Positions 1-32,000 of a stretch of DNA of 32,000 nucleotides are shown here, one piece after another. The translations under genes and the position numbers were made by a program. Numbering within the stretch: position 1 is the stretch's first letter; each line of letters starts with the position of its first letter. The stretch comes from Acaryochloris marina S15 (lineage in GTDB: Bacteria; Cyanobacteriota; Cyanobacteriia; Thermosynechococcales; Thermosynechococcaceae), in contig NZ_CP064924.1 in NCBI RefSeq assembly GCF_018336915.1, forward strand, positions 30,001 to 62,000. The letters run 5' to 3'. The notes under the pieces were generated by a model, which had not been told where the DNA came from, did no database searches, and saw only the letters and a program-made list of their open reading frames with translations.

Positions 1-1
1 C

Positions 2-496
2 CTTCCCCCTCTCCTTCTAGGATGCAGCCCACCCCCCAGCACCACGACAAATGCTATTGCTCCAGCGAATACCACTCCCGCCACAATTCTCAGAACGGGT
101 GACGGTGATACTCTCAAGGTGCGATCTCAAAATGGCACATCAAGTAAAGTCCGTGTTGGCTGTATCGATGCACCAGAGTCTAACCAGGAGTATGGCCCTG
201 AAGCTGCTCAAAGACTCAAGTCACTATTACCCAGTGGAATAACTATCGAGCTTCGGGAAATTACCACGGATCAATATGGGCGCACTGTAGCCGAGATCTA
301 CTCGGAGGGGAAATCGGTTGGCTTACAGATGGTGAGGGAAGGCTATGCCGTAGTGTACCACCGATATTTGGATGGCTGTTCAGCGACTGCGGATCAGTAT
401 GTTGCTGCTGAGGAGGAGGCACGATCCCAGAAGCTCAATTTTTGGAACCAGAGTAACCCAGAGATGCCGTGGGATTTCAGGCGGGGAAAGCGTTGA
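2..496 (+). CDS. Staphylococcal-nuclease-like thermonuclease, probable lipoprotein; 5' end cut by window edge
   Basis: The frame of ORF 119..496 stays open back to nt 2 (LPPLLLGCSPPPSTTTNAIAPANTTPATILRTGDGDTLKV...), giving the lipobox LLLGC. SNase hallmarks are RVGCIDAPE, DQYGRTVAEIY and GYAVVY. Confidence 0.85.
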   Translation, partial: LPPLLLGCSPPPSTTTNAIAPANTTPATILRTGDGDTLKVRSQNGTSSKVRVGCIDAPESNQEYGPEAAQRLKSLLPSGITIELREITTDQYGRTVAEIYSEGKSVGLQMVREGYAVVYHRYLDGCSATADQYVAAEEEARSQKLNFWNQSNPEMPWDFRRGKR

Positions 497-498
497 AT

Positions 499-534
499 AA
501 AGGAATGACCAGAGTCAGCTCTGGTCATTCCTTT
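499..534. terminator. Perfect 16-bp stem-loop between convergent genes (candidate bidirectional intrinsic terminator)
   Basis: Arms are aaaggaatgaccagag (499-514) and ctctggtcattccttt (519-534), with a 4-nt loop tcag. A T-rich tail tttaagagatttttt follows on the + strand. The right arm overlaps the last codons of the minus-strand ORF 525..905. Confidence 0.6.
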
Positions 535-905
535 AAGAGATTTTTTCGCTCTTCGATCGTGAATTTTGTTTCCCATTGGCTTCCTTTGCGTTTGGAAGTT
601 GATAGCCCATGAATTTCCACAAAGTCTTTATTGATCCGATCTAGCCTTTTCATTTCCTCAAGAAAGACAGGATCTTTAATATCATCTGTATTGAATCGCA
701 ATACCGCCCTGTATCTCGACTGGATTATTGGTTCGGTTTTACTTCCAAGATTTTCCGTGGATTCAATTTCAAAGTCTGAAACGAGGGAATAAACTTGTTC
801 GCCCAGGTCTTGCTTTAATTCTTGATGGGTTGGCCCGATTTGCTGGTTACAGCCAGCCAGGGCAATCAGCAAAGAGATCGCAGGAAAACCGACCAATCTT
901 CTCAT
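525..905 (-). CDS. Hypothetical lipoprotein
   Basis: 126-aa ORF with an N-terminal signal peptide and lipobox (MRRLVGFPAISLLIALAGC). No recognisable catalytic motif. Confidence 0.65.
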   Translation of the reverse strand: MRRLVGFPAISLLIALAGCNQQIGPTHQELKQDLGEQVYSLVSDFEIESTENLGSKTEPIIQSRYRAVLRFNTDDIKDPVFLEEMKRLDRINKDFVEIHGLSTSKRKGSQWETKFTIEERKNLLKE

Positions 906-1245
906 AAGCCTTCAAGCTAGCGGATGAGATGATCCTAGATCAAGAGTTAGTGCATTCTGAATAAATTAAAGAAAATCCTAAATATCAGAAAACAACAGTA
1001 AATATGTACTTCCACAAAAAAAACTAATCATTTTTCTTGTGGAAATTACCAAAATTTTCCTCCCCAGCCCTTTCACTTCTTAAAACTCTGGGTAAGTTTC
1101 CAATATACGTCGAGAATTCATATCGGCAGATCTTCTCAAGATGAGCTTGGGAAGCATTTTCCATTATTCATTTTGCCAAGTTGATCTACATATATTTTTA
1201 ATCCCATGTCAAAACCTCACAAACTTCCAATCTTCATGATCTCAA

Positions 1246-4200
1246 ATGCAACAGCAAGATAATCTTGCCGAATTGTTTGCCGCTGAGTTCCTGTCGGGTA
1301 AGTCCTATGCGTCCATCGTAGAAGCCCGATCCCAGGCAGCTCAGTTGCTGAACCAATCCGTGCGCCCTGGCAGTCCCCTTGCAAAATTGGTGGATGAGTC
1401 CATTGAGGCCGGGTTAGTTCGGGCTGCGCGGAGCATCATTGGGCAATCCCTTACCCCGATCCAAACTTATGCGGATCTGGTGGATCTGTACAATCGCCAG
1501 CCCAGGTTAAGCGTCCGATCCTCCACCAGTGTTCGCCAGCAAGCCTATTCCACTCCTCTCCCCATTGCATATCTGGCGGCCAACCTTGCAGGGGTTACGG
1601 CTAAGTCCACGGTGTATGAACCGAGTGCCGGCCACGGAGCATTGGTCCTCAATGCCACCCCCGAAAACTGCACCATCAACGAACTGAACCCAGACCGAGC
1701 AGGGGATTTAAGACGGCAGGGCTTCAGCGTTACTGAGCAGGATGCTTCGGCTTTCCTCCCAGACCAGCTGCACGATGTCGTCATCGCTAATCCTCCGTTT
1801 GGCCGAACCAAGGGAGAGAACGGAAGGACAAAACGGTTCCAACTCCCCGGCAATCCAAGGGGCACGAGCCAGATCGACCATGCGATCGCAATGCAAGCAC
1901 TTAAGGCCATGAAGCCCGATGGCCGTGCCGTCCTAATCCTCGGCGGCAAGCCCGAAACTGATCCAGGGGAACGGGCCGAAGCGTACAACACTTTAGAGAG
2001 CAGGGGGTTCTTCTATCCCTTGTATCAACAGTACGGGGTAACCCAGCACTTCACCATTTCTGGAGATTTATACAAGAAACAGGGAGCGGGTTGGCCCCTC
2101 GATGTAATCGTGATTGAGGGGAAGGGAACATCACAACGTCCATTGCCCGCCGTGGAGCCACCACAAATCTATGAATCCTTTGAAGAACTACGAGGAATAC
2201 TAAATGACTCAATCCAGGCGAGTACCAACTTACGAACAATACCTGAATTACACAAAAGTCTGGATGCCCCAGGAATCGGGGGACCAAGCGATGTTTCTGG
2301 TGAGAGTGCCAACAGAACTAGAGATGATGGAGTTCAGAACCTATCTGGATCTGATGAACTGTCGGATGGAATGGATGTTCGAGAACTGGATCAAGTATTA
2401 CGACCGTTCCAAGGACAATCTACAGAAGATGCTCTACGACACCCTTCGGCAGCTTCACCCAACCCAGGAAGCACCGAGTCCATACGACGAGGACGGGGAG
2501 AAGCAGATGTGGATCTGGGCAACGGAGTGGGGGGAAAGCCTATTAGAGTTCAACGAGACATGGGTGCAATGGATGAGACTGACCAATCCAGAGGTCAGCT
2601 TTCCAGTGGACCTGACACTCCCGCCACCGATATCTCAGGAGTCATTGATGGAGAAGCACGACGAGGTGACCATCGACCAATTTCTGATGGAATTGAGAGC
2701 CGAATTCAAGTAGACGATATCTTAATAGAGGATAGTACTGTGGCAGAAGAATTTAATACTGCGTATGTTCCTCGCAGTCAGGGACGTAGCCCAGATACGC
2801 TGATTCCAACTAACATGGCTGTCTCAGCCCAACAAGCTTTAGATCGCTTTGAGCAAGAGCATGGAAACATTGACGAGTTCGTCATGAACCGTTTGGGATA
2901 TGACTCCAAGGGGCAAATGTTTGATGTCCTCTATGCTGAGCAAATCGACTCCCTTGCACTGGCCTTTGATCAAAAAGACAAGGGCAAAATCTTCCTAAAT
3001 GGCGATCAAACTGGAAATGGTAAAGGACGGTTCGGAGCAGCCAATATAATTGATGCCCAACGGCAGGGGTATATCCCCATTTTTGTAACCCAGAAACCAA
3101 ACTTGTATGCATCTATGATCCAGGACTTAGCCGATATCGGCAGGCCAGGATGTACACCTTTTATGACAAATGCGAAGCTGTCGCTAAATCTTACTGATGG
3201 CCGGACTCTAAGAACGGGAGGATTGGCGGATCAAGAGAATGAAATGCATCGGCTGACCCAAATCGGCTTAGGGGGATATGACGCCATCTTTACGACCTAC
3301 AACCAGCTTCAAGCTATCAATAATAAAGAGCCCTATAGACGGCAGTTCTTAAGAGCATTAGCCAGTCGCGCCGTATTTATTTTTGATGAAGCCCATGAAG
3401 CAGGGGGTGGGCAAGGTCAAAGTTGGAAAAGACCATCCGATGCATCCAATCGAGCTGAGTTTGTGCGAGAGCTAGTTGACGCTTCGGCTGGAACCATTTT
3501 CATGTCAGCCACTGCCACCAAGAATCCAGCAGTCATGGATTTGTACGCTAGGCGCACTGATGCAATTCATGCCGTGAACAGCATGGAGAATCTGAGCAAC
3601 ACTCTTAAAGCTGGTGGTATACCCCTGCAGCAAATGATGGCAACCCAGTTCGTCAGTGCTGGTAATATGCTGCGCCGAGAGAGGACGTTTGAGAATATTA
3701 GTTTTAATGCCAAAACTGTTCCTGTAGATCATGAGATTGCAGACAATATCTCAGCCATTATGAGGGCTATTGATCGGTTTGATCAGGCGAAAGATGAAGC
3801 CGTCAAGGAGATGAAAAAGGTGGTTCGCAAAGAGGCCAAGTCCCTTAGTGAAGATAATTCCATTGGTAAGTCTGGTGCCCGTTCCGTTTCATTCACCTCT
3901 TTGATGCACAACGCCATTGATCAAGGCTTGCTTGCACAAAAAGCAGAGACAACCGTTCAAGAAGCCATTGCATCCCTACAAAGGGGCGAGAAGCCCCTCA
4001 TTGCCCTCGCCAGCACGATGGACTCTTTTATCGGAGATTTTGCCAAGGGCAGGAATATACAAACGGGTGATCCGATCAATATTTCTTTTGCGGATGTGTT
4101 GAAGCGCTATTTAGTACGCTCGAAAGATATCCAAATCAAAAACTATGATGGTGATTCTGATACTCGCCCCATGACGGAAGCTGAGTTAGGGGCCGAAGCC

Positions 4201-7200
4201 ATTGCAGCCTACCAAGAAGCCTATGAACTCATTACTGAGTCGGACTTCTCCCAGATTCCCCTTAGCTCCATCGACTATATGAAACATCGCCTTTCCCAAG
4301 AAGGCTATACCGTTGATGAAATCACGGGTCGACAAAGCATCATTAACTATGAGGGGGGAGAGCTAACCTATGGCTTGCGGTCCAATAGTGAGACTAAACC
4401 CCAGGCTAAGATTGATGTGGTTAATCGGTTTAATGGGGGCGACCTCGATGTAGTCATTCTCAATCGTTCAGGGGCAACAGGCATCAACCTTCACGCTTCA
4501 GAACGATTCGCAGATCAACGCCCTAGGCATATGATTGTGGCCCAAGCCGAAAGGGACATAAACCAAGTCATGCAAATGTTAGGACGTGCCAATCGCTTCG
4601 GGCAAGTCGTAGAGCCTAATTTCACTTTAGTAATGGCCGATGTCCCCGCAGAGAAGAGACTCGGTGCAATGCTAGTCAAAAAAATGGCTTCGCTCAATGC
4701 CAATACAACAGCATCCAGAGATTCAGATCTCAGTGTTGGCAATGTCACGGACTTTATGAACGCAGCTGGTGAGGAGGTGGTGACTGAGCTAATCGATGAA
4801 CATCCTGAGTTGGATGCGATGCTCTCTTATCCGAGTAGGGGAGACATTGATGGTGAGATTGGCTTAATTAGCAAAGTCACAGGCCGCATCCCACTCTTGC
4901 CCATCAAGCAACAAGCAGAACTGTACGACCTGATTGAGACGGAAACCACCGCCCTCATCCAACAGAAAGAGGCAATGGGCGAGAACGTCTTGGAGGCAGA
5001 CAAGCTGGACCTCGATGCCCGCACGATCGCCAAGATGGAAGTTGTCCCAGCAGATGCCGCGATCAAGAGCGAGTTCACTGGACCTGTCAATCTGGAAGTG
5101 GTGAATGCCAAGGTGACGACCAAGCCCCCAACACAGTTGGAAATCATCAACAATGTCCGTGAGAACTTGGGCCAGTCTAGGGTTAAGACGGTGGACGACC
5201 ATGATTCTGATGCAATTGAAGACCAGGCCAAGGAGCAGAACCGGGGCTTGAGAAATCAGGTTAAGAAGCGATTGGAAACCTATAGCCAAAAAGCGATGGG
5301 GGAGGCAAAAACCCCAGAAGCGGCAAGCCACTTAGAGACTAAGTTCGACAAACAAATGGGGCATTTCCAGGCGATCACTAATCGCTTTCAGATTGGCAGC
5401 ACTGTACAACTCGCTTCAGCAGAGGGCAAGGTTTCCTATGGGGTGGTCGCCAACATTGCACAGAAGGCTAAACCACTGGGAAGTCCCGCAGCACCGACGA
5501 ACTGGAAGATGCAAATCATCACTAGCGAAGGAAAAAACATCTCTGTTCCTTTCTCCAAAATCAACTCAGGTAAACCTTCTGCTGTAACGATCAAACCCCA
5601 GGAGAAAACCTGGAAGGGAGAGAGCATCTATGAAGACTTTGACCAGAGACAGCAAAATCTGCGCACGGAAATGCAGGTCTTCACGGGCAATCTGATCAAG
5701 GCGTATGAAGAACATCCCAAGGGCAAGTTCGTGAATTTCACCACCAATCAAGGCCAGGTGCGCCAAGGGCTGATCATGCCTGATGATTTCGACATCACGA
5801 AGCAGCTCCGGGAACGTCCCGTGATCTTTGAGGAGCCGTACCAAGTCAAAGCATTCTTGACTGAGGTGACAAAAAATCTGGGTGCAGTCCATGACAACCC
5901 AGAGAAGAACCTGGCAATCAAGGCCGATGCGGCCGCCAAGTTGCGTGGTACTCCCATCGATCATTTCGTAATCACAGTCCCCAGCTCTACCCGTGTCGGC
6001 GGCAAGTTTTTCTTGAATGAAGACTTGCTAGATGCCGCCCAGAGTGAGTTCTTCTCTGTGGCTAACCGGATGGAAATGCATGTGGCCCCTGAGAATCTAG
6101 AAGCGGCACTGAAGGTAATCATGAAAGATGAAGGCATTCAGATCGCGGCTTTCGACTTCAAAGACATGGCACGGGATTACCTAGGCCAGATGCTGCCGAC
6201 GATGGAGCAGATTGAAGAAAATCAGTTTGAGCAGCAGGCAGACTTTGTGCCCTATGTGGAGCCGACAAAAGACACCGCAACCCAGCTTGATATGCTGCTC
6301 CAGTCCGATGCTGTTGAGCCGAGTGAAACCCCGCAAGTTGAAGCTATTCAATCTGCACCGGACCAGGCCGCAGTCCAGCCGACCCAGGACAACACCAAGC
6401 AAATTGCCCCACCCGCAAATCAGACGGGCAAGGCAGAGAAGTTTGTGGCCCAGTTCCTACACGAGGGAGGATTGGCTCAGGAGATTCTGAAGGGTGATGA
6501 TTTCCACTTTGAAATCAAGAATGGTCCCTATGAACCCCTAGTGGTGGAACGGATTACGGATCAGCTTTCCTTGACTCATTACCGAGAGCGAGACGGGGAC
6601 TTATGCCTGGACTCTGAGATGGTCTTTGGAATTGACGGCCAAGGGAAGCTCAACCTTGAAGAGACGGCAGTCCAGAACCCATTTACTGGGAGAGAGGCAC
6701 GAGAACTTGATCAGGAGTTTGGGGAGCTTTTTGCAGCAAATATAATTCACCAAGGATTTGCAGAAGCAGCCCTTGAGCAGTTACCTGAGCTATTGAGGGA
6801 GCGGCAGGCAGAGCAGGCTGAAGTCTCTGAACCCAGCATCGCAGAAGCACCAAAGCAGGCTGAGCCAGAACCAGATAAGACAATAGAAGAGCCTGTACAA
6901 GGGGTTGAATCACGATCTGTACAGGAATCACCAACAGAACAGACGGTCACGCCCCTCCAAGAACCCACGGCCACAGCAAAAGCGGAGCAACCTCAGCAAG
7001 AGCCAACCGCTCAACAAGATAAAGGACCACAGCCGAAGCCCAAACCACAGGCTAAACCAGAGGACTGGCCTAAGTACGCCTCGGCTTTAAAGCGAGGTAA
7101 TGCCTACCAGGCTAGGGTGAAGGAGCGTGTTGCAGCGTATAAACAAGGAACATCGCTCAATACGCGAGCTAGTCTCGCAATGGGCAAGGACTTTAAGGAG

Positions 7201-7665
7201 TTTACACAGGGACTAAATTCACTCAAAGATTGGTATAGAACTGCTCAGAAGCTCAAGCATGACATTCCTTATTTAGAAAAGATCGCCAAAGTTGGAAATC
7301 AATTCAAGCAAGGTGGACCCATTTCTGATCGTGCTAGAGCTGCCATGAAGCAAGACATCAATCAACTCGCTTACAACCGATTCTCAGCAGGACTTAACCC
7401 AAAAAATCCACAAATACTTCTAACCAGGCTGGCCGCAAATGCAGCTAAGGCGGGACTGGCTCCTCCCAAAATCATGGGTGCTTTGTCTGTTGCCCCTGCA
7501 GTAAAATCTATTCGCTATCAAGAGGGTGAACAGGCCAGCCTCAAGTATTCCCGCAAAATCATGATGGAGGGCTTAAAACTCAAGAAGCAAGAACAACCTA
7601 AAACGGTTGCTCCAAAACAACAACGAACTCAAGATGTTAATCAAAATCAAGGGCTAGGACGATGA
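1246..7665 (+). CDS. Giant polyvalent protein: N6-adenine DNA methyltransferase + Strawberry-notch/SNF2-like DExH helicase (P1 DarB-like architecture)
   Basis: Uninterrupted 6.4-kb ORF. MTase motif I is EPSAGHG and motif IV is NPPF (1789-1800). Helicase motifs are GDQTGNGKGR (3001-3030), DEAH (3385-3396), SGATGINLHA and MQMLGRANRFGQ. It has two low-complexity linkers and a long C-terminal extension. Confidence 0.9.
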   Translation: MQQQDNLAELFAAEFLSGKSYASIVEARSQAAQLLNQSVRPGSPLAKLVDESIEAGLVRAARSIIGQSLTPIQTYADLVDLYNRQPRLSVRSSTSVRQQAYSTPLPIAYLAANLAGVTAKSTVYEPSAGHGALVLNATPENCTINELNPDRAGDLRRQGFSVTEQDASAFLPDQLHDVVIANPPFGRTKGENGRTKRFQLPGNPRGTSQIDHAIAMQALKAMKPDGRAVLILGGKPETDPGERAEAYNTLESRGFFYPLYQQYGVTQHFTISGDLYKKQGAGWPLDVIVIEGKGTSQRPLPAVEPPQIYESFEELRGILNDSIQASTNLRTIPELHKSLDAPGIGGPSDVSGESANRTRDDGVQNLSGSDELSDGMDVRELDQVLRPFQGQSTEDALRHPSAASPNPGSTESIRRGRGEADVDLGNGVGGKPIRVQRDMGAMDETDQSRGQLSSGPDTPATDISGVIDGEARRGDHRPISDGIESRIQVDDILIEDSTVAEEFNTAYVPRSQGRSPDTLIPTNMAVSAQQALDRFEQEHGNIDEFVMNRLGYDSKGQMFDVLYAEQIDSLALAFDQKDKGKIFLNGDQTGNGKGRFGAANIIDAQRQGYIPIFVTQKPNLYASMIQDLADIGRPGCTPFMTNAKLSLNLTDGRTLRTGGLADQENEMHRLTQIGLGGYDAIFTTYNQLQAINNKEPYRRQFLRALASRAVFIFDEAHEAGGGQGQSWKRPSDASNRAEFVRELVDASAGTIFMSATATKNPAVMDLYARRTDAIHAVNSMENLSNTLKAGGIPLQQMMATQFVSAGNMLRRERTFENISFNAKTVPVDHEIADNISAIMRAIDRFDQAKDEAVKEMKKVVRKEAKSLSEDNSIGKSGARSVSFTSLMHNAIDQGLLAQKAETTVQEAIASLQRGEKPLIALASTMDSFIGDFAKGRNIQTGDPINISFADVLKRYLVRSKDIQIKNYDGDSDTRPMTEAELGAEAIAAYQEAYELITESDFSQIPLSSIDYMKHRLSQEGYTVDEITGRQSIINYEGGELTYGLRSNSETKPQAKIDVVNRFNGGDLDVVILNRSGATGINLHASERFADQRPRHMIVAQAERDINQVMQMLGRANRFGQVVEPNFTLVMADVPAEKRLGAMLVKKMASLNANTTASRDSDLSVGNVTDFMNAAGEEVVTELIDEHPELDAMLSYPSRGDIDGEIGLISKVTGRIPLLPIKQQAELYDLIETETTALIQQKEAMGENVLEADKLDLDARTIAKMEVVPADAAIKSEFTGPVNLEVVNAKVTTKPPTQLEIINNVRENLGQSRVKTVDDHDSDAIEDQAKEQNRGLRNQVKKRLETYSQKAMGEAKTPEAASHLETKFDKQMGHFQAITNRFQIGSTVQLASAEGKVSYGVVANIAQKAKPLGSPAAPTNWKMQIITSEGKNISVPFSKINSGKPSAVTIKPQEKTWKGESIYEDFDQRQQNLRTEMQVFTGNLIKAYEEHPKGKFVNFTTNQGQVRQGLIMPDDFDITKQLRERPVIFEEPYQVKAFLTEVTKNLGAVHDNPEKNLAIKADAAAKLRGTPIDHFVITVPSSTRVGGKFFLNEDLLDAAQSEFFSVANRMEMHVAPENLEAALKVIMKDEGIQIAAFDFKDMARDYLGQMLPTMEQIEENQFEQQADFVPYVEPTKDTATQLDMLLQSDAVEPSETPQVEAIQSAPDQAAVQPTQDNTKQIAPPANQTGKAEKFVAQFLHEGGLAQEILKGDDFHFEIKNGPYEPLVVERITDQLSLTHYRERDGDLCLDSEMVFGIDGQGKLNLEETAVQNPFTGREARELDQEFGELFAANIIHQGFAEAALEQLPELLRERQAEQAEVSEPSIAEAPKQAEPEPDKTIEEPVQGVESRSVQESPTEQTVTPLQEPTATAKAEQPQQEPTAQQDKGPQPKPKPQAKPEDWPKYASALKRGNAYQARVKERVAAYKQGTSLNTRASLAMGKDFKEFTQGLNSLKDWYRTAQKLKHDIPYLEKIAKVGNQFKQGGPISDRARAAMKQDINQLAYNRFSAGLNPKNPQILLTRLAANAAKAGLAPPKIMGALSVAPAVKSIRYQEGEQASLKYSRKIMMEGLKLKKQEQPKTVAPKQQRTQDVNQNQGLGR
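2204..2713 (+). CDS. Candidate overlapping (+1 frame) gene embedded in the linker of the giant gene; 169-aa Trp/Met-rich helical protein of unknown function
   Basis: The ATG is the first codon after an in-frame TAA (2201-2203). GAGGAA lies at 2192-2197 with a 6-nt spacer. The translation is protein-like, unlike other off-frame ORFs in this gene. All 8 main-frame NTA codons in the interval are followed by a pyrimidine, and none of the 9 NTG codons by A, so no +1 stop arises. Expression is unproven. Confidence 0.35.
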   Translation: MTQSRRVPTYEQYLNYTKVWMPQESGDQAMFLVRVPTELEMMEFRTYLDLMNCRMEWMFENWIKYYDRSKDNLQKMLYDTLRQLHPTQEAPSPYDEDGEKQMWIWATEWGESLLEFNETWVQWMRLTNPEVSFPVDLTLPPPISQESLMEKHDEVTIDQFLMELRAEFK

Positions 7666-7928
7666 ATGATGATCTCGAACTATCGCCAGAAATCATTGAA
7701 GGCGCAAAGATAATACAGCTGGGTCAATCACTGCTAAAGCTGAAAAATTCTCTTGAATATGCTCGTGAAGAGGCTGAAGCCTCGATCAAAAATGCTGAAG
7801 CTCTGGGCAGGACTGAAATCGCAACTGAAGCCGACTTTATATTGATGAGCGTGAAAACTCTACAACAAAAAATGCAAAATCCCCAGATTCAGGAATGGAT
7901 GGCGGCTGAGGAGGAGGTTCCTTTTTAA
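7662..7928 (+). CDS. Small acidic helical hypothetical protein, translationally coupled to the giant gene
   Basis: Its ATG overlaps the TGA of the upstream gene (ATGA at 7662-7665). 88 aa with coiled-coil-like composition. Confidence 0.55.
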   Translation: MNDDLELSPEIIEGAKIIQLGQSLLKLKNSLEYAREEAEASIKNAEALGRTEIATEADFILMSVKTLQQKMQNPQIQEWMAAEEEVPF

Positions 7929-7962
7929 ATCTTTAGATCGGCTTTTATCAAAAGGTGAAGAT

Positions 7963-8469
7963 ATGCAAAACAGAATCTTGTTAATCCTACTGGCTATTCT
8001 GCTACAAGGTAGTTATCAGCGTGTTGTAATTAAGCCACAAGGGAAAGCTTTCAAAGGTGCAGAGTGCCCAAAGGCTTATGAGGCTGCACTCGATAGATTA
8101 AATAGAGAAGACTACGTAACCATTGATAATACTAGAGCTGACGATCTAACCCGTACCTATGGAAGTCAAACACCAGCCACTAGGGCTTATGGGATCACAT
8201 TTGCCATCAAGCAGCAGGATCGGAAAAATATCACAAAACCGTATAATCTCATGGGCAGTTCAGCCATACTGATGGAGGTTTCTAACTTAATTATTGGCAA
8301 CTGCCAGAATGTCGGTACAGTTACTATTGGCTACGTAGGTTCGAGCAGAACATTTGGGGTTCTAGGTCCAAAAGAAGAAGTTAAAGAATTTGAGTGTTTG
8401 AGCAGTGTTCGAAACGGTAGGTTTGATAATGAACTGCCTTGGGAATGGGGCTTACAATGGTGCCAGTGA
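7963..8469 (+). CDS. Secreted hypothetical protein
   Basis: 168 aa. N-terminal signal-like segment MQNRILLILLAILLQGSYQ, 4 Cys, and a purine-rich aaggtgaag motif just upstream of the ATG. Confidence 0.6.
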   Translation: MQNRILLILLAILLQGSYQRVVIKPQGKAFKGAECPKAYEAALDRLNREDYVTIDNTRADDLTRTYGSQTPATRAYGITFAIKQQDRKNITKPYNLMGSSAILMEVSNLIIGNCQNVGTVTIGYVGSSRTFGVLGPKEEVKEFECLSSVRNGRFDNELPWEWGLQWCQ

Positions 8470-8484
8470 TATGGAAGTAGTGAG

Positions 8485-9237
8485 TTATAAATTATTTTTA
8501 ATGACAACAAACCACGGAAATTCGGAGTCATCTACTTTACCATTCCCATCAAGATGAATAACTTTTTTGCTCACTGAATTCTTAACGTTCCCACCTATAA
8601 CTTCAACAGCGTCTTGCACATTAGCGACCACTATATCGCAATGGGATGGATATCTATTTGAGGTGGTGTTGTACGAAACCCATGACGCGCGTGAATAACA
8701 GACTAGATCTCCAATCTCTGGTGAATAATCCTGTAATTTATACCCAACAAATGGTGCATTTATATTCCCATTCTTCTTGTTCTGAATAGCGTCAGCTATA
8801 TAAGTTGAGTGGCGTCGTGAATATTGGAAATTATTGCCCGCACCAGCTTCTTTCATTACCCATGATATGAAGGATGCTGACCAAGCTTGATTAGTATCTT
8901 TACCTGTATAGTTCAGACCAATCGATTGCCAGTAATCCCCTACTCGTTGCCAATATTTATCTGCCGTTTCAGTTTCTCCAGCTCTTTTGATGCTACTTCC
9001 CTGAACAACCTGACACCCCCAGAATCCCCACTCATCTTGAGCTTTCCCCAATACTTTCTGAACAAAAGTACTTGCACTCGTGGGAGGCTGAGTATTAATA
9101 CATGGAAGATTCATGTATGCATCTGTATGGCCAGCTCTAGCCAAAGGAGAAACTGACAATACTGACAAAAAAGTAGTGCTTATTCCTAAAAATGCATACC
9201 GCTGAATATCAGATAAGCTTTGCTTCACATACTTCAT
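8485..9237 (-). CDS. Secreted DUF2272-like protein (putative cell-wall hydrolase fold)
   Basis: 250 aa with a signal peptide. Motifs AWSASFISWV, SHCDIVV and VIGGNVKNSV match my recollection of the DUF2272 family. The family assignment is from memory only. Confidence 0.55.
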   Translation of the reverse strand: MKYVKQSLSDIQRYAFLGISTTFLSVLSVSPLARAGHTDAYMNLPCINTQPPTSASTFVQKVLGKAQDEWGFWGCQVVQGSSIKRAGETETADKYWQRVGDYWQSIGLNYTGKDTNQAWSASFISWVMKEAGAGNNFQYSRRHSTYIADAIQNKKNGNINAPFVGYKLQDYSPEIGDLVCYSRASWVSYNTTSNRYPSHCDIVVANVQDAVEVIGGNVKNSVSKKVIHLDGNGKVDDSEFPWFVVIKNNL

Positions 9238-9558
9238 GCTTGATTATCCCTTCCTGAATAATATTCTCGGGTTGTATGAAACTTCTAAAGCTGCAGTACT
9301 AGAAAAACTACTACCTTTACGAGATCTATCTGCTTTTCTGAAGAAAATTACGCAAAAACCTAAGTTGAGATATCCAAATTAAAAACACCCTCCCATAGGA
9401 CATGTTCCGAACTGGTTTAGAATCGAGGCTTGGCCTGAGATGATGCAGAAATGTGCATCCTTGAATCCCCAAGAGCTAGGCACACCCAAAATCTGCAAGA
9501 TTTTCTTCACAAAAACTATGCTTTTCTCCTCTCCCTGCCTTCACATGAAGTCGTTGCA

Positions 9559-10044
9559 CTATTGTGAGGACTCTAACAACTGTTGGGCTAAACTCGCCAA
9601 CAAAGCGGCGTCATTATTGTTCGGATCAATTTCTTTGGCTTTAGTTGCAGAGTTCAAGGCCCCTTGATAATCCTTAAGCAGCATTTGGCTCTTGGCGAGA
9701 TTCATAAAACCCTCGATATTATTTGGATCCAGTCGGGTTACTTTTGTAAAATCATCGATCGCTTCTCGAACGTTCTTTTGGCCCAAATGGAGAACACCTC
9801 GGAGCATGTAAGCATCTACCAAAGAGGGATCAAGTTGGATCGCTTGATTGATCTCGCGCATCGCCCCTGGCAGATCCTCTGCTTCCATCCGAGAAATTGC
9901 ACCAGCATAGTGCGGGTTGTTAAGGGGATTGGGGGCAGCAGTTACTAAGAGCGAAGGATTCGTTATCACTACACCTTGGCTAAGGCTTACGAGGAGGGTT
10001 GAGATCGCAACAGTAAAACAAGCTGGGATTGATTTGCGGCGCAT
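9559..10044 (-). CDS. Secreted TPR-repeat protein
   Basis: The ORF runs to 10176, but the Met at 10044 starts a typical signal peptide (MRRKSIPACFTVAISTLLVSL). TPR-like repeats include AISRMEAEDLPGAMREINQAIQLDP and YMLRGVLHLGQKNVREAIDDFTKVTRLDP. Confidence 0.7.
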   Translation of the reverse strand: MRRKSIPACFTVAISTLLVSLSQGVVITNPSLLVTAAPNPLNNPHYAGAISRMEAEDLPGAMREINQAIQLDPSLVDAYMLRGVLHLGQKNVREAIDDFTKVTRLDPNNIEGFMNLAKSQMLLKDYQGALNSATKAKEIDPNNNDAALLASLAQQLLESSQ

Positions 10045-10474
10045 TCTCTGGTCCCTTCCGATATTTGCGTCATTAATTGTACTCTTGAATTCACCGATGG
10101 CGACGTTATTGGCCATAAACAAACTAAGCTGCGATTTCCCGCCATTTAGTATAAGTGTACTTATTATATCTACCAATTTTGGTCATCACAGCGATCAGAT
10201 GTTGGATCTATTTTTAGTAGAGTCAGATTATTGAAAATTTCTGAAAAGCTATCTATGTATAAGTTACGAGTGTAGTTGGCGTCTTATCACAGCCTTGATC
10301 GTTTACGGCCTTACCGTGTGATCTCAAAATGTTACAGACCAGTAAAATATCCCCCCCACTTGTTGAGTTGGAAACTGTATCCTGATTTGAGCCTACTACT
10401 GCCGGGGCAGACTAGTAAGATACCCACTCGATTATTTGAACAAATAGCTTTTTTGACACAATAGGTATCTATCA

Positions 10475-10936
10475 GTGAGATATGTCATAACCCCAAGAAT
10501 CAATAATCTGCGAAGTAAAGCTGAAGTATTAATATCAGTACTTGAACGAGCACAAGCAACAGAGTTGCTACAAGCACAGGAACTATTAAAGCTGTTTTGT
10601 AAGGTATTGGATCTTGAGCAGGCTTGTATCATGTTGAAGGCTAAGGAGCTGTCAAGAGAATTGATATTGGTCCTTGAGCAAGCGAAGATACATGCGAAGA
10701 CTCTAGTCCAGAATCTTACACAGGCCAAAGATCAAATGCAGGCTACAGAGCCAGAACTGGATCATGAACTGACAAAAACTGAAGATAAGGAATATGCAGC
10801 AGTGCTGTCGAAGAGTCTAAAGCAGGCTAACGAGCTGGTGAAGGCAAAAAGGCTGGCTGAAGAGTTGGTAGAGCATTTGGAAGACGTGAGGTGGTCGGAG
10901 TGGGTACATGAGGCAGCAAAACAGCGTAGATCCTAA
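10475..10936 (+). CDS. Coiled-coil hypothetical protein (GTG start in ORF track, start uncertain)
   Basis: 153 aa, rich in E/L/K/Q/A with reiterated VLE(R/Q)AQ-type segments. The antisense ORF 10432..10728 is Cys/Ser-rich junk. Confidence 0.45.
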   Translation: MRYVITPRINNLRSKAEVLISVLERAQATELLQAQELLKLFCKVLDLEQACIMLKAKELSRELILVLEQAKIHAKTLVQNLTQAKDQMQATEPELDHELTKTEDKEYAAVLSKSLKQANELVKAKRLAEELVEHLEDVRWSEWVHEAAKQRRS

Positions 10937-11084
10937 ATATGAAAAGTCATTTTATGCTAAAAAAATGAGCGGTTGTGAAAATCGAAAGGGATAAATTTTC
11001 TAATTTACTAAAGCTATGAAAAACGTACTATGAGGGTTTGAAGCTGGGTATCTTAAGTAAAGAACTACTTTCTCATGCCTGAAT

Positions 11085-11654
11085 TTGGAGTGCTTACCGT
11101 TGGCCGATATTAGCAAAAAAGAGCGAGATAAACTAATTAAAAAGCTTAGGCAATCTTCTGGTATCGCTCAATATGCCCTCGATGCGAAAATGTCTGATGA
11201 TCAAGTTGTTGCTGCTTCAAAACACTTAGAAGTATTTAAATTGCTCAAATCTGCAAACGACTATAATCGACATTGCCAAGCCCAAAAGACAAAAACAGCT
11301 AATGACAAATTAAAAGAGTTTATTAATCCAAGTAAATCTGAGATTTTTCAAGCAGGTAAATGGCTCTTTAACGCTCTTTCTAAAAATGGAAATGAACGTA
11401 AGCAAACTCTATTAGAGAAGGAGATAGTCCATAAGACAGACTATAACGATACTGTCACGGGCATGAACGACACGATATCAACCATGATAGAGGTGGGTGA
11501 CGAAGCCAGAGATGAAGCCAAGATAACAATTCAAATATTAGAAAAAAGAATTGATACCTTAAAGTATCAACTCTCTCAGATACAAGAATATATCATCAAT
11601 AACTACGGGGCTTCGACCTGGAAAATTATCAAAGATACATTCCATATTAGCTAG
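11085..11654 (+). CDS. Hypothetical helical protein, first gene of AT-rich four-gene operon (TTG start; alternative ATG at 11187)
   Basis: 189-aa ORF. It sits 7 nt from the next gene. No recognisable motifs. Confidence 0.5.
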   Translation: MECLPLADISKKERDKLIKKLRQSSGIAQYALDAKMSDDQVVAASKHLEVFKLLKSANDYNRHCQAQKTKTANDKLKEFINPSKSEIFQAGKWLFNALSKNGNERKQTLLEKEIVHKTDYNDTVTGMNDTISTMIEVGDEARDEAKITIQILEKRIDTLKYQLSQIQEYIINNYGASTWKIIKDTFHIS

Positions 11655-11661
11655 GTTAACC

Positions 11662-12012
11662 ATGAATATTGTTGATGGTTTAAGTTATCGTGAATGGCAA
11701 AAACGTAATTCTATAAACTTTAAAAAATTAACTAAATTACAACAAAAGAAAGCCCGAAAAAAAGGATATTACAATATTGGCTGGAAGAATGTTAGAGAGT
11801 CTTGGCAGGTGCTTTCGCAAATATTAGATCCGATCAATCTTTTTAATGTCCGCCTGAATAAAGGGGATCTTGTTGGTGCTATTGATCATTCTATTTTGGA
11901 AGCAGAACAAAGTCAGATTATAGCAAGACAAGCTATTAATGATATCGAAAGAAAGCAATCTAAGATTCATGCTCTTGCAAAAGAGTCTCAAGATAAATAT
12001 CAGTTGCTCTAG
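11662..12012 (+). CDS. Hypothetical basic protein, operon gene 2
   Basis: 116-aa ORF with an ATG start. Gaps to its neighbours are 7 nt and 9 nt. Confidence 0.55.
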   Translation: MNIVDGLSYREWQKRNSINFKKLTKLQQKKARKKGYYNIGWKNVRESWQVLSQILDPINLFNVRLNKGDLVGAIDHSILEAEQSQIIARQAINDIERKQSKIHALAKESQDKYQLL

Positions 12013-12021
12013 TTTATTTCT

Positions 12022-12519
12022 ATGCCTAAGTTGAATCCATCTGAGCTATCTGCTTTATATAAGAGCTGTGATATCAGTGAAACTTGGTCTGCAGGCCAAA
12101 GCTCTAAACTTATCAACCACCCTCATTATGGTTATATTTCACCTAATAAGTTTAGAAGCATGCATCATGGCAAGCCTTGTCCTTTTTGCGGCCAACATAT
12201 GGTTCATGGTCAACATACTTATAGTGCTTCGACTAAGAAAGAAGCAATCAACAAAGGTTATGAATACACTAACCAAGATGGTGATGTTGTTATTGCTCAG
12301 GCAGGGAAACGATATTTTCATCCTCACTATGTCACGTTAGATCATCGAGTAAATAAGGCTCGCTGTCCTGAACAGATGTTTGAATATGAAAACTTACAAA
12401 TAATGTGTTGGAAATGCAACAACAATAAGGGTGATAACAATGCCTATGAGCTGGAACAAAGTTTTGATTTTGTGAAAGAAATTGGTAAAGACACAATCAA
12501 CAAATACCCACTGTTGTAA
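12022..12519 (+). CDS. HNH endonuclease
   Basis: Zinc-ribbon pairs CPFC and CWKC flank LDHRVNKARCP...NLQIMCWKCNNNKG, which matches the HNH His-Asn-Asn/His arrangement. Confidence 0.8.
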   Translation: MPKLNPSELSALYKSCDISETWSAGQSSKLINHPHYGYISPNKFRSMHHGKPCPFCGQHMVHGQHTYSASTKKEAINKGYEYTNQDGDVVIAQAGKRYFHPHYVTLDHRVNKARCPEQMFEYENLQIMCWKCNNNKGDNNAYELEQSFDFVKEIGKDTINKYPLL

Positions 12520-12560
12520 ATATTTGAATTGAAATCTGAGCAAATGGAATTTAGATAAAG

Positions 12561-13682
12561 ATGTCATCTATCACTGCAACCTTCATACTTCCTGAATCAA
12601 TCAAGGCAGGACTCGCAAGTGGAATTTATGAACGAGTAGGAGGAGTAATTCGAGAATCCGGGACAAAGCGAATTGTAACCTGGTTACGGGAAGGTGGCAT
12701 ACCTCATCCGCCGATTCCACCAATACGCAGTCTACTAAATTTTGCAGCAAGTACCAGTATCTTAAATCTAGGCCTTTCAACAATGGGGTTTGGATTAGTT
12801 ATGAAGCGGTTGCACAAATTGGAAATGCGATTGGAAGACACTCAAAAACTTCTCAGTAAGTTAGATCGGAAAGCAGATCTAACTTTCTATGCGAATTTTC
12901 GGGCGGCTCTTGACTTAGCGCTTAATGCTTTCACCATGTCTAACAGTGATAATCGAAGAGACATGGCAATTCAATCAATTAATCGTTTTATGGAGGCCCA
13001 GCATATATACACTGGGTTACTGAATAGCGAGATTGATCAGGGAAGCCAAATTGCAGACGAGTATTTGCTAACACTGGGATTAGCTTATGTCGCTGAAGCT
13101 CGTTGTTACCTTGAACTTGAAGAATTTGATAGTGCAACTCGCCGTTTTAATGAAGGACAAGCAATCTTACAAAATCGTTCTCAGAAATATGTAGAGCTAC
13201 TTCTGACATCAAAGCCATCTGTTTACCTGCACCCTAAATTTCAAGACCAAATTGATTTGACTCGACTGACCCAAGTGTATCAGTGGATGGATCCGAACTT
13301 TGATGAGAATGTAGTGTTTAACTTACTGCGTCAAGATATTTTTCAATGGCGTAGTAATCAGGATAAATGGATTGAGTCTCTTGCCCCTGCCATTTTAATT
13401 AAGGAAGAAGTTAAAGGCGGCTTATTTGGTCCTAATAATGCTGATCTTGGGAATGAAGTGTTTAAAAGACTGCCCGGTATCTTTGAGGTGATTGAATCTA
13501 CCATTGAGACTTGTCAAAGGTTTGCAACTTATCAGACTGAAATCAATGCGATCACACAACTTGGAATGTCTTTTGGAGAATGGGAGAGACTAGAGCCTAG
13601 TGAATCCAGGTCTGTTAACTCCGCTGAAAATTTGATGTTCATACTTCCAGATGACTCTGTTGATGTAACTTTAAAGGCCTGA
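12561..13682 (+). CDS. Hypothetical protein with one central hydrophobic segment and a TPR-like helical region, operon gene 4
   Basis: 373-aa ORF. Hydrophobic stretch LLNFAASTSILNLGLSTMGFGLVM, then helical repeats (LGLAYVAEARCYLELEEFDSATRRFNEGQAIL). No catalytic motif recognised. Confidence 0.6.
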   Translation: MSSITATFILPESIKAGLASGIYERVGGVIRESGTKRIVTWLREGGIPHPPIPPIRSLLNFAASTSILNLGLSTMGFGLVMKRLHKLEMRLEDTQKLLSKLDRKADLTFYANFRAALDLALNAFTMSNSDNRRDMAIQSINRFMEAQHIYTGLLNSEIDQGSQIADEYLLTLGLAYVAEARCYLELEEFDSATRRFNEGQAILQNRSQKYVELLLTSKPSVYLHPKFQDQIDLTRLTQVYQWMDPNFDENVVFNLLRQDIFQWRSNQDKWIESLAPAILIKEEVKGGLFGPNNADLGNEVFKRLPGIFEVIESTIETCQRFATYQTEINAITQLGMSFGEWERLEPSESRSVNSAENLMFILPDDSVDVTLKA

Positions 13683-13803
13683 TTTTGTTGAATAGACCTC
13701 TTGCAATATTCATTTCATGATGTGTTACTTACTCAATTCATGCCGCAATCTGACATGATTTTTTAGTCCTCTACTATATTGGTAGCTGAATTATGCAAGA
13801 GGT

Positions 13804-14847
13804 CTAATCTTTTTGAGACAACTTGGGAAACCCATCTACAAACTGGACTTGCGCTAAAAAAGGCTCTACATCATCCTTAAGAAGTCGTCCTTTAGCTTGC
13901 AATTCTTTCGCTAAATCTTCAAGAACTTGCTGATTCAACTTGAAGAATTTTAACAGCAAATCACTCTGCTCCTCTCTGAGCTTTTCTAAAGTCAGTCTAT
14001 TTTGTTCAGCCTCATAGTCATCTTCAATGGGCGAAAAATAAATTCCTCCAAAGCCCAGCATTAGATAATTTTTTGCTTCTTGCTGCCAATGTCGAAGATC
14101 ACTATGAGCACCATCAAAGATTTCATTAAAGATGCATTTTTCGGCTTGCTGACCCGCCAATAACATCAGTAGTTGGATGAGTATAAAATCTTTTGGCCGT
14201 AAAATTCCATTCCATTCAACGGATGTAATGGAGCCAAGCCTACCCCTACCATCACTTTGAGGAAGGGCTTTCATCCGAAACTGCTCAGGAATATTTGGCA
14301 AGGCTGCATAAACTAAAGCATGGCCTGCCTCATGGATGCAAGTAACAGAAATATCCTTAGAGGTACATAACCTTGGTTCCCATTTCTTCTCAGCGGTTTT
14401 TAGATCTTTAATTGATGGCTTCTGATTCTTCCAGCTCAAATCCTGAAACGAAAATAGGATTCGATCTATTAAATCCGATATCCAATTTAAAGCTAATACA
14501 CCCAAAACTGATAATCCAAAAGCTATGGAGATTTCTGGATTAGCCTTAATTTGTAAATACAGTTCATGGAGCATTGATGGTCCGAACTTAATTACAAAAA
14601 TATAAAGAACGGTTTTTAGAAAGAACCTACCAATGCTCTGGCCACCTACAATCAAATGCGTTAAGCCATCCCTGATCAATAAAAGAATGCAAAACAGAAG
14701 GGTTACAGCCCGGATTTGAACCATTAAAGGGGTTGGTCTAACGGCAGGGGCCGCTAGGATCGGAATCACGAGAGAGATCGCAAATACCGAAACCCAAACT
14801 GACGGTTTCTTGAAAGACTTCCAAGAAATTGATTTAAGTTCCATCAC
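13804..14847 (-). CDS. Membrane-anchored FtsH-type (M41-like) zinc metalloprotease domain without AAA+ ATPase
   Basis: About four hydrophobic segments lie in the first ~130 aa. HEAGH is at 14320-14334. Downstream LLAGQQAEKCIF...GAHSDL resembles the FtsH LGGRAAEE...G(A/S)xNDL block. There is no Walker A or B. Confidence 0.7.
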   Translation of the reverse strand: MMELKSISWKSFKKPSVWVSVFAISLVIPILAAPAVRPTPLMVQIRAVTLLFCILLLIRDGLTHLIVGGQSIGRFFLKTVLYIFVIKFGPSMLHELYLQIKANPEISIAFGLSVLGVLALNWISDLIDRILFSFQDLSWKNQKPSIKDLKTAEKKWEPRLCTSKDISVTCIHEAGHALVYAALPNIPEQFRMKALPQSDGRGRLGSITSVEWNGILRPKDFILIQLLMLLAGQQAEKCIFNEIFDGAHSDLRHWQQEAKNYLMLGFGGIYFSPIEDDYEAEQNRLTLEKLREEQSDLLLKFFKLNQQVLEDLAKELQAKGRLLKDDVEPFLAQVQFVDGFPKLSQKD

Positions 14848-14933
14848 TATTTTTCATGACAGTTCCATTTACAGTACATTGTGGACCACCCAGCCCCCAG
14901 GCAAGCCCAGAGGCAAGGTGCGCCAGTGCTTGA

Positions 14934-15584
14934 CTAAGACTTTGCAGCCTCCCTTCTCATCATGCTAGAGAGCGACGACTCAACTTTTTTCTTAGCAGTC
15001 CGACTCTTGCCCCCACCACTAGTGACAACAGGAGTCGGGTCTTGAGGAACGGCTAGCTCATCATCGAGCGGGTCAGGGTCGAAGACCATAACAGGGGATT
15101 CCTCTACTTCGCTGATAGGCTCCTCCACCTCAGCCACAGCCTCCTCCAGGTCTTCCGAACTGTCAGGAGCCAGATCCTCAGCCACGACTTCAGAAGTATC
15201 CTCAACCGGACTGTCGGCCAGGAATGCCTGGGTCTGGACCTTGAACCAGGCAATAGCCTTATCGTGCAGTTCCCAATGGGCATCAATCCGGTCGGTGAGC
15301 TGGATCTTGATAAGCGCCTGGACGAAAACCGTCTCTTGCTGACAGCCTTTGCGGAAGACAGCCACAGCATTTCCTTTGACCTCCTCAAAGATGGGACCGT
15401 GCTTCTGGCTCACTTTTGACAGGCCCCAGGAGCAAAGTGCAGTGAAGTTTTTCCAGCCCTGGATCTCCTTGCGGATGACGAACAGGAAGGCTTTGTTTGC
15501 AGCTTGGCCCACTTGGGTAGCGGCGGTGTCGATGACCTCGGTGTGGTCGGCTTGCTGGATTTTGACAGAAGTAATCAGTTTCAT
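14934..15584 (-). CDS. Hypothetical protein with a folded N-terminal domain, an acidic low-complexity linker and a basic tail
   Basis: 216-aa ORF, GC-rich relative to its neighbours. Contains EDLAPDSSEDLEEAVAEVEEPISEVEE followed by GGGKSRTAKKK. Confidence 0.6.
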   Translation of the reverse strand: MKLITSVKIQQADHTEVIDTAATQVGQAANKAFLFVIRKEIQGWKNFTALCSWGLSKVSQKHGPIFEEVKGNAVAVFRKGCQQETVFVQALIKIQLTDRIDAHWELHDKAIAWFKVQTQAFLADSPVEDTSEVVAEDLAPDSSEDLEEAVAEVEEPISEVEESPVMVFDPDPLDDELAVPQDPTPVVTSGGGKSRTAKKKVESSLSSMMRREAAKS

Positions 15585-15984
15585 GATTTAGTCCTTTGAA
15601 GAATGAATTCTGGATAGGGCACGACTGGCATGTGCAACCAAGTCGGCCCTTTTGATATTGGAAAAATGGAAAGAGCGGTCTTGGCCTCTTGGGGAATATA
15701 CCGCTTGCAAAAATTAGGCTCGATTTGGAGCCGTGGTGAGGTGGATTTGGAGAAAAACTTTGAGTGGGGGGAGTCCCCTTTCCGGCCCGATCTAACGCTC
15801 AAGGGAGCGGGCGTTTAACGAGGAGCCTTCTCACCAATTTCGGGTAATTGGGAACCTTTATCTGAATTCATCCTAATCGAATCAATATTTTGAATCAAGG
15901 GATGCACACTAGGGATTTCTTATCTATTCTCGGGTATGCATAAAGAAATGCTAGTGTGCTTGGATAGCGATCTCCATCCTGTTT

Positions 15985-17475
15985 TCAATTTCGTTCAGCA
16001 TAAACCATATACTTTATTGCTATCCATATCCCCGGCAGAATGGCTCCTATGGAAAACAATATCAGCATGATTTTCATGACGAAAAACATATGATTGAAGC
16101 CTTGAGCCAGTTCTTTTGAGTGTCCCATATCAGCCACCAGATCATCTTTCAGATCATCAAGGATGGGAAATCTTGGCAATATCCCATCGTCACGTTCAGG
16201 CTCCTGGACAGGTTGTTCGATTACTGATGGCTCTTGGATGAATACGGAAGAATCAGGAGAGATGAGGGTGACAGCCACCCCTAAAACAGTCACTGTTGCA
16301 ACAAAGGCTGCAAGAGGTCTAATGAATATGGCTAATGGCCCAGATTTATCCCCTGCTTGAACGTGCTTTAAAAAACCACCAATAGCCGATTCATCATAAG
16401 CGTTTGCTCTGGTCTCCCAATTGAAGCGATTGAAAAAGGTTACCCACTCTTCTAAGCTGCTATCGCGATCTCCCTTGTTTGCCAGAAAATATGCCTTACA
16501 TGCCTTATGAACATCTCTTTCATCAGATGTCATATGCAAGAAAATTTCAAAGCGCTCAAACCAAGCATCAGGTTCGTTCTCTTGCTGCTCCCACGGGAAA
16601 GTCGATTCAGGGTCTAGTGAATCTTTGCCGCCCATCTCTGTAAAGGCTTTGGCAATCCAATGTTCTTCTTGGTCAGGCTGGTCTATTGCAGCTATCGCAT
16701 CAAGCACTTCAGAGGCCGACTTATACCGATCCTTCAATCCTCGATTGAGCATCGTATTGATGACAAGTGCAACATCATCAGAGATAACCTGCGTGCAATA
16801 GTCCTGCCAGATCCAGCGACCATCATCCTCGTTCACTAAATCAAAGGGGGAAACATTGGTAAGCAAATGGGCGCAGGTCAAGCCCAAGCTATAAATATCG
16901 CTGGCATATCTGGCCTTACCACGGGATTGTTCTGGTGCTACGAATAGTGGTGATCCGATCATCGTTCCAGTCTTTGCTAGTACTGTATCCGTAATCGGCT
17001 TAGATGCTCCGAAATCCACTAAGACCAGCTTGTTATCAGAAAAACGTCGAATGATGTTGTCTGGCTTTATGTCACGGTGGATTACTTGGTTGTTGTGGAT
17101 AAATTGGATGACAGGAAGAATATCGTCGAGCAAGGCAATGATTTGCTCCTCAGAAAAAGCACCCGATTCTTCAAGCTCACTTTTTAGTGTCTGTCCATCA
17201 ATAAATTCTTGGGCAATATACCTGTTTTCACCTTCTTCAAAATATTCAATGAACCCCGGTATTTGATCGTGGTGACCCAACTCTTTTTGCCGATCACATT
17301 CCTTATGAAAAAGCTGTAGTGCTTCAGACCCAGCATTGTACTGCTGAGGGTTTTCCTGCTTAAGAACAACCCGCTTCCCTTCCAAGTCTTCAGCCAAGAG
17401 GGTTCGGCCAAAACCACCTTGGGCAATTTCTCGAATAATGGAATATTTACCAGCTTTATCTGTGGTAGTTGTCAT
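15985..17475 (-). CDS. Hanks-type Ser/Thr protein kinase with a C-terminal extension and two predicted TM helices
   Basis: Motifs are GGFGRT...VLKQ (ATP site), HRDIKPDNI (catalytic loop), DFG and APE. C-terminal hydrophobic segments are LAIFIRPLAAFVATVTVLGVAVTLI and IMLILFSIGAILPGIWIAI. Confidence 0.9.
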   Translation of the reverse strand: MTTTTDKAGKYSIIREIAQGGFGRTLLAEDLEGKRVVLKQENPQQYNAGSEALQLFHKECDRQKELGHHDQIPGFIEYFEEGENRYIAQEFIDGQTLKSELEESGAFSEEQIIALLDDILPVIQFIHNNQVIHRDIKPDNIIRRFSDNKLVLVDFGASKPITDTVLAKTGTMIGSPLFVAPEQSRGKARYASDIYSLGLTCAHLLTNVSPFDLVNEDDGRWIWQDYCTQVISDDVALVINTMLNRGLKDRYKSASEVLDAIAAIDQPDQEEHWIAKAFTEMGGKDSLDPESTFPWEQQENEPDAWFERFEIFLHMTSDERDVHKACKAYFLANKGDRDSSLEEWVTFFNRFNWETRANAYDESAIGGFLKHVQAGDKSGPLAIFIRPLAAFVATVTVLGVAVTLISPDSSVFIQEPSVIEQPVQEPERDDGILPRFPILDDLKDDLVADMGHSKELAQGFNHMFFVMKIMLILFSIGAILPGIWIAIKYMVYAERN

Positions 17476-17587
17476 AGCTTTCTCCCTTGTTTGGCATATT
17501 ACCGGAAAATTTGTATTGGGACCGTGCTTTTAGGATTTTTGTCAAAACTCTTGATCTACAGTGGGAATATACCCCCAGCAAAAATCG

Positions 17588-18214
17588 ATGGCCTATTCCC
17601 TCTCAGCCACGAAGCTCATCACCTACCAACAGTGCCCCCAGGCTTACAGCTTCAAGTACGAGCGGGGACTCTCTTCACCCTCCGCTTTCGGATCACCTGC
17701 CTTTGGAAATGCCCTTCATGGCGCACTTGCAGACATATACAAAGATTGGAACTACGCTTATCCGTTGCCTTCTCTTGATTGGTTTGCCGTTTGCTGGCAG
17801 CAACATACCGGAGAGCTGACCCCAGCCCAGATCCATGAGGGCTGGATGGCATTGCAGCTCTACTATGAGCGATACGTTGCCCCACTCCCCCAGATTCATA
17901 AACCCCTTGGGGTTGAGGCAAAGCTGAAGGCCAGTTTCCAGGTGAATAATATCGAGTTTTCCCTTTCGGGTAGATACGATCGGTTGGATTTTACCGATGA
18001 TGGCCTGGAGCTGATCGACTATAAGACCAGCAAGACAATTGCTCCATCCGATGGAATCGATTTGCAGCTGGGACTCTACTACCTGATCCTTGAGCAGACT
18101 TATCAAAAAGCCCTTCAGAAACTGAGTCTCATTTATCTAAGGCAAGGCCAGAAAATCACTTTTGACGTAACCCCAGAACAGATAGATCAGAAAATGGTGT
18201 CTGCTAGAAAGTAG
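17588..18214 (+). pseudogene. Cas4/RecB-like PD-(D/E)XK nuclease, 3' end replaced by IS sequence
   Basis: Contains the N-terminal Cys motif YQQCPQAY, GRYDRLD and the IDYKTSK (D-x-K) core. From nt 18178 the reading frame runs inside the IS terminal repeat (last 12 codons). The C-terminal Cys cluster expected in this family is absent. The ORF track starts at GTG 17561; the ATG is at 17588. Confidence 0.65.
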
Positions 18215-19118
18215 GCGCAAGCATGATATCCAGACTTCCCATGGTGCATAGGTTAAGAGCCTCCATCCAAGGCATACCTTTGAGCTGAACTCCGAAATGT
18301 TCCGCTAAAGATTGCCCCGCCTTTTTCGCATCAGGGAGAAACTGTCGTAGATTATTCACAATCGCCCAGGCATTCACCATGGGATTAATGGCATCCTCTG
18401 CTCGATATTGCCCAAATTTTATGAGCTTCTTGTCCAAGAATCGCATGGAGCGATCTAAAGGTGCAGAATAGGCGGAAGCGTCTTTATGTTTTAGGTGATT
18501 CGTAAACAGAAAGCGTTTGTGCTTGAGAATATCCAATCGCTTGAGCAACGTCGGTTCATGGCCATAGCGTTCACGATTGCGTCGCACCCTTTGGGAATAA
18601 GACGCTAGTGAAGAAGCATTTAGAACTGAATCGAAATCATCTTTGAGTTGTTGGAGTTGGTCAGGTAGCCAATCAGGGTGGGTCTTTGAGAAATCATCAA
18701 ACGTGGCACTCACCCGTTTTTGGCCATGGAGTTTGCACTCTATCAAGTCGAGGCCAACCTCAGATATCCAAGCATTTTGAGAAGCGACCCAGCCGTCGGT
18801 GGTCACCGATGCGGGGACATACAGTTGTGCTTGATCTAAGTGACCTGTGGCTTGTGCGGCGGCGTCCATTTCCGTCAGAAACCGATGGATGGTGACTTGA
18901 AAAGCATCCTCATCCGTGGACTTCATCAATTCGGTATACCAAATCAATTCAGCTTGAGCCACCAAAAACAAGTAGATTTGCTCCCTCTCTAAACTGGCAA
19001 ACTTCTCGTCACTGAGTAAATGGGCGGGGGGGTGAGTCCCAGACGCAGTAAAAGTAAATACACAGGCATCAAGTTCCCCAACCACTGCACCAGACTCCAA
19101 ACCCAACCGGGTTGCCAA
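18204..19118 (-). CDS. Transposase C-terminal frame (orfB), -1 frame relative to orfA
   Basis: 304 aa. (19546-19118)=428=3x143-1, so it is in the -1 frame. The frames can be joined at a C7 run (G7 on the + strand, 19026-19032), giving ...GLTPP|AHLLSDEKF... Confidence 0.7.
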   Translation of the reverse strand: MATRLGLESGAVVGELDACVFTFTASGTHPPAHLLSDEKFASLEREQIYLFLVAQAELIWYTELMKSTDEDAFQVTIHRFLTEMDAAAQATGHLDQAQLYVPASVTTDGWVASQNAWISEVGLDLIECKLHGQKRVSATFDDFSKTHPDWLPDQLQQLKDDFDSVLNASSLASYSQRVRRNRERYGHEPTLLKRLDILKHKRFLFTNHLKHKDASAYSAPLDRSMRFLDKKLIKFGQYRAEDAINPMVNAWAIVNNLRQFLPDAKKAGQSLAEHFGVQLKGMPWMEALNLCTMGSLDIMLAPTF

Positions 19119-19546
19119 CCTCGCTCTGCTCCCTGCCAGCTATAAATCGTAGCCGTCTCTCTGTTGCTCAGTCCCATGCCTAAATTCAACTCCAGCAGTT
19201 TCCCCAAGCAGTCGGCATCTTGACGACGATAGCGCAGGATAAAGCTGGGCAAAACCGTGAAAACGGCTCGACAGCTTTGGCAGCGCACTCGACAGATAGG
19301 GATTGTCTCGACTGGTCCTAACCACCCTTGAACTTGGCGCTCTCGTAAAGCATGGAGCGTATAACGACTGGTATCACGGCAGCAGGGCTTATGACGTTCT
19401 GGAGAGAGTTGGGCTGTCAGGGGCGCTTGCAGATACTCGATTAAGGGGCGGCGATTGTCTGCTTGCACCAGGTCTAAATAGTCTTGTTTGGTTGCACCAA
19501 AATGAACAATTGCCGTACGATTTTGATGGGCTTGTTTTTCAGTCAT
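18989..19546 (-). CDS. Transposase N-terminal frame (orfA) with Cys-pair DNA-binding-like motif
   Basis: 185 aa, lying inside the IS. Contains CRVRCQSC. Overlaps orfB by 130 nt. Confidence 0.7.
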   Translation of the reverse strand: MTEKQAHQNRTAIVHFGATKQDYLDLVQADNRRPLIEYLQAPLTAQLSPERHKPCCRDTSRYTLHALRERQVQGWLGPVETIPICRVRCQSCRAVFTVLPSFILRYRRQDADCLGKLLELNLGMGLSNRETATIYSWQGAERGWQPGWVWSLVQWLGNLMPVYLLLLRLGLTPPPIYSVTRSLPV

Positions 19547-20336
19547 GACTAATTCGCTACGCTCAGAGTCACTGAAGTATAAGCTTTTCAGACCTTTGCT
19601 GTCTCAGACACCATTTTCTGATCTATCTGTCACAACAGGTTCTGCCAAAGCACCATCAAAAGAAATACCAAAAGCCTCTCAGGCTAGTACCAATGGTCAA
19701 TCCACAGACCAGGATCAGGCCAAGGGAAACCCCAAAGCAACCACCCAACAACAGCAGGCGACAAAGACTTCTCAGGCAAAATCTAAATCGCGAGATAATC
19801 GCAGCTGTAAATCACGCTTGCTCCCCGGCAATGGCACCCACCGGGCTTGGTGCAGGCTACCGGGAATCATCCGAGTTCAGGAAGCGGAAGTAGAGGGAGA
19901 ACGGCCAGTCTATTTCATAGAAGTGGATGGTCATCAGCTCCCTTTGAGGGTAAAGAATCGGTTCAGAAAAAAGATAGGAGCGTCATTGGATATTCCTTTG
20001 ATGGTGAAATGCTACCCTCAAATCATTGATGGTCAAATTGTTTTCTTGCAGTTTTGTGGCACTGCTGAACCGACCCCTGAGAACGCTGAAGACTGGGTGA
20101 TGATCGGGGTGTGGAATTCAGGCAATCAGAGGATCTTGGTGCAGCGTGATCAGAGATGCGATCAGAGCCGTCGCATCCTTCAACATTCTCTGCTAGTGAA
20201 AGAGGCATGTCTAGAGAAGTTGGAAGGCGGGAAGCTGTATCAGTATGAATGTCAGAGGGAGGGAATCACGGTTACGATCGTGGGTGCGGAGGCTATTGTG
20301 AGTGAAGAGAAGAATTCTAACCTGGCAACCCCATAG
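19545..20336 (+). CDS. Hypothetical protein; ORF starts inside the IS end, so the true start is uncertain
   Basis: 263-aa ORF. The first ~29 codons lie within the IS (up to 19630). A Q/T/K-rich low-complexity stretch follows, then a globular-looking ~150-aa C-terminal part. Confidence 0.45.
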   Translation: MTNSLRSESLKYKLFRPLLSQTPFSDLSVTTGSAKAPSKEIPKASQASTNGQSTDQDQAKGNPKATTQQQQATKTSQAKSKSRDNRSCKSRLLPGNGTHRAWCRLPGIIRVQEAEVEGERPVYFIEVDGHQLPLRVKNRFRKKIGASLDIPLMVKCYPQIIDGQIVFLQFCGTAEPTPENAEDWVMIGVWNSGNQRILVQRDQRCDQSRRILQHSLLVKEACLEKLEGGKLYQYECQREGITVTIVGAEAIVSEEKNSNLATP

Positions 20337-20386
20337 CTCAATTGTTTTAGAGCTATGAGTTTCAATCCATTTAATACAAAGAATTT

Positions 20387-20662
20387 CTACCAGCGGTTAC
20401 CACCACCACCACCTCTATTCTCACGGGGCTTTGCTTTATTCACTTTCAGGGTACGTCCCATCCATTCAGCACCGTCAAGTTCTTCAATAGCTTTGGCTTC
20501 CTCAGCATCATCACCCATTTCGACAAAGGCAAATCCACGCTTGCGCCCTGTTTCTCTGTCAGTGGGAAGCTTGGCACTTTTTACGGTTCCATATTCGGCA
20601 AAAGTGGTATTTAGGTCTTGCTCTGTAACGTCATAAGAGAGGTTACCAACGTAAATCGACAT
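20387..20662 (-). CDS. RRM-type RNA-binding protein with glycine-rich tail (cyanobacterial Rbp class)
   Basis: RNP2 is IYVGNL, RNP1 is RGFAFVEM, and the C-terminus is RENRGGGGGNRW. The start is taken at MSIYVGNL, an internal Met of ORF 20387..20686. Confidence 0.9.
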   Translation of the reverse strand: MSIYVGNLSYDVTEQDLNTTFAEYGTVKSAKLPTDRETGRKRGFAFVEMGDDAEEAKAIEELDGAEWMGRTLKVNKAKPRENRGGGGGNRW

Positions 20663-20976
20663 GAGGTGATATCCAAGATTAATCATGATTATGCTACCCG
20701 ATCCCTATTTCTTCTTTTGAGAGTAAAAGCAATCTTCATAGAGATCTCAGAATTGGAGGGTAGCGACACTCAGTTGGCCTACATATGCTTAAAACCACAG
20801 CTATGCCTGGTGTACTAGTCGTTGGAAAAGGCAAGCAGATTTTAATGTGTTTTGGTCTACATAAGATATGGGTCGAATATCTTATATTCAGATTCAGCCA
20901 AGTGAACCGATCGCGCTGACGATCGTAGGGAAAGGGTAAGAGAATATAAAGAGAGAAAGGGTTACGGAAAAATGCA

Positions 20977-21081
20977 GAAGCGTAATAGATTCCTAGTCTG
21001 TATGGAATAATTCTCCATTTATTGTCAAATTTCTGAAATTTATTGGCTATATCACCTTAGACTAGGGATCTATTACGCTTC
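20977..21081. repeat. Long inverted repeat: 23-bp arms (1 mismatch), 59-nt AT-rich spacer
   Basis: gaagcgtaatagattcctagtct (20977-20999) pairs with agactagggatctattacgcttc (21059-21081). It lies just 3' of the minus-strand gene ending at 21116. On the minus strand it is followed by tgcattttt. Confidence 0.7.
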
Positions 21082-21115
21082 CGATCCATCTTGTGATCTC
21101 GGGGTCGAACTCCAA

Positions 21116-21685
21116 CTATGCCCATGCTGGAGGTAATGTACCATCAATAACCCTTTTTTCTTCAACCAGCTCAATCTCTTGCATGACTCTATCAGGAACC
21201 ATAATCCATCCGCGACCCACGTCAATAATCATGGACGAGGGTAAATAGAATTGCTTGATGGTGAGCTGTCTCAGACTTCTTACTATAAGGATGTAATCTT
21301 TGACCACTCCAGAGTACGGGAAAATGCGGCAGTTCGAAATCATGCCAATATAGTTGCCCGATTGTGTCCAGACCTCGTGGGAAATTTGAGTATCTACTGC
21401 TGTCATCCTTTTTAGCTCTAGGTTTAGAGTGACAGATTGATGGTTAGAGGGGATAGCCTTCATTAGAATTTGTTGAGCCTCTATTGCCGCAATTTGTTCC
21501 CAAGGGAAAGTACAAGCGGTATTGTCCCATAACCCCGATTGGCAAGTGAATCCCAAGACTTTATGATCACGATAATCAAGCCAAACTTGGGTGACTCGAC
21601 CTAGCTTCTCAGAGTCCGATTGGTCTGTGACTCGCCTATGGAATAAATTGCTGTGATGAATCAGAGTTGCGGGTGACATAGTCAT
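21116..21685 (-). CDS. PRC-barrel-like domain protein (two repeats)
   Basis: 189 aa. Segments KLGRVTQVWLDYRDHKVLGFTCQSG and GNYIGMISNCRIFPYSGVVKDYILIV resemble PRC-barrel strands. Assigned by eye only. Confidence 0.5.
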   Translation of the reverse strand: MTMSPATLIHHSNLFHRRVTDQSDSEKLGRVTQVWLDYRDHKVLGFTCQSGLWDNTACTFPWEQIAAIEAQQILMKAIPSNHQSVTLNLELKRMTAVDTQISHEVWTQSGNYIGMISNCRIFPYSGVVKDYILIVRSLRQLTIKQFYLPSSMIIDVGRGWIMVPDRVMQEIELVEEKRVIDGTLPPAWA

Positions 21686-21781
21686 AGGAGTTCTCCTTTG
21701 AAAAAAGAGAGAGACTAAATACTTTCAGCGGATATCTAGAATCTTAAGCAGTCCCTATGTCATTCTGTTGTCAGGATGATA

Positions 21782-22885
21782 TCAGTTCGATGTACTGACT
21801 CCTGCTTCGATTTCCGCGACTCCTGTCGCAGTAATGGGTAAAAGAGTATCCAACATCACTTTGATTGAGCCTGCGAGCGGAACTGCGATCAAGATCCCTA
21901 AAATGCCCCCAATTTGGGCTCCTAAAATTAGAGCAATCAGTACCCATAAAGGATTAAGCCCTACTAATTTACCTAGAATACGAGGTGCGATCACATTATC
22001 AATCACTTGATCAATGAGGGCGCTGATTACGAGTACTTCACCCCCGAGCCAAATACTTTTTAGGGCCACCAGCAGACTCACTACTGCAATTCCCAAAAAG
22101 TCTCCAAAAGGAATTAAAACGGTGGCACCAATACCAATACCAAAAACCAGCCAATAGGGGATCTTGAGCAGAAAAAAAGTAGTCGTAAGCGTTATCCCCA
22201 TTAGGGTTGCAATGGCAACCTGTCCCAGAAAATAATTTCTAAACTGCAACCGTAGGGCTTCACGCACTGTCTGTCCAAAGGTCACTGGTAATCGAGCAAA
22301 CATGCCATCCCAAAACGCTTGACCATGCAGTAATAGATAGAGCGTAAACACCGCTGTTAACAGTATTTCAATAAGACTATCAGCAATCTCGCGCACTAAA
22401 CTCAGCACTTGATTGGGCAGTAATTTCACCTCGTCTGGCAATAGATGGTTCAACTGGTCAGCCACACCGCTCAAATCAATGGGTAAATTCTGAGCAGCTA
22501 ACCCAGTATTCAAGGTTTGCAGTTGCCGACTGCCTGACTCAATCCAGCTGGGTAATCGTCGGCTAAGCCCCGTTAGTTGTTCAACGAAATTGGGTGCTAG
22601 GGTAATGCTAAAGAGGATGCCCCCCAATCCTGCCAAGAAGATAATAGCTAATACCCCATAGCTACGCTGAATTCCCCACTTCTGCAACAGTTGGACAGGA
22701 TAGTCCAGGATAAATGCTAAAAGATTAGCAATGAGAAAAATCGTTATTAATGGCTGACAAAATTGGAGAACTAGAGCAACTAACCACAGATTCAGAATCA
22801 CCACTGGCATCACGAGGAGCAATTTTAACCATCTGGGAAGCTGTTGAAGCAATTCTTGCATGAGTGTATACCTTGGCAATAGCAC
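21782..22885 (-). CDS. AI-2E family (PerM/UPF0118) transporter
   Basis: 367 aa and polytopic. The characteristic C-terminal block is LGKLVGLNPLWVLIALILGAQIGGILGILIAVPLAG. Confidence 0.8.
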   Translation of the reverse strand: MLLPRYTLMQELLQQLPRWLKLLLVMPVVILNLWLVALVLQFCQPLITIFLIANLLAFILDYPVQLLQKWGIQRSYGVLAIIFLAGLGGILFSITLAPNFVEQLTGLSRRLPSWIESGSRQLQTLNTGLAAQNLPIDLSGVADQLNHLLPDEVKLLPNQVLSLVREIADSLIEILLTAVFTLYLLLHGQAFWDGMFARLPVTFGQTVREALRLQFRNYFLGQVAIATLMGITLTTTFFLLKIPYWLVFGIGIGATVLIPFGDFLGIAVVSLLVALKSIWLGGEVLVISALIDQVIDNVIAPRILGKLVGLNPLWVLIALILGAQIGGILGILIAVPLAGSIKVMLDTLLPITATGVAEIEAGVSTSN

Positions 22886-22993
22886 GAGCCTAGAATAACT
22901 TTGGCTGTATCAATTCTGAAACTTAATTACCAATCCCACACTTTGCTAGAGCACTACCGCCTGAAACTTGTACTAAAAGGATCTCCTAGCAAT

Positions 22994-24061
22994 GGCGTTG
23001 TTGCATAAGTCGGATTCCCTGATGTGTAATGAGAGGGTCTCCAAAACTCGTTAAGTTCAGGGCCAGAAGTATGAAGCAGCAATACCGTGTCCGCAACTGG
23101 AGTGAGTACAACCTGGCCTTGAGACAAAGGGGTAGCCTGACCTTTTGGGTGAGCGAAGCATCCACAGAGCACTGGCTTAACACTAAACCTTCAGAGCAAT
23201 TAGGGGCACCCAGAACCTACTCAGACGTTGCCATTATGAGCGTGGTCACGATAAAAAATCTGTTTCAGCTAGCGGGTCGTCAAGCGACTGGATTGCTCGC
23301 ATCATTGTTTGAGTTGATGCGGTTGGAACTGCCCGTGCCAGACCACAGCACGGTTTCTCGGCGCATGGGGAAACTCGAGGTCACATTGCCGATTCTGAAC
23401 AGGGAGCAAGCCCGTCATGTTGTGATTGATTCAACCGGGGTCAAAGTTTATGGAGAGGGCGAGTGGAAAGTCCGTCAACACGGGATTAGCAAACGTCGTA
23501 CTTGGCGAAAACTCCATTTGGCTGTGGATGAAACCACTGGAGAAATCTTGGCCGCAGTTGTGAGCACCAATGACTGGGGGGATTCAGAGATCCTGCCGGA
23601 CTTACTCGAGCAGATTGGCGGAGAGATTGAACAGGTTTCATCTGATGGGGCGTATGACACAAGCGGATGCTATGACACCATCACAGGGCGAGGAGCCCAG
23701 CCTGTAATCCCCCCGCGAAAAAATGCGGTGATTTGGCAGCATGGCAACTGTAAAGCACCACCACACCCGAGGGATGAAGCCTTACGCGCTATCCGTAAAC
23801 AGGGGCGCAAAAAGTGGAAACAGGAGTCTCATTATCACCGTCGGTCGTTATCCGAAACGACGATGTTTCGACATAAAACCGCTTTTGGAGGTAAAGTGCA
23901 ATCCCGTAAATTTGAAAATCAAGCGACAGAATTATTGTGTCAATGCGCGATGCTGAACCGAATGATTCAACTCGGTAAGCCTGTCAGTGTTCCAGTCGCT
24001 GCTTAATTCAACCTCAACAAGGGGGGATTGCTGTCCACACTTCCACTTATGCAACAACGCC
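22994..24061 (+). mobile_element. IS5-family element, IS903 group, 1068 bp
   Basis: The 17-bp terminal inverted repeat GGCGTTGTTGCATAAGT (22994-23010, reverse complement at 24045-24061) resembles the IS903 end GGCTTTGTTGAATAAATC as I remember it. It encloses a single transposase gene. No 9-bp direct repeat is visible at the flanks. Confidence 0.85.
23071..24006 (+). CDS. IS5/IS903-group DDE transposase
   Basis: The N-terminus is MKQQYRVRNWSEYNLALRQRGSLTFWV, followed by VIDSTGVKVYGEGEWKVRQHG, then SSDGAYD. An alternative ATG lies at 23029. Confidence 0.85.
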   Translation: MKQQYRVRNWSEYNLALRQRGSLTFWVSEASTEHWLNTKPSEQLGAPRTYSDVAIMSVVTIKNLFQLAGRQATGLLASLFELMRLELPVPDHSTVSRRMGKLEVTLPILNREQARHVVIDSTGVKVYGEGEWKVRQHGISKRRTWRKLHLAVDETTGEILAAVVSTNDWGDSEILPDLLEQIGGEIEQVSSDGAYDTSGCYDTITGRGAQPVIPPRKNAVIWQHGNCKAPPHPRDEALRAIRKQGRKKWKQESHYHRRSLSETTMFRHKTAFGGKVQSRKFENQATELLCQCAMLNRMIQLGKPVSVPVAA

Positions 24062-24160
24062 TAATTGAACCTCAATTGCTATAGGGTTCAATCGGGATGG
24101 AAAACGTAACTGAACTCGTTGTTTTATCCATATCTTTATTCAATTAAGAAAGCTTAAAAC

Positions 24161-24248
24161 CGCCATCAGCAAAGAGGATGAAGGCTTTCATATCTCCATC
24201 TTCTTATTGGACTAGTCCGATTGATTTTTTTGCTTAACTCATCCCATC
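24161..24248. repeat. Dispersed ~88-bp intergenic element, copy 1 (palindromic core GGACTAGTCC at 24209-24218)
   Basis: Aligns without gaps to 29981-30068, with 69 of 90 positions identical by hand count. Fully identical blocks include aaagaggatgaag, ttggactagtccgat and cttaactcatc. Confidence 0.7.
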
Positions 24249-24347
24249 TGCAGTACTAATTTTGAGAGCGATCGAAATCGGGGAGATTATGCTGCCACAG
24301 GCATTTCACCAATCAATTTTGTCTCTCAACTTTCACAACGGTACTCA

Positions 24348-27300
24348 CTAAACAGATTCTGTTACTTGAGATAACTCTAGCGTTCCTAGTGAATGGTAAT
24401 TATCAGTTTCTCGGAGACGTTGACTGAGGAATCGACAAATTTCCAAGATAATGTGGGGGCGCTGAGTCATCAGGCTAAGAAATCGGTTTTTTTCTAACTT
24501 GAGTAATGTGCAATCTTCTAAAGCAACAGATCCATCCCAATGTGGAGCGTCATCAAACAGGGCCACTTCTCCAAAATATTCTCCGACGGAGAGCTGCTTT
24601 AATTCACGAGACTGAGCATCAATGTCTTTGATGATTTGAACCTTACCTTCAGCAATGATATAGAAGTGTGTACACCAACTCCCTTCTGCAAAAATCGTTT
24701 CTCCAGTAAGTTTCTGTTCTTGTTCTAAGGTTTGATCAATCAAGACCAGTTCATCAAGAGATAGGTTCTTGAAGAGTGCGATCTTTTTGAGGAGCAATAG
24801 ACGTTTCATAAATTGACTATTAAGTAGAGGATCTGGATCAGCAGAGAAGAAAATCTCCTCCACAACGGTCTTCACTAATGGGTCAGGATCGTTAACTAAG
24901 GCCGAGGATACACCTGCTAATGCAATTAAAGCCCCAATCCGAATCCATCGGTCTTGGGTCTCCAGGGCTTCTAAGAGTAACTTATACCCTTCATCTCGCA
25001 TCCATTGTGGTTCAGCGCAGCTCCACCCACTGGCCGGTTCTTTTTTAACGACCTGCTCAAGCTCTGGGAGCAGAGGGAGAATAAAGCGACGATTTTTTAG
25101 AGAAGCTAACGCTTCCACTGCACTGGCTAAATCTTTTTGTTCATTGGTGTTCAGAATACGATTGATAGCATTGACCGTGCGGTCATGGCCGAGGCAGGCC
25201 AGAATATAGAGCACTTTTTGTAAAAGTCGGTTGTGAAAGTCTTCAACTGCTAAAGCTAAAGGCTGCCAGCTGGGATCAGTGCTGGGGATTTGCTGTTGCC
25301 ATCTACGGGTATGAGCTAGCTGTTGAAACTCAGGGGCTAGATACTCATACAAAATTTCTCCGGCCTGACGATTTCGGACTTGACCAATGGCTGAAATCGC
25401 AGTGTTCACAACTTCTGTATCATTGGACGATAAACTTTCTTTAGCAATCTGTAATCCTGGCTTCCCATAGACAGGCAAAATTTGGGCTGCTTGCTGTCGC
25501 ACCCTCGGATCTGGATCCTGAAATCCCACGGCAATATTGTTGACATACTCTGGGATATGGACAACCCCTAGTAGTTTAAATGCTGCGGCTCGGACTAAGG
25601 GAGCAGGATGATCACTGGCTGTAATGGCGATATCAGCTAAATCTTGGTCACCCGCTTGGCCAAGGGTTGCCAGAACAGCTAAACTCTCTTGCTGGATGAC
25701 TGAATTGTCTTGCATTAGCAGCAGCTTTAGCACGGTCATCAAAGCTCGATTTTGACTACAGGCCACAACTCGAACTACCGCTTGCCCCGTTGCTTCAGAT
25801 AATTGTGAGCACCAAATTTGTTCACAAGTGGTTTGCAGCGTTTTGTCCATTTTGCCCACTTGGATAATAGCCAGTGCAGCAAGGGCCTGAATTGTAGGAT
25901 CACCATCTTTTAGATTAGTTCGCAGTTGCTCTATGTCAAAGGGATAACGATTGGCAATCAGAATTTCGAATGCCATTGTACGCAGCGACCCTGATGCTGT
26001 TTGTAAACAATCCTCAAAAATAGGCACAGTTTTAGGATCTGGATTGGTACTAAACAGCCGAACAATTGCCGTTTGCACATCTGTATCTTCCTGCCCCAAT
26101 AATGGCTTCACATCTAGATAAAACTGGCTGGGTTGCCCCAATTGGGTTGCAAATTCCAGCCCTTTGATTTGGGTGTAGCGATCGTTATCTTGCAGTAAGG
26201 TGCGAATCACTGCACTTGACTCTTGGGGGAGGGGTAACTGTAGATCTCCCAGTTTATCTAAGTTAATGGCATCCGAGCAGATCATTTCTTCAAGCCCCTG
26301 GGCATAGTATTTCCCCATGGGTAAGCGTAGGCCAAACAGCACGACCGTTAGACCAATCGCGATCCAGGCAATTTGAGTCAAGCTCAAGGAGTGATGGCAG
26401 ACCCAGAGCAACCCGCCCGCCGTTGTTTGTCCAACAGCATAGAATAACCCATCACTAAGGGTCCTAATTCGTCCTAAAAACTCTCGAGGGAAAGCATTAT
26501 AGTTAAGCTGATGGACAGGAATGTTGATACTTTTGTTGAGACCATCCCCATTCATATGCAGTGCAATCGCAGTCGGTAAACTGGTTTGCATCACAATGCC
26601 AAACAGACCAAATAGGGTAGTTAAGGGATAGACCACATTCATTCGAGCTACCCCTACCCAATGCAAGAGAGGCCGGGTGAAGCAATAGAGCACTAGCACC
26701 TGGATGATGCTAAAGCTAACTCGCAACGATCCCAAGAATCCTGTAAGTGCATCTTCCGTATAGTTCTGAGCATAAATGCTAAACCATACAAACTGAGCAG
26801 ATAAGTAGATAATCACCAATAAGAAACTGCTAGCGGCCAGAAACAGCATCAGCGGGTAACGTTTCACCAAGCCAGGAAAGGTTCTCAGGGCTTCAATCAT
26901 GCCCACATTATCTTTTCTGCCAACGCTTTCAATTGGTCGTTGGGTATTTTCAAAGTAGAACAACTGTGAGATTGCCACACCAAAAATCACGGGCAACCCT
27001 AGCAATAGCGTTCGGGTAGAGAGAAAATGGCTCAATAATGCCGTCAACCCGCCCCCCACTATAGTGCCAGCCGCTTGGGACATACCGATAAACGGGGCAT
27101 ATCGCTTGTAGTCTAGAGCCGTAAAATAATCTGTCAGCAGACTGGCATAGAGAATATTGTTATGGAAGTGCCACTGAAAAAAGACAAAAATCAGGACGAT
27201 GTAGTAGATTACAATCCCTGTCTGAGCCAGTAAAAACCACATACCCACAGCCATCATTGCAGCCAATAGCAGCATGTATCGAAATAATTGCGGCCGACTA

Positions 27301-27533
27301 TACTGATCCACCACCTGTGAAAATATGGCATAAGCTGGGATTGAAAAGAGACCAATCAATATAAATGCGAGGGGTAAACCATCTGCGCCTACATGGGTGA
27401 TGAAGAGGGAATTGGCCACGGCCATTTCAATTACGCTGTAGGTGAGCACTACTACCGCCAACAACAACAGCTGAGCAAGTCGCCCCAATTTCCACGGGGA
27501 TGACCCGGACGAAAGCGTTGCTAAATTAACCAT
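24348..27533 (-). CDS. Fusion protein: polytopic transporter-like N-terminus + HEAT/armadillo repeats + C-terminal cyclic-nucleotide-binding domain
   Basis: 1061 aa. About 400 aa of TM helices are followed by repetitive helical repeats (DPRVRQQAAQIL, DPDPLV). The CAP-type cNMP domain is FKNLSLDEL...GEYFGEVALFDDAPHWDGSVALEDCTLL. Confidence 0.8.
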   Translation of the reverse strand: MVNLATLSSGSSPWKLGRLAQLLLLAVVVLTYSVIEMAVANSLFITHVGADGLPLAFILIGLFSIPAYAIFSQVVDQYSRPQLFRYMLLLAAMMAVGMWFLLAQTGIVIYYIVLIFVFFQWHFHNNILYASLLTDYFTALDYKRYAPFIGMSQAAGTIVGGGLTALLSHFLSTRTLLLGLPVIFGVAISQLFYFENTQRPIESVGRKDNVGMIEALRTFPGLVKRYPLMLFLAASSFLLVIIYLSAQFVWFSIYAQNYTEDALTGFLGSLRVSFSIIQVLVLYCFTRPLLHWVGVARMNVVYPLTTLFGLFGIVMQTSLPTAIALHMNGDGLNKSINIPVHQLNYNAFPREFLGRIRTLSDGLFYAVGQTTAGGLLWVCHHSLSLTQIAWIAIGLTVVLFGLRLPMGKYYAQGLEEMICSDAINLDKLGDLQLPLPQESSAVIRTLLQDNDRYTQIKGLEFATQLGQPSQFYLDVKPLLGQEDTDVQTAIVRLFSTNPDPKTVPIFEDCLQTASGSLRTMAFEILIANRYPFDIEQLRTNLKDGDPTIQALAALAIIQVGKMDKTLQTTCEQIWCSQLSEATGQAVVRVVACSQNRALMTVLKLLLMQDNSVIQQESLAVLATLGQAGDQDLADIAITASDHPAPLVRAAAFKLLGVVHIPEYVNNIAVGFQDPDPRVRQQAAQILPVYGKPGLQIAKESLSSNDTEVVNTAISAIGQVRNRQAGEILYEYLAPEFQQLAHTRRWQQQIPSTDPSWQPLALAVEDFHNRLLQKVLYILACLGHDRTVNAINRILNTNEQKDLASAVEALASLKNRRFILPLLPELEQVVKKEPASGWSCAEPQWMRDEGYKLLLEALETQDRWIRIGALIALAGVSSALVNDPDPLVKTVVEEIFFSADPDPLLNSQFMKRLLLLKKIALFKNLSLDELVLIDQTLEQEQKLTGETIFAEGSWCTHFYIIAEGKVQIIKDIDAQSRELKQLSVGEYFGEVALFDDAPHWDGSVALEDCTLLKLEKNRFLSLMTQRPHIILEICRFLSQRLRETDNYHSLGTLELSQVTESV

Positions 27534-27580
27534 AGAAATACTCGATTGGTTGTCTTAATGTCCTTCAATGCCATAAGACA

Positions 27581-28996
27581 TCAATCACTCAATTTCGGAG
27601 GTTCAGGGCCAATAATGTTGGTTTGATGAGGGACCTGAACAAATAGTGTGGCCACCGCTGCAACCACTAAGAATCCTCCTCCTAAGACAACAGCAGCTAG
27701 ACGATCCTCGTTGAGCAAGTTCTTCATAATCCAACCAAAGCCGATGGAAACTGCAATCTCAGGTAAAACCACGAAGAAGTTAAAAACACCTTGGTAAATC
27801 CCTCTGCGCTGAGTAGGAACGGTTCCTGCCAACATGGCATAGGGTAGAGACTGAACACTAGACCAGGTGATGCCAAAGCCAACCATTGGCAGAAGCAGCA
27901 TGTACTGGTTATGAATGGCGACCAAAGAAATTAAACTAATTCCGCCACTGCATAGGCATAAACTGTGGGTGACCTTACGATTCAAGCGCCTAGTTAAAAG
28001 GGGTAAAAGTAACGAAAATCCCGCACAGGAAATATTTAGCATGGCAAAACATAGTCCTGCCCATTCAATCCCATCGCTGTAAAGAGGTGTGCTCTGATGT
28101 TCCGCCCCAAAAATATTGTGAGCTACAGCGGGTGGGAAGTAGAGAAAAAAGCAAAATAGTCCTAGCCAAGTAAAACTCTGTACCCAAGCAAGTTGCCTCA
28201 TGGTTGGGGGCATATCCATCAGAACTTGCCAAGTCTCTTGCAGACTATTAATGACTCCTCCTCGCTCTTCTTGGAGCTCCTCAAAACGCGCTATATTTTT
28301 AGGAGGATGTTCTGGGGTCGTGAAGATGGTCCATAAAACCGTTCCTAAAAATATAGCTGCCCCGATATAAAACGAGAGCTGAACAGTTTTAGGTATTCGC
28401 TGTAAGGCACTCGTCGCGTTATTAACAGCAAATATATTGTTGAGGATCCAGGGCATCCCAGAAGCTGATACTGCCCCTAAACCAACCATGATGCTTTGCA
28501 TGGCAAAACCCCGAGTTCGCTGCTCTTTAGGAAGCAAATCACCGACGAAAGCTCGAAATGGGACCATGCTAGTGTTGGCACTCATATCTAAGAGCCATAA
28601 CATCAATGCTGCCATCCATAAGGTTGAGCAGTGTGGCATTAAAATCAATGCACAAAAAGCTAGTAGTGCACCGACCAGTAGATAGGGACGGCGACGACCT
28701 AGAGGTCCCCAGGTATGATCGCTAAGATTGCCAATAATCGGTTGTACTATCAAGCCTGTTAGGGGTGCAGCAATCCAAAGAATAGGAATTTGATGGGCAT
28801 TGGCACCTAAATGCTCAAAAATAGCGCTCATGTTGGCCATCTGAAGCCCCCAGCCAAATTGGATGCCCAGAAATCCTAAGTTCATATTCCAAAGTTGGAG
28901 GAATGTGAGCTTAGGGATTGTCGTTTCAGGAGCCTTTTCATGCTTCTCGATTTGAGCAGATGATGGTGAGGGAGTTAGAGTATCTGCGTCTGGCAT
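27581..28996 (-). CDS. MFS sugar transporter of the SLC45/sucrose-transporter-like (GPH) type
   Basis: 471 aa with ~12 TM helices. The signature is LSDHTWGPLGRRRPYLLVG after TM2. It lies 47 nt upstream of the fusion gene on the same strand. Confidence 0.75.
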   Translation of the reverse strand: MPDADTLTPSPSSAQIEKHEKAPETTIPKLTFLQLWNMNLGFLGIQFGWGLQMANMSAIFEHLGANAHQIPILWIAAPLTGLIVQPIIGNLSDHTWGPLGRRRPYLLVGALLAFCALILMPHCSTLWMAALMLWLLDMSANTSMVPFRAFVGDLLPKEQRTRGFAMQSIMVGLGAVSASGMPWILNNIFAVNNATSALQRIPKTVQLSFYIGAAIFLGTVLWTIFTTPEHPPKNIARFEELQEERGGVINSLQETWQVLMDMPPTMRQLAWVQSFTWLGLFCFFLYFPPAVAHNIFGAEHQSTPLYSDGIEWAGLCFAMLNISCAGFSLLLPLLTRRLNRKVTHSLCLCSGGISLISLVAIHNQYMLLLPMVGFGITWSSVQSLPYAMLAGTVPTQRRGIYQGVFNFFVVLPEIAVSIGFGWIMKNLLNEDRLAAVVLGGGFLVVAAVATLFVQVPHQTNIIGPEPPKLSD

Positions 28997-29358
28997 TTGG
29001 GCACCTTTAGAAAGAGCTTCTCTTAACGAATAGGATTGACAATATCACCACTAACAATTCAGAAAAGTCTACCCACATGTCTTTGATGACACTACAGTTG
29101 TAAAAAGTTTGCACCGTTTGAGGGTATTAAAAAGTGCTAGGTTGCAACTGCTATCGGCTACCCTTCAATAATTGGGTATCCATTTAAGTCAAGAAAATAG
29201 ATTGGATTAAGAGATTAGGCCGTTTTATCTTTGAGGACTGACATGCTGGCATTTTTTAAAATAAATGCTTTACCATTGTCTGATATTGGAAATGTCTTGA
29301 TCCGTTGTTGATTAAATTGAATTTCCTCAATATGGGTGGTGGAGAGATTTGAGAAATG

Positions 29359-29883
29359 CTATTGGGGTTGAGTATTATTTTGCTTAATCAACCCACGCAT
29401 TGTTTCAGCAGAGCTATGGTCTGCTTGCTCGTCAAATAACTGAGCGGCTTTCTTGAAATCCGACAAGGCACCTTGACGTTCATCCATTAGCAGGCGAATC
29501 GTACCGCGATTACCATAAGCTTCAGCCATAGTGGGATTTATCTCGATGGCTCGGTTAAAATCCTGGATCGCATGATCACGGTGACCAATTGAGAAATACG
29601 CAACGCCGCGATTGTAATAAACTTCCGGATTCGAGGATATTAATTGAATAGCTAGATCGTAAGATTCAATTGCACCCGTATAGTCTTCGGTAAGGGCTTT
29701 TTGAATCCCAGCTATGAGGTAATCTTGAGATTTCTTTTCCCTAGCCTGAGTAATTTCTGTAGAGTTTGCCTGAGAAACATTAATATCGGGTTTAGCTTGA
29801 ATCGGTTGGCAACCCACTAGAAATAGGCTACTTACGAGGAAAGAAGTGCTGAGAATCCATTGAGTGGGACAATTAGAAAACAT
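29359..29883 (-). CDS. TPR-repeat lipoprotein
   Basis: The signal peptide carries the lipobox LFLVGC. TPR repeats include YTGAIESYDLAIQLISSNPEVYYNRGVAY and HAIQDFNRAIEINPTMAEAYGNRG. Confidence 0.8.
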   Translation of the reverse strand: MFSNCPTQWILSTSFLVSSLFLVGCQPIQAKPDINVSQANSTEITQAREKKSQDYLIAGIQKALTEDYTGAIESYDLAIQLISSNPEVYYNRGVAYFSIGHRDHAIQDFNRAIEINPTMAEAYGNRGTIRLLMDERQGALSDFKKAAQLFDEQADHSSAETMRGLIKQNNTQPQ

Positions 29884-29980
29884 GGTTCAATCTCTCGTAA
29901 TGAAGGGCTTGAGTAAAGCTGTAATTTAGGAACCCGAAAGGTTATTCCCAATAACTCTATTGAAGCAGAAATGCCCAGAC

Positions 29981-30068
29981 CCACCATCGATAAAGAGGAT
30001 GAAGATTATTACATCTCCATCCTCCTTTTGGACTAGTCCGATCGGTTTATTCTCTTAACTCATCACAC
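29981..30068. repeat. Dispersed ~88-bp intergenic element, copy 2 (core GGACTAGTCC at 30029-30038)
   Basis: See copy 1. It lies between the stop of 30097..30726 and the start of 29359..29883, both on the minus strand. Confidence 0.7.
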
Positions 30069-30096
30069 TTATCACATCCGCCTGGCACATCTAAGA

Positions 30097-30726
30097 CTAT
30101 TGTGAGCAGTCACAAATGAAACTACTCAGAACATCTTTAGCTACAGCTAAGGGACCCGTTCCTTCTACTGCCTCTTCACCACTTCCAATGAGGCCATCAA
30201 TGGTGTCAGCTACTTTGGCGAGTTTAAAGCCATCCACAACAAACTCTTGAGTCGGATATCGCTGTAAAAACTCCAAGAAAGATATGCGATTGTCATCACT
30301 GAGAGAAAGGATGACAGCGGAGCGAAATGCTTGCAGATTAGCTTTTTTGCTAGGGGTCTGGAATATCTGTCCTGCCTGAAATAAGGCATATTCACCAGGG
30401 AGGATATGAAGCAAACGATCTGCGGTCTGCAGCTTTACTTTTACCTCCTTAGTCATAAACTGACGGGCCGCTTCAGGATCTTGTCCTGACACATTCAAAA
30501 AGAACTTGAGTTTAGAAGAGGCTTTACCTGTCTGGGCAAAGGTCTCTAATTCATCAATAGTTAGAGATTGACCAAACTGCTTGTAGGTAAACACCACTTT
30601 CTCAGCAGCATTAGCAGGAGAACTGGACAAGAATAGACTAGTAGTTGAGGCCACCGTTACCGTGGCTAAAGACAACCCGACACCCCAACGACCAATCTTT
30701 GGCAACCACTTGGGAAATATGGCCAT
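30097..30726 (-). CDS. Secreted DUF1400-like protein (cyanobacteria-restricted family), paralogue A
   Basis: Signal peptide, then AAEKVVFTYKQFGQSLTIDELETFAQTGK. It shares the DDxRISFLE and FICDC motifs with the next gene. Confidence 0.7.
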   Translation of the reverse strand: MAIFPKWLPKIGRWGVGLSLATVTVASTTSLFLSSSPANAAEKVVFTYKQFGQSLTIDELETFAQTGKASSKLKFFLNVSGQDPEAARQFMTKEVKVKLQTADRLLHILPGEYALFQAGQIFQTPSKKANLQAFRSAVILSLSDDNRISFLEFLQRYPTQEFVVDGFKLAKVADTIDGLIGSGEEAVEGTGPLAVAKDVLSSFICDCSQ

Positions 30727-30845
30727 AGATCGACTCCAATATACTTTGAATAATCACGTCAGCATTAGACCAGGGCGATTGTGGATATTTAACCAGGGCA
30801 GCCCAAAAAATGAACCACCCAACATTGAGACATCGCCCATAACTG

Positions 30846-31655
30846 CTATTGAACTTTGGCAGAAGTAGCCATGGGTTGAGTTGCTGGTGCAGAAGATGTT
30901 TCTGGCGGCTTGATGGCAGATGCATCTTCTTTTAGCTGGGCTGTATCAGAGGAGGTTGGTTCAGCAGAGGCAGTAGTAGGAACTACTGCTTCATCGCAAT
31001 CCTCTAGTCCTTTCTGTGAATGATACTGATGACTAGAAACTGTTTGAGCTTTTGTCCCATTCGGAGACGCTTGAGTGGTATTGCAATCACAGATAAAGTC
31101 TGACAATACACCTTTAGCAACTTCTAAGGCTGGCAGAATTTTCACCACAAGTCCACTGACATCGTTGTAAGTGCTTTCTAGACTTGTTATGTCTAGACGA
31201 ATGGTGTTTTGGGGATGTTTGTCGATAATTTCCAAGAAAGAGATCCGATCATCCTCTATCGAATTAAGCACCGCTGTTTTTATAGAATTCAGACCTCGCT
31301 CAGTCCTGCCATCTGTGCTAGAAATAACCTGGTCGAGCTTAAATAGTAAGAATTCGCCATTAGAACCTTCAATGAAGTTCTTCATAAATTTTGGCACTGT
31401 CAGCTGATCCGATAGGATTGTGCGTACTACTTTTGGTAGCTCAGCATCTGTATTAAGCAGGGTTTGCAGTGAAGAGGGCAGTTCTCCAGTGTTAGTGAAG
31501 TTATCTAGCTCCTGTCGTGTCACATTGACTTCAGTATCTTGGTAGCGGACGAAAATACTCTCAGCCGCATGAGATTCAGTTCCAATAAGTGGAGCACCAA
31601 TTACAGTAGCACTCGCTAGTCCCAAAGGAAGTAAAGACTGAAGATGACGTTTCAT
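30846..31655 (-). CDS. Secreted DUF1400-like protein, paralogue B with a Ser/Thr/Pro/Ala-rich C-terminal tail
   Basis: Signal peptide, then AAESIFVRYQDTEVNVTRQELDNFTNTGE. Also has EDDRISFLE and SDFICDC, with a low-complexity tail after the Cys motif. Confidence 0.7.
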   Translation of the reverse strand: MKRHLQSLLPLGLASATVIGAPLIGTESHAAESIFVRYQDTEVNVTRQELDNFTNTGELPSSLQTLLNTDAELPKVVRTILSDQLTVPKFMKNFIEGSNGEFLLFKLDQVISSTDGRTERGLNSIKTAVLNSIEDDRISFLEIIDKHPQNTIRLDITSLESTYNDVSGLVVKILPALEVAKGVLSDFICDCNTTQASPNGTKAQTVSSHQYHSQKGLEDCDEAVVPTTASAEPTSSDTAQLKEDASAIKPPETSSAPATQPMATSAKVQ

Positions 31656-31856
31656 ATAAAAACTCCTTACAATTTAATTCTGTAGTTCAATGGACAGAGG
31701 TGAGGATAGATTTCATTTCTTTAGATAGCGCCTACATTTGGCTTATTATCTACGATTGTTGTTCTTTTTTAGACAAATGAAATCAACTGTATGGACGTAT
31801 GTAAATGGTCTAAACTAGTCCATTCGGATGAGAGGGCATCCCCCATTCGGATGAAT

Positions 31857-32000
31857 ATTAATTCTGACTACGGAAGGATTTAAGCCAATCTTGCACCAGT
31901 TCCCCTACAACAGGTTGGCTTCCAAAGCCAAAGGCGAGGGCAAAGGCAACGGCGATCGCACCCAAAAGTAAGCCAAAGGCTAGATTGACAATATTGGTGG
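31857..32000 (-). CDS. 3' end of a membrane protein gene (partial; continues beyond the window)
   Basis: My own reverse-strand translation reads ...TNIVNLAFGLLLGAIAVAFALAFGFGSQPVVGELVQDWLKSFRSQN with a stop at 31857-31859. The frame is open to the window edge. It is too short to appear in the ORF track. Confidence 0.45.

What the first reader, a model, noticed from the sequence alone, without database searches (positions are those of the whole stretch)
2204..2713. Candidate overprinted gene in the +1 frame of the giant methyltransferase-helicase gene, coextensive with its disordered linker
Position and frame: ORF 2204..2713 is in the +1 frame of the 2139-aa gene ((2204-1246) mod 3 = 1). It coincides with that protein's first low-complexity linker (main-frame residues ~320-490, rich in G/D/S/R/E/P) between the MTase and helicase modules. 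Start context: the ATG is the first codon after an in-frame TAA (2201-2203) and is preceded by GAGGAA (2192-2197, 6-nt spacer). Translation: it does not look like the R/S/P-rich junk of the other off-frame ORFs in this gene (6212..6490, 6905..7090). It reads as amphipathic helices (DNLQKMLYDTLRQL, KQMWIWATEWGESLLEFNETWVQWM, SQESLMEKHDEVTIDQFLMELRAEFK). Stop avoidance: +1 stops can only form at main-frame NTA followed by a purine, or NTG followed by A. Between 2203 and 2709 I count 8 NTA codons (2230, 2239, 2248, 2341, 2395, 2398, 2434, 2482), all followed by C or T, and 9 NTG codons, none followed by A. Yet about two thirds of main-frame codons here begin with a purine (hand count 111 of 171; 0.35^8 is about 2e-4 if neighbours were independent). 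Elsewhere in the same gene NTA-purine junctions are ordinary (gta|gaa at 1318-1323, tta|gtt at 1414-1419). Codon choice: in the linker, 15 of 22 Gly codons are GGA and 11 of 16 Arg codons are CGA, as if main-frame third positions (the second position of the +1 frame) were constrained. Possible readings: an internally initiated overlapping gene; a relic of a once separate gene that became the linker in another frame when the two enzymes fused; or a frameshift isoform. Caveats: hydrophobic-poor linkers are intrinsically poor in +1 stops. The high Trp (8) and Met (13) content and the GAC/AAG bias of the +1 ORF follow mechanically from the main-frame composition.
Basis: partly seen in the sequence, partly recalled or inferred. 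Interest (0 to 1): 0.8.

Follow-up and report, generated by a model that had tools for sequence, protein, structure and literature searches.

The report
Conserved gene nested inside giant plasmid gene
The 169-codon reading frame hidden in the +1 frame of the giant methyltransferase-helicase gene is very likely a real, unannotated protein-coding gene: it is conserved across cyanobacterial plasmids, while the "linker" of the giant protein that shares its DNA evolves as a neutral spacer.

Summary
Comparative evidence turns the candidate into a strongly supported nested gene.

- **Conservation of both frames.** 28 orthologous cyanobacterial loci, plus Chroococcidiopsis plasmid pB and a remote IMG/VR relative, keep a homologous +1 ORF. 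In the 28 measured it is 153-174 codons and the main frame is also open. Each frame would carry about 2-6 stops if synonymous codons were permuted.
- **Direction of selection.** Across the overlap, substitutions follow the +1 frame. Main-frame third positions are the least variable. An overlap-aware dN/dS is 0.37 for the +1 protein and 1.15 for the main-frame linker.
- **Start signal.** The ATG is invariant in all 28 loci with enough upstream sequence, while the main-frame residues over it vary. A Shine-Dalgarno-like motif precedes it in 26 of the 28.
- **Fold.** With a 39-sequence alignment AlphaFold gives pLDDT 93.6. The fold and the sequence match nothing known.
- **Free-standing copies.** Two relatives are free-standing genes whose other frames are full of stops.
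- **Outgroups.** Proteobacterial homologues of the giant gene have the fusion and a linker but no such gene.

What the small acidic protein does is unknown, and translation has not been shown experimentally. The gene is absent from the annotation of all six plasmid records I inspected, including pAQ6 of the model strain PCC 7002.

The parts
1246..7665 (+). Host gene: a 2139-aa DarB-like 'polyvalent' protein, made of an N6-adenine methyltransferase, a linker, a Strawberry-notch-type SF2 helicase, DUF6908 and a C-terminal region
   Evidence: ORF list. Pfam hits N6_Mtase, AAA_34, ResIII, Helicase_C_4 and DUF6908. PADLOC MTase models. The class is described in PMC5512222.
1537..1998 (+). Methyltransferase core of the host protein (aa 98-251)
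   Evidence: PADLOC mad2 matches aa 98-251 and Pfam N6_Mtase matches aa 172-232.
2192..2197 (+). Shine-Dalgarno-like GAGGAA, 6 nt upstream of the nested gene's ATG. It is also read as main-frame ...RGI... at the conserved end of the MTase module.
   Evidence: Sequence. An SD-like 4-mer starts 8-18 nt upstream of the ATG in 26 of 28 orthologous loci. That it functions as a ribosome-binding site is inferred.
2201..2203 (+). TAA in the +1 frame directly before the ATG. It excludes read-in from upstream in that frame.
   Evidence: Upstream +1 stops lie 0-5 codons before the ATG in 19 of the 28 loci.
2204..2206 (+). Start codon of the nested gene
   Evidence: The ATG is invariant in 28/28 loci. The main-frame codons over it vary: NAT encoding D, N, H or Y, then E, A, D or V.
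2204..2713 (+). Nested gene in the +1 frame: a 169-aa acidic, Trp-rich protein (pI 4.5) from a new family with no known homologue or fold match
   Evidence: Homologues. Purifying selection. AlphaFold pLDDT 93.6. No Pfam, NCBIfam, PHROG, PADLOC, PDB or BFVD match.
2203..2715 (+). Main-frame 'linker' (aa 320-490), rich in G, D, S, R, P and E. It is kept open but evolves neutrally at the amino-acid level.
   Evidence: Main-frame dN/dS 1.15 (CI 0.98-1.38). Main-frame identity of 0.25 is no higher than the 0.27 of the unused +2 frame. P(main frame open | +1 protein) is at most 0.012 in each of 28 loci.
2764..4974 (+). Helicase module. Main-frame conservation resumes at YVPRSQGRSP, and normal third-position variability returns.
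   Evidence: Alignment A3 shows 71-83% identity. Flank divergence by codon position is 0.26/0.18/0.57. Pfam AAA_34 and Helicase_C_4 cover aa 554-1243.

Best explanation
**What it is.** Interval 2204..2713 is a dual-coding region. It holds a real protein-coding gene of 169 codons nested in the +1 frame of a giant DarB-like methyltransferase-helicase ('polyvalent') gene. This kind of giant gene is carried by cyanobacterial plasmids that are typed as mobilizable.

**Which frame is selected (shown).** Both frames are kept free of stops. The amino-acid-level constraint lies almost entirely on the nested frame. The host frame is translated here only as a flexible, sequence-indifferent spacer between the methyltransferase and helicase modules, so it can afford to follow the nested gene.

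**How the small protein is made (inferred).** It starts by independent internal initiation at the invariant ATG, preceded by a Shine-Dalgarno-like motif, on the same mRNA as the giant gene. This would give obligatory co-expression.

**The product.** It is a compact, mostly helical, acidic protein (median pI 4.6, net charge about -12, about 7 Trp) with no detectable relative of known function.

**Function (inferred, low confidence).** It may be an accessory factor of the plasmid's DNA-entry and anti-restriction programme. Two forms of this are possible:
- a partner, chaperone or regulator of the giant protein;
- an independent anti-defence effector. The survival of free-standing copies favours a function that does not strictly need coupling in cis.
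For: 1. **ORF conservation.** A profile of the small protein finds a full-length intact +1 ORF in 28 of 30 loci. The 28 measure 153-174 codons from the conserved ATG. One of the other two is cut by a contig end and one is degraded in both frames. Chroococcidiopsis plasmid pB adds a divergent member with a 150-codon +1 open stretch, and the IMG/VR contig L038 adds a remote one of 136 codons.
2. **Both frames held open.** In each of 28 loci P(+1 open | main protein, synonymous codons permuted) is at most 0.06, and mostly at most 0.008. P(main open | +1 protein) is at most 0.012.
3. **Substitution periodicity.** Divergence follows the +1 frame: 0.476/0.386/0.579 at +1 positions 1/2/3. The main-frame third position is therefore the least variable. 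The flanking helicase shows the normal pattern, 0.26/0.18/0.57. The result is unchanged when the alignment is guided by the main frame.
4. **Amino-acid identity.** Mean pairwise identity is 0.39 in the +1 frame, 0.25 in the main frame and 0.27 in the +2 frame. The +1 frame exceeds the main frame in 378 of 378 pairs.
5. **Overlap-aware dN/dS.** The +1 gene gives 0.37 (bootstrap CI 0.32-0.43) and the main frame 1.15 (0.98-1.38). The +1 value is below the main-frame value in each of 10 disjoint pairs.
6. **Start signal.** The ATG is invariant while the main-frame residues over it change. An SD-like motif is present in 26 of 28 loci.
7. **Fold.** AlphaFold2 with a 39-sequence alignment gives pLDDT 93.6 and pTM 0.89, against 50 with 4 sequences. 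This indicates a co-evolving folded protein.
8. **Free-standing relatives.** They keep the ORF while the other frames carry stops. L045 has 19 and 11 stops over the ORF span and lies between murD and panB on a 270-kb contig. L042 has 5 stops in the frame that corresponds to the main frame.
9. **Independent gene calls.** Independent metagenome pipelines called the small ORF as a gene.
Against: - There is no experimental evidence of translation. No Ribo-seq, proteomic or transcript data could be consulted.
- The SD-like motif also encodes a conserved main-frame motif (ELKEL / QLRGF), so its conservation is not independent evidence. Its spacing in many loci (about 10-11 nt) is longer than optimal.
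- Initiation inside a translated ORF is usually inefficient.
- The dN/dS estimates use uncorrected distances, and pairs were chosen by hand.
- Function is unsupported by any homology: Pfam, NCBIfam, PHROGs, PADLOC, PDB sequence search and Foldseek on PDB and BFVD all return nothing.
- Free-standing copies weaken the idea of an obligate partnership in cis.
Confidence: 0.85

Rival explanations
1. Chance ORF. A hydrophobic-poor, G/D/S/R-rich linker is intrinsically poor in +1 stops, so a long +1 ORF appears without any function.
For: This is true for outgroup linkers. The 139-codon +1 ORF in the Thalassospira linker has P(open) = 0.72, and other +1 ORFs in the window's own gene have P(open) 0.16-0.71.
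Against: Here about 5 stops are expected and P(open) is at most 0.0004. The same holds in 28 orthologues. The ORF is homologous across loci, with +1 dN/dS of 0.37, an invariant ATG and a confident fold.
Confidence: 0.01
2. Frameshift isoform. Ribosomes translating the methyltransferase shift to +1 and produce an MTase-X fusion that ends at 2713. The ORF would then be a C-terminal extension, not a separate gene.
For: In some loci the +1 frame is open for 16-89 codons upstream of the ATG (L004-L007, L009, L012, L015, L016). One metagenomic variant (P0057) fuses the small ORF to the helicase frame.
Against: A +1-frame stop lies 0-5 codons before the ATG in 19 of the 28 loci; in the window it is directly adjacent. 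The ATG is invariant while the main-frame residues over it vary. Free-standing copies start at the same place. I did not run a dedicated scan for conserved slippery sites.
Confidence: 0.04
3. Misannotated operon. There are really three genes (methyltransferase, small gene, helicase), and the main frame across 2203-2715 is not translated; the 'giant gene' is an annotation artefact.
For: Metagenome gene callers split the locus exactly this way on short contigs. In L042 an MTase-like gene ends with a stop that overlaps the small gene's ATG.
Against: The main frame is stop-free across the overlap in 28/28 loci, although about 3-6 stops are expected given the +1 protein (P at most 0.012 each). The methyltransferase part has no stop, and the helicase part has no conserved start codon. 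Proteobacterial homologues are continuous MTase-linker-helicase proteins with no nested gene.
Confidence: 0.05
4. Non-functional relic, or a nucleotide-level constraint such as RNA structure or a DNA site, rather than a protein.
For: None is specific to this reading. The origin from a once-separate gene cannot be excluded.
Against: Three-base periodicity follows the +1 frame, dN/dS is 0.37, and stop avoidance has been maintained across deep divergence (+1 identity to the window's protein down to about 22%). The AlphaFold model depends on co-variation in the protein alignment. A relic would have accumulated stops, as the other frames of L045 and L042 have.
Confidence: 0.02

Closest known systems
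Hepatitis B virus polymerase spacer overlapping the preS/S envelope gene (from my own knowledge; not tested here)
   Same: A gene is nested in the +1 frame of a much longer multidomain enzyme gene. Its preS part falls on a sequence-tolerant, disordered spacer between two functional modules, so the host frame yields to the nested one.
   Different: HBV is a 3.2-kb virus under extreme genome compression and makes the nested protein from its own transcripts. Here the host is a plasmid of tens to hundreds of kb with no obvious pressure on size, and expression is presumably by internal initiation on the same mRNA.
Bacterial and phage same-strand nested genes: comS inside srfAB of Bacillus subtilis, Rz1 inside Rz of phage lambda (from my own knowledge)
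   Same: Each is a complete ORF with its own start, embedded out of frame within a larger gene on the same strand and functionally tied to the host operon.
   Different: Those products are short (about 46 and about 60 aa) and taxonomically narrow. This one is about 155-175 aa with a confidently predicted globular fold. It is conserved from Picosynechococcus to Leptolyngbya and Chroococcidiopsis, and it carries more constraint than the host frame.
Long embedded overlapping genes reported in Pseudomonas aeruginosa (olg1/olg2, PMC8850804) and E. coli O157:H7 (PMC9927249)
   Same: These are long ORFs embedded in annotated bacterial genes and argued to be functional from selection analyses and, in those cases, ribosome profiling (abstracts).
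   Different: Those are antisense, evolutionarily young and narrowly distributed, and their host genes remain the more constrained partner. This one is on the sense strand in the +1 frame, is deeply conserved, dominates the constraint, and has free-standing homologues. It lacks any expression data.
Phage P1 DarB and the MTase-helicase dyad of 'polyvalent proteins' (Iyer et al. 2017, PMC5512222)
   Same: The host gene has the defining adenine-MTase fused N-terminally to an SF2 (Strawberry-notch-type) helicase. Its orthologues sit on plasmids with MOBF or MOBP relaxases.
   Different: That paper's text has no occurrence of 'overlapping', 'linker' or 'low-complexity', so a nested gene in the inter-module linker is not described there. 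Proteobacterial members that I inspected lack one.

Membership tests
Nested same-strand overlapping (dual-coding) protein genes | Two ORFs in different frames over the same nucleotides, each maintained open beyond what composition predicts, across orthologues | tested here: met
   28/28 loci have both frames open. Permutation probabilities are at most 0.06 for the +1 frame and at most 0.012 for the main frame in each locus.
Nested same-strand overlapping (dual-coding) protein genes | Purifying selection on the alternative-frame protein, measured with an overlap-aware estimator | tested here: met
   dNN/dNS = 0.37 (CI 0.32-0.43). The host frame's dNN/dSN = 1.15. Codon-position periodicity follows the +1 frame.
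Nested same-strand overlapping (dual-coding) protein genes | Own translation start signal | tested here: met
   The ATG is invariant in 28/28 loci while the overlapping main-frame residues vary. An SD-like motif is present in 26/28. Its activity as a start site is inferred.
Nested same-strand overlapping (dual-coding) protein genes | Product detected in cells (Ribo-seq initiation peak, peptides, tagged protein) | not testable with these tools
   No expression data are accessible. Literature searches found nothing on this locus.
DarB-like MTase-helicase polyvalent proteins (host gene) | EcoKI/TaqI-type adenine MTase fused upstream of an SF2 / SWI2-SNF2 or Strawberry-notch helicase in one polypeptide | tested here: met
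   Pfam N6_Mtase, AAA_34, ResIII and Helicase_C_4 lie in one 2139-aa ORF. 262 plasmids carry homologues annotated as strawberry-notch proteins.
DarB-like MTase-helicase polyvalent proteins (host gene) | Carried by a conjugative element or phage and delivered with the DNA | tested here: inconclusive
   Orthologues lie on MOBF or MOBP plasmids typed as mobilizable, and L030 lies next to a TraG/VirD4 coupling protein. In the window itself only an SNase gene upstream hints at a mobile element. Protein transfer is not testable.
Programmed +1 ribosomal frameshift products | The alternative frame is open upstream of the new coding part, so that a fusion can form at a conserved shift site | tested here: not met
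   A +1-frame stop lies 0-5 codons upstream of the ATG in 19 of the 28 loci; in the window it is adjacent.
Acidic DNA-mimic anti-restriction proteins (ArdA, Ocr) | Sequence or fold similarity to ArdA or Ocr | tested here: not met
   No Pfam hit. Foldseek against PDB finds nothing with E < 0.8 or TM > 0.29. Only the acidity (pI about 4.6) and the size resemble them.
Small acidic secretion chaperones or adaptors (VirE1, IcmS/IcmW type) | Homology to a known chaperone family, or demonstrated binding to the secreted substrate | tested here: not met
   No sequence or fold match. Binding is not testable. The resemblance is limited to size, acidity and genetic linkage to a putative transferred protein.

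The most novel reading that the evidence does not exclude
The nested gene was born de novo by overprinting. The argument runs as follows:
- The MTase-linker-helicase fusion predates it. Proteobacterial homologues have the fusion and a linker but no such gene.
- Outgroup linkers are intrinsically free of +1 stops (Thalassospira, P(open) = 0.72), which supplies a ready-made proto-ORF.
- In the cyanobacterial lineage this frame acquired a start codon and evolved into a compact protein of about 165 aa with a fold unlike anything in PDB or BFVD.
- It then took over the selective constraint from the host frame, and later escaped at least twice to become a free-standing chromosomal gene.

If true, this would be a rare documented case in a cellular replicon of a globular, novel-fold protein arising from the alternative frame of a disordered linker.
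Probability: 0.35. Interest if true: 0.9.

Novelty: new member of a known kind. Interest (0 to 1): 0.8.

Why it matters
- **Rarity.** Long, well-supported, same-strand nested genes are very rare in bacterial replicons, and annotation pipelines forbid them by design. This one is missing from the annotation of all six plasmid records I inspected, including pAQ6 of the model strain PCC 7002.
- **Strength of evidence.** The evolutionary evidence is unusually strong and internally controlled: two frames, flanks, outgroups and free-standing copies.
- **A general principle.** Disordered inter-domain linkers of giant proteins are permissive places where a second gene can live or be born at almost no cost. 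Other "low-complexity linkers" may therefore be worth scanning.
- **A new protein family.** The finding adds an unknown acidic protein family, probably with a new fold, to the anti-restriction and establishment gene set of cyanobacterial plasmids.
- **Testability.** The question is directly testable in a genetically tractable organism, using mutations that are silent in the host frame.

Tried and rejected
- **Known families for the 169-aa protein.** I found no match in Pfam (best hit IL6, E = 0.064), NCBIfam, PHROGs or PADLOC. A PDB profile search and Foldseek on PDB and BFVD also gave nothing.
- **First structure prediction.** With only 4 sequences AlphaFold was uninformative (pLDDT 50).
- **Pattern scans with the small-protein alignments.** The genome-contig scan failed with A2 (no conserved stretch) and found nothing with A1. 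I had to search with the conserved main-frame flank instead, which biases that sample towards embedded copies.
- **Near-identical DNA.** None was found in PLSDB.
- **Thalassospira +1 linker ORF as a remote homologue.**
  - The ORF is expected from composition.
  - It has no homologues.
  - hhalign gives a probability of 1%.
  - The family HMM gives E = 1.4.
  - I treat it as unproven.
- **P0035.** This 2117-aa hit in the representative search is a repetitive surface protein and is spurious.
- **Antisense ORF 1545..1991.** It looked non-random in the window (P = 0.002) but carries 13-25 stops in orthologues, so I rejected it.
- **Internal promoter.** No sigma-70-like promoter was found between 900 and 3000.
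- **Codon-usage test for the ancestral frame.** I considered it but did not run it. The asymmetry of present-day selection would confound it.
- **Literature.** Searches found no description of this nested gene.
Full report
**1. Checking the observation**

ORF 2204..2713 is real. It lies in the +1 frame of the 2139-aa gene 1246..7665 and is open for exactly 169 codons between TAA (2201-2203) and TAG (2711-2713), beginning with ATG. It is the longest +1 stretch in a frame that otherwise has 93 stops; the next longest is 101 codons.

- 8 internal NTA codons followed by a pyrimidine
- 9 NTG codons not followed by A
- 111 of 170 codons starting with a purine
- GGA in 15 of 22 Gly codons
- CGA in 11 of 16 Arg codons

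Holding the main-frame protein fixed, the chance of no +1 stop is 0.017 with whole-gene codon usage. It is 0.0004 when the linker's own synonymous codons are permuted, and 0/20000 for codon shuffles.

The same test on the other long alternative-frame ORFs of this gene gives P = 0.12-1.0. Those ORFs are explained by composition. The one exception is an antisense ORF in the MTase region with P = 0.002. It carries 13-25 stops in orthologues, so it is chance.

**2. Homologues**

The 169-aa translation has no Pfam, NCBIfam, PHROG or PADLOC family. It does have homologues:
- Three full-length proteins of 167-171 aa at 54-56% identity were called as genes on short JGI contigs. On those contigs both the +1 ORF and the main frame are open, and the gene caller preferred the small ORF.
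- tblastn against PLSDB finds it in five cyanobacterial plasmids: pAQ6 of Picosynechococcus PCC 7002, plasmids of PCC 7003, PCC 7117 and NIES-970, and one of Leptolyngbya NIES-3755. In every case it lies inside the annotated giant helicase gene, in its +1 frame, and is itself unannotated.
- I then searched one genome per species, using the conserved main-frame flank as the query. This returned 21 more cyanobacterial loci.
- A profile of the small protein finds a full-length intact +1 ORF in 28 of 30 loci. One of the other two is cut by a contig end and one is degraded in both frames.
- Chroococcidiopsis plasmid pB has a divergent member, and an IMG/VR contig has a remote one.
- An exhaustive profile search of 1.84 billion cluster representatives gives 44 clusters. 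Almost all are proteins of about 140-200 aa. They are unnamed and come only from metagenome pipelines.

**3. Which frame is under selection**

In the overlap, mean pairwise nucleotide divergence at +1-frame codon positions 1/2/3 is 0.476/0.386/0.579. The main frame's third position is therefore its least variable and its first position its most variable. The adjacent helicase region shows the normal pattern of 0.263/0.181/0.569. An alignment guided by the main-frame protein gives the same answer.

Mean pairwise amino-acid identity is 0.39 in the +1 frame, 0.25 in the main frame and 0.27 in the unused +2 frame. The +1 frame exceeds the main frame in all 378 pairs.

I ran an OLGenie-style partition of sites on 10 disjoint pairs. 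It gives dN/dS = 0.37 for the nested gene (bootstrap CI 0.32-0.43) and 1.15 for the main-frame linker (0.98-1.38). Twenty-nine pairs with under 30% divergence give 0.32 and 1.08.

Both frames are nevertheless actively kept open. In each of 28 loci P(+1 open | main protein) is at most 0.06, mostly at most 0.008, and P(main open | +1 protein) is at most 0.012.

The region is therefore truly dual-coding. The nested frame carries the sequence constraint, and the host frame is constrained only to remain readable.

Those main-frame third positions are second positions of the nested protein's Asp and Glu codons.

**4. Expression signals**

The ATG is invariant in 28/28 loci. The two main-frame codons over it vary freely within what an ATG allows: NAT encoding D, N, H or Y, then G-initial codons encoding E, A, D or V. 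A GGAG/GAGG/AGGA motif lies 8-18 nt upstream in 26 of 28 loci. That motif also encodes the conserved end of the MTase module, so its conservation is not independent evidence.

A +1-frame stop lies 0-5 codons upstream of the ATG in 19 of the 28 loci, and directly adjacent in the window. This rules out a general MTase-X frameshift fusion. No sigma-70-like promoter was detected inside the gene. Internal initiation on the giant gene's mRNA is therefore the inferred route.

**5. The product**

- With four sequences AlphaFold2 was uninformative (pLDDT 50). With 39 family members it gives pLDDT 93.6 and pTM 0.89, a helical bundle with short strands.
- Foldseek finds nothing in PDB or BFVD (best E about 0.7, TM at most 0.29). 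A PDB sequence-profile search also finds nothing.
- The family is uniformly acidic (median pI 4.6, net charge about -12) and Trp-rich.
- The invariant residues are R54, W105, W109 and L161. That looks like a binding or scaffold protein rather than an enzyme; this is inference.

**6. The host gene and its outgroups**

The giant protein is an adenine-MTase plus Strawberry-notch-type SF2 helicase plus DUF6908. This is the DarB-like 'MTase-helicase dyad' of the polyvalent proteins of conjugative elements and phages (PMC5512222).

Homologues occur on 262 PLSDB plasmids, mostly proteobacterial. The Xanthomonas, Pseudomonas, Acinetobacter, Yersinia and Thalassospira members are continuous MTase-linker-helicase proteins. 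None has a homologue of the small protein in any frame.

The Thalassospira linker does contain a 139-codon +1 ORF, but the evidence does not make it a homologue:
- It is expected from composition (P = 0.72).
- It has no homologues.
- Its resemblance to the family is not significant.

**7. Free-standing copies**

I could inspect twelve metagenomic family members. Ten are embedded in the +1 frame of an open main frame (L001-L003, L030, L031, L039-L041, L043, L044). Two are not:
- **L045** lies on a 270-kb contig between murD and panB. Its other two forward frames carry 19 and 11 stops over the ORF span.
- **L042** has 5 stops in the frame corresponding to the main frame. An MTase-like gene ends at an ATGA overlap with the small gene's start, and no helicase lies within 440 nt downstream.

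The free-standing copies show independently that the small ORF is a gene in its own right.

In a midpoint-rooted NJ tree without bootstrap support they sit at two places inside the embedded diversity. This suggests escapes rather than ancestors.

**8. Interpretation**

- **Shown:** a conserved protein-coding gene nested in the inter-module linker of a polyvalent plasmid gene. The nested frame dominates the constraint.
- **Inferred:** internal initiation at the ATG and obligatory co-expression with the giant protein.
- **Speculative:** the function. It may be an accessory of the plasmid's entry and anti-restriction programme, either as a partner or chaperone of the giant protein or as an independent acidic effector. 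The free-standing copies favour a function that does not need coupling in cis.
- **Unresolved:** the origin.
  - The outgroup pattern and the intrinsically stop-poor outgroup linkers favour de novo overprinting within an older fusion.
  - Capture of a pre-existing gene cannot be excluded.

**9. Comparison with known systems, and novelty**

In architecture this most resembles the HBV polymerase spacer / preS overlap, and in bacteria comS within srfAB or Rz1 within Rz (from my own knowledge). It is much longer and more deeply conserved than the bacterial examples.

Unlike the antisense overlapping genes reported in Pseudomonas and E. coli (PMC8850804, PMC9927249), it is on the sense strand, is old, and is more constrained than its host.

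I found no paper describing it. It is not annotated in any of the six plasmid records I inspected.

I class it as a new member of a known kind, nested dual-coding genes, encoding a new protein family. Interest is high because the evidence is strong and the case is directly testable in PCC 7002.

Noticed in passing
P0057 (ENA, 64-kb contig; relative of L010): A 2067-aa gene call starts at the small ORF's ATG and switches into the helicase frame about 25 codons before the small ORF's normal stop. This is either a natural or an assembly frameshift that fuses the small protein to the helicase. The giant protein in this lineage also ends in a Toprim/primase-like region.
   Followed up: partly
L045:3001-3588 and L042:69-548: These are free-standing homologues of the nested gene. 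L045 lies between murD and panB on a 270-kb contig. Its product carries a roughly 40-aa N-terminal extension that is shared with P0027 and P0040. In L042 an MTase-like ORF ends at an ATGA overlap with the small gene's start.
   Followed up: partly
window 1545..1991 (- strand): This 148-aa antisense ORF inside the MTase domain lies in a stop-free stretch (1548-2012, 155 codons). The stretch is unexpectedly stop-free under synonymous permutation (P = 0.002). The same antisense frame carries 13-25 stops in orthologues, so it is a chance ORF.
   Followed up: yes
L009 (contig labelled Sphingobacterium thalpophilum MAG): In this region the contig is nearly identical to Picosynechococcus PCC 7002 pAQ6. 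This is probably a binning contaminant in a Bacteroidota MAG.
   Followed up: no
window 7662..7928 (+): An 88-aa ORF whose ATG overlaps the giant gene's stop (ATGA). It looks like a translationally coupled downstream gene. It has no Pfam match.
   Followed up: no
window 119..496 (+): A staphylococcal-nuclease (SNase) homologue lies just upstream of the giant gene. The rest of the window (Ser/Thr kinase, HEAT/cNMP-binding protein, MFS and AI-2E transporters) looks like ordinary cyanobacterial cargo or chromosome.
   Followed up: partly
L007 (pAQ6, NC_010480.1 97510-103992): In pAQ6 a separate N-6 DNA methylase gene and a RelE/ParE toxin cassette sit directly upstream of the giant gene, which starts later than in the other loci.
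   Followed up: no
L037:2471-2887 (Thalassospira lucentensis plasmid; giant gene of 18.4 kb): The linker holds a 139-codon +1 ORF at the same relative position. It is expected from composition, has no homologues, and shows only a weak, non-significant motif resemblance to the family.
   Followed up: yes
L031:2687-3608: The methyltransferase part is broken into three frames, while the small ORF and the helicase frame downstream remain intact. This may be a decaying copy or assembly errors.
   Followed up: no
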